Source: an uncultured Actinomycetes bacterium (GTDB lineage Bacteria > Actinomycetota > UBA4738 > HRBIN12). Taken from it: a stretch of 64,000 nucleotides of DNA. The notes under the pieces were generated by a model that worked only from the letters and a program-made list of their open reading frames with translations, did not search any database and was not told the origin of the DNA. The stretch spans positions 544,001 through 608,000 of the forward strand of contig OY969934.1 in the NCBI GenBank assembly GCA_963704725.1, written 5' to 3'. The first letter of the stretch is position 1. Every line of letters starts with the position of its first letter. The translations under genes were made by a program, and so were the position numbers. Below, piece by piece: positions 1 to 64,000 of the stretch.

Positions 1-1
1 C

Positions 2-2125
2 CGCCGCAGGGGGATCGAGGCCGAGACCTGGTACCTCGTCCCGCTCGGCGAGACGCTCGAGATCTGGAAGACCTCCATCACGAACCACCGTGACGCCCCG
101 GCCCGACTGTCGCTGTTCAGCGGGGTCGAGTTCTGTCTGTGGGACGCGCTGGACGACGCGACGAACTTCCAGCGCAACTACTCCGTGGGCGAGGTGGAGG
201 TCGACGGCGGGGTCATCTTCCACAAGAGCGAGTACCGGGAGCGCCGGAACCACTTCGCGTACTTCGCGTGCTCGGCCGAGGTGGCGGGGTTCGACACACA
301 GCGCGAGGCGTTCCTCGGACCCTACCGAGGGTGGGATCGGCCGCTCGTCGTGGAGACCGGGCGTTCGGGGGGCTCGATCGCCCACGGGTGGGCGCCGATC
401 GGCTCGCACCACGTGGAGCTCGCGCTCGAGCCGGGCCAGACGCGCGACGTGGTCTTCCTCCTTGGCTATGCGGAGAACCCGGCCGACGAGAAGTTCGACC
501 CACCGGGGTCGCAGACGATCGACACGCATCGCGTCCGCCCTGTGATCGACCGATACCTGCGGACCGAGGAGGTCGTCCGAGCGATCGGGCGGATCCAGGA
601 CCGGTGGTCCCAGCTCCTGGAAGCGATGCAGGTCGCCACCCCGAGCGAGCACGTCGACCGCATGGTGAACGTGTGGAACGCGTACCAATGCATGGTGACC
701 TTCAACCTGTCGCGGTCGGCCTCATCGTTCGAGTCGGGGATCGGGCGGGGGATGGGGTTCCGCGACTCGACCCAGGACCTCCTGGGCTTCGTCCACATGG
801 TTCCCGATCGCGCGCGGGAGCGGATCCTGGACATCGCGGCCACGCAGCTTCCGACGGGCGGCGCCTACCACCAGTACCAGCCGCTCACGAAGCGCGGGAA
901 CGACGCCGTCGGCTCCGGTTTCAACGACGATCCGCTGTGGCTGGTGCTCGCGGTCGCCGCGTACCTCAAGGAGACGGGCGACCGGTCGATCCTGGACGAG
1001 GCCGTGCCGTTCGACAACGCGCCCGGATCGGAGGCCCCGCTCCTGGACCACCTGCGGCGCTCCATCGCGTACACGCTCGAGCGCCTCGGTCCGCACGGCC
1101 TGCCGTTGATCGGCCGGGCCGACTGGAACGACTGCCTGAACCTGAACTGCTTCTCGGAGACGCCGGGCGAGTCCTTCCAGACCACCGAGAACCGCGAGGG
1201 TGGGGTCGCCGAGTCGGTGTTCATCGCCGGGCTGTTCGCGCTGGCCGCCGAGGAGATCGCGCAGATCGCCGAGCGCGAGGGGTTGGGCGAGGAGGCCGTC
1301 GAGTATCGAGCCGCTCGCGAACGCATGGCCGCCGCCGTCCGGGACCACGGCTGGGACGGCGAGTGGTTCCGTCGCGCCTACGACTACTTCGGGCGGCCCG
1401 TCGGATCGTCCGAGAACGCGGAGGGCCGCATCTTCATCGAGCCCCAGGGGATGTGCGTGATGGCCGGCCTCGGGCTCGAGGACGGCACCGCCGAGGCGGC
1501 GCTGGCGTCGGTGGAAGAGCACCTGGCGACGCCGCACGGCCTCATGCTGCTCCAGCCGGCCTTCACTCGGTACCACCTCGAGCTCGGCGAGATCGGTTCG
1601 TACCCCCCCGGCTACAAGGAGAACGCCGGGATCTTCTGCCACACCAACCCGTGGGTGATGATCGCGGAGACCCTGGTCGGAAACGGGGATCGCGCGTTCG
1701 ACTACTACCTGCGCATCAACCCGTCGGCGCGGGAGGACCTGAGCGAGGTCCATAGGTGCGAGCCCTACGTCTACGCGCAGATGATCGCGGGCAAGGACGC
1801 GCCCGTCCACGGCGAGGCCAAGAACTCCTGGCTCACGGGGACGGCGGCCTGGAACTTCGTGGCCGTCACGCAGTGGATCCTCGGCATCCGCCCCGAGCAC
1901 GACGGGTTGCGGGTCGACCCATGTGTCCCGGCGGACTGGAATGGATTCCGCGTGTGGAGGCGTCGCTTCCGGGGGGCGATCTACGACATCACGGTGCGGG
2001 TACGGCGCGAGGGCGGCGGGCGCACGTCCCACCTCGTGGTCGACGACCGCCGGATCGAGGGCACGCTGATCCCGCCGGCTCCTCCCGGAGCTCGGGTCAC
2101 GGTGATGGCGACGATCGAGCGATAG
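2..2125 (+). CDS. GH94 glycoside phosphorylase (cellobiose phosphorylase-like), 5'-truncated by window edge
   Basis: Frame open from position 2. Motifs SGIGRGMGFRDSTQD, GRADWNDCLNL, GYKENAGIFCH and KNSWLTGTAAW are typical of cellobiose/chitobiose phosphorylases. Confidence 0.93.
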   Translation, partial: RRRGIEAETWYLVPLGETLEIWKTSITNHRDAPARLSLFSGVEFCLWDALDDATNFQRNYSVGEVEVDGGVIFHKSEYRERRNHFAYFACSAEVAGFDTQREAFLGPYRGWDRPLVVETGRSGGSIAHGWAPIGSHHVELALEPGQTRDVVFLLGYAENPADEKFDPPGSQTIDTHRVRPVIDRYLRTEEVVRAIGRIQDRWSQLLEAMQVATPSEHVDRMVNVWNAYQCMVTFNLSRSASSFESGIGRGMGFRDSTQDLLGFVHMVPDRARERILDIAATQLPTGGAYHQYQPLTKRGNDAVGSGFNDDPLWLVLAVAAYLKETGDRSILDEAVPFDNAPGSEAPLLDHLRRSIAYTLERLGPHGLPLIGRADWNDCLNLNCFSETPGESFQTTENREGGVAESVFIAGLFALAAEEIAQIAEREGLGEEAVEYRAARERMAAAVRDHGWDGEWFRRAYDYFGRPVGSSENAEGRIFIEPQGMCVMAGLGLEDGTAEAALASVEEHLATPHGLMLLQPAFTRYHLELGEIGSYPPGYKENAGIFCHTNPWVMIAETLVGNGDRAFDYYLRINPSAREDLSEVHRCEPYVYAQMIAGKDAPVHGEAKNSWLTGTAAWNFVAVTQWILGIRPEHDGLRVDPCVPADWNGFRVWRRRFRGAIYDITVRVRREGGGRTSHLVVDDRRIEGTLIPPAPPGARVTVMATIER

Positions 2126-3458
2126 CGCTCGCCGCACGTTCGGGCGGCCGCGTCGCTCCGTCCTCAGCCAGCGTCGGAGCCGCCCCGACGGCGGGGACGA
2201 CGACACGGACGGAGGTTCCCCCGTCGACGGTCGAGGCGATCTCGAACGAGCCGCCGACCATCTCCACGCGTTGACGCATCCCCAGGAGCCCGTAGTGGTC
2301 CAGTCCGAGCGACCCGGGCCGGTCCGGGTGCATCCCGATCCCGTCGTCGCCGACCTCCAAGTGGACGGAGCCGCCGACGACCCCGAGCGTGACGTCCACG
2401 GACCGGGCCCGAGCGTGTTTGACGACGTTCGCCAAGGCCTCCTGCGCCACCCGGTACAGGACGATCTCGACGGCCGGCTCGAGGCGCAGCGGGAGCTCGA
2501 CGTTCACGTTCGGCTCGACGTCGGAGCCCTCGACCATCGAGCGGACGAGGTCCCGCAAGGCGGTCACGAGCCCGTACTCGTCCAGGATCGGTGGACGGAG
2601 CCCCGTCATGAGATGGCGGAGCGCGGCGATGTCGTCGCGCAGGAGGCGTTGCACCCGGTCGAGCGACTGGCTCGCAGCCGAGCCGTCCCCGCTCTCGATC
2701 CGTCTGCGCGCCGTCTCCAGCCCGATGTCCAGCGCCGTCAGGTGCTGGATCGGGCCGTCGTGCAGCTCGAGCGAGATCCGCTTGCGCTCCTCCTCGAGGG
2801 AGCTCACCGTGCGGTCGAGGAGGCTTCGGCGTTCCGCCTCGAGGCGACGCAGCTCGAGCAGGAGCGAGCGGAGCTCGCCGTCTCGCTCGACGAGCGCCCG
2901 GTTGGCGTCCTCCAGCTCCCCCGAGTACGCCCGGAGCTGCTCCTCGCTGCGGAGCAGCCGGATGCGAACCCGGGACAGGACCTCGCCGACCATGACGCAC
3001 GTCGGGACCACGAGGATGAGCGAGCTGGCATCGGAGGCGAAGTCGCCGGGCAGGAGAAGCAGCGGCAGCAGGTACGAGACGACGAGGAGCGGCGAGGCGA
3101 TCAGCGATGCCCCCGAAGGACGCGTCATGCCGAGCCACACGAAGACGACCACGTAGTAGCTGCTGTAGGAGTACGGCGCGTACCCGTTGAACACGTTGCC
3201 GGCCGAGATGAGTGCCAGCGCGACGGGGAGCAGGACCAGGTTCGTCCGGGGCGGCCAGCGCTCCCACGGCAGGCGCCACACCACCGCGCCGAGAGTGACG
3301 GCGATGCCGCCGACGGACGCCAGGGCGGAGCGGTTGATGTCCGGCGGGCCGGGCAGGATCGCCGCCAGCCCGGCCACCATCCCCCCGCCCACCAGGAACG
3401 CCGAGCCCAGTCGCGGTCCGCTGGGATGGAGCCAGGAGGGCGCGATCGACCTACTCAT
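2097..3458 (-). CDS. Membrane-bound sensor histidine kinase (HisKA_3/HATPase_c), orphan
   Basis: N-terminal TM helices, coiled coil, EERKRISLELHDGPIQ H-box, YRVAQEALANVVKHA, DDGIG, GLLGMRQR. Start taken at ATG 3458; the ORF extension to 4271 is antisense to asnA. Confidence 0.88.
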   Translation of the reverse strand: MSRSIAPSWLHPSGPRLGSAFLVGGGMVAGLAAILPGPPDINRSALASVGGIAVTLGAVVWRLPWERWPPRTNLVLLPVALALISAGNVFNGYAPYSYSSYYVVVFVWLGMTRPSGASLIASPLLVVSYLLPLLLLPGDFASDASSLILVVPTCVMVGEVLSRVRIRLLRSEEQLRAYSGELEDANRALVERDGELRSLLLELRRLEAERRSLLDRTVSSLEEERKRISLELHDGPIQHLTALDIGLETARRRIESGDGSAASQSLDRVQRLLRDDIAALRHLMTGLRPPILDEYGLVTALRDLVRSMVEGSDVEPNVNVELPLRLEPAVEIVLYRVAQEALANVVKHARARSVDVTLGVVGGSVHLEVGDDGIGMHPDRPGSLGLDHYGLLGMRQRVEMVGGSFEIASTVDGGTSVRVVVPAVGAAPTLAEDGATRPPERAASAIARSSPSP

Positions 3459-3632
3459 CCCAGCGTTCCTGTCGGGAGTTCGGGGGTCGACCTTGAGGTG
3501 TCCGATCGGCGGGCGGGCCGAACGCCCCCATCGGACCGGTCCCATCGCACCCCCGTCGCCGCCGGCCCCGGGCGCAGAGTCTGACCGCGGAGCGCGCCGC
3601 ATTCCGGCCGCCTGCTCGAAGCGTGGAGGGAC

Positions 3633-4787
3633 ATGATGAAGATCGGGGACGTCGAACAGGGCAAGCGGGCGGACCTGGCCGGGCCCGGGATCGGCAGCTA
3701 CGAGGAGCTGGACCGCGTGCTCCCCAACGACTACCGCTCGCTGCTCTCGCCGCGCGAGACGCAGGAGGCGATCTTCGAGGTGAAGCGGTTCATCGAGGAC
3801 GCCCTGTGCCGAGAGCTCGGGCTCATCATGGTGCAGGTCCCGCTGATCGTCGATGCCGACTCCGGGGTCAACGACATGCTCGACCGTGACGGGTCCCGGG
3901 GGCCGGTGCAATTCCACATCTCCAACGACCGCGACGTGCACCCCATCGAGGCGCAGGTCGTGCAGGCCGCGACGAAGTGGAAGCGCATCGCGTTGAAGCA
4001 GTTCGGCATGGGCGTGGGCGAGGGCATCTGCACCGACATGCGTGCCGTCCGCAAGGACTACTTCCTGGACCACGATCACAGCGCCTACGTCGACCAGTGG
4101 GACTGGGAGCGCGTCGTCACCGAGGACCGGCGGAACCTCGACGAGCTGAAGAAGGCCGTGCGGGCGATCTGGCGCGTCCTGCGCGGCGTCGAGACGCACG
4201 TCCAGGAGCTGTTCCCGCAGCTCCGCGACGAGCGGTTCCCCGATCTTCCCGAGGAGATCACGTTCCTGCACGCCGAGGAGATCCTCGCGCGGTACCCGGA
4301 CCTACCTCGCAAGCAGCGCGAGACGATGATCCTGCAGGAGCACCCGGCGATCTTCATCGTGGGGATCGGCTGGACGCTCGCCGACGGCTACCCGCACGAG
4401 CTGCGAGCCGCCGACTACGACGACTGGGTGACCGAGACGGTCCTCGGGCGCGACGGGCACCCGATGCACGGGCTGAACGGCGACATCCTCGTGTGGAACC
4501 ACGTCACGCAGCGCCGGCACGAGCTCTCCTCGATGGGCATCCGGGTGAACGCCGAGACGCTCCGCAAGCAGCTCGAGCTCACCGGTCAGCTCGACTGGCT
4601 GACCCTCCCGTACCACCGCGGCATCACGTCGGGGGAGCTCCCCCTGTCGATCGGCGGCGGGATCGGCCAGTCGCGGACGCAGATGCTGCTCCTGCGCAAG
4701 GCGCATCTCGGCGAGGTGAGCGTCACGGTGTGGCCGGCCGTCCTGAAAGACCTGTGCGCCCGACACGGGATCAACGTCATCGAATAG
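3633..4787 (+). CDS. asnA: Aspartate--ammonia ligase (asparagine synthetase A)
   Basis: Motifs QVVQAATKWKR, DMRAVRKD, HSAYVDQWDWE, RAADYDDW, GLNGDILVW, ELSSMGIRV, SIGGGIGQSR. RBS GGAGGG upstream. Confidence 0.93.
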   Translation: MMKIGDVEQGKRADLAGPGIGSYEELDRVLPNDYRSLLSPRETQEAIFEVKRFIEDALCRELGLIMVQVPLIVDADSGVNDMLDRDGSRGPVQFHISNDRDVHPIEAQVVQAATKWKRIALKQFGMGVGEGICTDMRAVRKDYFLDHDHSAYVDQWDWERVVTEDRRNLDELKKAVRAIWRVLRGVETHVQELFPQLRDERFPDLPEEITFLHAEEILARYPDLPRKQRETMILQEHPAIFIVGIGWTLADGYPHELRAADYDDWVTETVLGRDGHPMHGLNGDILVWNHVTQRRHELSSMGIRVNAETLRKQLELTGQLDWLTLPYHRGITSGELPLSIGGGIGQSRTQMLLLRKAHLGEVSVTVWPAVLKDLCARHGINVIE

Positions 4788-5796
4788 CCGCCGTGCTGTC
4801 GCGGACGACGAGCGAGGTGGCGAGCTCGACCCGGCGGTCGCCGCCGCGACCGAGGACGAGGCGGGCGGCCGTCGCCCCCATCTCGCTCAGTGGCTGCCGA
4901 ACGGTGGTGAGCGGCGGCCAGGCCCACCGGGCCATCGGCAGGTCGTCGAATCCCACGACGCTCAGCTCGCCGGGGACGCCGAGGCCGAGCACGCGCGCGG
5001 CCTCGTAGACCCCGAACGCCTGCAGGTCGCTGCCGGCGAAGATCGCGGTCGGTCGATCGGGGAGCGTCAGCAACGAGCGGCCCTGCTCGTATCCGCTCTC
5101 GACGTGGAAGTCGCCCCACCGGATCAGCTCGGGGTCGACGGCGTGACCCGCCGTTTCGAGGGCGGCCCGGTACCCGTCCACCCGCGCCCGGCTGCACAGG
5201 ATCGTGGCCGGCCCGCCGATCATCCCCACGCGTCGGTGGCCGAGCTCGAGCAGGTACCTCGTGGCGACGAGACCCCCGTTCCAGTTGGTGGCCCCAACCG
5301 AGGGCACGTCCGCCGCCGGCTCGCCCGCCGGGTCCAGGACCACGAACGGGATGCTCCGGGCGCGAAGGGTGCCGATCTGCTCGCGGCTCAGCTCGGACAC
5401 GACGAGGATCACGCCGGCGCCGCGGCGCGATGCGACCACGTCGATCCAGGAGCGTCCGAGCGCCCCCGGGCCCCGCTGCGCCGACACCACCACGCTCAGG
5501 CCCTGCTGGCGCGCCACCCGCTCCACGCCGCGGATGATCTCGATCGCCCAGGGGCTCTCGAGCTCGTTGAACACGAGGTCGATGAGCTCGGCCGTCGGCT
5601 TGCGAGCCGGTGCGCGGCGACGGTAGCCGTGCTCGCGGAGCAGGAGCTCGACGCGGGCCCGGGTCTCGGCGGCGACGTCGGCCCGTCCGTTCACCACCTT
5701 GGAGACCGTCGGGACCGAGACGCCTGCCAGCCGAGCGATCTGGGCGATCGTGACCCGCCCGTCTCCGTTCCCGTTACCGTTCCCGTCCTGCGTCAT
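4777..5796 (-). CDS. LacI-family repressor (BxlR-like)
   Basis: TIAQIARLAGVSVPTVSKVVNG HTH, ELSVVGFDD, PPLTTVRQP. Divergent from the sugar ABC operon. Confidence 0.93.
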   Translation of the reverse strand: MTQDGNGNGNGDGRVTIAQIARLAGVSVPTVSKVVNGRADVAAETRARVELLLREHGYRRRAPARKPTAELIDLVFNELESPWAIEIIRGVERVARQQGLSVVVSAQRGPGALGRSWIDVVASRRGAGVILVVSELSREQIGTLRARSIPFVVLDPAGEPAADVPSVGATNWNGGLVATRYLLELGHRRVGMIGGPATILCSRARVDGYRAALETAGHAVDPELIRWGDFHVESGYEQGRSLLTLPDRPTAIFAGSDLQAFGVYEAARVLGLGVPGELSVVGFDDLPMARWAWPPLTTVRQPLSEMGATAARLVLGRGGDRRVELATSLVVRDSTAAIR

Positions 5797-5798
5797 GC

Positions 5799-5821
5799 TC
5801 GAAAGTTATCAGAACTTTCGA
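5799..5821. promoter_or_regulatory. LacI operator, inverted repeat TCGAAAGTT-ATCAG-AACTTTCGA
   Basis: Perfect 9-bp inverted repeat 2 nt upstream of the lacI start. Fits the CGAA-Nx-TTCG type site described for Streptomyces BxlR. Confidence 0.75.
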
Positions 5822-5870
5822 AACATGGTGGGACAACGATCTCGGCCCCGAGGCCTGCAGCACGGCTGGA

Positions 5871-5934
5871 TTGACAGGATGCAGGCATGGGTCCAGACTC
5901 CAACGAAAGGTCGGGCCTGAGGGCGAAAGTTTCG
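5871..5934 (+). promoter_or_regulatory. Sigma70-type promoter TTGACA-17-CAGACT with downstream operator CGAAAGTTTCG (5924-5934)
   Basis: TTGACA at 5871-5876, CAGACT at 5894-5899, and a palindrome of the same CGAAA..TTTCG type as the site at 5799. Confidence 0.7.
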
Positions 5935-6008
5935 TGCTCGACCCGATGGACCCGCACATCGGTCGGTGGGCGTCGGCGGGGACGAACGTCGGGGGGAAGG
6001 AGGCCGAG

Positions 6009-7340
6009 ATGAGATCGAGGCGCCGGATCGCGACGCTTGTGGCGGTGATCGCGCTGGTGGGCGCCGCCTGCTCGAACGACGGGGGCGAGGCGCAGGACGA
6101 AGGCCAGGACCAGGGGCAGGGCTCGGCCTCGCCGGAGACGACGGAGCCCGTCACGATCGAGTGGTGGCACATCCAGAACAACGACCCCGGTCTGTCGATC
6201 TGGCAGGATGCGGCGGACGCGTACATGGCCGATCATCCGAACGTCACGGTCAACGTCACGGTCCTGGAGAACGAGGCGTTCAAGGCCAAGATCACGACGA
6301 ACATGCAGGCCGGCGATCCGCCGGACCTGTTCCAGTCCTGGGGCGGTGGTGGATTGCTCGAGCAGGTCAACGCCGGGCTCGTGGCCGACATCACGGAGGC
6401 GGTCGCCCCGTGGGTCGGCGATATCAACGCCGGGGCCGCGAGCATGTACCAGGTGGACGGCCGGCAGTACGGGATCCCATTCGATCTCGGGCTGGTGGGC
6501 ATCTGGTACAACAAGGACCTCTTCGCCGAGGCCGGCATCGACTCGCCCCCCGCCACGTGGGACGACCTGCTCGCCGTCGTCGACACGCTGAAGGCCGCCG
6601 GCATCACGCCGATCGCGGTCGGCGAGGGCGACAAGTGGCCGGGCATGTTCTGGTGGGCGTACCTGTCGATCCGGATGTGCGGCGCCGACGTCATGCAGCA
6701 GGCGGCGTCCGATCCGTCCGCGTTCGAGAACCCCTGCTTCGTGCAGGCGGGCGAGAAGCTGAAGGAGTTGATCGACCAGGAGCCGTTCCAGGACGGCTTC
6801 CTCGCGACCCCGTGGGAGGGCGCGACGGGTGAAGCGGCACTGGTCGCCAACGGCCGCGCCGCCATGGACCTCATGGGCCAGTGGGCGCCCGGCACGATGA
6901 CGGCGAACGCCGAGAACGGCGAGGGCCTCGGCGAGGCGCTCGGGTGGTTCCCGTTCCCGGCCGTGGCGGACGGGGCCGGCGCCCCGACCGACGGGTTCGG
7001 CGGGGGCAACGGCTTCGCCGTCGGAGCCAACGCGCCGCTCCCGGAGACCGTCGACTTCCTGCACTACCTGGTCAGCACCGAGGTCGCGACGGAGTTCGGC
7101 GCGAGCAACAGCGGCATCCTGCCCGTCACGGTGGGAACCGAGAGCTCGGTGACCGATCCGAACCTCACGTCGCTGCTGGATGGGCGGGCGCAGGCGCAGT
7201 ACGTCCAGCTCTACCTCGACCAGGCGTTCCCGCCGGCGGTCGGCCTGGAGCTGAACGACGTCATCCAGACCCTGTACGCGGGCGACTCGACGCCGGAGGA
7301 GGTCGCGCAGGCGATCGCGGATGCCGCAGCAGCAGGCTGA
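6009..7340 (+). CDS. Sugar ABC transporter substrate-binding lipoprotein (BxlE-like)
   Basis: Lipobox LVGAAC, PPDLFQSWGGG, YNKDLF, AAMDLMGQW. RBS AAGGAGG before ATG 6009. Confidence 0.9.
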   Translation: MRSRRRIATLVAVIALVGAACSNDGGEAQDEGQDQGQGSASPETTEPVTIEWWHIQNNDPGLSIWQDAADAYMADHPNVTVNVTVLENEAFKAKITTNMQAGDPPDLFQSWGGGGLLEQVNAGLVADITEAVAPWVGDINAGAASMYQVDGRQYGIPFDLGLVGIWYNKDLFAEAGIDSPPATWDDLLAVVDTLKAAGITPIAVGEGDKWPGMFWWAYLSIRMCGADVMQQAASDPSAFENPCFVQAGEKLKELIDQEPFQDGFLATPWEGATGEAALVANGRAAMDLMGQWAPGTMTANAENGEGLGEALGWFPFPAVADGAGAPTDGFGGGNGFAVGANAPLPETVDFLHYLVSTEVATEFGASNSGILPVTVGTESSVTDPNLTSLLDGRAQAQYVQLYLDQAFPPAVGLELNDVIQTLYAGDSTPEEVAQAIADAAAAG

Positions 7341-8310
7341 GTTCCCCCTGCCTCGGTTGCGGGTCGCGGCGAGCGGCCCGCAACCGAGGCACCCCCGAAC
7401 ACACGAAGGTCGGAGACGTCGGCAATGGGTGACGATCGCGCTGTTCCTGGCGCCCGCGCTCGGGCTCTATCTGCTGTTCGTGGTGGCGCCGATCGTGCAG
7501 GCGACGTACTACAGCCTGTTCGACTGGAGCGGGCTTGGTCCGATCACGAACTTCGTCGGCTTGGAGAACTACCGGCGGGCGGTCACCGACACGGTCTTCC
7601 TCTCGGCGATCCGGCACAACGGGATCATCATCCTACTCTCGCTGGGGTTGCAGCTTCCGTTCGCGCTGGGGCTGGCGCTGATCCTCAACACGCGCATCCG
7701 CGGGCGGGCGATCCTGCGCCTGCTCTTCTTCGCGCCGTTCGTGGTCTCCCAGGTGGTCACCGGTGTGGTGTGGACGCTCATGTTGCAGCCCCACGGGCTC
7801 GTCGATCGCACGATGGATTCGGCCGGGCTCGGCTTCGCGGTTCAGGAGTGGCTCGCCAACCCGAAGGTGGTCCTCTACACGGTGTTCGTCGTGATCTCGT
7901 GGAAGTACTTCGGGTTCCACATGATCCTGTACCTGACGGGGCTGCAGCAGATCCCCCGCGAGCTGGCGGAGGCGGCAGCGATCGACGGCGCGACGCCGTG
8001 GCAGACGATCCGCTACGTCACGCTCCCCCTGCTCGGCCCGACGATCCGGGTGAGCGTCTTTCTTTCGATCATCGGGTCGCTACAGGTGTTCGACCTCGTG
8101 TGGGTCATGACGGGCGGCGGGCCCGTCCACGCCTCCAACACGATGACGGTCTACCTGATCGACTGGGGGTTCAAGCGGTTCCAGCTCGGCTACGGCAGTG
8201 CGGTGGCGATCATCCTGTTCGTGATCTCGCTCGTGCTCGCGTTCGTCTACCAGCGGGTCGTGATGCGGCGCGACATCGAGGGGGCCGTGACGGCGGTGGG
8301 GGTCCGGTGA
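7321..8310 (+). CDS. Sugar ABC transporter permease (start uncertain)
   Basis: FVGLENY, EAAAIDGA EAA loop, multiple TM segments. Confidence 0.9.
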   Translation: MPQQQAEFPLPRLRVAASGPQPRHPRTHEGRRRRQWVTIALFLAPALGLYLLFVVAPIVQATYYSLFDWSGLGPITNFVGLENYRRAVTDTVFLSAIRHNGIIILLSLGLQLPFALGLALILNTRIRGRAILRLLFFAPFVVSQVVTGVVWTLMLQPHGLVDRTMDSAGLGFAVQEWLANPKVVLYTVFVVISWKYFGFHMILYLTGLQQIPRELAEAAAIDGATPWQTIRYVTLPLLGPTIRVSVFLSIIGSLQVFDLVWVMTGGGPVHASNTMTVYLIDWGFKRFQLGYGSAVAIILFVISLVLAFVYQRVVMRRDIEGAVTAVGVR

Positions 8311-9173
8311 GCGTCATCGCCTCGCCCGTCGCTGCCCGCACCCCGCGGATCCGCGGTGCCGTGGGGCGAGCTCCCATGTACGTGCTCGTGCTCTTGGTCG
8401 CGGGCGCCGTCCTGCTCCCGGTCGTGTACGCGGTCCTAGGCGGGTTCCGAACGACCGGTCAGATCGCCGCCCACCCGGTCGGCTTGCCGAGCCCGTGGAT
8501 CTTCTCCAACTACCTCGACGTCCTCGGCTCGGGCGGTTTCTGGCAGCAGGTCGGCAACAGCGCGATCATCGCCGTGCTCACGGTCGTCATGATCGTCGGG
8601 CTGGCCTCGCTCGCCGCGTTCGTCTTCGCGCGCTTCGTGTTCCGGGGCCGGGAGCTCTTCTACACGTTCTTCACGCTCGGCCTGCTGTTCCCCCTGGCCG
8701 TGGCGATCCTGCCGCTGTTCATCACGGTCCGTCAGCTCGGCCTCCTGAACACGCCATTCGGGGTGGCGCTGCCGCAGGCGGCCTTCGACCTGCCGCTCAC
8801 GATCGTGATCCTGCGGCCGTTCTTCCGCGACATCCCCGGCGAGCTCGAGGACGCCGCCGCGATCGACGGCGCCAGCGCCTTCGAGTTCTTCTGGCACATC
8901 GTCTTGCCGATGTCGCGCCCCGTTCTGGCCACCGTCGCCGTGCTGGGGATCGTGAACAGCTGGAACGCGTTCTTGCTTCCGCTCGTGGTGCTGACCGACC
9001 CGTCGCAATGGACGCTCCCGCTCGGCGTGACGAACTTCTCGACCCAGTACTCGGTGGACACGGCCCGGGTGCTGGCGTTCACGACCCTCTCGATCGTGCC
9101 GACGCTCGTGTTCTACGTCTTCGCGGAGCGACAGCTCGTGAGCGGCCTGACGGCCGGGGCGGTGAAGGGATGA
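8307..9173 (+). CDS. Sugar ABC transporter permease
   Basis: GTG overlaps the upstream TGA. LEDAAAIDGAS loop, WNAFLLPLV, GLTAGAVKG C-terminus. Confidence 0.9.
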   Translation: MSVIASPVAARTPRIRGAVGRAPMYVLVLLVAGAVLLPVVYAVLGGFRTTGQIAAHPVGLPSPWIFSNYLDVLGSGGFWQQVGNSAIIAVLTVVMIVGLASLAAFVFARFVFRGRELFYTFFTLGLLFPLAVAILPLFITVRQLGLLNTPFGVALPQAAFDLPLTIVILRPFFRDIPGELEDAAAIDGASAFEFFWHIVLPMSRPVLATVAVLGIVNSWNAFLLPLVVLTDPSQWTLPLGVTNFSTQYSVDTARVLAFTTLSIVPTLVFYVFAERQLVSGLTAGAVKG

Positions 9174-11551
9174 GGGCCGAGTCGCTGCCCCCGCAGGACG
9201 AGCGGCGCTATCTCGACGCGAGCCTTCCGGTCGACGAGCGGGTGCGTGACCTCCTGGACCGGATGACGCCCGAGGAGAAGCTCGCACAGCTCGGCTCGCG
9301 GTGGGTGTTCGAGGTGCTGCACGGGACTGAGTTCGACGCGGCCAAGGCGGCGACGTTGCTCGGCGCCGGCATCGGGCAGATCACGCGCGTGGGCGGCGCC
9401 ACGGACCTCCCGCCGGCGGGCGTGGCCGCGCTCGCCAATCGGATCCAGCGGTTCCTCGTCGAGGAGACGCGGCTCGGCATCCCCGCCATCGTGCACGAGG
9501 AGTGCCTCCACGGCGTCGTCGCGCGTGACGCCGTCTGCTATCCGCAGGCGATCGGCCAGGCGGCCACGTGGGACCCTCCGCTGATCGAGGCCATGGCCGC
9601 GCGGCTCGGCCGGCGGCTGCGCGAGGCGGGCGCCCACCAGGCGCTCGCGCCGGTCCTCGACGTGGCCCGCGATCCGCGGTGGGGACGCATCGAGGAGACG
9701 TTCGGTGAGGACCCCTACCTCGTGGCCGAGCTCGGGACCGCGTACGTCCGGGGTCTCCAGGGCGACGGCCCGATCGGCGAGGATTCGGTGCTCGCCACGG
9801 CCAAGCACATGGTCGGACACGGCGTGCCGGAGGGGGGACTGAACCAAGCCCCCGTGCACCTCGGCCGGCGGGAGCTGCAGGACGTGTACCTGTTCCCGTT
9901 CGAGGCGGCGGTCCGGGCGGAGGGCGTGCGCTCGGTGATGCACGCCTACGACGACGTCGATGGCGTCCCGTGCGCCGCGTCCCGAGAGCTCCTCACCACG
10001 GTCCTGCGGGAGCGGTGGGGCTTCGACGGGTTCGTGGTGGCCGACTACGCCGGGATCCACGAGCTCGTCCGGTCCCATCGCCTCGTCGAGGACCTCGGAT
10101 CCGCGGCGGCGCTGGCGCTCGAGGCGGGGATCGACGTCGAGCTCCCGTCGACCGACGCCTACGGCGCGCCGCTCGTGGAGGCGCTCGAGCGGGGCGAGGT
10201 CGAGCCGGACCTGGTCGACCGGGCGGTCGCCCGGACGCTGCGGGCGAAGTTCGAGCTCGGCCTGTTCGAGTGCCCATACGTCGACCCTCCCGAGAACGGC
10301 GGCCGGTCCGAGGAGGACCGCCGCTTGGCGCGAACGATCGCCCGACGCTCCCTCGTGTTGGTCCAGAACGACGGGACGCTCCCCCTCCGCGACGATCTCG
10401 GCGTCGTCGCCGTGATCGGTCCGAACGCCGACAGCGCCCGCAACCTCCTCGGCGACTACAGCCACGCGGCGCACGTCGAGACCCTCGTCGGGATGCGCGA
10501 CGGGGCGAATCCGTTCGGCTTCCCGATCCCCGCGGATCTGGACCTGGACCCGACCGATGACCTGCGCGGTCGCCCCACGATCCTGTCAGCGATCCGGGAC
10601 CGGGTCTCGGCCGCGACCGAGGTCCGATACGCCCCCGGCTGCACCCTCCGCGAAGGCGGCGACGACCTGATCGACGAGGCCGTGGCCTCGGCGCGCGGCG
10701 CCGACGTGGCCATCCTCGTCGTGGGTGAGCGCTCCGGTCTGACCGACGAGTGCACGTGCGGCGAGGCGCGCGACCGGCTGGACCTGGACCTGCTCGGTCG
10801 GCAGGAGGAGCTCGTTGCCGCCGTGGCGGCCACCGGGACGCCGATCGTGCTCGTCGTGGTCTCGGGCCGGCCCCTGGCCATCGCCCCCGCGGCGGAGCGC
10901 TCCGCCGCGGTGCTCCTCGCCTGGGTCCCGGGGGAGGAGGGACCGTGGGCGGTCGCCGACGTCCTGTTCGGCGACGAAGGGCCGGGTGGCAAGCTGCCGG
11001 TCACGGTGCCGCGCCACGTCGGGCAGGTCCCCATCTACTACGCGCACAAGCCGACGGGCGGCCGGTCGCGCTGGAAGGGGGACTACGTCGACGGATCGCA
11101 CCGGCCGCTGTGGCCGTTCGGCCACGGGCTCTCGTACACGCGCTTCGAGCTCGGGGCGATCGAGCTCGCCCGACCCACGGTCGCGCCCGACGGCGAGGTG
11201 TGCGTCACGATCGAGCTCGCGAACGTCGGCGATCGGGCGGGCGAGGAGGTCGTCCAGCTCTACGTCCGCGACGTCGAGGCGAGCGTGACGCGGCCCGTGA
11301 AGGAGTTGCGCGGGTTCCGCAGGGTCCGGCTGGAGCCCGGCGAGCGCCGCCGCATCACCTTCGGGTTCGCCGTGGAGCAGCTGGCGTTCACGAACCCGGA
11401 GGACGAGGTGGTCGTCGAGCCGGGCCGGGTCGAGATCATGGTCGGAACGTCGTCCGAGGAGCTTCCGCGCTCGGCGGAGGTCGAGATCGTCGGCGAGGTC
11501 ACCCGACTGCCGGAGCGGACGCGGTACGTGACCGACGTCACCGTGGAGTGA
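9170..11551 (+). CDS. GH3 beta-xylosidase/beta-glucosidase with Fn3-like C-terminal domain
   Basis: RLGIPAIVHEECLHG, RDPRWGRIEETFGEDP, ATAKH, WGFDGFVVADY, PFGHGLSYT, EVVQLYVRD. ATGA overlap with the permease. Confidence 0.93.
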   Translation: MRAESLPPQDERRYLDASLPVDERVRDLLDRMTPEEKLAQLGSRWVFEVLHGTEFDAAKAATLLGAGIGQITRVGGATDLPPAGVAALANRIQRFLVEETRLGIPAIVHEECLHGVVARDAVCYPQAIGQAATWDPPLIEAMAARLGRRLREAGAHQALAPVLDVARDPRWGRIEETFGEDPYLVAELGTAYVRGLQGDGPIGEDSVLATAKHMVGHGVPEGGLNQAPVHLGRRELQDVYLFPFEAAVRAEGVRSVMHAYDDVDGVPCAASRELLTTVLRERWGFDGFVVADYAGIHELVRSHRLVEDLGSAAALALEAGIDVELPSTDAYGAPLVEALERGEVEPDLVDRAVARTLRAKFELGLFECPYVDPPENGGRSEEDRRLARTIARRSLVLVQNDGTLPLRDDLGVVAVIGPNADSARNLLGDYSHAAHVETLVGMRDGANPFGFPIPADLDLDPTDDLRGRPTILSAIRDRVSAATEVRYAPGCTLREGGDDLIDEAVASARGADVAILVVGERSGLTDECTCGEARDRLDLDLLGRQEELVAAVAATGTPIVLVVVSGRPLAIAPAAERSAAVLLAWVPGEEGPWAVADVLFGDEGPGGKLPVTVPRHVGQVPIYYAHKPTGGRSRWKGDYVDGSHRPLWPFGHGLSYTRFELGAIELARPTVAPDGEVCVTIELANVGDRAGEEVVQLYVRDVEASVTRPVKELRGFRRVRLEPGERRRITFGFAVEQLAFTNPEDEVVVEPGRVEIMVGTSSEELPRSAEVEIVGEVTRLPERTRYVTDVTVE

Positions 11552-11647
11552 GCTCGACCGAAGCGGCGAGGCCGCCGCGGTCGCGGCGACCTCGCGCCAT
11601 CCCTCTGTGATCCGGGTCCGGACGGACCGGATCGCCTCGTTCCGCGA

Positions 11648-12859
11648 CTACGTCGACACGCGGGTCTTCGAGACGCTGGCCTCGGCCACGGAGCCGGGGG
11701 CGATCGCCGCGGCGGGAGCCGGCCGCTTCGCCTTCAGCCCGAACAGGAACCGGATCGCGTTGGTCCGTCGGACGACGAGCTCGTAGAGCCCGAGCGTCAG
11801 GCCGAACGAGACCGTGAGCAGGGCCGCGTACTTCGGCCACAGGCCGAGGTTCCACCGCACGACGACGTACGCCACGGCGATGATCACGGTCTGGTGAAGC
11901 AGGTAGAAGGGGTACGCGCCCTCGTTGGCGTAGCGGAGCACACGGTTCTCACGGTTCAGGAACGCGTGCCCCGCGCCGAGGACCGCCAGCACGCAGATCC
12001 ATGCGTTGATCTGGTAGAGCATCTCGAACCCCGTGAAGGGCAGCGAGTCCTCCGACCATGTGTCGAGGACGCCGGAGTGCTTCACGAGCAGCACGGTCGC
12101 CATCGTGGTGGCGGCGGCCGCGAGCAGCGGCTTCCACGCGCGGTGGACCCGGCCCTCGGCCCGCACGTCGGCGACGAGCAGGAAGCCGCCCACGAACAGC
12201 GCGAGCGAGTAGAAGGGGTTCTGGGGGCCGTCGTCGGGCGCCGGGAGCGCGTTGGTCAGCGCCAGGATCAGCGGCATCGCGAACAGCAGCCACGTGGCAC
12301 GGACGGGGCGCCGGCGCAGGAACGCGAACAGCGGCAGCGCGACGATCGAGAAGATGAACAGGAACATGATGAACCACAGGTGTGCCGGGGTCCATCCGCC
12401 GTAGTAGCCGGTCAGGTCGCCGGAGAAGTCCCAGTACCTCCCGAGCGAGACGTGGCGCCCGTGGAACCACCCTGCCAGGTAGGTCTGCGGCGGGACGATC
12501 ACCGCGATCCCGAACAGGAACGGGATCAGCAGCCGCTTGAAGCGCTCGCCCGCGTACTGGCCGGTGGAGCGATGGCCGAGCGCGAACCACGTGGCCGCCC
12601 CCGCCAGCACGAACAGCAGCGGCATGTGCCACGGCTCGAGCAACGCGATCACGCTCCAGGACAGGGCCCCGCTCCTCGTGGCGTTCTTCACGTAGAAGGG
12701 GTCCCACAGGTCGAACACCCGCGCCGAGTGGAACGGGATCAGCAGGAGCACGGCGCCGATCCGCAGCCAGTCCAGGTCGTGCCGGCGGACCGACGCGCTC
12801 GACCGGGGCGCGGGTCCGGCCGACGTCCGGGCCTTCGGCATCCTCTCCATGGTCTTCAT
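11648..12859 (-). CDS. Acyltransferase family 3 membrane protein (OpgC-like)
   Basis: RRHDLDWLR, WHMPLLFVLAG, ERFKRLLIP, HLWFI, AYPFYLLHQ. Confidence 0.88.
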   Translation of the reverse strand: MKTMERMPKARTSAGPAPRSSASVRRHDLDWLRIGAVLLLIPFHSARVFDLWDPFYVKNATRSGALSWSVIALLEPWHMPLLFVLAGAATWFALGHRSTGQYAGERFKRLLIPFLFGIAVIVPPQTYLAGWFHGRHVSLGRYWDFSGDLTGYYGGWTPAHLWFIMFLFIFSIVALPLFAFLRRRPVRATWLLFAMPLILALTNALPAPDDGPQNPFYSLALFVGGFLLVADVRAEGRVHRAWKPLLAAAATTMATVLLVKHSGVLDTWSEDSLPFTGFEMLYQINAWICVLAVLGAGHAFLNRENRVLRYANEGAYPFYLLHQTVIIAVAYVVVRWNLGLWPKYAALLTVSFGLTLGLYELVVRRTNAIRFLFGLKAKRPAPAAAIAPGSVAEASVSKTRVST

Positions 12860-12941
12860 CCTCTCTGCCTCCCTCGTCACGACTGGCTCGATCGTGGCGG
12901 TTGGGCAGTCGGGTGTCGTCGGAGCCAGGGTCGATTCAGCC

Positions 12942-12957
12942 TCAACCCCCGGGTTGA
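12942..12957. promoter_or_regulatory. 7-2-7 inverted repeat TCAACCC-CC-GGGTTGA, candidate NarL/LuxR response-regulator site
   Basis: Perfect palindrome between the acyltransferase and the divergent HK-RR pair. Confidence 0.5.
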
Positions 12958-12992
12958 TGTCTGCCTCCGAGCGGCTCCCTACAGTGGGGACC

Positions 12993-14207
12993 ATGGACAC
13001 GCGCGGACCGCTCATGCGGCGCCTCGGCGCCCTGAACCCGCTGGTGGTCGACGTGGGACTCGCGCTCGGCCTGGCGGCGGTGACGCTGATCGAGCTGCTC
13101 ACCGCCCGCGACTGCGGCTGCTTCACCGCGGCGGAAGGCTGGTGGACCGCCGCCTTCATGCTCGCCGAGACGCTCCCGCTCGCGCTTCGGCGCCGCTATC
13201 CGTTCGCCGTGATGCAGGTCGTGGGGTACTCGGCCATCGTCTACGCTCTGCTGCAGATCCCGCCGGACCCATACACGGCGGTGTTCCCGAAGCTGCTCGC
13301 CGTCTACACCGTTTCGGCCTACGCGCGCCGGGAGTTCGCTATCGTCGCCGCCATCATCGTGGTGGTGGCGCTCGTCGTGCTCAACCTGCCGGCGATCGGG
13401 GGGAGCCCGGAATTCGGTGACGTCGTGAACCAGTTCGTCCTGCTGGGCGGGGCCTGGGTCGTGGGCGAGAACACGCGGTACCGGCGGAGGCAGGCGGAGC
13501 TCCTTCGCGAGCGGGCCGAGCACGCCGAGCGCGAACAGCGGGAGCGGGAGCACGTCGCGGCGCTCGAGGAGCGCGGCCGGCTGGCGCGTGAGATCCACGA
13601 CGTGATCGCGCACAGCGTGAGCGTCATCGCCGTGCAGGCGGGAGCGGCCCGGGCCATCGCCGAGCAGCGGCCGGACCGGGCCCGCGAGGCCCTCGGCGAC
13701 ATCGAGACCGTCAGCAAGCAGACGCTCGCCGAGCTCCGCCGGACGCTCGGCGCCCTTCGCGCACCGGCCGACGTGGGCACGTTGGATCCGGCGCCGGGGC
13801 TCGAGCGGCTCGACGAGCTCGTCGAGCAGGTGCGGCAGGCCGGGGTCTCGGTCGAGGTCGATCGCGACGGCGAGCCCAGAGCGCTTCCGTCGGGCGTCGA
13901 CCTGTCCGCCTATCGCATCGTCCAGGAGTCGCTGACGAACGCGGTGAAGCATGCCGGACCCACGACGGCCCGGGTGCGCCTGCGGTACGAGCCCGCCTGG
14001 CTCGAGGTGGTCGTCGACGACGACGGACCGGCGCCCGGGCGCGCTCCGGGGCCGAACGGCGACGAGCCGCCGGGCGGCGGCCACGGGCTGCTCGGGATGC
14101 GCGAACGGGTGTCGATGCTGGGCGGGACGTTCGAGGCGGGGCCGCGCGGGAGCGGGTTCGCGGTCCGGGCGCGGTTCCCGCTCGGGGAGCCGGGGCCGTC
14201 GTCGTGA
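12993..14207 (+). CDS. Sensor histidine kinase (HisKA_3)
   Basis: TM N-terminus, ERGRLAREIHDVIAHSVSVI, YRIVQESLTNAVKHA, GHGLLGMRER. Confidence 0.92.
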   Translation: MDTRGPLMRRLGALNPLVVDVGLALGLAAVTLIELLTARDCGCFTAAEGWWTAAFMLAETLPLALRRRYPFAVMQVVGYSAIVYALLQIPPDPYTAVFPKLLAVYTVSAYARREFAIVAAIIVVVALVVLNLPAIGGSPEFGDVVNQFVLLGGAWVVGENTRYRRRQAELLRERAEHAEREQREREHVAALEERGRLAREIHDVIAHSVSVIAVQAGAARAIAEQRPDRAREALGDIETVSKQTLAELRRTLGALRAPADVGTLDPAPGLERLDELVEQVRQAGVSVEVDRDGEPRALPSGVDLSAYRIVQESLTNAVKHAGPTTARVRLRYEPAWLEVVVDDDGPAPGRAPGPNGDEPPGGGHGLLGMRERVSMLGGTFEAGPRGSGFAVRARFPLGEPGPSS

Positions 14208-14884
14208 GCATCCGCGTGGTGCTCGTCGACGACCAGGCCCTCGTGCGCTCGGGGTTCCGGATGATCGTCGAGGCGCAGGAGGACATGGAGGTCGTCGGCG
14301 AGGCCGCCGACGGGCGCGAGGCCGTCGAGGAGGCGATGCGCACCCGCCCGGACGTCGTCCTCATGGACGTGCGCATGCCGCACGTCGACGGGATCGAGGC
14401 GACGCGCGCCGTCACGGATCCGTCCAGCGGGCTCGAGTCCAAGGTGTTGATCCTCACGACGTACGACCTGGACGAGTACGTCTTCCGCGGCCTGCGCGCC
14501 GGCGCGAGCGGCTTCCTGCTCAAGGACGTGGCCCCCGAGGAGCTCGTGCGCGCGATCCGCCTGGTGGCCGAGGGTGACTCGCTGCTGTCGCCCTCGATCA
14601 CGCGCCGGCTGATCGAGCAGTTCGTTCGCATGCCCGAGGTTCCGTCGACGACGCCCCCCGAGCTCGACGCCCTCACCGAGCGGGAGCGCGAGGTCCTCAC
14701 GCTGATCGGCCACGGGCTCGGCAACGCGGAGATCGCCCAGCGTCTGTACCTGAGCATGGCCACCGTGAAGACCCACGTGAACCGGGTGTTCGCCAAGCTC
14801 GGGCTCCGCGACCGGGCCCAGGCCGTCGTGCTGGCCTACGAGACCGGCGTCGTCCGCCCCGGGGATCGCGAACCGAACGCCTGA
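14204..14884 (+). CDS. NarL/LuxR-family response regulator
   Basis: LVDDQ, PDVVLMDVRMP, LTEREREVL, TVKTHV. GTGA overlap with the kinase. Confidence 0.95.
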   Translation: MSIRVVLVDDQALVRSGFRMIVEAQEDMEVVGEAADGREAVEEAMRTRPDVVLMDVRMPHVDGIEATRAVTDPSSGLESKVLILTTYDLDEYVFRGLRAGASGFLLKDVAPEELVRAIRLVAEGDSLLSPSITRRLIEQFVRMPEVPSTTPPELDALTEREREVLTLIGHGLGNAEIAQRLYLSMATVKTHVNRVFAKLGLRDRAQAVVLAYETGVVRPGDREPNA

Positions 14885-14890
14885 GTCCGA

Positions 14891-15922
14891 TCAGCCGCCG
14901 ACGCGGCTGCGGTAGGCCTCGGTGTCGTAGACCTCCTGATTCACCGGGTCGTGCGCCCGCTCGCCTCGGAGGAACGCCACGGCGTTCTCCGCGGCCATCG
15001 ACGCCATCTTGCCGCGGGTGTCGACCGAGGCGCTCGCGATGTGGGGAACGAGCACGACGTTCTCGATCTCGGCGAGCCCGGGCTCCATGCTCGGCTCCCG
15101 CTCGTAGACGTCGAGTCCCGCCCCCGCGATCCATCCCTCGCGGAGCGCTCGGACCAACGCGGCCTCGTCCACGACGGGGCCTCGGGCAGCGTTGATGAGG
15201 AACGCGCTGGGCTTCATCGTTCGCAGCCGTTCCTCGTCGAGCAGGTGTCGGGTCTCCGGCGTGAGGAGGGCGTGGATCGTGACGAAGTCGCTCTGCGCGA
15301 GCAGGTCGTCGAGGTCCGCCCACTCGGCGTGAGGCGACGCGTCGATCGCCTCGCGCGCGTACGGATCGAAGGCGAGGATCCGCATGTCGAACCCGGTGGC
15401 CCGCTTGGCGACGGCGGCGCCGATCCGACCGTAGCCGATGATGCCGAGGGTCTTGGCCTCCCCGCTCGCGCCCCGGCCGATGTCCGCCCCGAGGAACAGG
15501 TTGGGGCCCCAGATCTTGTACCGGCCTCCGACCATGTAGTTGTGGGCCTGGGGGATCCGGCGGGCCACCGCCATGACGAGCGCCCACGTGAGGTCGGCCG
15601 TGGTCTCGGTCAGCACGCCCGGGGTGTTCGAGACGGGGATGCCGAGCTCGGTGGCCGTGGCCACGTCGATGTTGTCGAACCCCACCGCCATCTGCGCCAC
15701 GCCGAGCAGCCCGGGGTTGGCCTCGAGCACCTCACGGTCGATCGGCTCGGTGAGCAGCGGCAGGAGCACGTCGCAGCTCCGCACGCCGTCGAGCAGCGTG
15801 GCACGGTCGACGCCGGCGTCCTCGACCTCCTGGCTGACGACGAAGCTCACGTCCGCGTCCCGCAGGACCTGCAGGCCGGGCTGGGGGATCTTGCGCGTGA
15901 CGAAGACCTGGACGTCGCTCAT
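14891..15922 (-). CDS. D-glycerate dehydrogenase / glyoxylate-hydroxypyruvate reductase (2-hydroxyacid dehydrogenase)
   Basis: AVGFDNID, NTPGVLTETTADL, GIIGYGRIG, INAARGPVVDE, AGLDVYEREP, PHIASAS. Start at ATG 15922. Confidence 0.9.
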   Translation of the reverse strand: MSDVQVFVTRKIPQPGLQVLRDADVSFVVSQEVEDAGVDRATLLDGVRSCDVLLPLLTEPIDREVLEANPGLLGVAQMAVGFDNIDVATATELGIPVSNTPGVLTETTADLTWALVMAVARRIPQAHNYMVGGRYKIWGPNLFLGADIGRGASGEAKTLGIIGYGRIGAAVAKRATGFDMRILAFDPYAREAIDASPHAEWADLDDLLAQSDFVTIHALLTPETRHLLDEERLRTMKPSAFLINAARGPVVDEAALVRALREGWIAGAGLDVYEREPSMEPGLAEIENVVLVPHIASASVDTRGKMASMAAENAVAFLRGERAHDPVNQEVYDTEAYRSRVGG

Positions 15923-17238
15923 CGGGCGGCTCCCGCCGGCGCGGACCACAGGCGCTCCTCGTCGAGGAACGCGCGGAAGCCGTCGGGGTCGTTCGCGGCC
16001 TTGGCGATCCGGCCCACGCCCTCGTGGAGCCGGTCGAGGCTCGCCGCGATCGAGAGCCGCAGGAAGTGCAGGCCCTCGGCCCCGACGGAGCCGAACGAGT
16101 TGCGGTCCATCGTCGCCACGCCGTACCGATACAGCAGGAACATCTGCAGCATCGCCGAGGGACAGGTCCGTCTGCGCTCCGCCTCCGGCAGCGCGTTCCA
16201 GGCCTCCACCACGCCGAGCCGTTCGCAGATCCCGCCGACGTTGGGGAAGACGTAGAACGCGCCCTTCGGCATCTGGCACGTCACGCCGTCGATCTCGTTG
16301 AGGGCCGGCACGACCCAGTCGCGGCGCTCCTCGAACGCCCGGACCATCTCGCCGGTGGTCACGGCGGTCTCGGGGCTCTCGTACGCGACGCGGCCGGCCT
16401 CCTGGATGAACGGGGGGACGCAGGACACGATGTTGATGTTGAGCTGCTTGAAGATCGCGGCCTCCTCCGGGGTGGGGAGCACGGCCCAGCCCAGGCGCCA
16501 CCCGGTCATGGCGAACCCCTTGGAGTGGCCGCTCACGAGCACGGTGCGCTCGGCCATCCCCTCCTGGCCGACGATCGAGTGGTGCCGCTCCCCGTCGAAC
16601 AGGATGTGCTCGTACACCTCGTCGCTGTAGACGCGGACGTCGGGTCCACAGCGTTCCCGGACGACCCGCGCGATGCCCTCGAGGTCGCTCCGGGACAGGA
16701 CCCCGCCCGTCGGGTTGGAGGGCGAGTTGAGGATGATGACCTTCGTGCGCTCCGTGATGAGCGCGGCCAGCTCGTCCGGCGTGAACGCGAACCCGCGGTC
16801 CTCGGACAGGTGCAGGGGGCGCGGCACGGCGCCGGCGTAGGTCACCCACGACTCGTAGATCGGGAACCCCGGGCTCGGGTAGATCACCTCGTCGCCGGGA
16901 TCGACGTACGTCTGCATCGTGTAGCCGATCGGCGGTTTGGCCCCCGGCGTCACGACGACGCGATCGGGGCCGACCTCGACGCCGCGGGTCTGGGTGACGT
17001 GGCGCGCTACCGCCTCCCGCAGCGCCGGGATGCCCTGTGGGTCGGTGTAGTGGGAGTTGCCCGCGCGGATCTGCGCGATGGCGGCCTCGTTGATGTGGGG
17101 TGCGGAGTTGAAGTCGGGCTCGCCGAGGTTCAGCTTGACGACGTCGACCCCTCGTTCGAGCACGCGCTGGATGTCGACGCCCAGCTTGAACGCGTTCTCG
17201 GTGCCGAGCGTCTCGATCCTCTTCGCCAGCAGCGACAT
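15919..17238 (-). CDS. PLP-dependent aminotransferase class I/II
   Basis: LGEPDF, NSPSNPTG, SDEVYEHI, SKGFAMTGWRLG, PKGAFYVFP. Confidence 0.92.
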   Translation of the reverse strand: MSLLAKRIETLGTENAFKLGVDIQRVLERGVDVVKLNLGEPDFNSAPHINEAAIAQIRAGNSHYTDPQGIPALREAVARHVTQTRGVEVGPDRVVVTPGAKPPIGYTMQTYVDPGDEVIYPSPGFPIYESWVTYAGAVPRPLHLSEDRGFAFTPDELAALITERTKVIILNSPSNPTGGVLSRSDLEGIARVVRERCGPDVRVYSDEVYEHILFDGERHHSIVGQEGMAERTVLVSGHSKGFAMTGWRLGWAVLPTPEEAAIFKQLNINIVSCVPPFIQEAGRVAYESPETAVTTGEMVRAFEERRDWVVPALNEIDGVTCQMPKGAFYVFPNVGGICERLGVVEAWNALPEAERRRTCPSAMLQMFLLYRYGVATMDRNSFGSVGAEGLHFLRLSIAASLDRLHEGVGRIAKAANDPDGFRAFLDEERLWSAPAGAAR

Positions 17239-17315
17239 GGAGTCACCTCTCTCGACGTGGATGCGTCCAAGGGTAGTCCCGGCCGACGCCCGTCACCGAA
17301 GGACGTTCGGCCTGC

Positions 17316-18440
17316 TCACACGACCCCGTTCGGCCGTCCCCACTCGGCCGCGAGCATGCTCGCGAGCTCCTCGAGGCCCCGCCCGGCGTCCCCCATGGCG
17401 CGCCGCTCGCCGAACCGCTCGACGAGCGACTCGACCCGAACGCCGTCCGGCCGGACCTCGGCCCGGCCGCACAGGATGACCGCGGGCGTCCCGGCCGCCC
17501 GGGCCGCTCGCACGACACCGTCCGGGACCTTCCCGTGGAGCGACTGCTCGTCGAGCCGGCCCTCGCCCGTGACGACGAGGTCGGCGCGCGCGAGCCGGTC
17601 GGCGAACCCCACCGCCTCCATGACGACCTCGACCCCCGGCCGGAGCTCGGCGCCGAGGAACGCCACCAGGCCGGCGCCCAGCCCACCGGCGGCCCCGGCG
17701 CCGGGCATCTCGCGCACGTCGAGGCCGAGGTCGCTGCGGATCACGTCGGCCAGATGTCCCAGCGCCCGGTCGAGCATCGCCACGTCCTCGGGGGTCGCCC
17801 CCTTCTGCGGGCCGTAGACGGCGGAGGCCCCCTGCGGTCCGGTGAGGGGGTTGTCGACGTCGCACGCCACGAGGAACGTGGCTCGGCGCGCGTTCCCGTC
17901 GAGCGCCGACGCGTCGATCGCGGCCAGGCGGAGCAGGGCGGCCCCCCCGGGCTCGAGCTCGCGCCCGGAGCCGTCGAGGAGGCGGATCCCCAACGCCTGG
18001 GCCATCCCGGCGCCCCCGTCGTTCGTCGCGCTCCCGCCGATGCAGACCAGGACCTCGCCGGCCTCCCGGCACGCCACCCGGAGCAGCTCGCCGGTGCCGC
18101 GGGTCGTCGCGCGCGCGACGTCGCGGCGGTGACCCTGCAGGAGCCTGAGGCCGGAGGCGCGGCTCATCTCCACGACGGCGAGGGGCCCGCGAGCGCGCTC
18201 GATGAGCCCCCACTCGGCGTCCGCCGGGTCGCCGAGGGGGCCGGTGACGGGCACGGTCTTTCGCTCGCCGCCGTACGCGTCGACCAGGACGTCGAGGGTC
18301 CCCTCCCCGCCGTCGGCGAGCGGGACCTCCTCGATCTCGTCGCCCGGTCTCGCCCGCCGCCAGCCGCTCGCGACGGCGCTCGCCGCCTCCGCGGCGGTGA
18401 GGGTGCCCCGGAACTTGTCGGGCGCGACGAGGAGCCTCAT
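17316..18440 (-). CDS. Glycerate kinase (GlxK/GarK family)
   Basis: APDKFRGTL, PLADGGEGT, GGSATNDGGAG, YGPQKGA, GAGAAGGLG, TGEGRLDEQS. Confidence 0.93.
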   Translation of the reverse strand: MRLLVAPDKFRGTLTAAEAASAVASGWRRARPGDEIEEVPLADGGEGTLDVLVDAYGGERKTVPVTGPLGDPADAEWGLIERARGPLAVVEMSRASGLRLLQGHRRDVARATTRGTGELLRVACREAGEVLVCIGGSATNDGGAGMAQALGIRLLDGSGRELEPGGAALLRLAAIDASALDGNARRATFLVACDVDNPLTGPQGASAVYGPQKGATPEDVAMLDRALGHLADVIRSDLGLDVREMPGAGAAGGLGAGLVAFLGAELRPGVEVVMEAVGFADRLARADLVVTGEGRLDEQSLHGKVPDGVVRAARAAGTPAVILCGRAEVRPDGVRVESLVERFGERRAMGDAGRGLEELASMLAAEWGRPNGVV

Positions 18441-18541
18441 GCCGACGCCACGGTACTCCGCGCCGGGAGGGTGCCTGCCCCCGGTGGGTCGGGATCCCGG
18501 CCGGGCCTTCACCGGGGTCGGTTCGTGCCGACGGTCCTTGC

Positions 18542-19750
18542 GTGGAAGCACGCGTGATCCGGGGTCCCGAACGTCCTGCCGTGCCCCCCCTGAGGGCCGT
18601 CCGGGAGGGCGAGCGCGCACCCGCCCGCCCGTGCGCCGACCGCCCGGAGCTGCCCGACACCGAGGAGCAGTTCCGACAGCTGTTCGCCGCCTCGCCCGAC
18701 GCCATCGTGCTCATCGACCCGTCCGACCCCGACGTCTCGTGGCCGATCGTGGACTGCAACGAGGCGGCGTGCCGGATGAACGGGTACGCCCGCGAGGAGC
18801 TGATCGGCCGGTCCATCGACGTCCTCAACCTGACGGAGGGGACGCCGCAGGAGCGGGCGACCTATCTGGCGCGTCTGCAGCGCAAGGGAGTGATCAAGCT
18901 CGAGACGAACCACCGCCATCGCGACGGGCACGTGATCCCGGTCGAGGTCTCAACCTCCCTCGTGGTCATCGGAGGGCGCGAGCTCGTCCTGGGCGTCGAC
19001 CGGGACATCTCCCTGCGCAAGCAGAACCAGGAGAAGCTGCGCGCGAGCTACGAGGCCCTTCGAAGGGCCGACGAGGAGCGCGGCCGGCTGCTGGCGCGTC
19101 TGGTCGCGGGGCACGAGGAAGAGCGCATGCGCGTGGCCGACGACATCCACGACGACTCGGTCCAGGTCCTGACGGCCGTGTCGTTCCGCCTCGCCGCGCT
19201 CCGCTCCCACCTTCCCCAGGACCTGGAGTCGAAGGTGCTGCAGCTCGAGGAGACCGTCGAGCAGGCGATCGCGCGGATGCGGCACCTCATGTTCGAGCTG
19301 CGACCGGCCTCGCTCGACCGCGTGGGGCTCGCCGCCGCGTTGCGCGAGTACGTGGAGCGGATGAGCGGGGACGGCCAGCCGCTCGTCGCCTTCGTCGATC
19401 ACCTGGAGCGCGAGCCGTCACCCGACATGCGCATCCTCCTGTACCGGCTGGTCCAGGAGGCCCTCACCAACGTCCGCAAGCACGCCGGCGCCTGGCACGT
19501 CGAGGTCTCGACCCGTCGCGAGGGCGAAGGGGTGCTCGTCCGCGTGGTCGACGACGGCGTCGGTTTCGACGTCCAGCTGAGACAGACGCCGGGACATCTC
19601 GGCCTCATCTCGATGCGCGAGCGCGCCGAGCTGGTCGGTGGATGGTTCGCGGTGGAGAGCGCTCCCGGGCGGGGCACCACCGTCGCGTTCTGGATCCCGG
19701 ACGCGGCGACCGGACGCCTGGCGCCCCCGAACGGCCGAACGCCCGCCTGA
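18542..19750 (+). CDS. Cytoplasmic PAS-domain sensor histidine kinase (HisKA_3), orphan
   Basis: PAS domain (FRQLFAASPDAI..CNEAACRMNGY), EERMRVADDIHDDSVQ, QEALTNVRKHA, DDGVGFD. Start uncertain. Confidence 0.88.
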   Translation: MEARVIRGPERPAVPPLRAVREGERAPARPCADRPELPDTEEQFRQLFAASPDAIVLIDPSDPDVSWPIVDCNEAACRMNGYAREELIGRSIDVLNLTEGTPQERATYLARLQRKGVIKLETNHRHRDGHVIPVEVSTSLVVIGGRELVLGVDRDISLRKQNQEKLRASYEALRRADEERGRLLARLVAGHEEERMRVADDIHDDSVQVLTAVSFRLAALRSHLPQDLESKVLQLEETVEQAIARMRHLMFELRPASLDRVGLAAALREYVERMSGDGQPLVAFVDHLEREPSPDMRILLYRLVQEALTNVRKHAGAWHVEVSTRREGEGVLVRVVDDGVGFDVQLRQTPGHLGLISMRERAELVGGWFAVESAPGRGTTVAFWIPDAATGRLAPPNGRTPA

Positions 19751-19798
19751 ACTTCCCGGCGGGGACCTGGGCGGCCGTCCCGACATACTGGTCGGGCC

Positions 19799-21152
19799 AT
19801 GGACCGAGACGCCTCGCGGCGCACCCTGCTCGTCGTCCCGCTCGCGATCGCCGTGGCCGTGGCGTTCGCCGACTCCTCGATCGTCGTGCTGGCGCTGCCC
19901 GAGCTCTACGCGCGGTTCGACACCACGATCGCCGGCGTGGCGTGGGTGGTCACCGCGTTCAACGTCGTGGTCGCGATCGGCGCGCTCGCGATCGCCCTCG
20001 TGCCCCGCACCCGCCCGAGGGTGCTGCTCGCCGCGGGATCGCTCCTGTTCCTCGGGGCATCGGTGGCGTGCGCGCTCGCCGGGTCGCTCGGGTCGCTCGT
20101 CGCGGCGCGCTCCGTGCAGGGTGCCGGCGCGGCGCTCCTGTTGGCCGGCGCGCTGCCGGTCCTGCGCGACCTGGCGGGATCTGCCGGGCGCGGAGCCGCG
20201 ATCTGGACGATGGCCGGGAACGTTCGGCGCGGCGCTCGGCCCGGCCCTCGGCGGCGCTCTGACGCAGGCGTTCGACTGGCGGGCGATCTTCGTGGCCCAG
20301 GCCCCGGTCGCCGGTGCCGCGTTGCTCGCCGCGGCGGGCTCGCGCCGCGGGCCCGTCGAGCCCGAGCCCGCGGAGACGCCGCTCGTCAGGACGGTGCGGC
20401 CCAACGTCACGCTCGGCCTCGTCTTCGGAGCGCTGGTCGGTTCGCTCTTCCTCGGCGTGCTGCTGGTCGTCGACGTGTTCGGCTACGCGCCGCTGCGCGG
20501 GGCGGCCGTCGTCTCGGTCATCCCGGCGGCGGCGCTCGCCGTTCGACCGGTCGCGACGCGACTGCCGGACGGGCTCGCGACGCGAGCCGGGGCGGGTCTG
20601 CTCGCGGCGGGCCTGGTGGGCCTGGGGCTCCTGCCTTCGAGCGACGTGGGGTACGCGATCGCGTCGTTCGCGCTGTGCGGCGCCGGGCTGGGTCTGTGCG
20701 TCCCCGGCCTCACCGGGCGGGCGCTCGGCGGGGGCGGGGAGCGAGCCGGCGCCTTCACCGTCGGCCTGCGCCACCTGGGCCTCGTCCTGTCGCTGGCGAT
20801 CGTGGCGCCGGTCCTGGCCGGCGACCTGGTGGCCTCCGCCCACGTCGCGGAGCTCAACGCCACCGCCGCCATCGTCGACGGGCAGATCCCGGCGACGACG
20901 AAGATCCCGCTCGCGCTCGACATCCGCGACGTCCTCGATCGGTCACCGCGAGGCGCGATCCCCGACCTCGCGCCGCCGTTCGAGGCGCACGGGTCGAGCA
21001 CCGACGCGCGGGTCCGGGACCTCCAGGACGACGTCGGAGACACGATCGCGATCGCGATCACCCGGGGATTCCGACCGTCGTTCCTGTTCTGCGCGCTCCT
21101 CGCGGCGCTCGCGATCGTCGTCGCGCCTCAGCGCCGGAAGGACGAGCCGTGA
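19799..21152 (+). CDS. MFS transporter, frameshift near 20219
   Basis: FADSSIVVLALP and ARSVQGAGAA in one frame. Continues as TFGAALGPALGGALTQAFDWRAIF in the +1 frame. Confidence 0.8.
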
Positions 21153-21592
21153 AGGGCCGGCCGCTGGCCGTGGTGGCGATGCTCCTCGTGGGTGCGGGGG
21201 CGCTGCTGGTCGTCGAGCTCGCGAACGGTGCGCTCGGCGCCGGCGAGCTCGCCGTGCGCGACCCGTGCGAGGCCCGGCCGTCGTTCCCGGGCTCGGGCCT
21301 GGACGCGACGATCCAGCGCGTCGTGCTCGACGGGATCGACGGCGCCGCGTGCGAGCTTCGGACCTCGCGCGAGGAGCTGCTGCTCTCGCTCGCGACCGAC
21401 GGGCCGATCCGCTGGGACGACGCGACGATCGAGCGGGCGCTCCGAACCGGCCTCCTCGGCGCGATCGACGACGCCGAGAGCCGCGGAACGCTGAACGGGT
21501 TCGTCGCCGCGCTGCTCCGGCAGGTCGCCGAGCGGGCCCCGGTCCAGTGGCTGATCGACGGCGGCCAGGGGATCGCCGGGCTGCTGGGCTGA
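21149..21592 (+). CDS. Hypothetical membrane-anchored protein, coupled to the MFS gene
   Basis: GTGA overlap, N-terminal hydrophobic helix, DPC...LDGIDGAACEL..SREEL. Codon usage looks coding. Confidence 0.7.
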   Translation: MKGRPLAVVAMLLVGAGALLVVELANGALGAGELAVRDPCEARPSFPGSGLDATIQRVVLDGIDGAACELRTSREELLLSLATDGPIRWDDATIERALRTGLLGAIDDAESRGTLNGFVAALLRQVAERAPVQWLIDGGQGIAGLLG

Positions 21593-21599
21593 GGAAACC

Positions 21600-21993
21600 C
21601 GGGGCCCTGACGATCCGGAGCCGACCGCCGGGCGGAGCCTCGGCCCGCCGGCCGTGGCGTGATGCGCCGTGGCGACGACCCGACATCGTCTCGAGCGAGA
21701 TCGCGAGCGCCACGACGAGCGTCTGGCGTGCCGACGATCAACCCGGCCACGATCAGGCCGAGCGTGAACCACCCCGAGCCCCGAGGCGATCAGGATGAAG
21801 GCGGTCGCTCCGCCGGGCCCGCGACCACCCCGCCGACACGCACATGACCTGACCCGCCACGGCCAGCACGACGATCGCGGATCGCGGGCTCCCGAGCATC
21901 GGCCATCCCCAATCCCGCGACACCGCGAGCGCGATCGCGGCGACCGCCGCCGCCAGGAGCGTCTCGAACCCCGTCCCTCCAGGTGAGCTTCAT
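21600..21993 (-). pseudogene. Small four-helix membrane protein broken by several frameshifts (possibly sequencing errors)
   Basis: ATG 21993 MKLTWRDG, then hydrophobic segments FETLLAAAVAAIALAV, AFILIASGLG, TLGLIVAGLIVG and TLVVALAISL in successive frames. 3' end approximate. Confidence 0.5.
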
Positions 21994-22295
21994 CGCGTCC
22001 CCCCCGTCTCGGACCCTCGACCCCATGGTCCGGACGCGGCGGGGTCTGCGGCAGGTCCCGTTCGCCCTCGTCCCGGTCGTGACCAACGGGAGAACGACTC
22101 GGGGGCGGGGCGGGTGAACCTGCGGCGTGCGATGGTCAATACGTGCCACAGCGGGCCCGCGCACGTCGATCGTCACAGGAACCTGCCGGCGTGCGCTTCC
22201 CATGACGGCGACCGCTCGCTCTCCTATCTTGAAGGGGACGAACCGCCGCCCGCCGGCCGAGGACTCGGCCCGATCGCGAAAGACGAGGACCGCTG

Positions 22296-24484
22296 ATGAC
22301 CTCCTTCCTCTACCGGCTCGGCCGCGGGGCGGCCCGGCGCCGCTGGCTCACCATCGGGATCTGGGTGGCCGTGGTCGTCGCCATCTTCGGCGCCGGCTCG
22401 GCGCTCGGCGGCAAGCTCACCGACGACTTCAACATCCCCGACGCCGAGTCGCAGCGCGCGTACGACGTGCTCGCCGACCGCTTCCCCTCCGCCTCCGGCA
22501 CGTCGGCGGACATCGTGTTCCACGCCCGGGGCCGGGGGGTCCTGACCGACGACGCGAACGCGGCCGTCGTCGCCGATACCGTCGCCGCGCTCGCCGACCT
22601 CCCGCACGTGCTCCAGGTCACGAACCCGCTCGAGACGCCGGGGACGCTGTCCCAGAGCGAGGAGATCGGGTTCGCACAGGTCGCGTACGACCTGCCCGCC
22701 GATCAGCTCGGCACCGAGGCGTTCACACAGCTCGAGGACGCCGTCGAGGAGGTTCGGACCCCGCAGGTCCAGATCGAGATCGGGGGCGAGTTCGCCTCGT
22801 TCGGCGATCAGCCGGACACCGGGAGCTCCGAGGCGGTCGGCCTGCTCGCCGCGATGGTGATCCTGCTCGTCGCGTTCGGCTCGCTGGTGGCGATGGCCCT
22901 GCCCGTCGGGACGGCGGTGATCGGCCTGGCCACCGGCCTGGGACTCACGATCGTGGTGGCCTCGTTCGTGAACGTGCCCGTGTTCTCCACGACGCTCTCG
23001 ACGATGATCGGGCTCGGCGTGGGGATCGACTACGCCCTGTTCCTGGTCACGCGGTACCGGCAGAACCTGCAGGCCGGGATGGAGCCGCTGCACGCGATCG
23101 GCGTCGCGAACGCCACCTCCGGCCAGGCGGTCCTGTTCGCCGGCGCCACGGTGGTCCTGGCCATCCTCGGCCTGTGGATCTCGGGCATCGCGTTCGTGGG
23201 GATGATGGCCACGGCGACGGCGATCGTGGTGGCGGTGGCGGTGGCCGCGGCGATCACGCTCCTGCCGGCGCTGCTGGGGTTCGCGGGTCGGGCCATCGAC
23301 AAGCTGAGCGTGCACCGGATCCTCCGGCGGGCGGACGCCTCGTCCGAGCGCGAGAACATCTGGGCCCGGTGGGGGCGCCAGGTCGAGCGCCGTCCGTGGC
23401 GGTACTTCACCGCGGCCCTGCTCGTGCTCCTCGATCCTCGCGATCCCGTTCTTCTCGATGAAGCTGGGGATGCCCGACGACGGGACGGCGCCGACGTCGG
23501 AGTCGCGACGCCGCGCCTACGACCTGCTGGCCGAGGGGTTCGGCCCCGGGTTCAACGGGCCGCTGCTGCTCTCGGTGGAGATCCAGGACCCGGCCGCGCT
23601 CGGGCAGGCTCGACGGCCTCGTCGCGGCGCTCGGCGAGGCCGACGGCATCGCGGCGGTCTCGCCCGCGCAGCCCAACCAGCGCGGCGACGCCGCGGTCAT
23701 CCAGGTGATCCCGGCGACGTCGCCGCAGAACGACGCGACGACCACGCTCGTCCACCGGCTGCGCGACGAGGTCATCCCGCAGGCCACGCCGGACGGCGCG
23801 ATCGTGTACGTCGGCGGGCTCACCGCGACGTTCATCGACCTCTCCGAGCGCGTGACGAACGCCCTGCCCTGGTTCATCGGCGCCGTCGTCCTCCTGTCGT
23901 TCCTGCTCCTCATGGTCGTGTTCCGTTCGGTCCTGGTGCCGCTGAAGGCCGCGGTGATGAACCTGCTCTCGATCGGGGCCTCGTACGGCGTGATCGTGGC
24001 GATCTTCCAGTGGGGGTGGGGGCGGAGCCTGCTCGGCATCGAGAACCCGGTCCCCATCGTGAGCTTCGTCCCGATGATGATGTTCGCGGTGCTGTTCGGC
24101 CTGTCGATGGACTACGAGGTCTTCCTGCTCTCGCGGATCCGGGAGGAGTACCTGAAGACCCGGAACAACGTCGAGAGCGTGGTCACCGGTATCTCGACGA
24201 CGGCCCGAGTCATCACGAGCGCCGCGGTCATCATGATCGCGGTGTTCCTGAGCTTCGTGGCGCTGCCCGATCCCATCGCCAAGATGTTCGGTATCGGGCT
24301 GGCCACCGCCGTGCTCATCGACGCCACGGTCGTCCGGGTCGTCCTGGTCCCGGCGACGATGGTGCTGATCGGCGACGCCAACTGGTGGCTGCCCCGCTGG
24401 CTCGACCGCATCCTGCCGAAGATGCACCTCGAGGTGGACGTGGAGGAGCCCGAGGCCGCCCTCGAGCCCGTCTCCGTGCCGTAG
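22296..24484 (+). CDS. MMPL-family (RND-like) transporter, frameshifts near 23433 and 23608
   Basis: GLGVGIDYALFLVTRYR, AYDLLAEGFGPGFNGP, FGLSMDYEVFLLSRIRE and NWWLPRWLDR spread over three frames. Confidence 0.9.
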
Positions 24485-24707
24485 GAGCCCGGGCCGCGAT
24501 CCGAAGACACCCGGAATGGGGTAGATAGCCGGCGCCCGCCGCAAGCCGATGCTCTTGGTAGGCCGGTCGTTCGACCAGGGCCGACCTCCAGCGTCAGGCT
24601 CGGTCCATCCTCGTGATGGCTCGGGTCCTAGGCTTCCCGGGTGCTCGAGCCTGGCGCCGGGGGCCGGCGTAACCGCGCCGGAGCCCTCTGCTAGAGTCCC
24701 GCCCCTC

Positions 24708-25086
24708 GTGGACTGGCGGCTCGAGCTCGTGCAGGTCCCCGTGTCGGACGTCGACCGGGCCAAGGCGTTCTACGTCGACCAGGTCGGCTTCCACGCGGAC
24801 CACGACCACCGAGTGAGACGACGAGATCCGCTTCGTCCAGCTCACGCCGCCCGGATCGGCGTGCTCGATCTCCCTGGCCAGCGGACCGCTCACCGCCGGG
24901 ATGGCTCCGGGCTCGGTGCAGGGGCTACAGGTCGTGGTGGCGGACATCGAGGCCGCCCGCGCCAAGCTCGTCGAGCGCGGCGTCGAGGTCAGCGAGGTCC
25001 AGCACTTCGACTGGGGCTCGTTCGTGTTCTTCAGCGACCCCGACGGCAACGGCTGGGCCGTGCAGGCCATCCCCGGCCGCAGCTAG
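24708..25086 (+). CDS. VOC/glyoxalase family protein, frameshift near 24818
   Basis: MDWRLELVQVPVSDVDRAKAFY, then IRFVQLTPPGSACSI and FSDPDGNGWAVQ in the +1 frame. Confidence 0.85.
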
Positions 25087-25127
25087 TCTGCGCCAGCCCC
25101 TGCCGCGCTCCCCGCGCCGACGCGACC

Positions 25128-25580
25128 CTAAGGCCCGCCTGCCGACAGCGCCTCCAGGATGCGAGCTCCATTCGCTTGAAGCGACGCAAGTGACTTCTCG
25201 ACGTAGCTGAAGACCGCTCCTTCGTACTCAGACGTTGCCTCGTCTCGCGGCAGGAGGATTGGGTCAAGAGCAGCCACCTCCTCCCCGGTTCCCGTTTCAA
25301 TCGTGAACCGCATGATGTCCCGATCGGTTGCATCAGCGAAGAACGGCCTGCCCCCTGCTGCCAATCGAACGGCATCGTTGGGTGCAACCACGAGAAGGAC
25401 AATGACATCCTCGAACTCCTGCGACTCACTTCGAGTGAACGTAGCGATCATTCGATATGTCTCGTTGCCTGGTGCGTCAGCACCAGCCCCACCAAGGATG
25501 TGAGGATCTTGCGCCCGAACTGTCGCCACTAGCTCGTCAAATGCTGGCTTCAGTCGATCAGTAACCTCCTGCCAATGCAC
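25128..25580 (-). CDS. Hypothetical protein with atypical (lower-GC) codon usage
   Basis: GGAGGAGG RBS before GTG 25580. Globular-looking 150-aa sequence with many A/T-ending codons. Confidence 0.6.
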   Translation of the reverse strand: MHWQEVTDRLKPAFDELVATVRAQDPHILGGAGADAPGNETYRMIATFTRSESQEFEDVIVLLVVAPNDAVRLAAGGRPFFADATDRDIMRFTIETGTGEEVAALDPILLPRDEATSEYEGAVFSYVEKSLASLQANGARILEALSAGGP

Positions 25581-25871
25581 GGGTCCTCCTCCTCCGACGT
25601 GCACTGCTCCTCCGCCACCCGGGCATACATGACTCTGACTGGCTCCCTGGTTAGCAGGTTGGGGCTCGCCAAGGTGGGTCAGTCCCCGGGCGGCAGATCC
25701 TAGGGGATTGTCCTCATGCCGAGCAGCACCGACCGCGTCCACCGGGGTTTCTCGCTGAGGTCGTGCGCCAGCGAGGGAGTCCGGCAGGAGGCCCCCGGCA
25801 CTGTCCAGGGAGCTTGGGGCGTCTCGCCCGGCGTCGTTGCCATACCGCGGGACTTGCCGCACCATGGACGG

Positions 25872-26073
25872 CACGAGAGGAAGGAGGTGGTCCAACTGCA
25901 TAGACAGATGGAGACCCTCGAGGTGACTGGCTGCTGAGCCATCCCTCGCGGGCCGGGGCCACCGCCCCGCCCGTTTGCCGGGAGACCGGCAGAATCCAAC
26001 CAGCTCACCGACCTCACGCGCTCCGGTTGGTCTACCGGACGAAGCCTCGACGCAGGCCGAAGCGCACGTGAGG
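25872..26073 (+). ncRNA. Candidate structured RNA with extended Shine-Dalgarno and 13-aa micro-ORF (25896-25937)
   Basis: TTGCCA-17-CACCAT promoter-like at 25837-25865; AAGGAGGTGGTCCA at 25881; long-range pair GGTGACTGG/CCAGCTCACC; GAGA-loop hairpin 25976-25991; three-way junction 26012-26073. Confidence 0.55.
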
Positions 26074-26229
26074 ACCGAGTCACCGAACCGGGCCGGGCCC
26101 CGCGCGGGTCCGGCCCGTTCGCGTTCGCCGACCGAGGCGCCCGGCCGCCGCCGAACGGTCCGATTGGTCTCCCGATCCTGCCCGACCGGCTCGTAGGCTC
26201 GGGGCGGGGGCCGACCAGGGAGGGTGGGG

Positions 26230-27600
26230 ATGACCGCGAAGGCGAAGGAGGGAAGCGCCGCGCGTCCCGCGCGGGGCGGATCGCAGGACCTGTTCTACGC
26301 GTCGGGGGCCACGGCGGAGCTCCCGCGCATCGTCCGCGGTGAGGGCGTCTACCTCTGGGACGACGTCGGCAACCGGTACCTGGACGTGGCCTCGGGCGCG
26401 TTCCTGTCGAACCTCGGCCAGGGCAACGAGCGCGTCCTGCGAGCGATGCACGAGCAGGGCCGGCGGTTCACCTACTCGTACGTGCGCAACACGCGGCACG
26501 ACGCCAACGTCGAGCTCAGCGAACGCCTGGTCCGGCTCGCCGGTCCGGGCTTCGATCGCGTGTTCCTGTGCTCGAGCGGGTCCGATGCGATCGAGGCGGC
26601 CGTGCAGATCCTGCGCCAGCACGCGATCGCGATCGGGCAGCCGCAGCGCCATCGCGTGATCACGTTGATGCCGAGCTACCACGGGGGCACGCTCGCCACG
26701 ATCGGGCTGGGCGGGGATCGCGCCACCCCCGCGGTGTACGAGCCGATGGCGGTGTTCTCCGAGAAGGTGCCGGCGCCGCTCACGTGCCGGGCCGAGAGCC
26801 CGGAGGCGGCGGCCGTAGCCAGCGCTCGGGCGCTCGAGGAGACGATCCGGCGGGTGGGGCCGGAGTCCGTGCTCGCGTTCGTGATCGAGCCGGTCGGGGG
26901 CCAGTCGAGCGGGGCCAACGTGCCCGATCCCGTGTTCTTCGCCGAGGTGCGTCGCATCTGCACCGAGCACGGGATCCACCTGGTGTTCGACGAGATCGTC
27001 TCGGCCTTCCGGACGGGGCGGTTCCTCGCCGCCCACCACCACCCCTCCGCGCTGCCGGACGTCGTCGTGCTGGCCAAGGGGCTCGGAGCGGGCTACGCGC
27101 CGCTCGGCGCCGTGCTCGCCCCGGCCCGGCTCGTGGACCGGCTCGCCGAGACCACCGGCTTCCACGTCACCCGGTCCTCCGACGCCAACCCGATCGCCTG
27201 CGCCGCGGGGAGCGCGGTCCTGGACGAGGTCGTCGAACGCGGGCTCCTCGAGCGCGCCGGGGTGATCGGCGACCGGCTCCGGACCGGGTTGGAGCGCCTG
27301 GCCGCCCGCTCGCCGCTGGTGGGCGAGGTCCGAGGCCGGGGCATGCTCCTCGCGATCGAGCTGGTCCGCGACACGTCATCGATGGAGCGGTTCGATCCCG
27401 ACGTCGACCCGGCCGACCGGGTCCGCCATCACGGCGCTCGCCACGGGCTCCTCGTCTACTCGCGCCGCCAGAACGCCGGCACGTTCGGTGACTGGATCCT
27501 CGTGACCCCGCCGCTGGTGATCACCGAGGACGAGTGCGACGAGCTGCTCCTCGGCCTGGAGCGTGCCGTCGACGACGCCGCGGCCGACCTGCTGACCTGA
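26230..27600 (+). CDS. PLP-dependent aminotransferase class III
   Basis: GEGVYLWD..GNRYLD, SGSDAIEAA, SYHGGT, FVIEPVGG, FDEIVSAFRTG, LAKGLGAGY, RGRGMLLAIE. Confidence 0.92.
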   Translation: MTAKAKEGSAARPARGGSQDLFYASGATAELPRIVRGEGVYLWDDVGNRYLDVASGAFLSNLGQGNERVLRAMHEQGRRFTYSYVRNTRHDANVELSERLVRLAGPGFDRVFLCSSGSDAIEAAVQILRQHAIAIGQPQRHRVITLMPSYHGGTLATIGLGGDRATPAVYEPMAVFSEKVPAPLTCRAESPEAAAVASARALEETIRRVGPESVLAFVIEPVGGQSSGANVPDPVFFAEVRRICTEHGIHLVFDEIVSAFRTGRFLAAHHHPSALPDVVVLAKGLGAGYAPLGAVLAPARLVDRLAETTGFHVTRSSDANPIACAAGSAVLDEVVERGLLERAGVIGDRLRTGLERLAARSPLVGEVRGRGMLLAIELVRDTSSMERFDPDVDPADRVRHHGARHGLLVYSRRQNAGTFGDWILVTPPLVITEDECDELLLGLERAVDDAAADLLT

Positions 27601-27616
27601 CCTCGCTCTGGATCCG

Positions 27617-27937
27617 TCACGACCCTCCGGTCGTGGCCGGCGCCGGTGCCGGCGCGGGAGCCGGAGCGGCCACCGTGCCGCCCGGTGACGACCCGCCACC
27701 GGCGGGGACGTATCTCACCGGTGCGGTCGTCCTCGCGGGGGTGATCACGACGCGCCTCGTGATCTTCTTGACCAGGATCACGGGGCTCGTCGGTCCCGTC
27801 GCCGCGTTCTGCGCGGCGGGCTTGGGGGCCGCGGACAGGGCCACCCACGGGGTCAGGAACGCCAGCCCTCCGGCGATCCACGCCCAGAGGCGGAGGATCC
27901 TCCTGGGTGTTCGGCGACTCGGGGCACGGTCAGTCAT
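27617..27937 (-). CDS. Small membrane-anchored protein with Pro/Ala tail ending TTGGS
   Basis: ATG overlaps the upstream stop (ATGACTGA). One TM helix, low-complexity C-terminus. Confidence 0.6.
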   Translation of the reverse strand: MTDRAPSRRTPRRILRLWAWIAGGLAFLTPWVALSAAPKPAAQNAATGPTSPVILVKKITRRVVITPARTTAPVRYVPAGGGSSPGGTVAAPAPAPAPAPATTGGS

Positions 27938-28244
27938 CGTGGAAGCCACCCGAGGACTCGCCCTCGCCCTCGCCCTCGTACCCGTCGTCCTCCCCGAACG
28001 AGGCGGACCGCGGAGCCGAGACCTGGGCCGGAGCGGCGATCGTCCTGATCACCGGGGCGGGGTCCCTTCGTGCCTGTCGGTGCACCGTCACGGTGTGATG
28101 GATCGTGCGGACGTGTGGCGCCACCGCGGCGACGGATCCGGCCTGAGCCTGGGGGCCGATGATGCCGCTGGTGAACGCAACGGTCCCCGCGAGCAGCGCC
28201 GAGACGAGGGCCGCGGCGATGATCATGGCTGCACGCTTCTTCAT
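27930..28244 (-). CDS. Small secreted protein with acidic C-terminus
   Basis: AAGGAGG RBS, signal peptide MKKRAAMIIAAALVSALLAG, EDDGYEGEGEGE...HDD tail. Confidence 0.7.
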   Translation of the reverse strand: MKKRAAMIIAAALVSALLAGTVAFTSGIIGPQAQAGSVAAVAPHVRTIHHTVTVHRQARRDPAPVIRTIAAPAQVSAPRSASFGEDDGYEGEGEGESSGGFHDD

Positions 28245-28381
28245 GCTGCACCTCCTTCGTTCATCGGTCCCACGGTACGGACCGGCTCGCTAGCCGGATG
28301 TCAGGCCGCGGTTAACTCACCGCCAAACCTGGACGAAGGGAGACCTTTCGGGAGCGTTGCGTCCGAACGGGGTTCGGCGCG

Positions 28382-29263
28382 TCAGCCGTCGAGGACGCTC
28401 AGGTCGAGCGTCGCAAGGCGCTCGGGTTCGGCGACCATGTCGATCGCCACGATCCTGTCGCCCGTGATCGTGAACTCGAACACGACCTTCGTCTCGCCGT
28501 GCGAGGCCCACACGAGGCCGGCGGCCCCGTTCACGAGCGCCGGGCGCGCGGCTCGGGCCCGGCCCGAGAAGGTCTCGGCCACGACCTTGGCCCCGCGGAC
28601 CTCCTTCGCGACCCCCATCTGCACGGCGGCGAGGTCCGCCCGCAGCACGACGTCCGGATCGAGCACCGCGAGAAGTGCGCCGAAGTCGCCGCTCCGCGCG
28701 GCTGCCAGGAAGGCGGCCACGACCTCGCGCAGCCGGGTGGGGTCAGCGTCGGAGGTCGCGGTCGACCCCCGCACCCGGCGCCGGGCCCGGCTCGCCAGCT
28801 GCCGGGCCGCCTCCGGTGAACGCTCCACGATCGGGGCGATCTCCTCGAAGGGCACGTCGAACATGTCGTGCAGCACGAAGGCGAGCCGCTCGGCGGGCGA
28901 CAGGGTGTCCAGGACCACGAGCAGCGCGAAACCGACCGAATCGGCGACCATCGCCTGGTGCTCGGGGTGGATCGCCTCCTCGGGGCCCACGGCAGGGTCG
29001 GACGCCCGCGCGTCCAGGGGCTCCTCGCGCCGCGACGTCCGCGAGCGGAGCATGTCGAGGCACACCCGCGCGACGACGGTCGTCAACCATCCGCCCAGGT
29101 TCTCGATGCCGCTCGTGTCCGAGCGGCCGAGCCGCAGCCACGTCTCCTGGACGGCGTCGTCCGCGTCGCTGGTCGAGCCGAGCATCCGGTAGGCCACCGC
29201 CCGCAGGTGCGTGCGGTTGGCCTCGAACCGATCCGCCAGCCAGTCGCGCTCGTCCATGGTCAC
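28382..29263 (-). CDS. ECF sigma factor, ECF41/SigJ-like with SnoaL-like C-terminal extension
   Basis: AVAYRMLGS, DAVQETWLR, ERLAFVLHDMF, RQLASRARRRV, LDPDVVLRAD. Alternative start ATG 29257. Confidence 0.92.
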   Translation of the reverse strand: MTMDERDWLADRFEANRTHLRAVAYRMLGSTSDADDAVQETWLRLGRSDTSGIENLGGWLTTVVARVCLDMLRSRTSRREEPLDARASDPAVGPEEAIHPEHQAMVADSVGFALLVVLDTLSPAERLAFVLHDMFDVPFEEIAPIVERSPEAARQLASRARRRVRGSTATSDADPTRLREVVAAFLAAARSGDFGALLAVLDPDVVLRADLAAVQMGVAKEVRGAKVVAETFSGRARAARPALVNGAAGLVWASHGETKVVFEFTITGDRIVAIDMVAEPERLATLDLSVLDG

Positions 29264-29292
29264 GTTCCCCCGATCGGGTGGGTCATCCTAGT

Positions 29293-29319
29293 GACGCGCG
29301 AGCACCCGCCCGTGTGACC
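29293..29319 (-). promoter_or_regulatory. ECF41-type promoter GGTCACA-N16-CGTC
   Basis: Matches the ECF41 consensus TGTCACA-n16-CGTC with one mismatch and exact spacing, directly upstream of the ECF41 gene. Confidence 0.75.
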
Positions 29320-29352
29320 GGCGGGGGTCGTCGGCGTCTCGAGGAGAGGGGT

Positions 29353-30591
29353 GTGAGGGTGAGGGCTGCGATCCCGGCCGTGTACCGGGGGCTGCTGCGG
29401 GATCGTCGGACACGGCGGTTGCTGATCGGTCTCGGGGTCTCCTCGCTCGGCGACGGGATGAGCACGGTGACGATCGCCTGGCTCGCCGTGCGGGTCGCTC
29501 CGGCCGGCCGGCTCGGGGTGTTCGTAGGGCTCGCGGTGGCCGCCTACACGCTGCCCGGCGTGATCGGCGCGCTCGCGTTCGGCAGGTTCCTGCGTGCTCG
29601 CCCCGCCCGAGCGCTGGTGCTCGTCCACTGCCTGCTCAGGACCGGCTTCCTCGGCGCGGTCGTGGTCCTGTGGGCCGCCGGCGCGCTCGCTCCCGCCGCC
29701 TACGTGGCGCTGCTGGCGGGGTCCTCGTTGATGACGGCGTGGGGGAACGCCGGCGAGTACACGATGCTCTCCGAGCTTGGCGGGCCCGAGGGTCGGCTGG
29801 CCGCGAACTCCCTCGCCGGCGCCCAGGTCTCGTTCGCGGTGATCGTCGGGCCCTCGCTGGCGGGGCTGCTCATCGCCTGGATCGGCCCGGGGTGGCTGAT
29901 CGCGATGGACGCCGCCTCCTTCGCCTTCCTGGGCATCCAGGCCTGGCGGACCCCGACGGGCGCGGCGACGAGCGAGCGGCCGGTCGATACGCAGGCGGCG
30001 GAGTCCGGTTTCCGGCTCCTGCTGCGCCGACGCGACCTGCTGAACCTGACGGTGCTCACGTGGATCTTCTTCTTCCTGTACGGCCCGGTGGAGGACGCCC
30101 TTCCCGTCTACGTCGCCCACGACCTGCACGCGCACGCGCAGCTGCTCGGCGCCTACTGGACGGCGTTCGGGGTCGGGGCGCTCGCCGCCACCCTGATCAC
30201 CGGCACGCTCCGCGGCCACAACATCCGGCGGATCACGCTGGCGATCGTGGCCGGGTGGGGAGCGTGCCTGATCCCGTTCGGCTTCGCGCCGGTGGGGGTC
30301 ACGCTCGCCTGCTTCGCCCTCGGCGGGCTGATCTACGGGCCCTTCATCCCGCTCACGTACGCCCAGTTCCAGGCCGCCTCCTCGACGGCCAACCTCCCCG
30401 CCGTCCTTGCCGCCCGCAGTGCGCTCATGTTGGTCTCGACACCGCTCGGCACGGCGATCGGCGGCCCACTCGTCGGCGTCCTCGGCGCGTCGGGGACGCT
30501 CGCCGCATCGGGCGCCGCGACCGTGCTGCTCGCCCTCGTCGCGGGTCTTCTGAGTCGCTCGCGGTCCTCGGCAACCACCGGGAGCGCCTGA
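29353..30591 (+). CDS. MFS transporter (MFS_3/H+ antiporter-like)
   Basis: VSSLGDGMSTVTIAWLA, IVGPSLAG, MDAASF, about 12 hydrophobic segments. Confidence 0.88.
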   Translation: MRVRAAIPAVYRGLLRDRRTRRLLIGLGVSSLGDGMSTVTIAWLAVRVAPAGRLGVFVGLAVAAYTLPGVIGALAFGRFLRARPARALVLVHCLLRTGFLGAVVVLWAAGALAPAAYVALLAGSSLMTAWGNAGEYTMLSELGGPEGRLAANSLAGAQVSFAVIVGPSLAGLLIAWIGPGWLIAMDAASFAFLGIQAWRTPTGAATSERPVDTQAAESGFRLLLRRRDLLNLTVLTWIFFFLYGPVEDALPVYVAHDLHAHAQLLGAYWTAFGVGALAATLITGTLRGHNIRRITLAIVAGWGACLIPFGFAPVGVTLACFALGGLIYGPFIPLTYAQFQAASSTANLPAVLAARSALMLVSTPLGTAIGGPLVGVLGASGTLAASGAATVLLALVAGLLSRSRSSATTGSA

Positions 30592-30609
30592 GCGCGAGTG
30601 TCGCTGAGG

Positions 30610-31206
30610 TCAGAGCGCGGCCACGAACCGGCCACGGAGCGAGAGCGTGAGGATGCCCAGACCCGTCCCGTTCGTGATGTTCCGGCACTCGATCGCGCCC
30701 GCGTAGCCGCGCTCGTCGGCGACCGTGAACGTCACCGTGCACTCTCCCTGTGTGTATTGCTGTCCCGAGACGTACAGGAACCGGTCCTGCACCTCGACGG
30801 TGACGATGAGCCCGCGAGACGTCTCGTGCGATCCGGCCGCGCCGAAGCGCTCGCCCATGATCTGCAGGCTGTTCGCGGCGTTCGCGCAGTTCCTCGCGTC
30901 GCACCACGTCGCCGAGAACGAGTCGAGCGCGGCCAGCGACAGGTCGAGCTCGGTCCGGATGTCGCCGGTGACGGTGAGGTGAGCTCGGCTGGGGCCGAGA
31001 GGCTCCGGTTCGGGCGAAGGCGAAAGCGAGGGCTCGGGTGCAGACGACGTGGACTCGGACGGTGTCGGGGAGATCGTCGGCAAGCTCGTGGGCTCCTGCG
31101 CCGAGGCGGACGACGGGGCCGACTCGAGCGATGAGGAGGGTTCCCCGCAGGCGCTCATCGCGATGAGCAGGAACGCGGCCACGAGCGTCGCCGAGCGTCT
31201 CAGCAC
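30610..31206 (-). CDS. Hypothetical lipoprotein with Ser/Pro-rich linker and Cys-containing domain
   Basis: MLRRSATLVAAFLLIAMSAC lipobox-like signal. Start taken at GTG 31206. Confidence 0.65.
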   Translation of the reverse strand: MLRRSATLVAAFLLIAMSACGEPSSSLESAPSSASAQEPTSLPTISPTPSESTSSAPEPSLSPSPEPEPLGPSRAHLTVTGDIRTELDLSLAALDSFSATWCDARNCANAANSLQIMGERFGAAGSHETSRGLIVTVEVQDRFLYVSGQQYTQGECTVTFTVADERGYAGAIECRNITNGTGLGILTLSLRGRFVAAL

Positions 31207-31302
31207 AGCTCGAGGCTGAGGGAGCCGATGACGATCGGCGAGGGGCCTTCGCCCCGGGCCGGGTGGGCCGTCGAGGCGTGTGCCCACGGATGTGCGCGAA
31301 CC

Positions 31303-32176
31303 TCACCCGTCCGAAGTGAGGACCCGGCGCAAGGTCTGCGGCGAAGGCGTCGGGTTCTCCCGTCTGGCCGTATTCGCCGCCCAGGAAGCCGCCGTGTCCG
31401 CCGGGGAAGGTCACCGGCGTCGTCCCGAGCCGATCCGCGACCGCGGTCGCAGCGCGGCCGGCCATCGCCGCCCCGCTCTCCGCTCCGATGCCGATGACGA
31501 TGCGGGTCGGCGCCGCGCGCAGGGCGTCGAAGTCGTGCTGGTACGCGAGGCTCGAGATGATGTTCTGCCCGACCAGCGGGTCGTCCCGGAGACGGTCGTC
31601 CTCGGTCGGCAGCCCGAACATCGCCGGATCGGGTGCGGGCCGCTCGGCGTAGTCGACCGGCAACGGGCCTTCGTGGCTGGCGAGAGCGAAGAACTTCGCC
31701 ATCGCCGGCCCGAGGCCCTCGCGGTAGTACGTCTCGCGGATGTCGACGCAGGCGGCCAGCACCTGCTCGCGGTCCGGCAGCGCCTGGCCGGCCGGCGGCT
31801 CGTGTGCGACGAGCGTCCGGACCTGCTCTGGATGGCGGGCCACGAGCGCGAGCGCGTTCACGGCCCCGCCGCTGCTGGCGAAGACGTCCACGGGTCCGGC
31901 GTCGACGGCCGAGATCACCCGGTGCAGGTCGTCGGCGTGCTCGTCGGGCGTGGTCTCGGTGGCGCCGTCGGTCCGCTTGCTCCGGTCCACCCCGCGGGGG
32001 TCGTAGGTGACGATCGTCCGGTCGGGGAAGTGCGAGGAGAGCGTGGCGAACCCCGCGGCGCCCATCGGCGACCCGATCAGGAGCAGGACGGGCTCGTCGC
32101 CGGACTCGCCGCCGCGGACGTCGTAGGCCAGCACGGCGCCCGGCACGTCCAGTGTGTGAGTCGTCGGTTCGTTCAT
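31303..32176 (-). CDS. Alpha/beta hydrolase, frameshift near 31345
   Basis: TYDPRG, FASSGG nucleophile elbow, LVAHEPP, FPGGHGGF. A +1 shift restores the C-terminus AFAATLRRVLTSDG*. Confidence 0.85.
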
Positions 32177-32299
32177 GAGGCCTTCCCCCGTTGGTCTCCG
32201 AGTCTCCTCGATCAGACCCGCCGATTCTGCCGGATTCATCGGTCGGCCCTGCGGGATCCGCGTCTTCGACCGTCACGAAGCGTGGCGAGCTGATAAGGT

Positions 32300-32328
32300 T
32301 TGGACGATTGTCCAGGTCGAACGTCCAA
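32300..32328. promoter_or_regulatory. TetR operator-like palindromes (TGGAC-GATT-GTCCA; outer TTGGACG...CGTCCAA)
   Basis: Nested inverted repeats immediately after a TAAGGT -10-like hexamer (32294-32299) and before tetR. Confidence 0.65.
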
Positions 32329-32343
32329 GGCGGGAGGACCCCG

Positions 32344-32955
32344 GTGAGCCCCACCGACGTCGAGGGTGTGGACACGCGTCGTCGTCTGACCGAAGCGACG
32401 ATCGAGGTGATCGCGGAGCGCGGCTGGGGCGGCGTCTCGACCCGCGCCGTCGCCGAGAGGGCCGGCGTCAACCCGGGCGTCGTCCACTATCACTTCGCCT
32501 CGATCGACGAGCTGCGACGCCGTGCGGTGGTCGACGCCCTCGGCGTCCTGGAGGACGCGGTCATGGACGCCTCGAGCGATCGCACACCTCGCGAGATCCT
32601 CGAGGCGGCGGCGGAGGCGACCGTCGGGCTCGGGCGCTCGGAGAGGCTGCTGCTGTTCGAGGCGCTGCCTCCGGCGGGTCGCGATCCGCAGATGCGGGAG
32701 GAGCTCGGGGAGCTCCTGATCCGAGGTCGCGGCATCCTGGCCGCCCGGATCCGCGCCCACCACCCGCAGCCGCTCGGTGACCCGGACGTGCTGGCCGGCG
32801 TGATCGCCGCGGCCCTCGACGGCCTGCTCCTTCACCTGCTGGTCGAGCCGGGCCTCGACGTCGGCGCCCACGTCCGACCGCTGCTGGCCCTCCTCGGCCC
32901 CGAGATGACCGCCACCCCCGAGACGGCCCCGGAGCCGGAGGAGGCCACCCGATGA
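32344..32955 (+). CDS. TetR/AcrR-family regulator
   Basis: TRRRLTEATIEVIAERG..STRAVAERAGVNPGVVHYHF HTH. Confidence 0.92.
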   Translation: MSPTDVEGVDTRRRLTEATIEVIAERGWGGVSTRAVAERAGVNPGVVHYHFASIDELRRRAVVDALGVLEDAVMDASSDRTPREILEAAAEATVGLGRSERLLLFEALPPAGRDPQMREELGELLIRGRGILAARIRAHHPQPLGDPDVLAGVIAAALDGLLLHLLVEPGLDVGAHVRPLLALLGPEMTATPETAPEPEEATR

Positions 32956-33683
32956 CCGCTCGCGATACCGACCACTCGGTCGCCACCCTGACCGGCGTCT
33001 CGAAGACCTTCGGTGAGGGCTCGACCGCCGTGCACGCCCTGGCCGACGTCGACATGGATCTCGCACGCGGCGAGCTGGCGGTGATCCTGGGTCCCTCCGG
33101 CTCGGGGAAGACCACGCTCCTGAACCTCGTCGGCGGCATCCAGCGGCCGTCGGCCGGGCGCATCGTCATCGCGGGCCGCGATCTGACCGATCTCGACGGC
33201 CGGGCGCTGACCGACGTGCGACGCGAGGTCATCGGGTTCGTGTTCCAGTTCTTCAACCTCGTCCCGACGCTGACCGCGGCCGAGAACGTCGCGCTGATCG
33301 CCGAGCTGACGGACCACGGTCGCGTCGACGAGCGGGTGGATCGCGTGCTCGCCGAGGTCGGCCTCCAGGATCGAGGGGATCACTTCCCGGGTCAGCTGTC
33401 GGGCGGGGAGCAGCAGCGGGTCGCCATCGCCCGGGCGCTGGTGAAGGAGCCGCCGCTGCTGCTGTGCGACGAGCCGACCGGTGCGCTGGACATCGAGACG
33501 GGCCGCACGATCCTCGCGTTGCTCGATCGCCAAGCGCGGCAGTCGGGACGAACGGTGCTCATCGTCACGCACAACGCGGCCATCGGCACGCTGGCCGACC
33601 GCGTCATCCGTCTGCGCAACGGCCGCGTCGACGGCATCCATCGCAACGAGCGGCCGGCACCGGTCGATCAGGTGGACTGGTGA
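32952..33683 (+). CDS. ABC transporter ATP-binding protein (LolD/MacB-type)
   Basis: GPSGSGKT, LSGGEQQRVAIARAL, CDEPTGALD. Confidence 0.95.
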   Translation: MTARDTDHSVATLTGVSKTFGEGSTAVHALADVDMDLARGELAVILGPSGSGKTTLLNLVGGIQRPSAGRIVIAGRDLTDLDGRALTDVRREVIGFVFQFFNLVPTLTAAENVALIAELTDHGRVDERVDRVLAEVGLQDRGDHFPGQLSGGEQQRVAIARALVKEPPLLLCDEPTGALDIETGRTILALLDRQARQSGRTVLIVTHNAAIGTLADRVIRLRNGRVDGIHRNERPAPVDQVDW

Positions 33684-36052
33684 TGCGCGGGCGCGTCCTG
33701 CGCACCAAGCTGCGTCGGGACATCGGCCGGCAGTGGCCGCAGTTCGGAGCCATCGTCGTGCTGATCACGCTGGGTGTGGCGCTGTTCGCCGCGTCGTACG
33801 ACGCGTTCCGCAACCTCGAGGCGTCCTACGCGAACCTGCACGTTCAGCTGCGTTCGGCGGACCTGTGGATCACCGGTGGCGACACCGAGCGGATCGCCGC
33901 GACGGCCTCGGCCACCGACGGCGTCGCCGACGTCGTGACCCGGATCCAGGCCGATGTGCCGCTGCGGTTCGACGGCGTCGACAAGCTCCGGGGCCGGATC
34001 ATCGGCGTCCCCGCCGATCATCAGCCGGCGGTGTGCGGCCTGCTGCTGCTGCACGGCGGCTACGAGGTCGCCGGGCCGGAGGCCCTCGTGGAGCGCCACA
34101 CGTTCGACCATTTCGGGCTGGCCCTGGGCGATCGCGTCGACGTGCTGCCGGCCGGGTCGAGCGCCTGGATGCCGCTGCGGGTGACCGGGGACGCCGAGTC
34201 CGCCGAGTACATCTGGCCGGCTCGAAGCCGCCAAGACTCCATCACCCTGCCCGACGACTTCGGCGTGCTGTTCGTGTCCGAGGACCTCGCCGCGTCCATC
34301 GTCCAGGGTGGGCCGAACCAGGTCCTCGTCCGTCTCACCGCCGGCGCGGCCCCCGACGTGGTGGACCGGCTGCGCAGCGAGGCCACGTCGCTCGGCGCCA
34401 CCGAGGTGCTGACCCGCGCCCAGCAGGCATCGAACGCGCTCCTGCAGGAGGACATCGACGGCTTCAGCGAGATGTCCGCTGCGTTCCCGTTGCTGTTCCT
34501 GACCGCGGCGATGATGGCCGCCTACGTGCTGGTGACCAGACGCGTGCTGAGCGAGCGCAGCCTCATCGGCATGATGCTGGCGAGCGGCCTGCACCGACGC
34601 CAGGTGTTGCGCCACTACCTCGGCTTCGGGCTCACCGCCGGCGCGATCGGGTCGGTGGTCGGAGTCGTCGCCGGCACCGCCGCGGCCCGGACGATGACGC
34701 GGCTGTACCTGGGGGCCATCGACCTGCCGAACCAGGTCGCCGTCTACGACATCCGCGCGGCGACGTTGATCGCCGGGCTCGCCTTCGGTGTCGTCGTCGG
34801 GGGGTTGTCCGCCGCCGCCCCCGCGTTGCTCGCCTCTCGGATCGAGCCGGCCGAGGCCATGCGCGGCCTCGTCCCGGCGACCGGCGGCCGCCGGAGCCTG
34901 CTCGAGCGGCTGGTCCCGCCTTTTCGGCGGCTTCCCACCCGGTGGCGGCTGGTCCTGCGCGGGATCGGCCGGAACCGGCGGCGGACCTCCTACACGATCC
35001 TGGGCGTGACCCTGTCGATGCTGTTGATCCTCGTGTCGTGGTCGATGTTCGACACGATGGACGGCCTGTTGAACACGCAGTTCCAGCGTGTCCAGCTGCA
35101 GGATGCGCGCGTGGGGTTCACGGGTCCGCAGGACGCAGGGGTGCTCGAACGGCTCCGCGCCGTCGTAGGGGTGTCCGAGGTCGAGCCGGTCGTCACGGCC
35201 TCCGCGGCACTGCGCGGGCCCGCGGGCAGCTACGGGTCGGTGCTGCTGGCGCTGCCCAGCAACACCGACATGCACGGGTTCGTGCTGACCGGTGGCTCGG
35301 AGACGACGCTCTCCGAGGACGGCGTGCTCGTCGGGGTCGGCGCGGAGGGCTTCATCGGCGTGCCGGTGGGAGGGACGGCCACGCTCGACGTCCCGGACCT
35401 CGGTCTGAGCCTCCCCGTCAGGATCGACGGCTACCTCGACGAGCCACTCGGCACCTTCGTCTACGCGCCCCTGGATGCGGTGCGCCGGATGGCCGGGCAT
35501 CCGCTCCCGATCACCTCCGCGATGCTGCGCTTCAGCGACGGCGCGGATCGGGATGCGATCAGGCGCTCGGTGCAGGGCCTCGACATCGTGGCCTCGTACG
35601 AGGACGCGAGATCGCTGGTGGCCCTCTTCGAGGATTACACGGGCCTGTTCTACGGCTTCGTCGGCGCGATGCTCGTCCTCGGGGCCCTGATGGCGTTCGC
35701 GATCATGTTCACGACGATGTCGGTCAACATCGTGGAGCGGTCCCGAGAGGTGGCCACGCTTCGGGCGAACGGCGTGCGACTCCGCCAGATCTCGCGGCTG
35801 ATCTCGTCCGAGAACCTGATCATGACGCTCATGGGCATCGTGCCGGGGTTGATCGCCGGCGTGCTCGGGGGCCGTGCCCTGATGGCTTCGTACTCCTCGG
35901 ACCTCTTCCGGCTGAACCTCGTCGTACGAGCCCAGACGCTCGTCCTGGCGGGAGCGGCGATCGTCGTCGTGGCGCTCGTGTCGCAATGGCCGTCGCTGCG
36001 AGCGGTACGCCGGCTCGACATCGCCTCCGTGGTGCGCGAGCGCGACACGTGA
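33683..36052 (+). CDS. ABC transporter permease, duplicated FtsX/MacB-type domains
   Basis: Two FtsX-like halves (ERSLIGMMLASG; ERSREVATLRANG). TGATG overlap. Confidence 0.9.
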   Translation: MRGRVLRTKLRRDIGRQWPQFGAIVVLITLGVALFAASYDAFRNLEASYANLHVQLRSADLWITGGDTERIAATASATDGVADVVTRIQADVPLRFDGVDKLRGRIIGVPADHQPAVCGLLLLHGGYEVAGPEALVERHTFDHFGLALGDRVDVLPAGSSAWMPLRVTGDAESAEYIWPARSRQDSITLPDDFGVLFVSEDLAASIVQGGPNQVLVRLTAGAAPDVVDRLRSEATSLGATEVLTRAQQASNALLQEDIDGFSEMSAAFPLLFLTAAMMAAYVLVTRRVLSERSLIGMMLASGLHRRQVLRHYLGFGLTAGAIGSVVGVVAGTAAARTMTRLYLGAIDLPNQVAVYDIRAATLIAGLAFGVVVGGLSAAAPALLASRIEPAEAMRGLVPATGGRRSLLERLVPPFRRLPTRWRLVLRGIGRNRRRTSYTILGVTLSMLLILVSWSMFDTMDGLLNTQFQRVQLQDARVGFTGPQDAGVLERLRAVVGVSEVEPVVTASAALRGPAGSYGSVLLALPSNTDMHGFVLTGGSETTLSEDGVLVGVGAEGFIGVPVGGTATLDVPDLGLSLPVRIDGYLDEPLGTFVYAPLDAVRRMAGHPLPITSAMLRFSDGADRDAIRRSVQGLDIVASYEDARSLVALFEDYTGLFYGFVGAMLVLGALMAFAIMFTTMSVNIVERSREVATLRANGVRLRQISRLISSENLIMTLMGIVPGLIAGVLGGRALMASYSSDLFRLNLVVRAQTLVLAGAAIVVVALVSQWPSLRAVRRLDIASVVRERDT

Positions 36053-36228
36053 GCCGCCGAGGTCCGCGGCGTGAGCGGTTTGGGAACACTCCCGAACCGT
36101 GAGGCGGACCAACACGGCTTTCGGGCGCAGCTGGAGGATGTGGTCGAGCGGCGCCCTCCTGCATTCGGCGTCCGCGCGCGGCGGCAGCCGAACAGTCGGG
36201 TTGCGGTGTGCGATGCCCAGCTTCTTCC

Positions 36229-37851
36229 CTAGATCAGCCGGTAGAACGCATGTGCCACCTGTCCGCTGTCGAACGCCAGGAAGAGCGTGTAGCACCCTCT
36301 CTGTCTGGGCGTCCGCCACACGTAGATGAAGCGCGTGACCCGGCCGTAGGCGAGACCGGTGCCGACGGTCGGCACGGTCTGGGTCGCCCCGTCAGGGTCG
36401 ACGGAGAACGCCGAACAGCTCGATGGCTTGGAGGTCACGGTGCGCACGGCTGCGAGGGACGACGTGTACGTGCTGTGCGCATCAGTGAGCTGGAATCGTA
36501 CGATCGAAGGCCACCCGGCCAGGGCGACGTTCACGTTGGGAGGCGAGGTCAGCGGGAAGAGGAACCGGATGTCGTATCCCACCCGATAGGTCACCGTGAC
36601 GGGGTCGGCGACGTTGCCGGACGAGTCGCTCGACTCCACGCGGAAGACCTTCTCCCCGACCGAGGATGTGTCGATCGGCGTCCCGTTCGGCACGGTGCCG
36701 CGACACACGGGCGCGGGATCGTCGTCGTCGATGCACGAGTAGTCGGCATCGACGATCGAGTTGAGGACATAGGTCTGATCTGCGGGAGCGAGGACGGTGA
36801 TCTTCGGCGCGGTCGAGACCCCCCAGTCGCTCGGCACCTTGTCGCTCGACACGCCGGCTATCGCCGTCTGGTTCGACCCGTCGGGGTTCATCAGGACGAC
36901 GGCGGGGCCGAGGCTCCCGTTCGCGAGGGGGGTCCGGTAGCTCAGGTACACGATCTTCGTTCCGTCCGGGGAGTAGATGGGATCGAAATCCGCGTACCCG
37001 TCGTTCGTGACGGCATGCTGGCCGCTGCCGTCCGCGTTCATCGCCCAGATCTCTCCCGCGCCCACCTCATCGACCTGGTCCCGCGTCCAGACGATCTTCG
37101 AACCGTCGGGTGAGAAGTCCGGCTGGCGGTCCACGACCGACGCGGCGGTGTCGGTCAGCCGGGTCTGGCCGGATCCACTCACGTCCATGACGTAGATCTC
37201 GTAGTTGTTGGGAGGTGGCGTGCCCGGCAAGCGAGAGATCTTGGTGAACGCGATCTTGGTGCCGTCGGGCGAGAACGTCGGCTCGACGTCGGCGATCCCG
37301 TAGGGATCGGGGAGATCCGGGTTCACCGTGAGGGGCGTTTGCCCCGAGCCATCGGCGTTCATGATCCACAGATCGATCCCTCGTTCGAACACGATCTTCG
37401 TTCCGTCCGGGGAGATCGCCGGGTTGGAGTCGTTGAGATCGTCGTCCGTAAGCCGCACCTTGTTGGATCCGTCGGCGTCCATGATCCAGATCTCGCCATC
37501 GGTCAAGCTGAGCTCCGGGCACGCGTGGGTCCAGTAGGCGATCTTCTTCCCGTCGCCGGAGAACGTCGGGTCACGGTCGCAGATCGAGTTGTCCGTCAGC
37601 TTCGTCGAGTTCCCTCCGTTCGCGTTCATGACGTAGATCTCGAAGTCACCGTCATCTCCCACGACCGCGATCTTCCCGTTCGGTCCGGGGTACGTCGCCG
37701 TAGCCGGCTCCGCCGTCGAAATGACCATCGTGGCGATGAGAGCGGCAGCGGCCAGGATCGAGAGACGTCCCCGCGAGATCCGGCGCCCGAACCCGATGCC
37801 CACCGTCGAGGCCCGGCCGCGCTGAATCCGGAACCGGCGTGCCCGTTCCAT
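36229..37851 (-). CDS. Secreted TolB-like (PD40 repeat) beta-propeller protein with C-terminal Ig-like/PxKF-like region
   Basis: Signal region then ATYPGPNGKIA. Repeats P.FSPDG.KI.F and IW.MNADGS (about 5-6 copies). GGAGG RBS before ATG 37851. Confidence 0.85.
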   Translation of the reverse strand: MERARRFRIQRGRASTVGIGFGRRISRGRLSILAAAALIATMVISTAEPATATYPGPNGKIAVVGDDGDFEIYVMNANGGNSTKLTDNSICDRDPTFSGDGKKIAYWTHACPELSLTDGEIWIMDADGSNKVRLTDDDLNDSNPAISPDGTKIVFERGIDLWIMNADGSGQTPLTVNPDLPDPYGIADVEPTFSPDGTKIAFTKISRLPGTPPPNNYEIYVMDVSGSGQTRLTDTAASVVDRQPDFSPDGSKIVWTRDQVDEVGAGEIWAMNADGSGQHAVTNDGYADFDPIYSPDGTKIVYLSYRTPLANGSLGPAVVLMNPDGSNQTAIAGVSSDKVPSDWGVSTAPKITVLAPADQTYVLNSIVDADYSCIDDDDPAPVCRGTVPNGTPIDTSSVGEKVFRVESSDSSGNVADPVTVTYRVGYDIRFLFPLTSPPNVNVALAGWPSIVRFQLTDAHSTYTSSLAAVRTVTSKPSSCSAFSVDPDGATQTVPTVGTGLAYGRVTRFIYVWRTPRQRGCYTLFLAFDSGQVAHAFYRLI

Positions 37852-37908
37852 CGCCCACCTCCCATACTCGGCGTTCCCGAGCCCTGTTCGGCTCCGATCG
37901 ATCCCCGC

Positions 37909-37952
37909 AGGGTGGCGTGGGACCTTCGGGCAGGCTTCGGGCAGGGTCAAGG
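37909..37952 (-). promoter_or_regulatory. Tandem 11-bp direct repeat CCTGCCCGAAG x2 plus -10-like CACCCT
   Basis: Two perfect repeats at 37945-37924, 9-nt spacer, CACCCT. 27/31 identical to the site at 41810-41840. Confidence 0.75.
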
Positions 37953-38056
37953 GGCGGCGCCACCTCGCGGGTCAGGATCCCTCCGCCTCGGTCGACCGGG
38001 TGGGACCGCCCGCCTGGAGTGGACGAGACAGGGGACAGACGTTTCGGGAACGGCGA

Positions 38057-38245
38057 TCATGGCTCACGGCCCTCATCCCCGCCGTTCGGGCCTATGGCGG
38101 TGGCGAGGAACTCGAGCAGCTCCGCCGGGGAAGCGAAGGGGCGCTCCGTTCCGCTGGCGACGTGTCGCACCAAGCCCCGGATCTCGGGATCGATCCGGTC
38201 TCCTCCCGTGCCCGGTGTCCACAGCCTCACGATGAACGTCTCCAC
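38057..38245 (-). CDS. Small hypothetical protein (62 aa), METFIVRLW...RGLVRHVASG.E..F....ELLEFL
   Basis: GAGAGGA RBS, compact beta-beta-beta-alpha-like pattern, own repeat-bearing promoter, directly downstream of the large regulator. Confidence 0.75.
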   Translation of the reverse strand: METFIVRLWTPGTGGDRIDPEIRGLVRHVASGTERPFASPAELLEFLATAIGPNGGDEGREP

Positions 38246-38293
38246 GAGATCCTCTCGAGCACGGGCGAGGCTGGCGTCTGGTTCGCGGTTCGC

Positions 38294-38330
38294 ATCGTGC
38301 CGGCATGGATTCGGGTGTCCTTCGGGCAGG
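38294..38330 (-). promoter_or_regulatory. Tandem 11-bp repeat CCTGCCCGAAG-GACACCCGAAT plus -10-like CACGAT
   Basis: Same unit, period and 9-nt spacer as the sites at 37.9 kb and 41.8 kb. Confidence 0.7.
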
Positions 38331-38341
38331 GTTGCGGCGGA

Positions 38342-41300
38342 CTACCGGGTCGGAACGGGAAACGCAAGGGCCTCGATGCCGAGCTCGGTCATCTTGGCCG
38401 TGTATGCGCGGTAGGCGCGTCTGGCCTCGCCGTGTCGTCCCGCCGCGGTGAGGCTGTCGATCAGCGCCAGGTGGGCGCGTTCGTCGAAGGTGTCTCGCTC
38501 CAAGATCCGGAGGAGGTACCGAGAGGCGGCGTCGTGGTCCCCTCGGGCGATGGAGTCCCTCGCGAGGGTTCGGGCCACTCCCACGTAGGCGTTCCGAGCT
38601 TCCTCGCGAAGCGCGATCGTCCATTCCTCGTACGGGTCTTCCGGCAGGAAGTCACCTGCATACGCGGCCTCGGCGGCGACCAGGCGGGCGGCGGCGTCCG
38701 GTGCTCGGTCGCGCCCCGACCGTAACCCTGCCGTGGCGTCCGGTAGGAACGATTCCACGTCCACCCAGACGTTCGCCAGGTTCAGACGGACGGTGTCGCG
38801 GTCGGCCGTCACGAATCGTTCCGCGTCGAACAGCTTGTCCGGATCGAGCACGCTTCGGAGCGTGGACAGGGCCACCGACAGCCGGCTCGACGTCTTCGTC
38901 GGATCCTCGTCGGGCCACATCGCCTCGATGAGCTCCTCGCGGTGCACGGGCTGGCCGCGCCTGGCCACCAGGAACTTCAGGAGCGAGCGCGCCTTGCGCG
39001 ATTGCCAATCCGTGAGCGGGACGGGGGCGCCGGAGCGGAGGACACGGAACCCTCCGAGGGAGTGGATGGCCACGGGGGGAACCTCCCGCGCCGCGACGGC
39101 TGCGCGGAGATCGCCCGCCGCCGCCGCGTATCGCCGCAGGCCGAGCTCCTGGAAGCGCCGTTCGGCCCGCTCAGCGAGCGCCAGCGATCCCTCGCCCGTC
39201 GTCAATCGAGCCAGGGCCAGATCCACGCGAGCCTCCCCGATGGGACCGCCCAGCTCCCGCCAGATCGCGCGGGCCTCTTCCAGCCGGTGCCGCTCCTGCT
39301 CGGGATGGAGAGACGAGAGCGCTTGAAGCTCGAGCGACTCGGCGACGGCGGCCCGGTCCCGGCGGCTCCTCGCCACCGTCGCTGCCTCGTCGGCCCGGGA
39401 CGCCGCTTCCGCACGATCGTTCCGAGCGAGCGCACCCCACCCGGCCGCCAGCAGCGCCCCCTGCTGCGACAGCACGGCGCCGTAGCCCACCGCTCGCTCG
39501 GCCAGCCGGGCCGCCTCCTCAGGCTCCTCTTCCGCCAGGATCCTCGCCAGTCCCGACAGGGCGGGTACCAAACCCTGGACGTCGCCCGATCCCTCCGACA
39601 CCGTCAGCGTCTCTTCGTACGCGGCGCGCGCCAGCGCCAGATCCCCGCGTTCCCTGAAGACGTCGCCGAGCAGCCCGAGCGGATAGCCGATCATCCGCGA
39701 GCCCAGCCGCTGGTAGATGGCCTTCGCGGCCTCGAGATCCGCCACCGCCTCGTCCATCCGACCCATCCGGAACAGCGCGTCGCCGCGATTGGTCAGGGAG
39801 AGGGCCTGGAACCAAGCGTACCCGGCCAGCTCGGCCAGCTCGATCGCCACGCCCAACTCGTCGAGGGCCTGCTCGAAGTAGCTCTCCTCGATCAAGCGAG
39901 AGCCGCGATTGCCGCGGATCCGGATGATCTGGAGCGCGTCGCCCGCCCGTTCGGCGTGATCGAGGGCCCGCAGGTAATGCGCATCGTTCGCTCGGCGATC
40001 GCTGTCGACGGCCGCCACCATCGCCAGCACGGTGTGTGCGATGGCGAGCGCGCGGTCGTCGTGCAGCCCTCGGGCGATGTCGAACGCACGTTGCGCGAGT
40101 GCGCGGCACTGGTCCATCTCGCCGCGAAGCCATCGCACGGACGCCGTCCACGCAAGGAGCGTCGCTCGGTCGGCCGAGTCCTCACCCACAGGCAAGCCAC
40201 GCGTGTACGCGGCCAGGGCCTCGTCCAGGTCGCCGCGGAGATGATGGATGAGCCCCATCCGCCAGGCCACGGCTGGGTCCAGGGGGCCCTCGCCCGCGAT
40301 CCGCCGGTAGCACTCGAGCGCCCCGTCCCAGTTCCCCCGGATCTGATGTGCCTCTCCCACCACCTGCTCCACGGCCGCCGACCGCATCGCCTCGGGGAGC
40401 CGAGCGGCCGCCGCCACCACCGCCCCCGCGGCGCCGGAGGCAAGGAGCGCGGAGCCATGCTCGGCCAGCACTCGCGACGCCCCCGAGAGATCGTCGATCT
40501 CGCACAGGCACGACAGCGCTTCGGCCGCTCGTCCGTTCGCTTCGAACCACAGGGCCGCTGTTTCGAAGAGTCCGGCCCGTGCCTGGGGTTCCAGGGGCAA
40601 GCGCTCCAAGACGAACTCGCGGACCAACGGGCTCAGCTGGTACCAGCCCTCCTCCCCCCGGGGCTCGACGAAGAGGCCTCGCCGATCCAGGCCGATCAGC
40701 AGCTCGCGCGCGCCATCGATGCCGAGCGCCTGGGCGAGCCCATCGGTGAACCGCTCCAGGGGCGCGACGGTGCGGACCAGAGCGGTGACCTCCGGAGCCT
40801 CACGGGCGAAGACCTCCTCCGCCAGATAGGAGAAGACGGGACCTCCCGGCCGCCCGACCCGCTCCAGCTCCCGGGGCCGCTCCTTCGCCGGCACCGTCCG
40901 AAGTGCCTCCGCCGCGAGTCGCACCGCCACGGGCCATCCCTCCGTGACCTTGCGCATCGGCACCACGAGGTCGAGCGATCCCTCGCCCAGGAGGCGACGA
41001 AGGACCTCGGAGGTCTCGTGGTCATCGAAGGCCAACGCGGCCCCGGTGATCTCCGACACGTCCCCGCGCCCACGCATGCGTTCGACGGAGAACGGGGGAT
41101 TCTCTCGCGATGACAGCACGATGTGCAGGCGAGGGGGAGCCTGACGGCACAGACCCTCGATCAGCGCCATCGATGGGTCATCGGCTCGCACCTCGTGCAC
41201 GTCGTCGAGGATCAGCGTCAGGTCCGATCGAAGGTGCTCCTGAAGGGCGCCACACAGCAGCGCGGCGAAGGCCGGAGCCCGGACGGCCCCATCCCTCTCG

Positions 41301-41690
41301 GCCTCGGGGCCGCGGGCGGAGTCCCGGCCGAGGGACACATCGCGGGTCAGGCCGGGCACTCGCAGGCGGAGCGCCTCGAGCAGGCCGGCGGCGAGCGCGT
41401 CGAGGTCACGATCCTCAGCGGTGAGCGTGTACCAGGCGCCGTTACATCGCTCGACCCATTGCCCCAAGAGCGTCGACTTCCCGTAGCCGGCCCCCGCGAC
41501 GACGATGGTCAGCCGAGCCTCGGCCGCTTCGCGCAGCCGGCTCTCCAGGGCCGCTCGGGGGACGACGTGTTGCCTGGGTCGCGGGCGGAAAGACCTTCGT
41601 GCCGAGCAGCGCCGGCGGCGGCGAGACCGAGGTCCCCGTCGTCTCGAGATCTCGGGGACCGCCTTTGCGGCTTCGATCGTCTCGCACCAT
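38342..41690 (-). CDS. Large MalT-like regulator: P-loop NTPase + TPR + C-terminal winged-helix/BTAD; frameshift near 41585
   Basis: N-terminal ALLGTKVFPP from ATG 41690 joins AGAGYGKSTLL, LILDDVHE and TEGWPVAVRL. Then TPR repeats, SLGGFRV, WQSRKARSLLKFL, LSTLRSVL, YAGDFLPED.YEEW and DERAH. Confidence 0.88.
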
Positions 41691-41809
41691 GCGCGTTGAC
41701 CCCCGGGAGGTGCAAATGATAGCCCGCCGCCGTTGCGGCCCACCCGGGGTGACCGGCCGATGGATCGGCCCTCATCCGATTCCGTCCGGACCGCCACGAT
41801 CTCGATGCG

Positions 41810-41853
41810 CCTTCACCCCGCGCGAAGCCTGCGCGAAGGTGGTGCGTCAGTCT
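41810..41853 (+). promoter_or_regulatory. Tandem 11-bp repeat CCCGCGCGAAG-CCTGCGCGAAG plus -10-like CAGTCT
   Basis: Repeats at 41817-41838, 9-nt spacer, CAGTCT at 41848-41853, upstream of the secreted-protein operon. Confidence 0.75.
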
Positions 41854-41908
41854 CCCGAGAAGTACCGGGTCAGAGAGGCTCGGGAGCTCAGGAAGGGGAG
41901 GTGGAACG

Positions 41909-42406
41909 ATGGAACGAGCACGCAGACCCTGGGTCCAGGCGGCAGTGATCTTGACCACGGCAAGCGCGGTGGGGTGGGCGCTCGTGGCGGCTCCGGCGGG
42001 CGCGAGCTCCGGGCTCACCAGGAAGGACGTGCGGAAGATCGCCACCAGGGTCTTCCACGCGAACGCGGCGGCGCTCGAGGATACGTGCCCCTCCGGTACG
42101 GAAGCGGCCGCCGGCAGCTGCGTCGAGACGACCACGCGGGGGCAGGCCTCCTGGGTGAACGCGAACAGGAACTGTGGGGACCTCGGCCGTCGACTTCCGA
42201 CGCCGGGAGAGCTCGTGGCGGCGTTCAGCACCCCGGGCATCACACCCGCGACCGAGATCACCTCCGACATCTACATCTCCGACGGCAGCGGGTCGACGTT
42301 CACGCAGATCATGGCGGTGGTCACCGCGAGCAGCAGCATCGGCGGTCAAGCCGATCTCAGCACGGTGGCCAGCTACCGGTGTGTGGCGCCGATGTCGAAT
42401 GCCTGA
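41909..42406 (+). CDS. Secreted Cys-containing protein (C-type-lectin-like fold suspected)
   Basis: Signal peptide; CPSG..GSCVE..W..A...C...GRRLPT..EL..YRCV pattern; GGAGG RBS. Confidence 0.7.
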   Translation: MERARRPWVQAAVILTTASAVGWALVAAPAGASSGLTRKDVRKIATRVFHANAAALEDTCPSGTEAAAGSCVETTTRGQASWVNANRNCGDLGRRLPTPGELVAAFSTPGITPATEITSDIYISDGSGSTFTQIMAVVTASSSIGGQADLSTVASYRCVAPMSNA

Positions 42407-43487
42407 ATCGCGACCCGGCGGCGGGCCGAGGCGCTTCGCGGCCGCCGCCGGGGCCGCGCTGGTCCTCGTGTGGGCCGGGGTATCGTCCGTCCCCGCCTCG
42501 GCCTCGCTTCCCGTGGCGTTCCCCGACGGCCAGTGGCACGGGACCTCGCTGTACGGCGGCGCCATCAGCAAGGCGGACGTCTCTGCCACGGCGTTCGGCG
42601 ATGTGACGTTCGACCTGACCGTGTCGAACGGCGAGGTGACCGACGGCACCCTGAGCGTCGGCATGTCTGCCACCGGCACGTCGTCCACGGCGACCGCGGA
42701 TCTCACGATGACGGGAACGCTCTCGATGGGCGGCACCGCCGCGACCGTCGAGTTCGCCGGCCCCGTGACCGTGAAAGGGTCGGCGTCGTCCGGGGCGTTC
42801 ACGGTCCCGATCGAGTTCACCGCGACCGATCACGGGACGTTCTCGCCCTCGTACGTGACCTGCAATCAGGTCACGGGGGATCTCGCGGTCCAGGCGCGGC
42901 ACGTCCAGCAGGCGGCGGGCTTCGCGACCACCGTCACGGGGCCTTTCGTGGCGGTCCGGACCGCCGGCGGGGCCGGGGCCGTGGACGAGGTGATGGGCAA
43001 GTACCACTCGCTGAACGACGCGATGCTCGACGCGCTCGGGGGCGATCCCTCACCGGAACAGGTCATCGAGCTGGCCCAGCAGTACGAGGCGCTGGCCGCT
43101 GAGCTTGCCTCGATCGGCGCGTGTGAGTCGCTTCCCGCCGGGTTCGAGTCGGGCCTTTCGGACAAGATGATCGGCGCGTTCTTCCAGGACCTGCTGCAGA
43201 AGGCCCTGGATCATCCGGAGATGTACTCGGCGCAGGCGTTGTTGTCGTTGCTCGGATCGGGCCTGCGGATGGACGCCGTCGGCAACGACGTCGCCGGCTC
43301 GGGACCCTACCAGGCGTTCGCGAAGAACCTGCTGGCGGAGTTCGAGGCCACCCTGGAGTCGAAGCTCCAGGCGGCGGCCAAGGCCGGCGACTCGCAGACC
43401 GTCCTGGACATCCTCGTCGGTGCCCAGCAGTACGGCCTCGACGAGCTGGCGAACGAGGCGCAGGGCCTGCTGGCCACCGGAGGATGA
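42399..43487 (+). CDS. Secreted hypothetical protein (beta-rich N-terminal domain, helical C-terminal domain)
   Basis: ATG overlaps the upstream gene end. Signal peptide ending ASA; Thr/Gly-rich beta region followed by an amphipathic helical region. Confidence 0.75.
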   Translation: MPESRPGGGPRRFAAAAGAALVLVWAGVSSVPASASLPVAFPDGQWHGTSLYGGAISKADVSATAFGDVTFDLTVSNGEVTDGTLSVGMSATGTSSTATADLTMTGTLSMGGTAATVEFAGPVTVKGSASSGAFTVPIEFTATDHGTFSPSYVTCNQVTGDLAVQARHVQQAAGFATTVTGPFVAVRTAGGAGAVDEVMGKYHSLNDAMLDALGGDPSPEQVIELAQQYEALAAELASIGACESLPAGFESGLSDKMIGAFFQDLLQKALDHPEMYSAQALLSLLGSGLRMDAVGNDVAGSGPYQAFAKNLLAEFEATLESKLQAAAKAGDSQTVLDILVGAQQYGLDELANEAQGLLATGG

Positions 43488-43969
43488 TGGCGATGCGAGT
43501 TGGGATCAGGAGGCTGACCGCGCTCATGACCGTGGCGGCGGCGCTCGCCACGGCCGCCGGATGCACGGCGGCAGCCGACGGTGCCTCGAGCGGCGACGGT
43601 GGTTCGGACGGGAGGACGACCGGAGGCGGGGGATCCACGGAGTCGAGCTCGGCGATCTCCGCGCCCGGGGTGGACTCGGTGGTGGAGCTTCGTGGGCCGG
43701 CCGAGACCGGGGCCGGGTCGATCCCGACGTTCGAATGGTCCGCCGTCGACGGCGCGGGAGCGTATCGGCTCGTGGTGAAGGACGCCCAGGGAAACGCCAC
43801 GTGGGCGTGGGAGGGAACCGACACCGCGATCGCGTTGGGGGCCGTGCCCGACCGTGAGGAGGGCGACGGTGGTCCGATCCTGACCGAGGGATCGTTCTGG
43901 AGCGTGGTGGCGCTCGACGGCGAAGGTCACGTCGTCGCCGTCAGCGAACTACGTCCCGTCTCTCCCTGA
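43484..43969 (+). CDS. Hypothetical lipoprotein with Fn3/Ig-like domain
   Basis: Lipobox TAAGC, Gly/Ser linker, PTFEWSAVDGAGAYRLVV..WSVVALD. ATGA overlap. Confidence 0.75.
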   Translation: MMAMRVGIRRLTALMTVAAALATAAGCTAAADGASSGDGGSDGRTTGGGGSTESSSAISAPGVDSVVELRGPAETGAGSIPTFEWSAVDGAGAYRLVVKDAQGNATWAWEGTDTAIALGAVPDREEGDGGPILTEGSFWSVVALDGEGHVVAVSELRPVSP

Positions 43970-44367
43970 GGAGTCGTGGAGAGGGACATGCCGATGGGTG
44001 CGGGCATCGTATCGCGTCGCTCGACCGGGGCCTGTGCCGTTCCCAGCTGCCTTCACCGACATCAGCCCGGACGACGACGGGCCGCTGCCCGGGATCTCCC
44101 CAGGCCGTTCTTCGCGTACTTCGACCACGATGCGGGCGGGCGCGTTGCAGGCGATCGACATCGGGTCCGTTGGGCGCGGCGTATGGCGCGTCATGTTGGC
44201 CGCGTAGTGGGGCGCCCATGGAACGCCACAGTCCAACGGCTGATCGTCGACGGCCTACGCGGAGCGTGAAGTCGTTCGTTGCACTCCGCGTGATGCGAGC
44301 TCATCACGCTCGGAACACGGGAGGGGGAGGCCCGCTCCTTCATGGCACCAGAACCTGTTGCTCGTAG

Positions 44368-44459
44368 CGGAGGCGGACGGGAATCGAACCCGCCTGGGAG
44401 CTCTCGCCCCCACACCGGTTTTGAAGACCGGGGGGCCCACCAGGCGCCCTGACGCCTCC
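44368..44459 (-). tRNA. selC: tRNA-Sec (anticodon UCA)
   Basis: GGAGGCG acceptor pairing with CGCCTCC-G, anticodon arm CCGGT-CTTCAAA-ACCGG, long variable arm, GGTTCGATTCC T-loop. CCA not encoded. Confidence 0.93.
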
Positions 44460-44569
44460 GCTCCGCAGGATATCCGGCTCGACCTTAGCTCCGGCACGGG
44501 TTCGGCTTGGTCGGCGGTTATCCCGTGCCTTCCTACGCTTGGCCCGTCACCGATGGAGGAGGGGCCGAG

Positions 44570-44962
44570 ATGAGGAAGATGATGGTGATCGCGCTCGCGA
44601 GCTCGATCGCGCTCGTGGCGCCGGCGACCATCGCCCTGGCGCAGGGCGGCGGCGGGGGCAACGACGTCGTCGAGCGCGGCTCATGCAGCGGCAACAGCGA
44701 GTGGAAGCTCAAGCTCTCGCCCGACAACAGCGGGATCGAGGCCGAGTTCGAGGTCGACCAGAACGTGTCCGGCGATCGCTGGCGGGTCACGATCCGTCAC
44801 GACGGCGACGTGGCGTTCCGGGGCCGGCGGACGACCGGCGGTGCGAGCGGGTCCTTCGACGTCCGGATCGTCGAGAACGACCACTCCGGGACCGACGCGT
44901 TCCGGGCCCGCGCCCGCAACGTCTCGACCGGCGAGGTCTGCGTCGGGACCGCATCGATCTAG
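44570..44962 (+). CDS. Secreted hypothetical protein (two-Cys beta-sandwich)
   Basis: GGAGGAGG RBS, signal peptide, GSCSG.SEWKLK..IEAEFEVD..GEVC. Confidence 0.75.
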   Translation: MRKMMVIALASSIALVAPATIALAQGGGGGNDVVERGSCSGNSEWKLKLSPDNSGIEAEFEVDQNVSGDRWRVTIRHDGDVAFRGRRTTGGASGSFDVRIVENDHSGTDAFRARARNVSTGEVCVGTASI

Positions 44963-45042
44963 GGTCTGCGCCACCTCCGATCCGCGAACCTGTCGAGGAG
45001 CCTGCCGGGAAACGTCGGCAGGCTCCTCTAGCATCTGGGGTG

Positions 45043-45852
45043 ATGGAAGCGGCGTTCTTCGACCTCGACAAGACGATCATCTCCCGGTCGTCCTCGCTCG
45101 CGCTGTCCCGGCCCATGTACCGCGCGGGCATGGTCACGCGCGGGCAGCTCGTCCGCGGGGCGTATGCCCAGCTCGTCTACGCGCTCGTCGGCGCCGACGA
45201 GCGCAAGATGGAGCGACTGAAGGACGGCATGCTCCAGCTGACGAAGGGGTGGGACCGACAGGACGTCGAGCGCCTGGTGCGCGAGGTGCTGGTCGAGGTG
45301 ATCGACCCCTACGTCTACCAGGAGGCCATCGACCTCATGGCCCTGCACCGGTCCGAAGGCCGGCAGATCTACATCGTGAGCAGCTCTCCCGAGGAGGTCG
45401 TCCGTCCCCTGGCGAGCCATTTCGGCGTCTCGGGCGTGATCGCGACGCGGGCCCGGATCGAGGACGGACGCTATACGGGAGATCTCGAGTTCTACTCGTA
45501 CGGCGAGTCCAAGGCCGAGGCGATCCGCTCACTGGCCGAGCGCATCGGCCTCGACCTCGAGGGCTCGTACGCGTACACCGATTCGATCACCGACCTTCCG
45601 ATGCTCGAGGCGGTCGGCCACCCCGTCGCCGTGAACGCGGACCGGGAGCTTCGCAAGGAGGCCGAGACCCGGGGCTGGGATATCCGCGACTTCCGCCGGC
45701 CGGTGCGGATGCGGACGCGGATCGCCCAGACCGCCACGCATCCTCGGACGCAGGTCGCCGCCGGCGTCGTCGCGGCCGGCGTGGCGGCGGCGATCCTCGG
45801 CTACCTCGTCCTGCGCTCCAAGCTCGCGCCGCGCTCCGCCGACGCCGCCTGA
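45043..45852 (+). CDS. HAD-IB family hydrolase (Rv3661-like)
   Basis: AAFFDLDKTIISRSS, IVSSS, YGESKAEA, YAYTDSITDLPMLEAVGHP, C-terminal TM helix. Confidence 0.92.
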   Translation: MEAAFFDLDKTIISRSSSLALSRPMYRAGMVTRGQLVRGAYAQLVYALVGADERKMERLKDGMLQLTKGWDRQDVERLVREVLVEVIDPYVYQEAIDLMALHRSEGRQIYIVSSSPEEVVRPLASHFGVSGVIATRARIEDGRYTGDLEFYSYGESKAEAIRSLAERIGLDLEGSYAYTDSITDLPMLEAVGHPVAVNADRELRKEAETRGWDIRDFRRPVRMRTRIAQTATHPRTQVAAGVVAAGVAAAILGYLVLRSKLAPRSADAA

Positions 45853-45890
45853 TCGAGTCGCGCTGGCCGAACCCCGGGTGTAAGGTCGAG

Positions 45891-46027
45891 GTGTCGCCTT
45901 CGGGCGATACGCGAAGGGAGCAGAAACCCACGCGCGTCCTGCCGCGGGAGGCATGCCCGAGGCCCGACGGCTCGTCCGGCGGGTCCCCGGCACGTGCAGA
46001 TTGCGCATGTTCGCTGCTCCCTTCGCG
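45891..46027 (+). ncRNA. Compact Ms1-like RNA candidate
   Basis: TAAGGT at 45881; 5' cUUCGg hairpin 45891-45910; perfect 14-bp closing stem 45910-45923/46014-46027; position directly after an Rv3661-like HAD gene. Confidence 0.65.
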
Positions 46028-46056
46028 CGCGTCCGGGCTCTGATCGGCGGAGCGCG

Positions 46057-47256
46057 TCAGGGGACGGCCGGCGGGCGGCGGTACTCGAAGTGCATGCCGT
46101 CGGGCAGGATGAACGTCCCGCCCCAGATGAACCCCCAGTCCTCGAACACCCGGACCATCCGCGGGTCCTGGTTCGGCTCGGCGCCGAAGGGGTTCTGCGG
46201 CACGTTGATGTCGAGGGCGATGCCCCAGGAGTGGTGGGAGAGGCCGGCGCTCCGGATCCGGTTGATGTGCCGTGGGGCGAAGCACCCCGAGTAGCTCGTG
46301 ATCGTGTCCTGCAGGCCGAGGTCGACGATCTCGTGGATCGCCCCGCGGATCTGCGGGAACAGCGCGACGTTGCACGTCACCGAGCCGAGCAGCGCCACGT
46401 GGCGCGTGGCGATGTGCGTTCGGACCCATGCCGGGTCGAGCGTGAGGAACCCCGGCAGACCCGGCCGCGGCTTGGCGGCGAACTCGCCGAACAGCTCCTT
46501 GATCGCGACCGGCGGCAGCACGGCGTCGCTCTGGCGGAAGTACGGCGTGTCGCCGGGGGCCCGGACGCGCACGAGCGTTCCGGGAGGCAGGACCTGCCGG
46601 ACGGCCTTGGCCAGCCGGCGGACGGTGGGCTCGTCCTCGGGCACGAGCAGGGCGTAGCGATTGTGGGTCACGCCGATCCGCCGCCCGAGGTCTCGCGAGA
46701 CGAGGAGCTCGTGCGCGCCGACGAGCTCGTCCGGCAGGATCGCCGCAACCTCGATCCGCACCTCGCCGAACTGCAGGACCGCGCCCGGTCCGAGCCCCCG
46801 CAGCTTGGCGCTCGACTCGCCGAGGATCCCCTGCCCCTCCTCGAGCGCCACGGTGACGCCGCGATCGGCGGGCGGAAGGAACGGGGCGTACGCGCGGGGT
46901 CCCACGGCGGCGACCTCGAGCGGGATGGCGAACGTCCGCGGTGGGTCGTCCACGACCTCGCCGCTCTCGTCGAACGAGCGCGTCAGCCACGTGTTGTCGC
47001 TCGCCACGACCACCGCGCGGCGGATCTCGGGCATCGCGGCGACGGCCTCCCCGAAGCCGCGCGGCAGCCCGCCGGGCGTCCAGACGAGGAACGTGTCGGG
47101 GCTCTCCGGGGTGGTCGCGAACGTCGGGGGCGACGCGACGCCCGGCCCGTCGATCGTCACCGCCGCCGTGCCCTGGATCGCGAGGGTGAGCGCCGTGCCG
47201 GCGACGAACCCCACGAGGGCCGCGCCGGTCACGCCGCCGGCGCGCCGGAGGCTCAT
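46057..47256 (-). CDS. Membrane-anchored M15 family metallopeptidase (D,D-carboxypeptidase/endopeptidase-like)
   Basis: GCFAPR, LSHHSWGIALDIN, FEDWGFIWGG, DGMHFE. Start ATG 47256 overlaps the upstream stop. Confidence 0.85.
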   Translation of the reverse strand: MSLRRAGGVTGAALVGFVAGTALTLAIQGTAAVTIDGPGVASPPTFATTPESPDTFLVWTPGGLPRGFGEAVAAMPEIRRAVVVASDNTWLTRSFDESGEVVDDPPRTFAIPLEVAAVGPRAYAPFLPPADRGVTVALEEGQGILGESSAKLRGLGPGAVLQFGEVRIEVAAILPDELVGAHELLVSRDLGRRIGVTHNRYALLVPEDEPTVRRLAKAVRQVLPPGTLVRVRAPGDTPYFRQSDAVLPPVAIKELFGEFAAKPRPGLPGFLTLDPAWVRTHIATRHVALLGSVTCNVALFPQIRGAIHEIVDLGLQDTITSYSGCFAPRHINRIRSAGLSHHSWGIALDINVPQNPFGAEPNQDPRMVRVFEDWGFIWGGTFILPDGMHFEYRRPPAVP

Positions 47257-49223
47257 CCCGCCCCCGCTGGAGCGCTCGGGGTTCCGGGGATCGACGCCGC
47301 GATCGCCGCCAGCTCGTCCAGGCCGAGCCCGGGCGCGTCGAGCGACCGGTAGAGGCCGTTCGAGACCCACTCGAGCAGCGAGCGGCCGGGGGTCCACCGG
47401 CCCGGCGAGCCGGCGACCTCGACGGCCGACTGGCGGGCGGCGCTCGCCGGTGGCAGCTCGGCGGCGGCCTCCAGGTGCAGGCGGATCGCGCCGGGCCCCG
47501 CGTCCGCCTCGGCGTCTCGGAAGTACATCGTCACGCCCGGCACGTCGTCGATCCCCACGAGCTCCACGCTGGCCAGGGTGAAGCCCGCCGGGAGCCGTTC
47601 GGGCGCCGCGACGGCGAACGGGACGGCCAGGGCCGCCTCCTCCAACGAGACGCGTTCGACGACGGCGCCGTCGGTGGCGTGGGTCCGCCACGACTCCGGC
47701 ATCGCAAGGCCGACCACCGGCAGGGCGGCCGCCGCCTCCAGGAGCTTGGCGCGGGGCAGGTTCGACTCGAGGTACAGGTCGGTACCGGCGGCGTGGATCG
47801 ACAGCAGCCGGCCGTGCCAAGGGGTGGCCGGTTCGTAGTACGCGACGCCGCGGCCCACCGGCACCTCCTCGGCCCGCAGGCTCACGGCGCCGAACGGGGC
47901 GTCGCCCGTCCACGACCGCGTCTCGCCGAGCCGCAGGAACGAGAGCCCGTCGGCGTAGGTCACGACCGCCTGGCCGCCCTCCGGGCTCTCCGGGATCACC
48001 GCCCGGTACAGGTCCAGCCCGCCCAGCTCGGCCGGCGCCAGCGGGTCGAACCCGGCCCGAGCCGCGACCTCGGCGGGCGGCACGTGCTCGGCGCCCTGGT
48101 CCTCGGTCCGATCGGTGGCCGGGATCCGGAACACCGAGGCCGCAGGCCGCGAAAGGCTCACGGAGAGCGCCGCCACCTCGAAGACCGGCGCGCGGGAGGG
48201 CTCCTCGGGCAGCCCGAACCGCTCGGCCCACGCATCGCGCTCGTGGCCCGCCGCCGGGTAGACCTCCCACCGCAGGGGGAACCAGCTCCCCTCGTCGAGC
48301 CAGATGCGGACGCGGTCCTTGGAGAAGAACGGCCGCCACTCGCCGCCGATCGACAGGAACGGGAAGAGCGACTGCGCGCGCTCGAACGGCACCTGGACGA
48401 TCACGGCGGGACGACCCAGGACGGTGTCGCGTCCGATCACGGTGACGGCCGCCGGCTCGGCCAGCGCGGTCAGCGGCAGCACCAGGTCGGTGGGGGCCGG
48501 CGCCCTCGAGGAGAACGGCATCCGGTTGCGGACGGAGGTCACCCGCTGGGGGCATCGGGCGGCGGGGCACAGGTCCGGCCCGGACGAGTACCAGTGGTCG
48601 CGGTCGACGATCAGCCGGAGGTCGGTGGGCGTCGCCGGAGACGGGTAGATCGTCCGGTCCTCGACGTCGAGGCGGAAGCGCTCGGGGGCCCGGAACCAGA
48701 CGTGCATCGAGAGCTCGCGGCGCGGGACGTCGGGGGAGAGGTGGAGCTCGCTGATCGAGAACGTGGCCTCGTACGCCGTCAGGCCGGCCGCGGCGGCGGC
48801 CACGTCCCGGCTGATCCGTTCGGCGGCCAGCGCCGAGGTGCGTTCGGGCGCGTCGTTGGACCACGGCCCGCCGACCACGAGGCTCCCCACGAGGAGGCCG
48901 GCCACGAGCGCCGCGGCGGCGGGGGTGAGGGACCGCATCCGTGGGCGGCTGCGGGGCAGGCGCATCGGACGGACGATCCGCAGGCCGGGCCGGCGGGCGC
49001 CGGTCTCCGCCTCGACCGCGGACATGATGGGCTCGACCAGGTCGGGGATGGCGGGGGCGACCTCGAAGCGGACGCGTTCGCGCAGCCGGTACGCGCCGCG
49101 CTCGAACGCCCGGCACTCGTCGCAGCCCTCGAGGTGGTGCTCGAGCGCGACGAGCTGGCGGTCGGGGATCCGCTCGCCGTCCAGACGCTCGGAGATCAGG
49201 CGCTCGGCCTGCTCATGATCCAC
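47253..49223 (-). CDS. Zinc-binding anti-sigma factor (zf-HC2) with TM helix and large extracellular LolA/RseB-like region
   Basis: HLEGCDEC (HxxxCxxC), TM AAAALVAGLLVGSLVV, WFRAPERFRL, IWLD...FPLR, two similar C-terminal modules. Confidence 0.8.
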   Translation of the reverse strand: MDHEQAERLISERLDGERIPDRQLVALEHHLEGCDECRAFERGAYRLRERVRFEVAPAIPDLVEPIMSAVEAETGARRPGLRIVRPMRLPRSRPRMRSLTPAAAALVAGLLVGSLVVGGPWSNDAPERTSALAAERISRDVAAAAAGLTAYEATFSISELHLSPDVPRRELSMHVWFRAPERFRLDVEDRTIYPSPATPTDLRLIVDRDHWYSSGPDLCPAARCPQRVTSVRNRMPFSSRAPAPTDLVLPLTALAEPAAVTVIGRDTVLGRPAVIVQVPFERAQSLFPFLSIGGEWRPFFSKDRVRIWLDEGSWFPLRWEVYPAAGHERDAWAERFGLPEEPSRAPVFEVAALSVSLSRPAASVFRIPATDRTEDQGAEHVPPAEVAARAGFDPLAPAELGGLDLYRAVIPESPEGGQAVVTYADGLSFLRLGETRSWTGDAPFGAVSLRAEEVPVGRGVAYYEPATPWHGRLLSIHAAGTDLYLESNLPRAKLLEAAAALPVVGLAMPESWRTHATDGAVVERVSLEEAALAVPFAVAAPERLPAGFTLASVELVGIDDVPGVTMYFRDAEADAGPGAIRLHLEAAAELPPASAARQSAVEVAGSPGRWTPGRSLLEWVSNGLYRSLDAPGLGLDELAAIAASIPGTPSAPAGAG

Positions 49224-49737
49224 CGGCGTCCTCCTCGAGGGCGAGCGCGCCCATCATCGCCTTGCGTCCCCGGTGCATCCGACTCTTCACGGTGCCGACG
49301 CGCACCCCGAGCACGTCGGCCGCCTCCTGGTACGACAGCCCGAACACCTCGATCAGCAGGAACGGCTCGCGGTGCTCCTCCGAGACCGCGGCGAGCGCCG
49401 TCTGGAGCTCGAGGCGTGCCTGGGGGTCGGTCGGCCCGACCGGCGGCGGCGGCTCCTTGTCCAGGTGGACCGTCCGCGATCGGATCGCGTCCATGGCGCA
49501 GTTCCGGGCGATCCGGAAGAGCCAGCTCGTGAACTTGGCGTCCCCCCGGAAGCTCCTCAGGAACCGGAAGGCCCGAAGGAACGCCTCCTGGGTGACGTCC
49601 TCTGCGAGAGCCCGGTCCCGCGTGAAGTGGTGCGCGAACCGCCACACGTCCGCCTGGTACTGCCGCACCAGGTCCTCGAACGCGCCGAGGTCCCCCTCAC
49701 GGGCGCGCGCGAGCGTCCGCGGGTCCGGGTCGTGCAC
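49213..49737 (-). CDS. ECF RNA polymerase sigma factor
   Basis: GDLGAFEDLV, AEDVTQEAFLRA, FTSWLFRIARN, LSYQEAADVLG..GTVKSRMHR. Alternative start 49764. Confidence 0.93.
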   Translation of the reverse strand: MHDPDPRTLARAREGDLGAFEDLVRQYQADVWRFAHHFTRDRALAEDVTQEAFLRAFRFLRSFRGDAKFTSWLFRIARNCAMDAIRSRTVHLDKEPPPPVGPTDPQARLELQTALAAVSEEHREPFLLIEVFGLSYQEAADVLGVRVGTVKSRMHRGRKAMMGALALEEDAGGS

Positions 49738-49899
49738 CGAGCTCCTCTCGCTCCGGCCGGACAACCAAGCCTAGCCCCGCGGACCTGCCCTCGATACCCC
49801 GCTGAGCTGGGGGAACGGAGCGCCGGCCCGAGGGAGCCCTCCTCGTGATCGGACGGTCTCACCTGTTGACCGGGCGGAGCGGGCGATGGTTCCGGGGGA

Positions 49900-50151
49900 T
49901 CAGCCGGAGAGGCGGGCGGAGGGGTGCTCCAGGCGCTCGGCCAGGCGCTCGGCGCGCTCGGCGGCCTCCTCCTGCATCCCGGCGGTCATCGCGCCGGTGA
50001 TGGCCAGGAGCTCGGACTCGACCCGAGATCCGATGCGCCCGGTCCCCAGCTCGAGCTGGCCTTCCAGGCGCGAGATGGCCCGCTCCAGGCGTGCCACCGG
50101 GTCGTGGTCCCGCGCCTCCCGCCACGCCGCGAGGTCCACGATCGAGCCCAT
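49900..50151 (-). CDS. Small hypothetical helical protein
   Basis: MGSIVDLAAWR start, amphipathic helices, coding-like GC3. Confidence 0.6.
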   Translation of the reverse strand: MGSIVDLAAWREARDHDPVARLERAISRLEGQLELGTGRIGSRVESELLAITGAMTAGMQEEAAERAERLAERLEHPSARLSG

Positions 50152-50254
50152 GAGGCGATGGTAGACCAGGCCACCGACACTCCGGTGGAAGCGGGCCGAA
50201 CAAGCTCGGCATCTGCTCGCATGACGCCCGCCGGCGCGTTCCAGGGGCCCCGGG

Positions 50255-50623
50255 TCAGCCCGACCCGGGGCTCTTCGCGTAGTCGCCGGCCCCGAGGAAG
50301 TGGAGCGAGACGTACGGCTCGTCGCCGATCACCCAGGAGTCGTGTCCGGGCTCGACGAAGAACAGGTCACCCGGCGTGAGCTCGTACTCGGAGCCGTCGG
50401 CCATCTTCACGGCGGCCCGCCCCGACACGACGAGGCCCACGTGCTCGACGGGGCAGAGCGCGTCGCCGGTGGCTCCGCCGACGTGCTCCGACCACACCCA
50501 GCCGGGCTCGTAGCTGGCCCGCCCGACCGTCACGCCCCCGGCCGAGAGCACGTCGAACGCCCCGTGCTCGAAGGTCCGGGACTCGTCCGGCTGCTCGAAC
50601 CTCCGGATGTCCACGCCCGCCAT
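50255..50623 (-). CDS. Cupin domain protein
   Basis: YEPGWVWSEHV, CPVEHVG, EPGHDSWVIGDEP. Confidence 0.85.
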   Translation of the reverse strand: MAGVDIRRFEQPDESRTFEHGAFDVLSAGGVTVGRASYEPGWVWSEHVGGATGDALCPVEHVGLVVSGRAAVKMADGSEYELTPGDLFFVEPGHDSWVIGDEPYVSLHFLGAGDYAKSPGSG

Positions 50624-50712
50624 CGGCGACTCCCGTCTCGTCGGATCCGCATAGGACATCACATCGCGCGGACGCGGGATGGGGCGATCGGATGCGACGG
50701 GATCTCGATGAC

Positions 50713-51504
50713 CTAGCCGCCGGCGCGGACACGCGGCGACGCCACCGAGCCGGCCACGGTGAGGGATCGAGATCTGCCGTGGCTCGCTCCGACCGTTGCC
50801 GGGTGCGCGGAGACCGCCTCGACGATCATGCGAGCCGCCTCGCTGTGGGCCACGCGGTCGGTGTTGATGACCAGGTGGTACAGGAGTGGGTCGTCGATGT
50901 CCGCGTCGTAGTACTTCTTCAGGTAGCGCTTTCGCCCCAGGTCCCGATCGTGCACGTACCGCGACGCATCCTGGGGGCTGAGATGCTCGTGCTCCATGAC
51001 CCGCTCGACGCGGGCCTCCAACGATCCCACGAGACGGACGTGGAAGGCGTGGTCGAGCGCGCCCGTGACGATGTTGGCCCCCCTTCCGATCACCACCACG
51101 TTGCCGAGCTCCGCCAGGTGCAGGATCGTGTCGGCCGTCTTCCGCACCAGCGTCCAGGTGCGCGGGTGGAGGCCGAAGAGCTCGTCCATGATGTCGGAGA
51201 TCTCGGAGACCCGATCTTCGAGCATGTAGATCGCCAGCCGGTTCGGCAGGTCGTGTTCCTGAAGCACACGGTCGACGAGGTCGCGGTCGAAGATCGTCCA
51301 TGGGCACGAATCCGATGGAGCTCGGGCCTGCAGTCTCGCCACCAGCTCCTGCGCCAAGACGTGGGCCCCCGTCCCGGCCTGGCGGGAGATCGTGATCATG
51401 CGGCGAGGCCCCTCGACCGGATGCGCCACCGATGGATGGGGCGGTGCTTGCGATTGGCAGCGGATGTAGTCGAAGCAATGCTCCAGACCGGTCGGCTCCT
51501 TCAT
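50713..51504 (-). CDS. Cytidylate kinase-like family protein
   Basis: ITISRQAGTGA, GNVVVIGRGAN, HVRLVGS, YHLVINT. Confidence 0.85.
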   Translation of the reverse strand: MKEPTGLEHCFDYIRCQSQAPPHPSVAHPVEGPRRMITISRQAGTGAHVLAQELVARLQARAPSDSCPWTIFDRDLVDRVLQEHDLPNRLAIYMLEDRVSEISDIMDELFGLHPRTWTLVRKTADTILHLAELGNVVVIGRGANIVTGALDHAFHVRLVGSLEARVERVMEHEHLSPQDASRYVHDRDLGRKRYLKKYYDADIDDPLLYHLVINTDRVAHSEAARMIVEAVSAHPATVGASHGRSRSLTVAGSVASPRVRAGG

Positions 51505-51722
51505 CGGAGTCCTCTCCCTTCGGCGAGGCTCCCTGAGGCCTCCATCGTCTCGGGGCGCTCCTCGTGCAGGCCGTCCCACGGCTCATCGCGGGGCTCTGTC
51601 GAGCCCAAGACTTCAACTACGCGAACGGACCGACCGAAACCAGGGCTGTTCGTCGCACGACGAAGGGGCCCCGGTGGTCGAGGGACCCTTGGCCCCCGAC
51701 GCGAGACGCGGCCTCGACTACG

Positions 51723-52136
51723 GTGTCGTCGAAGGGGGCAGAGATCGACCCGTCGCCATCTTCCACGAACCAGCCCCCAGTCGGGACTGGGCTGTTCGAG
51801 CGCGAAGCCGTCCTCGACGCCTTTGTGAGAAACCCTCGCTCGACCTGGACCGCCGTCGCTCTGTCCTCCTGGTACGGCGTCCGGCTCGACCTCGTTGACG
51901 CGATCCTCGGCGAGCTCGCGGAGGAGGGCATCATCTGCGGCACGGCGGGGGAGGATGGCCGCTACACCGTGAGCGGTGAAGAGCAGCCCACCACGGGCGG
52001 GTCCCGGGAAGATGCCGATCCGCCGGAGCGAGGCGAGATCGACCCTCGGCTCGTGGGGCCCGACTCCGGCTTCATCGACGAGACGCCGGGAACGCGCCGC
52101 GAGCTCGTGTCCCTCGTGAGCGGAAGGGGAACATGA
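51723..52136 (+). CDS. Hypothetical protein with possible winged-helix segment (start uncertain)
   Basis: EREAVLDAF..WTAVALSSWYGVRLDLVDAILGELAEEGII resembles a wHTH. Confidence 0.45.
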   Translation: MSSKGAEIDPSPSSTNQPPVGTGLFEREAVLDAFVRNPRSTWTAVALSSWYGVRLDLVDAILGELAEEGIICGTAGEDGRYTVSGEEQPTTGGSREDADPPERGEIDPRLVGPDSGFIDETPGTRRELVSLVSGRGT

Positions 52137-52241
52137 CCGGCGATCCTGCGGGGACGTTTCCGCAGGGCCCGGCCATCGTTGGGGTAAAACGCCGGTGAGG
52201 CGCCAGAGTGCGAGCGCCTCACCGATCGCCATGCCGCCGTG

Positions 52242-52454
52242 TCACGCGGGCACCTCTCGCTGGAGCAGCACCGGCACGGGCAGGTGCGGCTGCGCCGCCG
52301 GCGAGTAGGAGGGGTGCCAGGTCAGGTCGACGCTGGCGACCTCCCAGCCCTCCTTGCCGAGCTCGCTCAGCCGTTCCACCACTTCCTTGATGTGCGACGC
52401 GAACTCCTCGGAGAACGGCATCTCCTCGACCCGGTACTCGATCAGCTTCATCAC
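52242..52454 (-). CDS. Small DUF4177-like protein
   Basis: EYRV..LSELGKEGWEVASV..LLQRE; AAGGAGG RBS. Confidence 0.75.
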   Translation of the reverse strand: MMKLIEYRVEEMPFSEEFASHIKEVVERLSELGKEGWEVASVDLTWHPSYSPAAQPHLPVPVLLQREVPA

Positions 52455-52522
52455 GACCTCCTTCCGTTCCGCGACGCGCGTCCGAGTCGCCTCCAGTCTG
52501 TCGAGCGGCGCTCCCCCGGTCA

Positions 52523-52558
52523 GTGACCCGCGTCTCAGACGGGCGTGACTTCAGTCAC
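52523..52558. promoter_or_regulatory. Two CRP/FNR-type boxes (GTGA-N6-TCTC at 52523; GTGA-N6-TCAC at 52545)
   Basis: GTGACTTCAGTCAC palindrome plus a degenerate copy 22 bp away, between the DUF4177 gene and the divergent Crp gene. Confidence 0.7.
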
Positions 52559-52667
52559 CGAGGCCGGCCGGCCGACTGTTCCGCGAAGGGACGAACCCCT
52601 AGACTCGTTTTCGAGAGGTGCGAGGCCGCCCGGTCTTTGCGGAGGATGCCCCGGGCCGGACGGTGAC

Positions 52668-53393
52668 GTGCTCGAGGATCTCCCCCAGGAGGGATCGCGG
52701 GGCGGCTTCCTCTCGGCGCTTCCGAAGGAGGCCGCGAAGAGTCTGCTTGCCGGGGCGATCAGGATCAGCGTCCCGGCGGGCGCGCTCGTGTACCGCGAGG
52801 AGGAGTCCCCGCGGGTCATCGTGGTGATCGACGGGCTCCTCCGCGTGTTCCTCCGCTCTGCCGACGGACGGCAGGTGACGGTGCGCTATGCGCGTGGCGG
52901 CGACGTGGTCGGCCTCGCGCTCGTCCTGGGAGGTCCGGGACCGACGAGCGTGCAGGCCATGACGAGCGCCACCGTCGCCGCCCTGGCGATCGACACGCTG
53001 CGCTCGATGCTCACGTCGGATCCCCGTGTCACACGGACCTGCGCCGAGGAGCTGACACGGCAGTTGTACCTGGCGCTCGACGACCTGTCGGAGCAGGCCT
53101 TCCTCTCGGTCCGCCAGCGCCTCATCCGTCAGTTGCTGGACCTGGCCGCCCCCGGCGCGGGGTCGCACCCGGTCGTGCGCGCGACACAGCAGGAGCTGGC
53201 CGACGCCGTGGGCTCGGTCCGAGAGGTCGTGACACGGACCCTCCGCGGGCTACGGAAGGAGGGCCTGCTGGACACCTCCCGCGATCAGATCGTCCTGCTC
53301 GATCCGATCACGCTGAGCGAGGAGGCGAGGGCATCGAACGTCGCCGTGCACGAGCAGGCCGATCGCAGGACACGACCGAGCGACGACCTCTGA
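52668..53393 (+). CDS. Crp/Fnr-family transcriptional regulator
   Basis: cNMP-binding barrel (GLLRVFLRSADGRQVTVRY..GDVVG) and HTH TQQELADAVGSVREVVTRTL. Start uncertain. Confidence 0.9.
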   Translation: MLEDLPQEGSRGGFLSALPKEAAKSLLAGAIRISVPAGALVYREEESPRVIVVIDGLLRVFLRSADGRQVTVRYARGGDVVGLALVLGGPGPTSVQAMTSATVAALAIDTLRSMLTSDPRVTRTCAEELTRQLYLALDDLSEQAFLSVRQRLIRQLLDLAAPGAGSHPVVRATQQELADAVGSVREVVTRTLRGLRKEGLLDTSRDQIVLLDPITLSEEARASNVAVHEQADRRTRPSDDL

Positions 53394-53685
53394 GAAGGGG
53401 TGTGGCGGCTTCCCGTGCCGCAGACCGGGCGCGTGGCCTCGGCGGTCCGGAAGTCGTGATCGCGCCACGCGACGAACCCGCTTGCGTCTGACGGCGGGAC
53501 CCCGAACGGCCGATGCGGGCATCCCCGCGCGGCATCCGCGTGGGCGCGCTCGAGAATGGGCCACCTTGGCGATGGTTCGCCGAGCCAACCCCGCGTAGTC
53601 TTCCGGATCACGCGGTCGAGGCCGCGGCCCTCCTCCTCGCAGCAGTCGGTGTCGGTCCTTCCCCCTGGACGCACATGGAGCGTGC

Positions 53686-54762
53686 ATGGAGGAGGTCGCG
53701 AGGGTGGTGCTGGCGCTCGAACAGCCGGACGTGGCCGAGGAGGTCCTGCACTTCCTCGACCGGAGCGGCGCCGCCCGGGTCGTCGGCACGGCGTCGGATC
53801 ACCGGCAGCTCGTCGAGGCGATCCGGCAGCTCGAGCCCGACGCCGTCGTGTCGGCGCCGACGCTCGCCCCGTCGCGGGGCGAGCTGAACGGGAGCGCCCT
53901 GCTCGCGATCGACACGACGCAGTCCGTGACGTCGCTCCGCCGCGCGATCCGCTCGGGTGCGGCCGGGTTCTACCTGTGGCCGGCCGAGCGTGAGGCGCTC
54001 GCCGAGGCGGCGGCCCGCGTGCGCCCGCCCGCCGAACCCGACTCGGAACGGCCCGCGCCGGTGCTCGCCGTGTACGGTCCGCGCGGCGGCGCCGGCGCGA
54101 CCTTCGTGGCCACGCACCTGGCGGCCGCGCTGGCACGACGGGACCGCCGGTGCGTGCTCGTCGATCTCGACGTCGTGTTCGCGGACGTGTCGGCTGCGAT
54201 CGGCGTGCCCGCCGACGACGCCCCGCGGACGATGGGCGATCTGCTCCCGCTCGGCGACGAGGTCTCTGCCCGCAACGTCGACGACGTGCTGTGGCGTCAC
54301 CCGGAGGGCTTCGGCGTGCTGCTCGCTCCCGGTGACGAGACGGCGGCCGTGAACGCCCGGGGGAGGCATTACCGGGCGGCGATCCGGGCGGCGAGGGGCC
54401 TTTGCGACGTCCTCGTGCTGCACGTCCCTCGCGGCCTCGATGACATCGCCCGGACCGGCCTCGAGCTCGCGGACCGGGTCGTGGTCGTGCTCGGCCTGGA
54501 CGTGCTCTCGTTCCGCGACGCGAGACGGGCGATCGCGGCGGCCGGCCTCGAGGATCGCTGTGTCTTCGTGGTCAACCGTGCCCGCCGGTCCGAGATCACC
54601 CCGGCCGACGTCGAACGGGTCTTCGGGGTGCCGCCGATCGCCGTGATCCCGGCCGATCGCGCGGCGGCGAGGGCCCAGGATCACGGGCGCCTGCTCGCGA
54701 AGCGGGGCCGAGCGGGCCGCTCGATGGACCGTCTGGCGCGGCGGATGCTGGAGGACGCGTGA
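53686..54762 (+). CDS. Tad pilus CpaE/TadZ/Ssd-like protein (degenerate receiver + MinD-like ATPase)
   Basis: REC-like N-terminus, deviant Walker A GPRGGAGATF, LVDLD. First gene of the tad cluster. Confidence 0.85.
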   Translation: MEEVARVVLALEQPDVAEEVLHFLDRSGAARVVGTASDHRQLVEAIRQLEPDAVVSAPTLAPSRGELNGSALLAIDTTQSVTSLRRAIRSGAAGFYLWPAEREALAEAAARVRPPAEPDSERPAPVLAVYGPRGGAGATFVATHLAAALARRDRRCVLVDLDVVFADVSAAIGVPADDAPRTMGDLLPLGDEVSARNVDDVLWRHPEGFGVLLAPGDETAAVNARGRHYRAAIRAARGLCDVLVLHVPRGLDDIARTGLELADRVVVVLGLDVLSFRDARRAIAAAGLEDRCVFVVNRARRSEITPADVERVFGVPPIAVIPADRAAARAQDHGRLLAKRGRAGRSMDRLARRMLEDA

Positions 54763-56045
54763 GCGCGGCCGACACGTTCCGGGACGTCCGGCAGGGCCTG
54801 CACGAGCGGCTGCTGCGGCGGGTCGACGGGGGCGAGCTCGACGGCGTCGGCCGGGCGGAGCGACGGTTGCGCGTGCGCGAGGAGGCGCTGGCCGTCCTGC
54901 GCGAGCAGGGGCACATCCTGCCGCAAGGGGCGCTCGCGAAGCTGGTGAACGAGGTCTCCGACGCGGTCGTCGGGATGGGTCCCATCGAGTTCCTGCTGCG
55001 GGACCCCGACGTCACCGAGGTCATGGTGAACGGTCCCGACGACGTCTACGTGGAGCGGAAGGGGCGGATCGAAAGGGTGGTCGATCGTCTGTTTGAGGGG
55101 GAGGAGGCGGTCTTCCACCTGATCGAACGCATCGTGGCACCCCTGGGCCTTCGGGTCGATGGTTCGTCACCTTGGGTGGACGCGCGACTGTCAGACGGTT
55201 CGCGGGTGCATGCGATCGTTCCGCCCCTTTCGCTCTGCGGTCCGGTGCTGACCGTGCGCAAGTTCTCGGCCGTCCCGCTCGGACCGCGGGACCTGGTTCG
55301 CATCGGGACGCTCGGACCGCGGATGCTCGCATTCCTCGCCGCGTGTGTGCGGGGTCGCGCGAACGTCATGGTCTCCGGCGGGACCAGCTCCGGCAAGACC
55401 ACGTTGCTAGGGGTGCTGTCCTCGTTCATCCCCGACGGCGAACGGATCGTCACGATCGAGGACGCGGCGGAGCTCCGCCTCGCCAAGCCGCACGTGATCG
55501 GGCTCGAGTCGCGCCCCCCGAACGTCGAGGGCGCCGGCGAGGTGACGGTGCGCGATCTCGTCCGCAACGCGCTCCGCATGCGGCCGGACCGCATCGTCGT
55601 GGGCGAGGTTCGGGGAGGCGAGGCCCTCGACATGCTGCAGGCGATGAACACGGGCCACGACGGCTCGCTTTCGACCGCACATGCCAACTCCGGCCGCCAT
55701 CTCCTGTGGCGGCTCGAGACGATGGCGATGATGTCGGACGTCGAGCTCCCCGCGGCGCACATCCGGGCGCAGGTGGCTTCCGCCGTCGATCTGGTCGTGC
55801 ACATGACGCGGCTCCGCGACGGCCGTCGAGTCGTCTTCCAGATCGTCTCCGTCGACGGCCTGGGGGACGACGGGGAGCCGTCGGTGACGGAGGTCTTCGG
55901 CTTCCGGCCGCGGCTCGGACGCCACGGCGCCTTCGTGGTCACGGGGGCGGCGCCGGGATTCGCCCGGGTGCTCGCGGATCGCGGTCAGGAGATGCCCGGG
56001 GCGTGGTTCGACGCCGGCGTCGACGACGAAGCCGGAGCGCCGTGA
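54759..56045 (+). CDS. cpaF: Tad pilus assembly ATPase CpaF/TadA
   Basis: EVMVNG, DARLSDGSR, GGTSSGKTT, TIEDAAEL, ALRMRPDRIVVGEVRG, AMNTGHDG. Confidence 0.95.
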   Translation: MSAADTFRDVRQGLHERLLRRVDGGELDGVGRAERRLRVREEALAVLREQGHILPQGALAKLVNEVSDAVVGMGPIEFLLRDPDVTEVMVNGPDDVYVERKGRIERVVDRLFEGEEAVFHLIERIVAPLGLRVDGSSPWVDARLSDGSRVHAIVPPLSLCGPVLTVRKFSAVPLGPRDLVRIGTLGPRMLAFLAACVRGRANVMVSGGTSSGKTTLLGVLSSFIPDGERIVTIEDAAELRLAKPHVIGLESRPPNVEGAGEVTVRDLVRNALRMRPDRIVVGEVRGGEALDMLQAMNTGHDGSLSTAHANSGRHLLWRLETMAMMSDVELPAAHIRAQVASAVDLVVHMTRLRDGRRVVFQIVSVDGLGDDGEPSVTEVFGFRPRLGRHGAFVVTGAAPGFARVLADRGQEMPGAWFDAGVDDEAGAP

Positions 56046-56872
56046 TCGCCCCGATCCTGGCGGGGATCTGCACCGCGGCGTCGACGTTGCTGCTCGGGCT
56101 GGCGCTTCCCGCCCGCCGAGGCGCGGTCGACCAGCCGCCCGGCCCACCGGATCGGGGCTCCGGTCCGCCGAGGGGGCGCCGGGGGATCTCCCGGAGGATG
56201 CGGATCGCGGGCGGGATCGTGGCCGGCGCGTTGCTCGGCACGGTCGCGGCCGGTCCGCCCGGTCTGGTCGGCGGAGCCTTCGCCGGTGGTGCGATCCCGA
56301 TCGCGCTCGACCGGCGCCGATCCGCCCACCGAGCGGCGCGAACCGAGGAGCAGCTCGTGGACGCGGTGACGGCGATCGCGTCCGCGGTCCGCTCCGGGCG
56401 ATCGCTCGCTCAGGCCCTGGCCGTCGCGGCGGCCGAGATCGAGGAGCCCCTCGGGGGCATGCTCGCCGAGGCGGCGGGTCGCGCCGCGCTCGGGGTTCCG
56501 CTCGATGACGTGCTCGACGCGCTGGCGCAGGGGATCGGAGGACCCGACGCCAGGCTTGTGGTGGGGATCCTTCACCTGCACCGGAGAACGGGCGGAGCGC
56601 TGGCCTCGTCGCTCGACGATCTCGTGAAGACGCTGCGTGCCCGGCGCGACGGCGCCCGCGAGCTCCGTTCCCTGACGGCGCAGGCGCGTCTGTCGGCGGC
56701 GATCCTCGGCCTCCTGCCCCTGGGGTTCTTCCTGTTCCTCTCGGTGGTGGCACGGCGCGACGTCGAGGCCGCGTACCACAGCCCCGCGGGAGCCTCGGCG
56801 ATCGGCATCGGGCTCGCGCTGCAGGGTGCGGCGTTCATCTGGATCCGGCGGCTCCTTCGGGTCGAGCCGTGA
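56042..56872 (+). CDS. tadB: Tad pilus membrane platform protein TadB (T2SS F family)
   Basis: ASAVRSG.SL.QAL, TGGALA, LTAQARLSA.IL..LP. Confidence 0.88.
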   Translation: MIAPILAGICTAASTLLLGLALPARRGAVDQPPGPPDRGSGPPRGRRGISRRMRIAGGIVAGALLGTVAAGPPGLVGGAFAGGAIPIALDRRRSAHRAARTEEQLVDAVTAIASAVRSGRSLAQALAVAAAEIEEPLGGMLAEAAGRAALGVPLDDVLDALAQGIGGPDARLVVGILHLHRRTGGALASSLDDLVKTLRARRDGARELRSLTAQARLSAAILGLLPLGFFLFLSVVARRDVEAAYHSPAGASAIGIGLALQGAAFIWIRRLLRVEP

Positions 56873-57711
56873 TCGTCGCCGCCTCGACGCTCGCCGGCCT
56901 GGCCGCCTTCCTCGTGGCGTGGTCCGCGTCGGCCGCGGGCGGCGCGTCGGTGCTGGGTCGAGCGGGCCTCGACGTCACCTCGGGCCCCGCGGAACGGCAT
57001 CGACTGCACGAGGCGCTCGGCCGCGTCGGCGTCTCCGGGCTCGGCCGGAGGGTGCGCCGGGACCGGGTCGCCGCGCTCTGCCGCGCCGCCGACACGTCGT
57101 GGACGGTCGACCAGATCGTGGGCGCGAAGGTCGCGGGTCCTGCGTTGGCGGTTCTCGGGGCCCTCGCGTCCCCGGCACCGGCGCCGCTGCTCGCCGCTCC
57201 GCTGGCGCTGCTCGCGTGGCGGGTGCCGGAGGCCCTGCTGGCTCGAACGGTCGCCCGTCGCCTGGGGCGCGCCGCACGCGAGGTCCCGCTCTTCCTCGAC
57301 CTGCTGGCCGTGGCCACGTCGGCGGGCCTCGCCCCTCAGCTCGCGGTGCGGAGCGCGGCGGCCCCGCTCGAGGGGCCGCTCGCCGACGAGCTCAGATCGG
57401 CCATCCGGCGTACCGACCTCGGTCGCCGGTGGCGGGACGAGGTCGCGGCCGTCGGCGCGCGCCTGGCGTCACCCGACCTGCGCCGGGCGGCGGCGGTGCT
57501 CGGGCGGAGCGAGTCCCTCGGGTCCGCGCTCGCCGACGAGATCGCACGGCTCGCGGCGGACGTGCGCGAGGAGCGCCGTTCGCGAGCGGCCGAGCGCGCC
57601 CGCGTGGCGCCGGTCAAGATGCTGTTCCCGCTGGTCTTCCTGATCCTTCCCGCGTTCCTCCTCCTCACCGTGGTGCCGGTGCTGCTCAGCACCGTGCGAT
57701 CGATCGGCTGA
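56869..57711 (+). CDS. tadC: Tad pilus membrane platform protein TadC
   Basis: PLFLDLLAVATSAGL, AAERARVAPVKMLFPLVFLILPA. Confidence 0.88.
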   Translation: MIVAASTLAGLAAFLVAWSASAAGGASVLGRAGLDVTSGPAERHRLHEALGRVGVSGLGRRVRRDRVAALCRAADTSWTVDQIVGAKVAGPALAVLGALASPAPAPLLAAPLALLAWRVPEALLARTVARRLGRAAREVPLFLDLLAVATSAGLAPQLAVRSAAAPLEGPLADELRSAIRRTDLGRRWRDEVAAVGARLASPDLRRAAAVLGRSESLGSALADEIARLAADVREERRSRAAERARVAPVKMLFPLVFLILPAFLLLTVVPVLLSTVRSIG

Positions 57712-57726
57712 GAGAGGAGGTGTGCC

Positions 57727-57921
57727 GTGTTGCTTTCCTGGTACGTCCGCGCGCGGACGAAGCTGGCCGAGCAGGTGGGCCAGACGACCGCGGAGTACGC
57801 GCTCGTGATCCTGGCCGCCGCCGCGGTGGCGGTCGTCCTGATCGCGTGGGCCCGCTCGTCGGGCAAGCTGCCCGCGTTCTTCGACGACATCATCGATCAG
57901 GTCGCCGGCAGTGCGAACTAG
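57727..57921 (+). CDS. flp: Flp pilin (DUF4244-like)
   Basis: GQTTAEYALV prepilin motif plus hydrophobic helix; GAGGAGG RBS. Confidence 0.9.
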   Translation: MLLSWYVRARTKLAEQVGQTTAEYALVILAAAAVAVVLIAWARSSGKLPAFFDDIIDQVAGSAN

Positions 57922-57937
57922 CGGCCATCCGTCCCCG

Positions 57938-58324
57938 ATGGGACGAGGTCGTGGCGAGCGCGGGTCGGCGGTCGTCGAGTTCGCGCTGCTCCTCCCGATC
58001 CTGCTGATCCTGCTGATGGCGCTCGTCCAGGTCGGCGTGCTGGCGAGGGACCGCTTGCTGCTCGCACAGGCCTCGCGCGCCGGGGCGCGCGAGGCCGCCA
58101 TCACCGACGTGCAGGGTGACATCGAGGACGCGGCCGCCGGCGCGGCGCCGGGTCTGGACCGTGGGCGTCTACAGGTCACGATCGCGCGAGCGGGAACGCG
58201 AGGGCAACCGGTGACCGTCTCGCTCGCCTACGACGTGCCGATCGCGGCCGTCCTCGCGGGTTGGCTGTTCCCGTCGAGCGTCTCGCTCGATGCGGCGGCG
58301 ACGGCGCGCCAGGAGTTCGGGTGA
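57938..58324 (+). CDS. tadE: TadE-like pseudopilin
   Basis: ERGSAVVEFALLLP, ASRAGAREAA. Alternative start 57911. Confidence 0.88.
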   Translation: MGRGRGERGSAVVEFALLLPILLILLMALVQVGVLARDRLLLAQASRAGAREAAITDVQGDIEDAAAGAAPGLDRGRLQVTIARAGTRGQPVTVSLAYDVPIAAVLAGWLFPSSVSLDAAATARQEFG

Positions 58325-58701
58325 CGCCGCGACCGCCCCGTGACGAGCGCGGGTCCGTCTCCGTGCTCGCGGCCGCGATCGTGGCGGCGCTCGTCGTCAT
58401 GGCGCTCGGGACGGCCGACCTGGCGCGGGTCCTGATCGTCGCGGCGTCGGCGCAGACCGCGGCCGATGTCGCGGCGCTGGCCTCGGCGCAGGAGCTGGCT
58501 CTTCCCGGCGACCTCGAGCCCGCCGACGTCGCGCGCGAGTACGCGGAGCGCAACGGCGCCGAGATGCTCGCCTGCGAGTGCGACACGGGCACTTTCGAAG
58601 CCGTCGTCACGGTGCGGATCGCGGTGGGTTCCCTCCTGCTGTTCGCCGACGATCGCGCGGTCGAGGCGCGCGCCCGGGCGGTCGTGGACCTGCCCACGTG
58701 A
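58321..58701 (+). CDS. TadE/TadG-like pseudopilin (Rv3654c-like)
   Basis: DERGSVSV, AQTAADVAALA, ARARA C-terminus. Confidence 0.82.
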   Translation: MTPRPPRDERGSVSVLAAAIVAALVVMALGTADLARVLIVAASAQTAADVAALASAQELALPGDLEPADVAREYAERNGAEMLACECDTGTFEAVVTVRIAVGSLLLFADDRAVEARARAVVDLPT

Positions 58702-58765
58702 AGGCCCGGCGCCGCGCTCGGTGACCGCCGAACCGTGCCGGCGGCGGGGTGTACCATGCCTCTTC

Positions 58766-59161
58766 ATGGCGATACGGGCGATCACGCAGCGGCGGGGCAA
58801 GCGGGGGCTGCTGGCCACCGTCGACTACACGCTCGCCAAGCGCGCCCTGCTCGTGCAGGTGCGCACGGGGCTCCTCGCTCGATCGGACATCTGCGACGCC
58901 CACCCCGAGCTCCTGCGGGCGGCGCGGAACGTCGGCGAGCACTCTCGCCGCGACTGCCCGGTGTGCGCGGAGGCCAAGCTCCGGCTCCTCGCCTACGTGT
59001 ACGGCGACGGGCTGAAGGAGAACAACGGCCGGGTGTGGCCGCTCGACGTGGGGCTCTCCATGGCCGCGGACCGGCCGGGATCCTGGTGTTACGTGGTCGA
59101 GGTCTGCACCGAGTGCCAGTGGAACCACCTGTCCGAGGCGTTCGTCGCCCGGGCCGTCTGA
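58766..59161 (+). CDS. DUF5318 family protein
   Basis: VDYTLAKRA, CDAHPELLRAA, CPVC, YVVEVCTECQWNHL. Typical position upstream of actinobacterial PBP1. Confidence 0.85.
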   Translation: MAIRAITQRRGKRGLLATVDYTLAKRALLVQVRTGLLARSDICDAHPELLRAARNVGEHSRRDCPVCAEAKLRLLAYVYGDGLKENNGRVWPLDVGLSMAADRPGSWCYVVEVCTECQWNHLSEAFVARAV

Positions 59162-59268
59162 CCTCGCGTTCCGCCCCGCGTCACGATTCCGTCACGGGAA
59201 CTCCACAGGCGTTCACGCAGGTCAGGTGGCTGGGAATCGTCCGGTCCGTGGCTACAATCGGGGACACC

Positions 59269-61465
59269 TTGGCGGTCGACACCGCACCAAGCAGCACCGG
59301 CAAAGGTGCGAGACACGCCCCCCGCAAGAAGCGAGCGCAGAAGGGCTTCAAGGCCTGGCTGCGCCGCTGGTGGTGGGTCTTCGTCGTCGTGCCGGCCTCG
59401 GGGATGCTCCTCGTGCTGGGGATGCTCCTGTACGTGTACGCGCATCTCGAGCTGCCCGCGACGCCGCCGCCGCTGCAGACCACCCACATCTACGACAGCA
59501 ACGGCAACCAGATCGCCACGCTCCACGCCGGCGTGGACCGCACGATCATCCCGCTCTCGGACATGCCCAAGCCGTTTCAGCACGCGGTGATCGCCGTCGA
59601 GGACCACGACTTCTACCGGCACCCGGGGATCGATCCGCTGGGGATCGTGCGCGCGGCGTGGACGGATCTGCTCAACCGCGGGGCCGTCCAGGGGGCGTCG
59701 ACGATCACGCAGCAGCTCGTGAAGACCGTGTACGCCGGGCGGTACGTGACCGACCCGCAGACGGACGCCGAGGTGTACGTCACGCCGCCGCGGACGATCG
59801 GGCAGAAGGTCCGCGAGGCGCTGCTCGCGATCAAGGTCGAGCAGACCTACACGAAGGACGAGATCCTCGAGAAGTACCTCAACACCGTCTACTTCGGCCG
59901 GGGCGCCTACGGCGTGCAGGCCGCGGCCCAGACCTACTACCAGAAGGACGCCAAGGACCTCTCGATCCTGGAGAGCGCCATGCTGGCCGGGCTGATCCGG
60001 AGCCCCGGAACGTACGACCCCACGATCGAGGGAAACGACGCGGCGCTCGCGCGGCGGAACTTCGTGCTCGAGCGGATGGTGGCCGAGGGTTACCTGGCCG
60101 CCGGCCGCCTCGCGAACATGCAGGCCCAGCCGGTGCGCACGAACGCGATCGAGACGGTCGGTCTTCATTTCCCGGGCAAGCTCGGCTACTTCCTCGACTA
60201 CACGCGCCGCGCCCTCATCGATCAGTACGGCGAGGCGCCGGTGTTCGGCGGCGGGCTGGAGGTCACCACGACCCTCGATGAGGCGATGCAGCGGGAGGCC
60301 GTGGAGGCCGTCGAGAGCCGGCTCGACACGGAGGGCGATCCCGACGCCGCGCTGGTGGCGATCGACCCCCGGACGGGCGGCGTCCTGGCCATGTACGGAG
60401 GACGGAACTTCAACCAGGAGCACGTGAACCTGGCCACGGGCGCCGGCGGCACCGGTCGGCAGGCCGGCTCGGCGTTCAAGATGTTCACGCTCGTCGCCGC
60501 GCTCCAGCAGGGCTACGACCTCAACGCCCGGTGGAACGGCCCCGGCACGATCACGATCCCCGACACCGCCTGCTACACGAACGGGCAGCCCTGGGAGCTC
60601 TCCAACGCAAGCGACTCGGAGAGCGGCGTGTTCACGTTGCTCTCGGCGACGACGCACTCCGTGAACACGGTCTACGCGCAGGTCGTCTCGGCCGTGACCC
60701 CCCAGGCGGTCGTGAACGTGGCGCAGGACATGGGGATCCGGTCCCACCTCGACCCGGTGTGCTCGATCACGCTGGGGACGCAGGACGTCACGCCGCTCGA
60801 CATGACCGACGCCTACGCCACGCTCGCCGCTCGAGGCGTGCAGCACCGGGCCACGCCGCTGCAGAAGGTCGATGGACCCCAACGGCACGAAGGTACGAGA
60901 TCAACACGGACGGGAGACGCGTGCTCCAGGCGAACGACGCGGACCTCGCGACCTACGCGCTCCAGACCGTGATCACCAGCGGCACCGGCACGCTCGCGAA
61001 CATCGGGAGGCCGGCCGCCGGCAAGACCGGGACGAACCAGGAGTACCGCGACGCATGGTTCTGCGGCTTCACGCCGCAGCTCGCCGCGTGCGTGTGGGTG
61101 GGGCACGCGGAGGGACAGATCCCGATGTACAGCGTCGAGGGGTTCTCGCCGGTGTTCGGCGGCACGATCCCCGCGCTCATCTGGCACGACTTCATGACCG
61201 CGGCGCTCGCGAACAAGCGCGTGATCGAGTTCCAAGACCCGGTGTTCACGGGCTACACGCTCGGTCCGCCGAGCCCGGTGTCGCTCCCGTCTCCATCCCC
61301 GAGCCCGAGCGAGTCGCCCTCGCCCGAGCCCACGGAGTCGCCGAGCCCGACTCCGCCCACCGGTCCGACGGGCACCGGCCCGACCGGTCCCTCGGGGACC
61401 GGTCCGGGTCCGACCGGTCCGACGGCGGGCGCGGTCCGACCGGGGGACAGGGCCGGAGCCCCTGA
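59269..61465 (+). CDS. ponA: Class A penicillin-binding protein (PBP1A), frameshifts near 60875-60895 and probably near 61430
   Basis: EDHDFYRHPG, QGASTITQQLVK, YLNTVYFGRG, SAFK, SVN and GKTGT motifs; Pro/Ser/Thr/Gly tail. TACAAT at 59253. Confidence 0.9.
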
Positions 61466-61468
61466 GGC

Positions 61469-63628
61469 CTACGAGGCCTCGCTGACGGAGAACTCGCGCG
61501 GCGCCGGCACCGCGTCGAGCGGCAGTGTGGCGAGCACGGTCGTGCCCTTGCCCGGCGTCGAGTGGACCATGAACGTGCCGTTGGCGAGCTCGACGCGCTC
61601 GCGCATCGAGGCGAGCCCCACCCGGCCCATCTGCAGGTACTCGCGCGCCTTGGCCGAGTCGAACCCCACGCCGTCGTCGGCCACCTCGATGCGGAGCTGG
61701 CCGCCGACCGCCTCCACCGAGACCGCCACCCGCTTGGCCTTGGCGTGCTTCGTGCTGTTCGAGAGCGCTTCCTGGACGATGCGGTAGGCGAGCGTCTCGA
61801 GGTCCTGGGGGATCTCGAGCGTGGCCCTGCCGATGAACTCGGACTTCACGTGGTTCTCGGTCCCGTACTTGTCGACGTTCTCGCGCAGCGCCGGGATCAG
61901 GCCCCGCTCCTCGAGCAGCGGCGGGCGGAGCCCCGACATCAGGCGCCGGAGGTTGTCCGCCTCCTCCGAGAGCTCGCGCCGGACCTTGGACAGGACCTCG
62001 ATGCCCTCCTCCATCTCTCCGGCCTTCAGCATGAGCAGGACGGCCTCCATCGACAGCGACGCCGCCGAGACCCCTTGCACCGGACCGTCGTGCAGGTCGC
62101 GGGCGATGCGGTTGCGCTCGCTCTCGATCGCGGCGTTCGTCCGCCGCATGATCCGCGTGCGGTCCTCGTCGCGGTCCTGGAGGAACTTGAACAGGGACCG
62201 GATCGTCTGGTCGGCCACGCGCGCGGCGGTGACGTCGCGGACCAGCAGGAGCCGCCGCGGGGGGTCGCCGGGGATCTCGGACATCCGGGACTCGAGGTAG
62301 ACGGCGTTGCCCTCGCGCCGCAGCGTCCCCTGGCCGGTCATCGGCAGCGAGGCGAAGGATTCGTCGGCCTCGATCGAGGCCGCGAGCGCCGTCCATGGCT
62401 GGCCCTCGACGAGCGCGGTGGTCAGCTCGATCATCCGGCAGAAGGCGCCGTTGGCGCGCAGGATCACGTCGCGGTCGTCGAGCTCGACGATCCCGTCGAC
62501 CGCGGCCTCGAACACCGTGCGCAGGCGCTCCTCGGACTCGCGGAGGGTCTCGTTCGCCCGCTGGAGCCTGGCCAGGGCCTTGTCCGTCTCTCGGAGCGCG
62601 ACCTCCTTCTGGTTCAGGGCCTCGTGCACCGCCCGTTGGGCGTGCGCGCCGCGGACCTGGTTCACCAGGATGCGGAGCACGACGCCGATGAGCAGGATGC
62701 CGATCAGGCCGGACGCGTGGAGCGGGCCGATGCGCTCGTCGATCTCGAGCGTCGCCACCGTGCCGAGCGCGCCGCACGCCGTCGTCACCGACATGGTGGT
62801 GAGCAGGGCCCGCCCGTAGCGGGCCGGCCGGAGGGCGCGGTGCTCGTCCGCCAGGCGCGGGATCGTGGTGACGAGGAGGGCCACGAGCAGGGTGGACAGG
62901 GCGATCGGGAGCTCGATCTCCGGCACGCCGACGCGGAACGTGCCGCGGACCCACGCGTCGCCGAAGATCAGCAGGCCGCTCGAGAGCGCGCACATCGCGA
63001 GGAACAGCCCGACGTGCGACACGGTGGGCAGCCACAGGGCGAGGGCGCCGTAGGCCGCGACGATGGCGGCCACGATCGCGGCGAACTCTCCGGCCGAGGC
63101 GGAGACCGCGGTGTCGGGAACCCCCGGGCGGAGCAGGAGGTACAGGATCGTGCCGAGCGCCACCGTGGTGAGCGCGACGTCGGCCGTGATCTCGCGGCGG
63201 TCCTCACGCGGGACGTGCCCGCGGAGCTCGTACGCGACGGGGATCAGGAACAGCGCGGCCACGAGCACCAGCGCGGCGTCGTACGGCGTCGGGGTGGTGA
63301 ACTCGGTGTGCCGGAACTCCAGGAGTGCCAGCGTCGACGTGACCGCGGCCATCCCCAGCGTTCCCAGGCCGAGCGACCACGCGCTCCGCCACGCGTCGGG
63401 GCGGCGCGCGCGGGCGAAGATGGCCAGGGCGGCGACGAGACAGGCGCCGGCGACGATCGCGCTCGGGGCTCCCTCCGCGTCTCGGATGTCGGGGAGCGCG
63501 AGCACGTACCCCGCGAGGACGCTCGCCGCCACCAGGAGGAGGACGGCTGACGCGAACCAGCCACGCCGCTGCGCGGGATGTGCAGACATCTCGCCGGTAT
63601 GTTCGTCCACGAACGAGGGTGACTCCAT
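61469..63628 (-). CDS. Multi-TM PAS sensor histidine kinase (HisKA_3)
   Basis: About 9 TM helices, PAS, ERNRIARDLHDGPVQ, QEALSNSTKHA, DDGVGFD. Start uncertain (63589/63628/63661). Confidence 0.9.
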   Translation of the reverse strand: MESPSFVDEHTGEMSAHPAQRRGWFASAVLLLVAASVLAGYVLALPDIRDAEGAPSAIVAGACLVAALAIFARARRPDAWRSAWSLGLGTLGMAAVTSTLALLEFRHTEFTTPTPYDAALVLVAALFLIPVAYELRGHVPREDRREITADVALTTVALGTILYLLLRPGVPDTAVSASAGEFAAIVAAIVAAYGALALWLPTVSHVGLFLAMCALSSGLLIFGDAWVRGTFRVGVPEIELPIALSTLLVALLVTTIPRLADEHRALRPARYGRALLTTMSVTTACGALGTVATLEIDERIGPLHASGLIGILLIGVVLRILVNQVRGAHAQRAVHEALNQKEVALRETDKALARLQRANETLRESEERLRTVFEAAVDGIVELDDRDVILRANGAFCRMIELTTALVEGQPWTALAASIEADESFASLPMTGQGTLRREGNAVYLESRMSEIPGDPPRRLLLVRDVTAARVADQTIRSLFKFLQDRDEDRTRIMRRTNAAIESERNRIARDLHDGPVQGVSAASLSMEAVLLMLKAGEMEEGIEVLSKVRRELSEEADNLRRLMSGLRPPLLEERGLIPALRENVDKYGTENHVKSEFIGRATLEIPQDLETLAYRIVQEALSNSTKHAKAKRVAVSVEAVGGQLRIEVADDGVGFDSAKAREYLQMGRVGLASMRERVELANGTFMVHSTPGKGTTVLATLPLDAVPAPREFSVSEAS

Positions 63629-63716
63629 CACCCGGCCGGGGCACCTACGTCGAACGCCCATCCTAGGCCGGTTGGCCGAGCGACCGGTGGCGCGACCGGC
63701 GGACCCCCGGTTCGGC

Positions 63717-63998
63717 CTACTCGATCAGGCGGCGGCGCAGGGCCTCGGCGACCGCGGCCGTGCGGTCGGATGCGCCGAGCTTCTCGAAGATGTGCTCGAG
63801 GTGAGTCTTCACCGTGTCGGGCGAGATGTACAGGCGCTCGGCGATGTCGCGGTTGGTGTGGCCGAACGCGAGGAGCTGGAGCACCTCGATCTCGCGGGCG
63901 GTGAGCGTCTCGGCGCGACGGTCGCGCTCCTTGGCCTGGCTGAGCTCCTCGGCCAGCGCCACCACGAGCTGGGGGTCGATGACCATGTTGCCGCCGGC
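63717..63998 (-). CDS. NarL/LuxR response regulator, C-terminal part (truncated by window edge)
   Basis: LTAREIEVLQLLAFGHTNRDIAERLYISPDTVKTH. Confidence 0.9.
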   Translation of the reverse strand, partial: AGGNMVIDPQLVVALAEELSQAKERDRRAETLTAREIEVLQLLAFGHTNRDIAERLYISPDTVKTHLEHIFEKLGASDRTAAVAEALRRRLIE

Positions 63999-64000
63999 CA

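Follow-up and report, generated by a model that had tools for sequence, protein, structure and literature searches.

At positions 25873–26128 of the window, the whole 64,000-nucleotide stretch analysed here from an uncultured Actinomycetes bacterium, lies a putative structured RNA gene on the forward strand. It carries promoter-like boxes in front, a complement to the 16S rRNA 3′ end, a micro-ORF woven into long-range helices and a terminator-like hairpin. A class III aminotransferase gene (Aminotran_3, 26224–27600) is co-oriented and starts about 100 nt past that hairpin. The features of the RNA are the following, in window coordinates.

25837–25865, + strand: putative promoter, with −35 TTGCCA (25837–25842), a 17-nt spacer and −10 CACCAT (25860–25865), from alignment in relatives.
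25873–26128, + strand: whole putative RNA, a diverged orthologue of Ms_IGR-5 (RF02471) that begins at the invariant 5′ A and finishes with the terminator hairpin and its tail.
25874–25877, + strand: 5′ strand of helix P1′, CGAG, at the 5′ end of the RNA (covariation).
25878–25894, + strand: 17-nt complement to the 16S tail, AGGAAGGAGGTGGTCCA, an extended Shine-Dalgarno (SD) sequence in a single-stranded landing pad.
25881–25894, + strand: the 14-nt part of this complement reported in the original prediction, AAGGAGGTGGTCCA, read directly.
25896–25937, + strand: micro-ORF of 13 codons with a CTG start and a TGA stop, (L/M)HRQMETLEVTGC (frame conservation).
25912–25916, + strand: pseudoknot 5′ strand AGACC, in ORF codons 6–7, with its partner GGTCT in the P4 loop (covariation).
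25917–25920, + strand: 3′ strand of P1′, CTCG, in ORF codon 8 and the first base of codon 9 (covariation).
25922–25930, + strand: 5′ strand of helix H1, GGTGACTGG, in ORF codons 9–12 (covariation), including a second SD-like GAGGTG 9 nt ahead of the stop.
25928–25941, + strand: local hairpin P2, TGGCT (25928–25932) with AGCCA (25937–25941), with the stop codon lying partly in the loop and partly in the 3′ strand, and overlapping the final base pairs of H1 (sequence and fold).
25948–25990, + strand: two lineage-variable hairpins, at 25948–25973 and, with a GNRA loop, at 25977–25990 (fold and clade alignment).
25991–25999, + strand: conserved unpaired joiner AGAATCCAA, its GAAUCC nearly invariant across the phylum (alignment).
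26000–26009, + strand: 3′ strand of H1, CCAGCTCACC, resembling the 16S tail (UCACC) (covariation).
26012–26073, + strand: three-way junction closed by CCTCACG (26012–26018) and CGTGAGG (26067–26073), holding hairpin P4 (26022–26039) and a second hairpin (covariation).
26029–26033, + strand: pseudoknot 3′ strand GGTCT in the P4 hairpin loop (covariation).
26085–26128, + strand: putative intrinsic terminator, a G+C-rich hairpin followed by GTTCGCGTTCG (fold and covariation).

The original prediction could not assign the RNA to a named Rfam family, and this has to be revised. Infernal against Rfam gives a full-length match to RF02471 (Ms_IGR-5) of 31.6 bits (E of 4.5e-05 in a 1.4-kb search), below the gathering cut-off of 45 bits that is an operational threshold and not a biological feature. 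The alignment is collinear over model positions 1–184 of 184, and the common blocks are GGAAGGAGGUGGUCC, GAGGUG, AAUCC..CAG.UCACC and a CCGG..GUC..CCGG hairpin. At the gathering thresholds, the scan of the whole window called a tRNA-Sec only and not Ms_IGR-5, and the whole-genome searches with the RF02471 model missed the locus. Sub-threshold matches to CRISPR-DR29, HCV_SL669, TTC28-AS1_3, ASpks and sX2 were far under their cut-offs (E of 0.37–6.7) and were taken as chance, as was a 20.1-bit partial match of the Rfam model elsewhere in the same genome (L001).

The Rfam model matches 43 of the 151 phylum genomes sampled, 19 of these over the cut-off, and the scores run continuously from 185.6 down to 25.8 bits with no gap. 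Because the intermediates form such a continuous series, the locus is evidently homologous to the accepted members and a diverged copy of this actinobacterial sRNA. Our own covariance model R1, built on members both over and under the cut-off and including the ‘Pi’ helix that is rejected below, scores the window at 151.2 bits as the sole copy in its genome and the over-cut-off members L015–L022 at 77–111 bits. It detects the RNA in 73 genomes of the 151. The carriers include large genomes of 7.5–9.2 Mb and genomes scoring 165–186 bits to the Rfam model, which has the M. smegmatis RNA as its basis.

Like the Rfam family, the locus is collinear over the full length and has the 5′ AC..GGAAGGAGGUGGUCC and GAGGUG blocks, the AAUCC..CAG.CACC block, the GUCC-loop hairpin and the stand-alone arrangement; unlike it, the locus scores under the cut-off and its middle hairpins are lineage-specific. 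The founding paper of Ms_IGR-5 is reportedly that of Li et al. 2013. The family is an Actinobacteria sRNA first reported in M. smegmatis (Rfam). In the literature searched, we found neither a functional study of Ms_IGR-5 nor any description of its ORF, its full 16S complement or its pseudoknot. As to a mobile-element origin, no blastn match was obtained among 50,697 phage and 72,556 plasmid records.

The promoter-like TTGCCA-17-CACCAT of the original prediction recurs in kin. The −35 box (mostly TTGCC-like) and a −10 NANNNT align at a constant distance from the RNA in 13 relatives, and boxes of the TTGNC/TTGA and TANNNT types lie upstream of the homologues across the phylum. The terminator helix is kept in 12 relatives with compensatory changes in 8 of its 11 pairs, and is followed by a weak U-tract. 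Promoter and terminator scans with E. coli-type consensus called neither at the locus. Conservation thus being their basis, both elements are putative, and so are the start and end positions of the transcript.

The neighbours of the RNA are not conserved. Their families differ between loci, including citrate synthase, MttB, LmeA, 2OG oxygenase, PMT and a GCV_T-like protein, and none is common across families. The closest downstream ORF is on the opposite strand, i.e. convergent, in 25 of the 35 loci where a crude ORF caller found one, and Aminotran_3 follows the RNA in the window only. Since the RNA is single-copy with its own conserved promoter and terminator hairpin among unconserved neighbours, it appears to be a stand-alone gene and not an aminotransferase leader. 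This speaks for trans in the cis-or-trans question that had been raised about the downstream gene, and the proposed switch for the aminotransferase is not supported, given the convergent and differing neighbours and the RNA's own covarying terminator hairpin.

As to expression, one report (PMC8780764) gives the family in S. avermitilis as an sRNA transcription unit of its own whose ends were mapped, and a table of another marks it as RNA-seq-validated in S. lividans (PMC8079986). In the parts of the sources consulted, direct evidence for a discrete small RNA comes from Streptomyces and mycobacteria only. Metatranscriptome contigs from three studies cover 25879–26064; they are from relatives, their strand and ends are not readable and the RNA library may include DNA. 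The share of the locus words in the metatranscriptomes is small, 0.04–0.05 and in three only. The flanks 25600–25878 and 26096–26312 are uncovered, and this gap is no evidence of a discrete transcript because the contigs come from relatives whose flanks differ.

The 16S complement had been noticed as 14 nt and proves longer. Positions 25878–25894 pair with the last 17 nt of the genome's own 16S rRNA, which ends in ...CTGGATCACCTCCTTTCT, with two G·U pairs and an RNAduplex energy of −30.3 kcal/mol; with a mature rRNA that stops two bases earlier, at the Rfam model end, the complement would be 15 nt. Among the 16,713 GGAGG sites that the two strands of the 3.45-Mb genome carry, only 3 reach at least 17 contiguous pairs; one of these is antisense to the rRNA gene and another has five G·U pairs. 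The complement exceeds chance and is the longest of its kind in the genome. The same extended SD occurs elsewhere in the genome, 1 nt upstream of an ATG frame open for at least 41 codons.

Homologues were compared as a set of 61 sequences, 41 plus 20 more divergent ones kept out of sample. The 16S tail is identical in all six genomes checked, and contiguous pairing of 16–18 bp is found in 40 of the 41 and in all of the 20. The ten complement positions that face a C, A or G of the 16S tail are invariant except for one C-to-U wobble, while the six facing a U vary almost only between A and G (purines in 243 of 246 cells). Because the complement varies almost solely by A–G exchange opposite 16S uridines, the pairing is taken to be under selection. 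A duplex ending 2–3 nt from the start codon may misfit an initiating ribosome, and its far end may serve another state.

The predicted CTG-initiated ORF of 13 amino acids holds up as well, with its frame open in 41 of 41 homologues. Stops interrupt the other two frames in 31 and 38 of them. An NTG start lies at a spacing of 7–12 in frame 0 in 40 of 41, against 1 and 0 in the other frames, and the stop codon comes five codons past GAG in all 41, as TAG in 19, TGA in 18 and TAA in 4. The length is 12–15 codons across homologues, and 10 in one family. The start-frame-stop rule is kept in 18 of the 20 out-of-sample sequences; the other two, as read from the printed sequences, have a 10-codon ORF in a different frame ending at the same TAG.

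The start codon is weak, CUG at the locus and UUG in most relatives. TTG and CTG together make up 31 of 41 starts in homologues versus 12 of 153 in the GGAGG-led long ORFs of the genome; CTG is used in 13 of 41 and ATA in one, both poor initiators. The micro-ORF is, to judge from this conservation, a translatable frame under upkeep. Ribosome-protected reads on MS_IGR-5 are recorded for M. abscessus and M. smegmatis in the consulted part of one study (PMC4974804), and the frame is probably translated in the source organism too.

The peptide itself behaves differently from the frame. Residues 2–6 vary freely and T-x-E-V recurs in most homologues. The ‘x’ codon covaries with the RNA 5′ end and encodes L, P, R, C, E, H or V; the ‘Thr’ codon belongs to the pseudoknot strand, which L038, L039, L069 and L070 read in another frame, giving G-P. 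In one family, the GGAGGTG block is in another frame that ends in ...SGGGSS and the stop, as read from printed sequences, and GAG GTG never shows a synonymous change among homologues. Since the N-terminal residues vary, the conserved codons coincide with covarying helices and the frame shifts in some lineages, the homologue comparison detected no selection on the peptide sequence itself.

The RNA folds well as a single sequence, with z = −4.4 and none of 200 shuffles folding as well. Three helices that arise from ORF codons 6–12 covary, namely the pseudoknot with the distal hairpin loop, P1′ and H1, so that the 19 consecutive bases 25912–25930 would pair in turn with the P4 loop, the RNA 5′ end and, 70 nt downstream, the H1 3′ segment. 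In the 61 sequences, 95.1% of the helix cells are paired versus 78.2% when shuffled (reached by 0 of 500 shuffles) and 33–43% when slid; these shuffle controls treat the sequences as unrelated and ignore kinship. P1′ has 99.2% of its cells paired with compensatory changes in three of four pairs, and all 41 homologues form the H1 duplex. The pseudoknot's own pairs average 5.39 bp against 4.58 bp for shuffled loops, which 0 of 2000 shuffles reach, and it has many compensatory variants.

The long-range helix GGUGACUGG/CCAGCUCACC (25922–25930 with 26000–26009), the GNRA hairpin, the TGGCT/AGCCA pairing over the stop and the three-way junction had all been drawn correctly in the original prediction. 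Covariation, which it had called for as a check, bears out the long-range helix and the junction: within the clade it is seen in the closing stem of the junction and in its inner hairpins, and across the phylum in P4. For the window sequence, the fold that covariation supports lies 8.1 kcal/mol above the unconstrained minimum (−124.8 versus −132.9), and its energy omits the pseudoknot. RNAalifold within the clade prefers an alternative with the SD paired to CCAGCTC, so more than one conformer is possible. The alternative pairings predicted around the ORF do not involve the terminator hairpin 26085–26121.

Two other helices were considered and rejected. The Rfam consensus structure, as drawn by cmscan, has no partner for the 5′ end or the CAG.CACC block and pairs GGUGGU with GCUGCC; this P1 helix shows no covariation, whereas P1′, H1 and the pseudoknot do covary. 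The ‘Pi’ helix, between the SD extension GGUCC and GGAC of the ORF, averages 4.80 bp against 4.77 bp when shuffled (reached by 734 of 2000 shuffles) and is mismatched in two of the three GAUCC variants.

Our main reading, to which we give a probability of roughly 0.55, is that the locus is a single-copy stand-alone Ms_IGR-5 in which the act of translation and not the peptide is selected, ribosome engagement changes the fold and the RNA acts in trans. The best description at present would be a ribosome-engaged trans-acting RNA whose core is unfolded by translation of the micro-ORF. This keeps the ribosome-binding, translation-coupled part of what had been suggested for the locus, because the 16S pairing is under selection, the frame is conserved and H1 covaries, and drops the aminotransferase switch.

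Mechanistically, the first about 40 nt would form an unpaired landing pad made of the 17-nt complement, the weak start codon and five freely varying codons, while from codon 6 the 13-codon frame would be the backbone of the RNA core. A 30S subunit could dock and form the initiation complex with nothing melted, because the pseudoknot begins at +17. Each ribosome translating on to the fixed stop would then unzip the pseudoknot, P1′ and H1. The engagement would thereby alter the fold, and the RNA would act in trans on a partner; both this switch and its output are putative.

The same evidence can be turned to a ribosome decoy or sponge, in which the 17-nt SD:anti-SD duplex holds 30S or 70S with the help of the weak start and the barrier at +17, and the ORF only releases the escapees. 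The stable and selected duplex with the 16S tail, the excess of TTG and CTG starts, the pseudoknot starting 16 nt past the start codon, A-rich tracts ahead of the −35 box in the three homologues with the largest genomes (L020–L022) and the ribosome-protected mycobacterial reads noted in PMC4974804 would all fit it. However, a single gene copy would need to titrate ribosomes that number in the thousands, and a mere escape hatch would not require a frame kept so strictly through the pseudoknot, P1′ and H1 up to a fixed stop, because other frames also close quickly, so we do not find the decoy likely. An ordinary small-protein gene, with the 13-residue peptide (...T-x-E-V-x-x-x) as product and the RNA structure tuning its expression, would account for the conserved frame, start and stop, the recurring T-x-E-V and the very strong ribosome-binding site. 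It is quite improbable in view of the free residues 2–6, the ‘x’ codon that follows the RNA 5′ end, the ‘Thr’ codon that serves the pseudoknot and is read as G-P in four homologues, the family with the SGGGSS frame and the GAG GTG that lacks synonymous change.

An untranslated base-pairing sRNA, with the purine-rich 5′ end or the UCACC/CCUC segments as mRNA seeds and an incidental ORF, carries a similarly small probability. Stand-alone gene, terminator and conserved unpaired GAAUCC joiner suit it, as does the annotation as sRNA in Rfam and in the consulted parts of the transcriptome papers (PMC8079986, PMC8780764), but the start, open-frame and stop statistics are frame-specific with all three stop codons in use, the variation fits the 16S tail exactly and ribosome-protected reads lie on the family in the consulted part of PMC4974804. 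Last, a cis leader or attenuator would couple micro-ORF translation to the aminotransferase, whose co-orientation at such a short distance invites the idea together with the leader-like layout of a tiny ORF and alternative helices. With Aminotran_3 downstream in the window alone, mostly convergent ORFs and no common neighbour elsewhere, and a conserved terminator hairpin outside the alternative pairings, we regard it as very improbable.

Beyond the ribosome-engaged trans-acting RNA preferred here, a wider and clearly more tentative proposal is that Ms_IGR-5 might be a phylum-wide ‘ribosome-gated’ RNA that clamps the whole 16S 3′ tail and uses a sacrificial micro-ORF, running through the pseudoknotted core, to turn the current initiation and elongation capacity of the cell into a trans-acting conformational output. 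Plausibly, the deliberately weak start codon would make its initiation IF3-sensitive. If the ribosome-gated reading is true, the family would amount to leader-peptide attenuation that needs no downstream gene, or would sense or buffer free ribosomes in growth arrest.

Rfam has long listed Ms_IGR-5 as an sRNA with no assigned function, and we detect it here in roughly half of the actinobacterial genomes sampled. The comparison offers three testable hypotheses: that the RNA has the ribosome as a direct partner, selection being visible per base against the 16S tail; that the micro-ORF is preserved for its translation as such; and that the true core fold of pseudoknot, 5′-end helix and long-range helix departs from the curated consensus. 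Moreover, whole lineages escape the Rfam model with its cut-off (43 versus 73 of the same 151 genomes), so the gene would be left uncalled by annotation pipelines in such genomes.

Several known systems resemble parts of this RNA. In the dual-function sRNAs SgrS/SgrT, RNAIII/hld and SR1/SR1P, the peptide is conserved and active. Ms_IGR-5 is likewise a stand-alone structured sRNA with a ribosome-binding site and a short ORF, but its peptide shows no detectable purifying selection and its ORF lies inside the structural core, not beside it. In hok-type mRNAs, the 5′ end folds back onto a part of the frame further downstream and so influences the access of ribosomes. The 5′ end of Ms_IGR-5 also pairs with a downstream part of its frame, while it has neither a toxin-like hydrophobic peptide nor an antisense partner and its landing pad is open.

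The tmRNA is a pseudoknotted single-copy RNA with a very short frame to a fixed stop, entered by an alanyl-tRNA mimic with a tag frame that has no start codon. Ms_IGR-5 is alike in being pseudoknotted and single-copy with a very short frame to a fixed stop, and differs in its entry by SD and start codon and in lacking a tRNA-like domain: ARAGORN called no gene in 25700–26250 and the Rfam scans gave no tmRNA match. A likeness of GAAUCC..CCA to the 3′ part of tRNA is not conserved in other lineages and the tRNA-like idea was dropped.

The leader-peptide attenuators such as trpL and ermCL remodel overlapping RNA helices by translation of a tiny ORF and not by its product; in transcription attenuators, the position of the ribosome decides between a terminator and an antiterminator helix that exclude each other. 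Ms_IGR-5 shares with them a tiny ORF overlapping the helices that its translation would remodel. Alternative pairings of its ORF region are predicted, the terminator hairpin not being among them. Unlike the attenuators, it has no conserved co-oriented downstream gene, no regulatory codon run and a constitutive-looking terminator of its own. Hence, any output of Ms_IGR-5 would have to act in trans.

All features of the original prediction are present in the sequence where it had placed them. On the plus strand, the window RNA (25873-26128) and its upstream boxes read as follows.

25837-25842 (+): -35 box TTGCCA, followed by a 17-nt spacer
25860-25865 (+): -10 box CACCAT
25881-25894 (+): 16S complement AAGGAGGTGGTCCA
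25896-25937 (+): reading frame CTG...TGA, the micro-ORF
25922-25930 and 26000-26009 (+): strands GGTGACTGG and CCAGCTCACC of the long-range helix H1
25928-25941 (+): TGGCT/AGCCA hairpin across the stop codon, P2
25977-25990 (+): GNRA hairpin
26012-26018 and 26067-26073 (+): stem CCTCACG/CGTGAGG
26085-26128 (+): G+C-rich hairpin and weak U-tract, terminator-like, its helix conserved in 12 relatives

The RNA had been assigned to no named Rfam family, and the Infernal check overturns this. A gathering-threshold scan of the window calls only a tRNA-Sec and nothing at the RNA locus. With E-value reporting, 25873-26065 matches Ms_IGR-5 (RF02471, 'Actinobacteria sRNA', family consensus beginning ACACAaGGAAGGAgGugGuCc) over model positions 1-184 of 184, with 31.6 bits (E 4.5e-05) against a cut-off of 45 bits. 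The selenocysteine tRNA (RF01852; 44369-44459, minus strand; 75.1 bits) is over its cut-off, and the organism probably makes selenoproteins.

Whole-genome searches with the Rfam model do not recover the window locus, because their first-look filter scores few candidates. Among 41 related genomes, the same model matches 11 over its full length but under the threshold, and phylum-wide it matches 43 of 151 genomes, 19 of them over the cut-off (39 of 147 without the unpublished G041, G057, G085 and G154). The scores across the phylum run gapless from 185.6 to 25.8 bits.

Our covariance model R1 was built from 41 sequences covering the whole score range, with the loci of unpublished genomes excluded. 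It scores the window RNA at 151.2 bits, as the sole copy in its genome. R1 detects the RNA in 25 of 41 relatives (22 of 38 without the unpublished G011, G029 and G037) and in 73 of 151 phylum genomes (67 of 145 without six unpublished matches), as a single copy in 72 of the 73. Carriage is 10/10, 10/10, 9/10 and 9/10 in some families, and the RNA was not found in the searched genomes of others (0/10, 0/9 and 0/7). Two copies occur only in genomes G009 (contigs C37 and C10) and G060 (C126 and C17); the second copy in G009, whose contamination is listed as 9%, may come from another strain.

The phage and plasmid collections gave no match to the window RNA. Given this, the full-length match, the score continuum and the R1 results, we regard the window RNA as an Ms_IGR-5 orthologue that has diverged and is left out by the curated cut-off.

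A switch for the downstream class III aminotransferase had been proposed, that is, a leader of this gene. The window locus does have a co-oriented downstream ORF, as do 9 others of the 35 loci at which our crude GC-position caller finds one; at the remaining 25 the ORF that lies closest downstream is convergent with the RNA. Aminotran_3 is beside the window RNA only, and the Pfam neighbours vary by locus, including citrate synthase, MttB, LmeA, 2OG oxygenase, PMT, Aminotran_4 and a GCV_T-like protein. Flanking genes are common to close kin only. The leader reading is rejected on these neighbours, and the RNA is, on this comparison, a stand-alone gene.

In relatives, the -35 and -10 (NANNNT) boxes stand at a constant distance upstream, and the terminator-like helix has compensatory changes in 8 of 11 pairs. 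Scans with an E. coli-type consensus call neither promoter nor terminator at the locus. In earlier reports, the family RNA forms an sRNA transcription unit of its own, its ends mapped, in S. avermitilis (PMC8780764), is listed as RNA-seq-validated in S. lividans (PMC8079986) and is detected in cold-shock transcriptomes as ncMSMEG15794c in M. smegmatis (PMC10454040).

The stretch is represented in only three metatranscriptomes (X1-X3) from three studies. Their contigs, of at least 85% likeness, mostly from relatives and without ends, strand or level, cover 25879-26064, and one 204-nt contig of X2 begins inside the Shine-Dalgarno-like (SD) block and extends to about 26084. They hint at expression of the window RNA. 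In X1 and X3, adapter-like sequence comes directly after 26040, the 3' foot of the distal hairpin P4, and this break may be a fragment or processing end.

Directly upstream of the RNA promoter, about 25200-25700 has a G+C of 0.565-0.625 versus about 0.71 in the genome; its sole long ORF, 25128-25901 (-), has no Pfam match. Glyoxalase-superfamily matches lie over the overlapping frames 24549-25193 (+) and 24901-25086 (+), where one frame has the N-terminal part, as a weak match under the cut-off, and the second frame has the C-terminal part. This pattern suggests a frameshift in the gene or an error in sequencing. The adjacent ORFs 22296-23708 (+) and 23705-24484 (+) overlap by 4 nt and match the MMPL profile at 2-330 and then 98-310. 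They are one MMPL transporter that has been split or frameshifted, or else two genes.

The 14-nt complement to the 16S tail is real and in fact longer. The organism's own 16S rRNA ends in ...GCGGCTGGATCACCTCCTTTCT, and we take the mature tail to end in ...UUUCU. Its last 17 nt pair with positions 25878-25894 (AGGAAGGAGGTGGTCCA) in a duplex that includes two G.U pairs and has -30.3 kcal/mol by RNAduplex; the duplex is 15 nt if the mature 16S ends earlier, as the Rfam SSU model stops two bases before the assumed end. The 3.45-Mb genome has 16,713 GGAGG sites, both strands counted, and only three of them reach at least 17 contiguous 16S pairs, one being rRNA gene antisense and one having five G.U pairs.

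Among extended SDs with few wobbles, the one ranking second in the genome, GAAGGAGGTGGTCC, is outside the window at G000:C1:364759 (-), 1 nt before an ATG. The frame there begins MIKEVQCECGFYARG... and continues without a stop through at least 41 codons of the sequence read. Thus, an open frame can start close behind an extended SD.

All 6 genomes examined, from four families, share an identical 16S tail. It makes 16-18 contiguous pairs with 40 of 41 homologues, the exception having one SD-core mismatch, and likewise with all 20 further, more divergent homologues, which had no part in forming the idea of 16S pairing. Ten positions facing a C, A or G of the 16S tail do not vary in 41/41, bar a single C-to-U change still pairing with G. 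The six facing a 16S U exchange almost exclusively A and G, either of which can pair with U (pyrimidine in 3 of 246 cells). The variable purine columns are six of twelve and all U-opposed, a 1 in 924 outcome by our own arithmetic if random. Judged by these homologues, the complement is under selection to match the rRNA tail.

The predicted 13-aa micro-ORF keeps its frame, start and stop. In all 41 homologues the GAG GTG frame runs uninterrupted from a start-like codon to a stop located exactly five codons past GAG, over 12-14 codons. The stop, which never turns into TGG, is TAG in 19, TGA in 18 and TAA in 4. In-frame stops number 0/41 in the ORF frame versus 31/41 and 38/41 in the others, and an NTG start 7-12 nt past GGAGG 40/41 versus 1/41 and 0/41. 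The first start-like codon is TTG (18), CTG (13), ATG (4), GTG (3), ATT (2, each then TTG) or ATA (1); a rough count of 153 GGAGG-led long ORFs of the window genome gives ATG 90, GTG 51, CTG 6 and TTG 6.

The frame rule is obeyed by 18 of 20 out-of-sample homologues. Loci L063 and L064 (genomes G054 and G164, one family), the weakest and most divergent matches, lack this stop in the GAG GTG frame and have no detectable pseudoknot complement (2-3 bp). By our own reading they appear to have a 10-codon ORF (ATT or TTG start, ...SGGGSS*) in another frame with the same TAG. For M. abscessus and M. smegmatis, a report mentions 'significant ribosomal reads' on MS_IGR-5 homologues (PMC4974804). We read the micro-ORF as a conserved, translatable frame.

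The window RNA folds better than 200/200 dinucleotide shuffles (z = -4.4). Besides H1 and P2, the fold includes the following elements.

25874-25877 and 25917-25920 (+): 5'-end helix P1', CGAG with CTCG
25912-25916 and 26029-26033 (+): pseudoknot, AGACC with P4 loop GGTCT, the 5' strand adjoining P1' on its 5' side
26022-26039 (+): distal hairpin P4

P1' was found by RNAalifold on a phylum-wide alignment, pairing RNA positions 2-5 with the four bases before AGGUG. In 61 sequences (alignment A5, fitted to R1), P1', P4 and H1, the last predicted as GGUGACUGG : CCAGCUCACC, all covary and are 99.2%, 97.7% and 92.0% paired. One pair of P1' is GC 27, AU 14, CG 14, GU 3 and UA 1, and another AU 27, CG 22, GC 6, UA 3, GU 2 and UG 1. 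In H1, one pair is AU 24, GC 24, CG 4, GU 2 and UA 2, and another UA 42, CG 15, AU 2 and GC 1. The H1 duplex has 8-9 bp in 41/41 (-9.6 to -18.6 kcal/mol).

Over all helices, 95.1% of cells are paired versus 78.2% when shuffled (reached by 0/500), and in an unfitted MAFFT alignment of 41 sequences 93.3% versus 83.5%, both with shuffles that ignore relatedness. Partners slid by 1-3 columns pair at 33-43%. The longest pseudoknot helix averages 5.39 bp versus 4.58 +/- 0.09 with loops dealt among the 61 sequences (0/2000 shuffles reach it, relatedness ignored), and has at least 5 bp in 52/61. Its compensatory forms are CGACC/GGUCG, CGGACC/GGUCCG, UGGACC/GGUCCA, CCGGACG/CGUCCGG, CGUGACC/GGUCACG and UCGGAU/AUCCGG.

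Two other helices were rejected. Rfam's own first helix is without covariation, its pairing equal to shuffled and one pair unpaired in 21/41. An internal helix of GGAC with the GGUCC extension, as the reason for keeping the latter, shows no covariation, with 4.80 bp own versus 4.77 shuffled and 734/2000 shuffles reaching the observed.

By these alignments, the 19 consecutive bases 25912-25930 (ORF codons 6-12) have three successive pairing partners, namely the P4 loop, the 5' end and the distant strand of H1. The ORF is thus the backbone of the fold; the last codons and stop are within P2. In the window RNA itself, the fold that covariation supports lies 8.1 kcal/mol higher than the unconstrained minimum, pseudoknot uncounted, and a clade-level RNAalifold alternative pairs the SD with CCAGCUC, making alternative conformers plausible.

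Several roles can be weighed for this RNA. A real small protein would fit the conserved frame, start and stop. Residues 2-6 are freely variable, and synonymous change is never seen in GAG GTG. The 'Thr' codon is a pseudoknot strand that encodes Gly-Pro in loci with an offset frame (L038, L039, L069 and L070), and the variable 'x' codon covaries with the RNA 5' end. The apparent peptide conservation is explained by codons 6-12 forming paired RNA strands.

A pure ribosome decoy would fit the long 16S complement, and an untranslated base-pairing sRNA the stand-alone gene. The comparison points beyond both, with selection keeping the frame through the pseudoknot, P1' and H1 to the fixed stop. It also shows just one long unpaired part, the landing pad with the SD, start codon and five free codons, and a structured core that begins 16 nt past the start codon.

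We favor a translated RNA, in which the 30S subunit would dock very tightly at the SD and initiate slowly at the weak codon. The ribosome moving on would have to melt the entire RNA core. A second SD-like GAGGUG, usually buried in H1, lies 9 nt upstream of the stop and could retain the ribosome at termination. The open or closed form might then bind a partner, alter RNA stability, or lay bare the GAAUCC joiner together with the UCACC strand that resembles 16S.

In the papers that we were able to search, we found neither the base-by-base 16S-tail match, the conserved micro-ORF nor the P1', H1 and pseudoknot core. The family itself is already known and the window element is a new, diverged member of it. 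The core of P1', H1 and the pseudoknot differs from the curated consensus structure of Ms_IGR-5.

Follow-up and report, generated by a model that had tools for sequence, protein, structure and literature searches.

A MalT-type STAND regulator with a C-terminal SARP domain, a conserved small gene and a predicted local regulon in an uncultured actinomycete

To our knowledge, SARP regulators are known almost exclusively as activators of Streptomyces antibiotic clusters in which the SARP domain lies at the N-terminus of the protein. In the sections of a 2024 review that deal with their classification, every class of SARP, whether small, medium, large, or SARP-LAL, carries the domain in this N-terminal position (PMC10972967). 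The closest known system to the locus described here is AfsR-AfsS, in which the large SARP-NTPase-TPR regulator AfsR acts directly on a neighbouring small-protein gene to activate it, as set out in the parts of two papers that treat it (PMC10972967, PMC10936776). The same parts place the repeats of SARP promoters 11 bp apart, with the 3' repeat 8 bp from the -10, and also describe three heptamers with 4-nt spacers and a poor -10, as for instance at afsS (PMC10936776, PMC10972967). Three heptamers with 4-nt spacers likewise make up the site of PimR, which, together with FilR and SanG, combines SARP and LAL-type ATPase modules in the portion of the review devoted to them (PMC10972967).

The locus considered here occupies positions 36229-43969 of a 64,000-nucleotide stretch of DNA (the window) from an uncultured Actinomycetes bacterium. 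Its regulator is encoded on the minus strand (38342..41797) and consists of 1151 aa when translated from GTG 41797, or of 1133 aa from GTG 41743, the sole alternative start. Residues 71-469 are a MalT-like NTPase (NCBIfam MalT, 1.2e-43, a partial match), TPRs follow at residues ~487-735, and the final ~236 of the 1151 residues are a SARP domain, that is, an OmpR-type winged helix (Trans_reg_C, residues 933-987, 2.4e-8) and then a BTAD (residues 1012-1142, 8e-10), both exceeding the curated Pfam cut-offs. The N-terminal part thus has the make-up of the MalT clade of STAND proteins, with a Walker A/B P-loop followed by a helical arm and sensor repeats, and 14 orthologues show no variation in the Walker A G-x-G-K (G104, G106, K107) or the Walker B DD (D198, D199). 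At least 599 homologues of the regulator were found at E<=1e-20.

Each half of the regulator has a different nearest relative among proteins of solved structure. Over its first ~400 aa the regulator aligns to MalT (PDB 8bob, 2.4e-19), and it shares with MalT/LAL proteins the succession of NTPase, helical repeats, and DNA-binding domain, but its output is a winged helix plus BTAD and not a LuxR-type HTH; a Pfam search gave no GerE/LuxR match in the protein, and its 149 bits fall short of the cut-off of 537 for the MalT equivalog. For the C-terminal 236 aa the best solved match is EmbR of Mycobacterium (2fez, 2.3e-6, residues 7-227 against 24-242), a wHTH-BTAD-FHA protein which, unlike the regulator, has an FHA domain and is without NTPase or TPR, while the SARP domain of AfsR matches at 2.4e-4. 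The first-pass annotation of this region had drawn six ORFs, had ordered the regulator as a MalT-like NTPase-TPR protein ending in winged helix and BTAD, and had known of no characterised system with this layout. All six ORFs are present and the domain order is borne out by the Pfam, NCBIfam, and PDB matches, but the third statement is not supported, because AfsR-AfsS, so far as it is covered in the relevant sections of PMC10972967 and PMC10936776, is closely analogous with its domains in the other order.

AfsR-AfsS is a close functional analogue of the locus, with the opposite domain order. Like AfsR as those sections describe it, the regulator unites SARP domain, STAND NTPase, and TPRs in a single ~1000-aa chain, and in both systems the adjacent gene, for a ~60-aa protein, has a direct-repeat box by a poor -10, with repeats that are spaced 11 bp and lie 8 bp from that -10 (PMC10936776, PMC10972967). 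They differ in that the SARP domain is C-terminal here and N-terminal in AfsR, that the NTPase here is of the MalT type, that three heptamers stand in place of the two 11-bp repeats of the afs box, and that the predicted regulon here includes secreted proteins. [quoted passage not shown] Searches of the open literature (PMC, bioRxiv) found no paper that treats a regulator with a C-terminal SARP domain or the small protein of this locus.

Three copies of a single promoter element, or box, fall within 4 kb of each other, ahead of the small gene (38294..38337, minus strand), ahead of the gene for a PD40 beta-propeller (37909..37952, minus strand), and ahead of a divergent three-gene operon (41810..41853, plus strand). 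All three consist of three heptamers 11 bp apart with a -10-like hexamer 9 nt past the last heptamer, a distance that becomes 8 nt if the repeat is taken as an 8-mer, and to judge from the sequence this arrangement conforms to the geometry of SARP target promoters, in which repeats are spaced by 11 or 22 bp and the -10 follows the last one after 8 bp. The box of the small gene starts 5 nt past the stop codon of the regulator, and that of the operon overlaps the divergent regulator promoter region, because only 13 nt separate it from the start of the regulator ORF. A search of 35900-44400 found no sigma-70 consensus promoter.

The repeat motif that had been noticed at all three promoters is real and non-random. 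Of the 5 sites that an exact degenerate pattern picked out in 3.45 Mb, 3 are at this locus, a self-trained PWM scores the three boxes at 41-45 versus 20.8 for the next best genomic site, and the full element is absent from the rest of the 3.45-Mb genome. When each box was left out of the training set, those of the PD40 gene and the lectin operon each ranked 3rd among 6.9 million positions, behind the two training sites, and that of the small gene, the weakest of the three with its degenerate first heptamer, ranked 71st. Furthermore, a PWM built only from the small-gene promoters of other genomes places the three sites 2nd (the PD40 box), 11th, and 16th of 6.9 million, with scores that are low in absolute terms (3.5-9.0) because the heptamers in the window differ from the form that is commoner in other phyla. 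The small genes of those phyla usually have the same box architecture upstream, frequently on a leaderless promoter, and the leave-one-out PWM exceeds 10 in 14 of 26 small-gene upstream regions, against a background of 7 in 5560 windows.

The small gene itself (38057..38245, minus strand, GTG start) encodes a protein of 62 aa, whose unnamed family counts 159 cluster representatives. Neither Pfam nor NCBIfam has a model that matches it, and sequence and structure comparison detected no relation to a known family or fold; the protein is predicted with confidence to have a beta-beta-beta-alpha core from residue 4, with a disordered tail, and no N-terminal hydrophobic signal was seen. A secreted propeptide of the RRNPP type is probably ruled out by this lack of a signal and by the predicted folded core. 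As far as we know, AfsS looks unrelated to it. The gene is a putative target with a box of its own, and its product may, at a guess, be an intracellular effector or a feedback partner.

Unlike AfsR-AfsS, the module spans Actinomycetota, Chloroflexia, Dormibacterota, and Gemmatimonadota MAGs, mostly from uncultured bacteria, and in 11 of 17 loci, drawn from four phyla, the small gene comes immediately after a regulator orthologue. In the phylum sample, where the two genes adjoin in 8 loci, the regulator is present in 9/9 genomes with a strong small-protein match versus 21/401 overall, counts that overstate the significance of the co-occurrence because genomes that are related do not count as independent. 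Where the small gene is unlinked, the genome has a full-length regulator elsewhere in 4 of 5 cases, and the distance between the two reaches 75-118 kb in Dormibacterota. The first-pass annotation had named constant co-occurrence as what would support a system: adjacency to the regulator recurs in the 11 loci just mentioned, but 11 of the 21 regulator-positive sampled genomes gave no small-protein match (the unpublished genomes G077, G105, and G288 are among them), and the link between the genes is not obligatory. No small-family ORF occurs in the flanks of 13 further regulator loci (L075-L087), just one of which has a box, there preceding an unrelated 73-aa ORF. Among sampled genomes of the window's own family neither small gene nor regulator was found (0/22), and 60 relatives gave no convincing match to the small gene (best E ~0.009).

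The remaining four genes of the module encode putative secreted proteins, with N-termini that resemble signal peptides when judged by eye. The secreted or anchored TolB-like beta-propeller (36229..37851, minus strand) is identified by PD40 matches in four stretches (PF07676, 2.7e-26; TIGR02800, 5.7e-38, partial) and ends in a PxKF domain (NF038114, 44 bits against a cut-off of 35). It is 540 aa long from ATG 37851, most likely the real start; since the promoter box occupies 37909-37952, translation from 37950, where the ORF opens, is less likely. The operon opens with a 165-aa protein with four cysteines (41909..42406, plus strand) that has no Pfam match, and its earlier description as lectin-like holds at the level of fold: the AF2 core has pLDDT >90, and every listed Foldseek match in the PDB is a C-type lectin-like domain (probability 1.00, E ~1e-3), with TM by target of 0.41-0.69 for those matches and 0.14-0.19 for two multi-domain mannose-receptor chains. 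The model thus supports assignment to the C-type lectin-like domains; among 36 sequences C71 and C158 never vary, while conservation of C60 and C89 is at least 90%. The two following genes, each of which overlaps the preceding stop codon with its start, encode a 362-aa secreted protein (42399..43487, plus strand) and a 161-aa putative lipoprotein with a lipobox at Cys27 (43484..43969, plus strand), neither belonging to a known family.

That the cargo would prove variable had also been anticipated, and none of the four secreted proteins has a homologue in the 32 other loci compared; the module likewise holds no enzymes, in keeping with the stated absence of biosynthetic and catabolic functions. 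On the contig of a near relative (L089) the regulator, the operon box, the lectin-like gene, and a homologue of the 362-aa gene stay together. Of 12 other pair loci, 4 have signal-peptide genes immediately downstream of the small gene, and additional boxes precede genes for signal-peptide proteins in three genomes (L060, L074, L063); secreted cargo is therefore recurrent.

We think it probable that the locus is a self-contained switch, in which a ligand- and ATP-gated STAND-SARP activator controls the three boxed promoters as a small local regulon. The TPR region would sense a ligand or protein, and ATP binding and oligomerisation would free or align the C-terminal SARP domains, which would bind side by side on three heptamers one helical turn apart, beside a poor -10. 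The bound array would then recruit RNA polymerase to the promoters of the 62-aa gene, the propeller gene, and the lectin-like/362-aa/lipoprotein operon, acting as an activator rather than a repressor. The small-protein gene would be the ancestral target, conserved across phyla as afsS is for AfsR, and the secreted proteins would be lineage-specific additions to the regulon. The locus thus appears to be a compact, uncharacterised gene circuit present in several bacterial phyla. Because the C-terminal-SARP family is accompanied by a cis-element that can be recognised and by a conserved target, the small-protein gene, the complete circuit of sensor, DNA site, and regulon may be predictable from sequence alone. 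It would provide a first functional handle on the unnamed small-protein family, and suggests that pairing a large SARP with a small protein is a design of wider occurrence than AfsR-AfsS alone.

A reading that we entertain tentatively shifts the emphasis to the small protein as the real output, a pleiotropic, AfsS-like intracellular effector on the transcription machinery or on other regulators, with the secreted proteins as a lineage-specific side branch. Such a role would fit the conservation across phyla of the small gene and its box alone, and not of the cargo, the confidently predicted core without signal peptide, and the AfsR-AfsS precedent as far as it is laid out in the pertinent part of PMC10972967; yet the protein resembles no known family or fold that we could detect, and secreted cargo recurs in pair loci and behind extra boxes.

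It is more doubtful that the small protein is a dedicated modulator, as the first-pass annotation proposed. It would then bind the regulator at its TPR or SARP part and complete a feedback loop, whether positive or negative, and the pair would be an obligate two-protein switch. TPR arrays commonly bind proteins or peptides, the two genes are tightly adjacent in many loci and co-occur at genome level, and distant family members follow other SARP architectures as well (in L054 a large SARP of the N-terminal kind, in L055 a small one), a hint that the functional connection may be with SARP domains in themselves. However, about half of the regulator-positive sampled genomes are without the small gene, the two can be far apart in Dormibacterota, and a regulator followed by its first target, as in afsR-afsS, explains adjacency equally well. 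An unlikely combination of these ideas is a widespread 'transcriptional NLR', in which the STAND-SARP protein and its ~65-aa beta-beta-beta-alpha partner would be an obligate circuit recruited repeatedly, in at least four phyla, for lineage-specific sets of surface and secreted proteins. In such a joint reading the small protein would feed back on the regulator, through its TPR or SARP region, so that the switch becomes all-or-none, and members of one small-protein superfamily would work with SARP regulators of several architectures.

That the repeats are read by another factor, for instance an OmpR/PhoB-type response regulator encoded elsewhere, with the STAND-SARP gene nearby by coincidence, we regard as very unlikely. 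Regulators of the OmpR/PhoB family too bind direct repeats at ~11-bp spacing, and the afsS site is common to PhoP and AfsR in the portion of the review that discusses it (PMC10972967), but within this genome the box is confined to the one locus, in four phyla it accompanies the small gene in genomes that have the regulator, and its distance to the -10 suits SARP promoters as these are described in the relevant section of PMC10936776.

An anti-phage or conflict role, which takes up the NLR-like defence option of the first-pass annotation and in which an NLR-like or Avs-like STAND protein would sense an invader and turn on surface effectors, is highly improbable, for although a STAND NTPase with a TPR sensor, the patchy distribution, and a G+C dip at 36-38.5 kb might be cited for it, nothing points that way: PADLOC matched only a generic TPR model (8.9e-8), Pfam found no effector domain, the output is a transcription-activation domain and not a nuclease, protease, or pore, the propeller, lectin-like domain, and other secreted proteins bear no toxin signature, and the immediate flanks are free of phage or mobile-element genes. 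The dip amounts to 65-67% G+C against ~71% in the flanks, where the genes encode an ABC ATPase, a HAD hydrolase, and an M15 peptidase.

Judged by its sequence, the regulator is a permuted, MalT-type large SARP, and the module pairs it with a small-protein target family of its own that extends across several phyla. The regulator ORF (38342-41797, minus strand; 1151 aa) has a sole alternative start, a GTG at 41743, and is followed by the small gene, which encodes a 62-aa protein (38057-38245, minus strand), and by the gene for a secreted PD40 propeller (36229-37851, minus strand), whose start is most likely the ATG at 37851. Divergent from the regulator is a plus-strand operon of three genes with overlapping stop and start codons, encoding a lectin-like protein of 165 aa (41909-42406), a protein of 362 aa (42399-43487), and a putative lipoprotein of 161 aa (43484-43969). 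The surrounding genome is a single contig of 3.45 Mb with approximately 71% G+C, most of its relatives in the collection are MAGs, and the module is flanked by genes for an ABC ATPase, a HAD hydrolase, and a large M15 peptidase. The six-gene layout described in the first-pass annotation was confirmed as a whole, and gene content and domain searches agree with its remark on the lack of biosynthetic or catabolic enzymes, the module holding no enzymes of any kind; the interpretation of the module as a sensor-activator of variable surface or secreted effectors, with the small protein as its dedicated modulator, was supported in part only. Two features of the setting can be added. From 36000 to 38500, across the PD40 and small genes, G+C falls to 65-67% against about 71% in the flanks, a dip that would fit if part of the module had been acquired recently. 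Further along, a 1019-aa protein (46057-49116, minus strand) has a C-terminal M15 D-Ala-D-Ala carboxypeptidase as its sole recognised domain.

Residues 71-469 of the regulator correspond to a MalT-like NTPase (NCBIfam, 1.2e-43, with a score well short of the MalT equivalog cut-off), and Pfam and NCBIfam further assign TPRs, a Trans_reg_C domain at 933-987, and a BTAD domain at 1012-1142. The N-terminal 845 aa match the solved structure of MalT in sequence (8bob, 2.4e-19), and for the C-terminal 236 aa the matches are EmbR (2.3e-6) and the SARP domain of AfsR (2.4e-4). Alignment with 13 orthologues shows the G-x-G-K of Walker A and the DD of Walker B to be invariant, so the NTPase is probably active. 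When 8000 candidates were scored, at least 599 homologues were found at E<=1e-20, and the best 120 of the 599 share 52-83% identity with the window protein; apart from one longer entry and two that are truncated, these 120 are 1038-1133 aa in length, and BTAD is present in all but the truncated pair. The regulator family thus sampled appears large and uniform. Automatic names of homologues include 'MalT/DNA-binding SARP family transcriptional activator' and 'BTAD domain-containing putative transcriptional regulator', so the architecture has already been annotated by pipelines; a search of the open literature in PMC and bioRxiv, where 'BTAD' doubles as a journal identifier, found no paper on a MalT-like protein with a C-terminal SARP domain.

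In a 2024 review SARPs fall into four classes (small, medium, large, and SARP-LAL), with the SARP domain N-terminal in all of them (PMC10972967), whereas in the window regulator it is C-terminal. In AfsR, the NOD and TPR domains inhibit the SARP domain and ATP lifts the inhibition (PMC10936776). With its domain order reversed, the window regulator would work along similar lines, and by analogy AfsR-like gating is plausible. Variants of the regulator were seen elsewhere. A 2115-aa frame in a sampled genome (G266; L081:3472-9816, minus strand) carries the entire architecture in its C-terminal half, NTPase-like from about residue 1071 and with BTAD at 1975-2099, behind some 1000 unassigned N-terminal residues, and may be a fused form. 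On a Dormibacterota contig (L073) the regulator looks broken, with fragments in different frames, and in another genome (G424:C1:3777768-3780989) a copy has one in-frame TGA; the small gene is kept alongside in both.

The PD40 gene, the small gene, and the three-gene operon are each preceded by a box of three heptamers spaced 11 bp, then 9 nt and a -10-like hexamer (a gap of 8 nt if the repeat is taken as an 8-mer); the first heptamer of the small-gene box is degenerate. A degenerate exact pattern occurs at five sites genome-wide, three of them at this locus. A PWM trained on the three boxes gave them scores of 41-45 versus 20.8 for the next-best site in the genome, and with leave-one-out PWMs the PD40 and lectin boxes each ranked 3rd of 6.9 million positions, right behind the two training sites, with the small-gene box at 71st. 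Pattern search, self-trained PWM, and leave-one-out PWMs therefore uphold the earlier observation that all three promoters share one repeat. In a test independent of the way the boxes were first noticed, a PWM built from small-gene promoters of other genomes ranked the window boxes 2nd, 11th, and 16th of the 6.9 million positions in the window genome. No sigma-70 consensus promoter was found in 35900-44400. Known SARP targets have repeats 11 or 22 bp apart, with the 3' repeat 8 bp from the -10, in promoters whose -10 and -35 elements are poor, as in afsS (PMC10936776), and three heptamers with 4-nt spacers are on record for DnrI, ActII-ORF4, and PimR (PMC10972967); the window boxes have the same geometry as the targets described there. 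Since the operon box begins 13 nt from the regulator ORF start, its occupancy may also affect the regulator's own promoter. The PD40 and lectin-like genes, moreover, have near-identical ribosome-binding regions (37822-37853 and 41907-41938, an inverted repeat) and both begin MERARR, which suggests that their 5' ends were duplicated together with the promoter.

A word-index homologue search with the 62-aa protein returned only itself and one relative. Exhaustive HMMER searching of 1.84 billion representatives recovered 159 family members at E<=1e-3; 148 of the 150 members listed measure 53-109 aa and the other two 123 and 125 aa, with nearly all matches aligning from the first residues. Across 70 aligned members W9 and G24 are invariant and F4, R7, H28, G32, and F37 nearly so, and no convincing Pfam match was obtained for any of the 70 (three weak matches, best E 0.0044). 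The small protein represents a genuine family. AF2 predicts a beta-beta-beta-alpha core (block pLDDT ~90) with a disordered tail, for which Foldseek against the PDB gave nothing at E<0.05 (TM<=0.42), and a predicted complex with regulator residues 471-1151 reached a median of 0.31 against a mark of 0.32, which speaks neither for nor against binding.

The first-pass annotation tied the small protein to such regulators, and the tie proved strong, if not obligatory, in the genomes compared. A pattern scan from a 20-row small-protein alignment, with one genome per species, found 17 small-gene loci in MAGs of Actinomycetota, Chloroflexia, Dormibacterota, and Gemmatimonadota. At 11 of the 17 the small gene is immediately preceded, in the same orientation, by a regulator orthologue (46-54% identity across ~1080 aa), tightly in nine cases, with a 1-kb gap in one, and with a fragmented regulator in one; the other six have unrelated neighbours. 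Where the small gene stands apart from a regulator, a full-length regulator was found elsewhere in four of five genomes searched. In an evenly drawn phylum sample of 401 genomes, a strong small-protein match (E<1e-10) occurred in nine, all nine of which have the regulator family, and the two genes are adjacent at eight loci, one of them divergent. The regulator family occurs in 21 of the 401, and 11 of these 21, including three unpublished genomes, lack a small-protein match, as do the fetched flanks of 13 further regulator loci. Within the window's own taxonomic family, neither gene was found in the 22 sampled genomes, and when 60 close relatives were searched in six frames, the small protein gave only noise (E>=0.009). 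Members of a distant branch of the small family (E ~1e-8 to 1e-6) immediately follow regulators of three other types, namely a classical large SARP in the order BTAD, AAA_16, TPR (L054), a small SARP (L055), and a contig-truncated AAA_16 protein (L052); these single cases suggest that the small protein may pair with SARP-type regulators generally.

The box accompanies small genes in other genomes as well, with leave-one-out PWM scores >10 upstream of 14 of 26 small genes, versus 7 of 5560 background windows, some of the seven being extra boxes ahead of signal-peptide-like proteins. Several more upstream regions have variant repeats in the same register, as judged by eye. In many box-bearing regions the ATG is merely 6-8 nt past the -10 hexamer, implying leaderless mRNAs; the window small gene instead has a ~45-nt leader with a Shine-Dalgarno-like sequence. 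In two Gemmatimonadota loci (L065 and L067) an extra short ORF (MKPT...) intervenes between box and small gene, which there is consequently not leaderless. Among 13 regulator loci without a small gene, the cross-phylum PWM scan found a box at one only. At L076:462-733 (minus strand; G313:C12), a good box (PWM 26.8) stands after a regulator orthologue and ahead of an unrelated 73-aa ORF, and the small target gene may therefore be replaceable.

In the best-supported model, which we regard as fairly probable, the regulator is a SARP activator gated by ligand and ATP, and its regulon comprises the three promoters. The small protein may serve as an output effector, the role proposed for AfsS, or may feed back on the regulator as its partner. 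A defence role, also proposed initially, found no specific support, as PADLOC returned nothing specific for any of the six module proteins. The predicted DNA site and regulon make the circuit directly testable.

The secreted proteins themselves differ between loci, as had been anticipated: comparison with 32 other loci revealed no homologue of any of the four (E<=1e-5). For the lectin-like protein, an index of 5.8 billion proteins yielded just five homologues; a metagenome scan with this protein alone found nothing, and a scan with its alignment found 37 loci. One of these loci (L089), from a near relative, retains as one block the 5' end of the regulator, the box, a lectin-like gene with 72% identity, and the 362-aa gene. 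The other 36 metagenome loci, many on short contigs, show neither the regulator family nor a small-family ORF; a 1211-aa protein at L107 has a weak BTAD match. The name 'lectin-like' holds at the fold level, since all matches listed by Foldseek for the AF2 model (36-row alignment, core pLDDT >90) are C-type lectin-like domains, with a probability of 1.00 and a TM by target of 0.41-0.69, save for two multi-domain mannose-receptor chains. The PD40 protein consists of a TolB-like propeller and a PxKF domain. For the 362-aa protein the ESM Atlas gave a best score of 0.75 and no lead, and PDB sequence searches with the 362-aa and 161-aa proteins found no match.

Secreted cargo appears to recur at other loci. 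Proteins of 1180 aa (L060), 721 aa (L074), and 223 aa (L063), all three with signal-peptide-like N-termini, are preceded by extra boxes similar to the small-gene box of the same locus. A crude heuristic places signal-peptide genes immediately after the small gene at 4 of 12 other pair loci, where regulator and small gene are adjacent, two of them abutting its stop codon; at the other eight the neighbours look housekeeping or unrelated.
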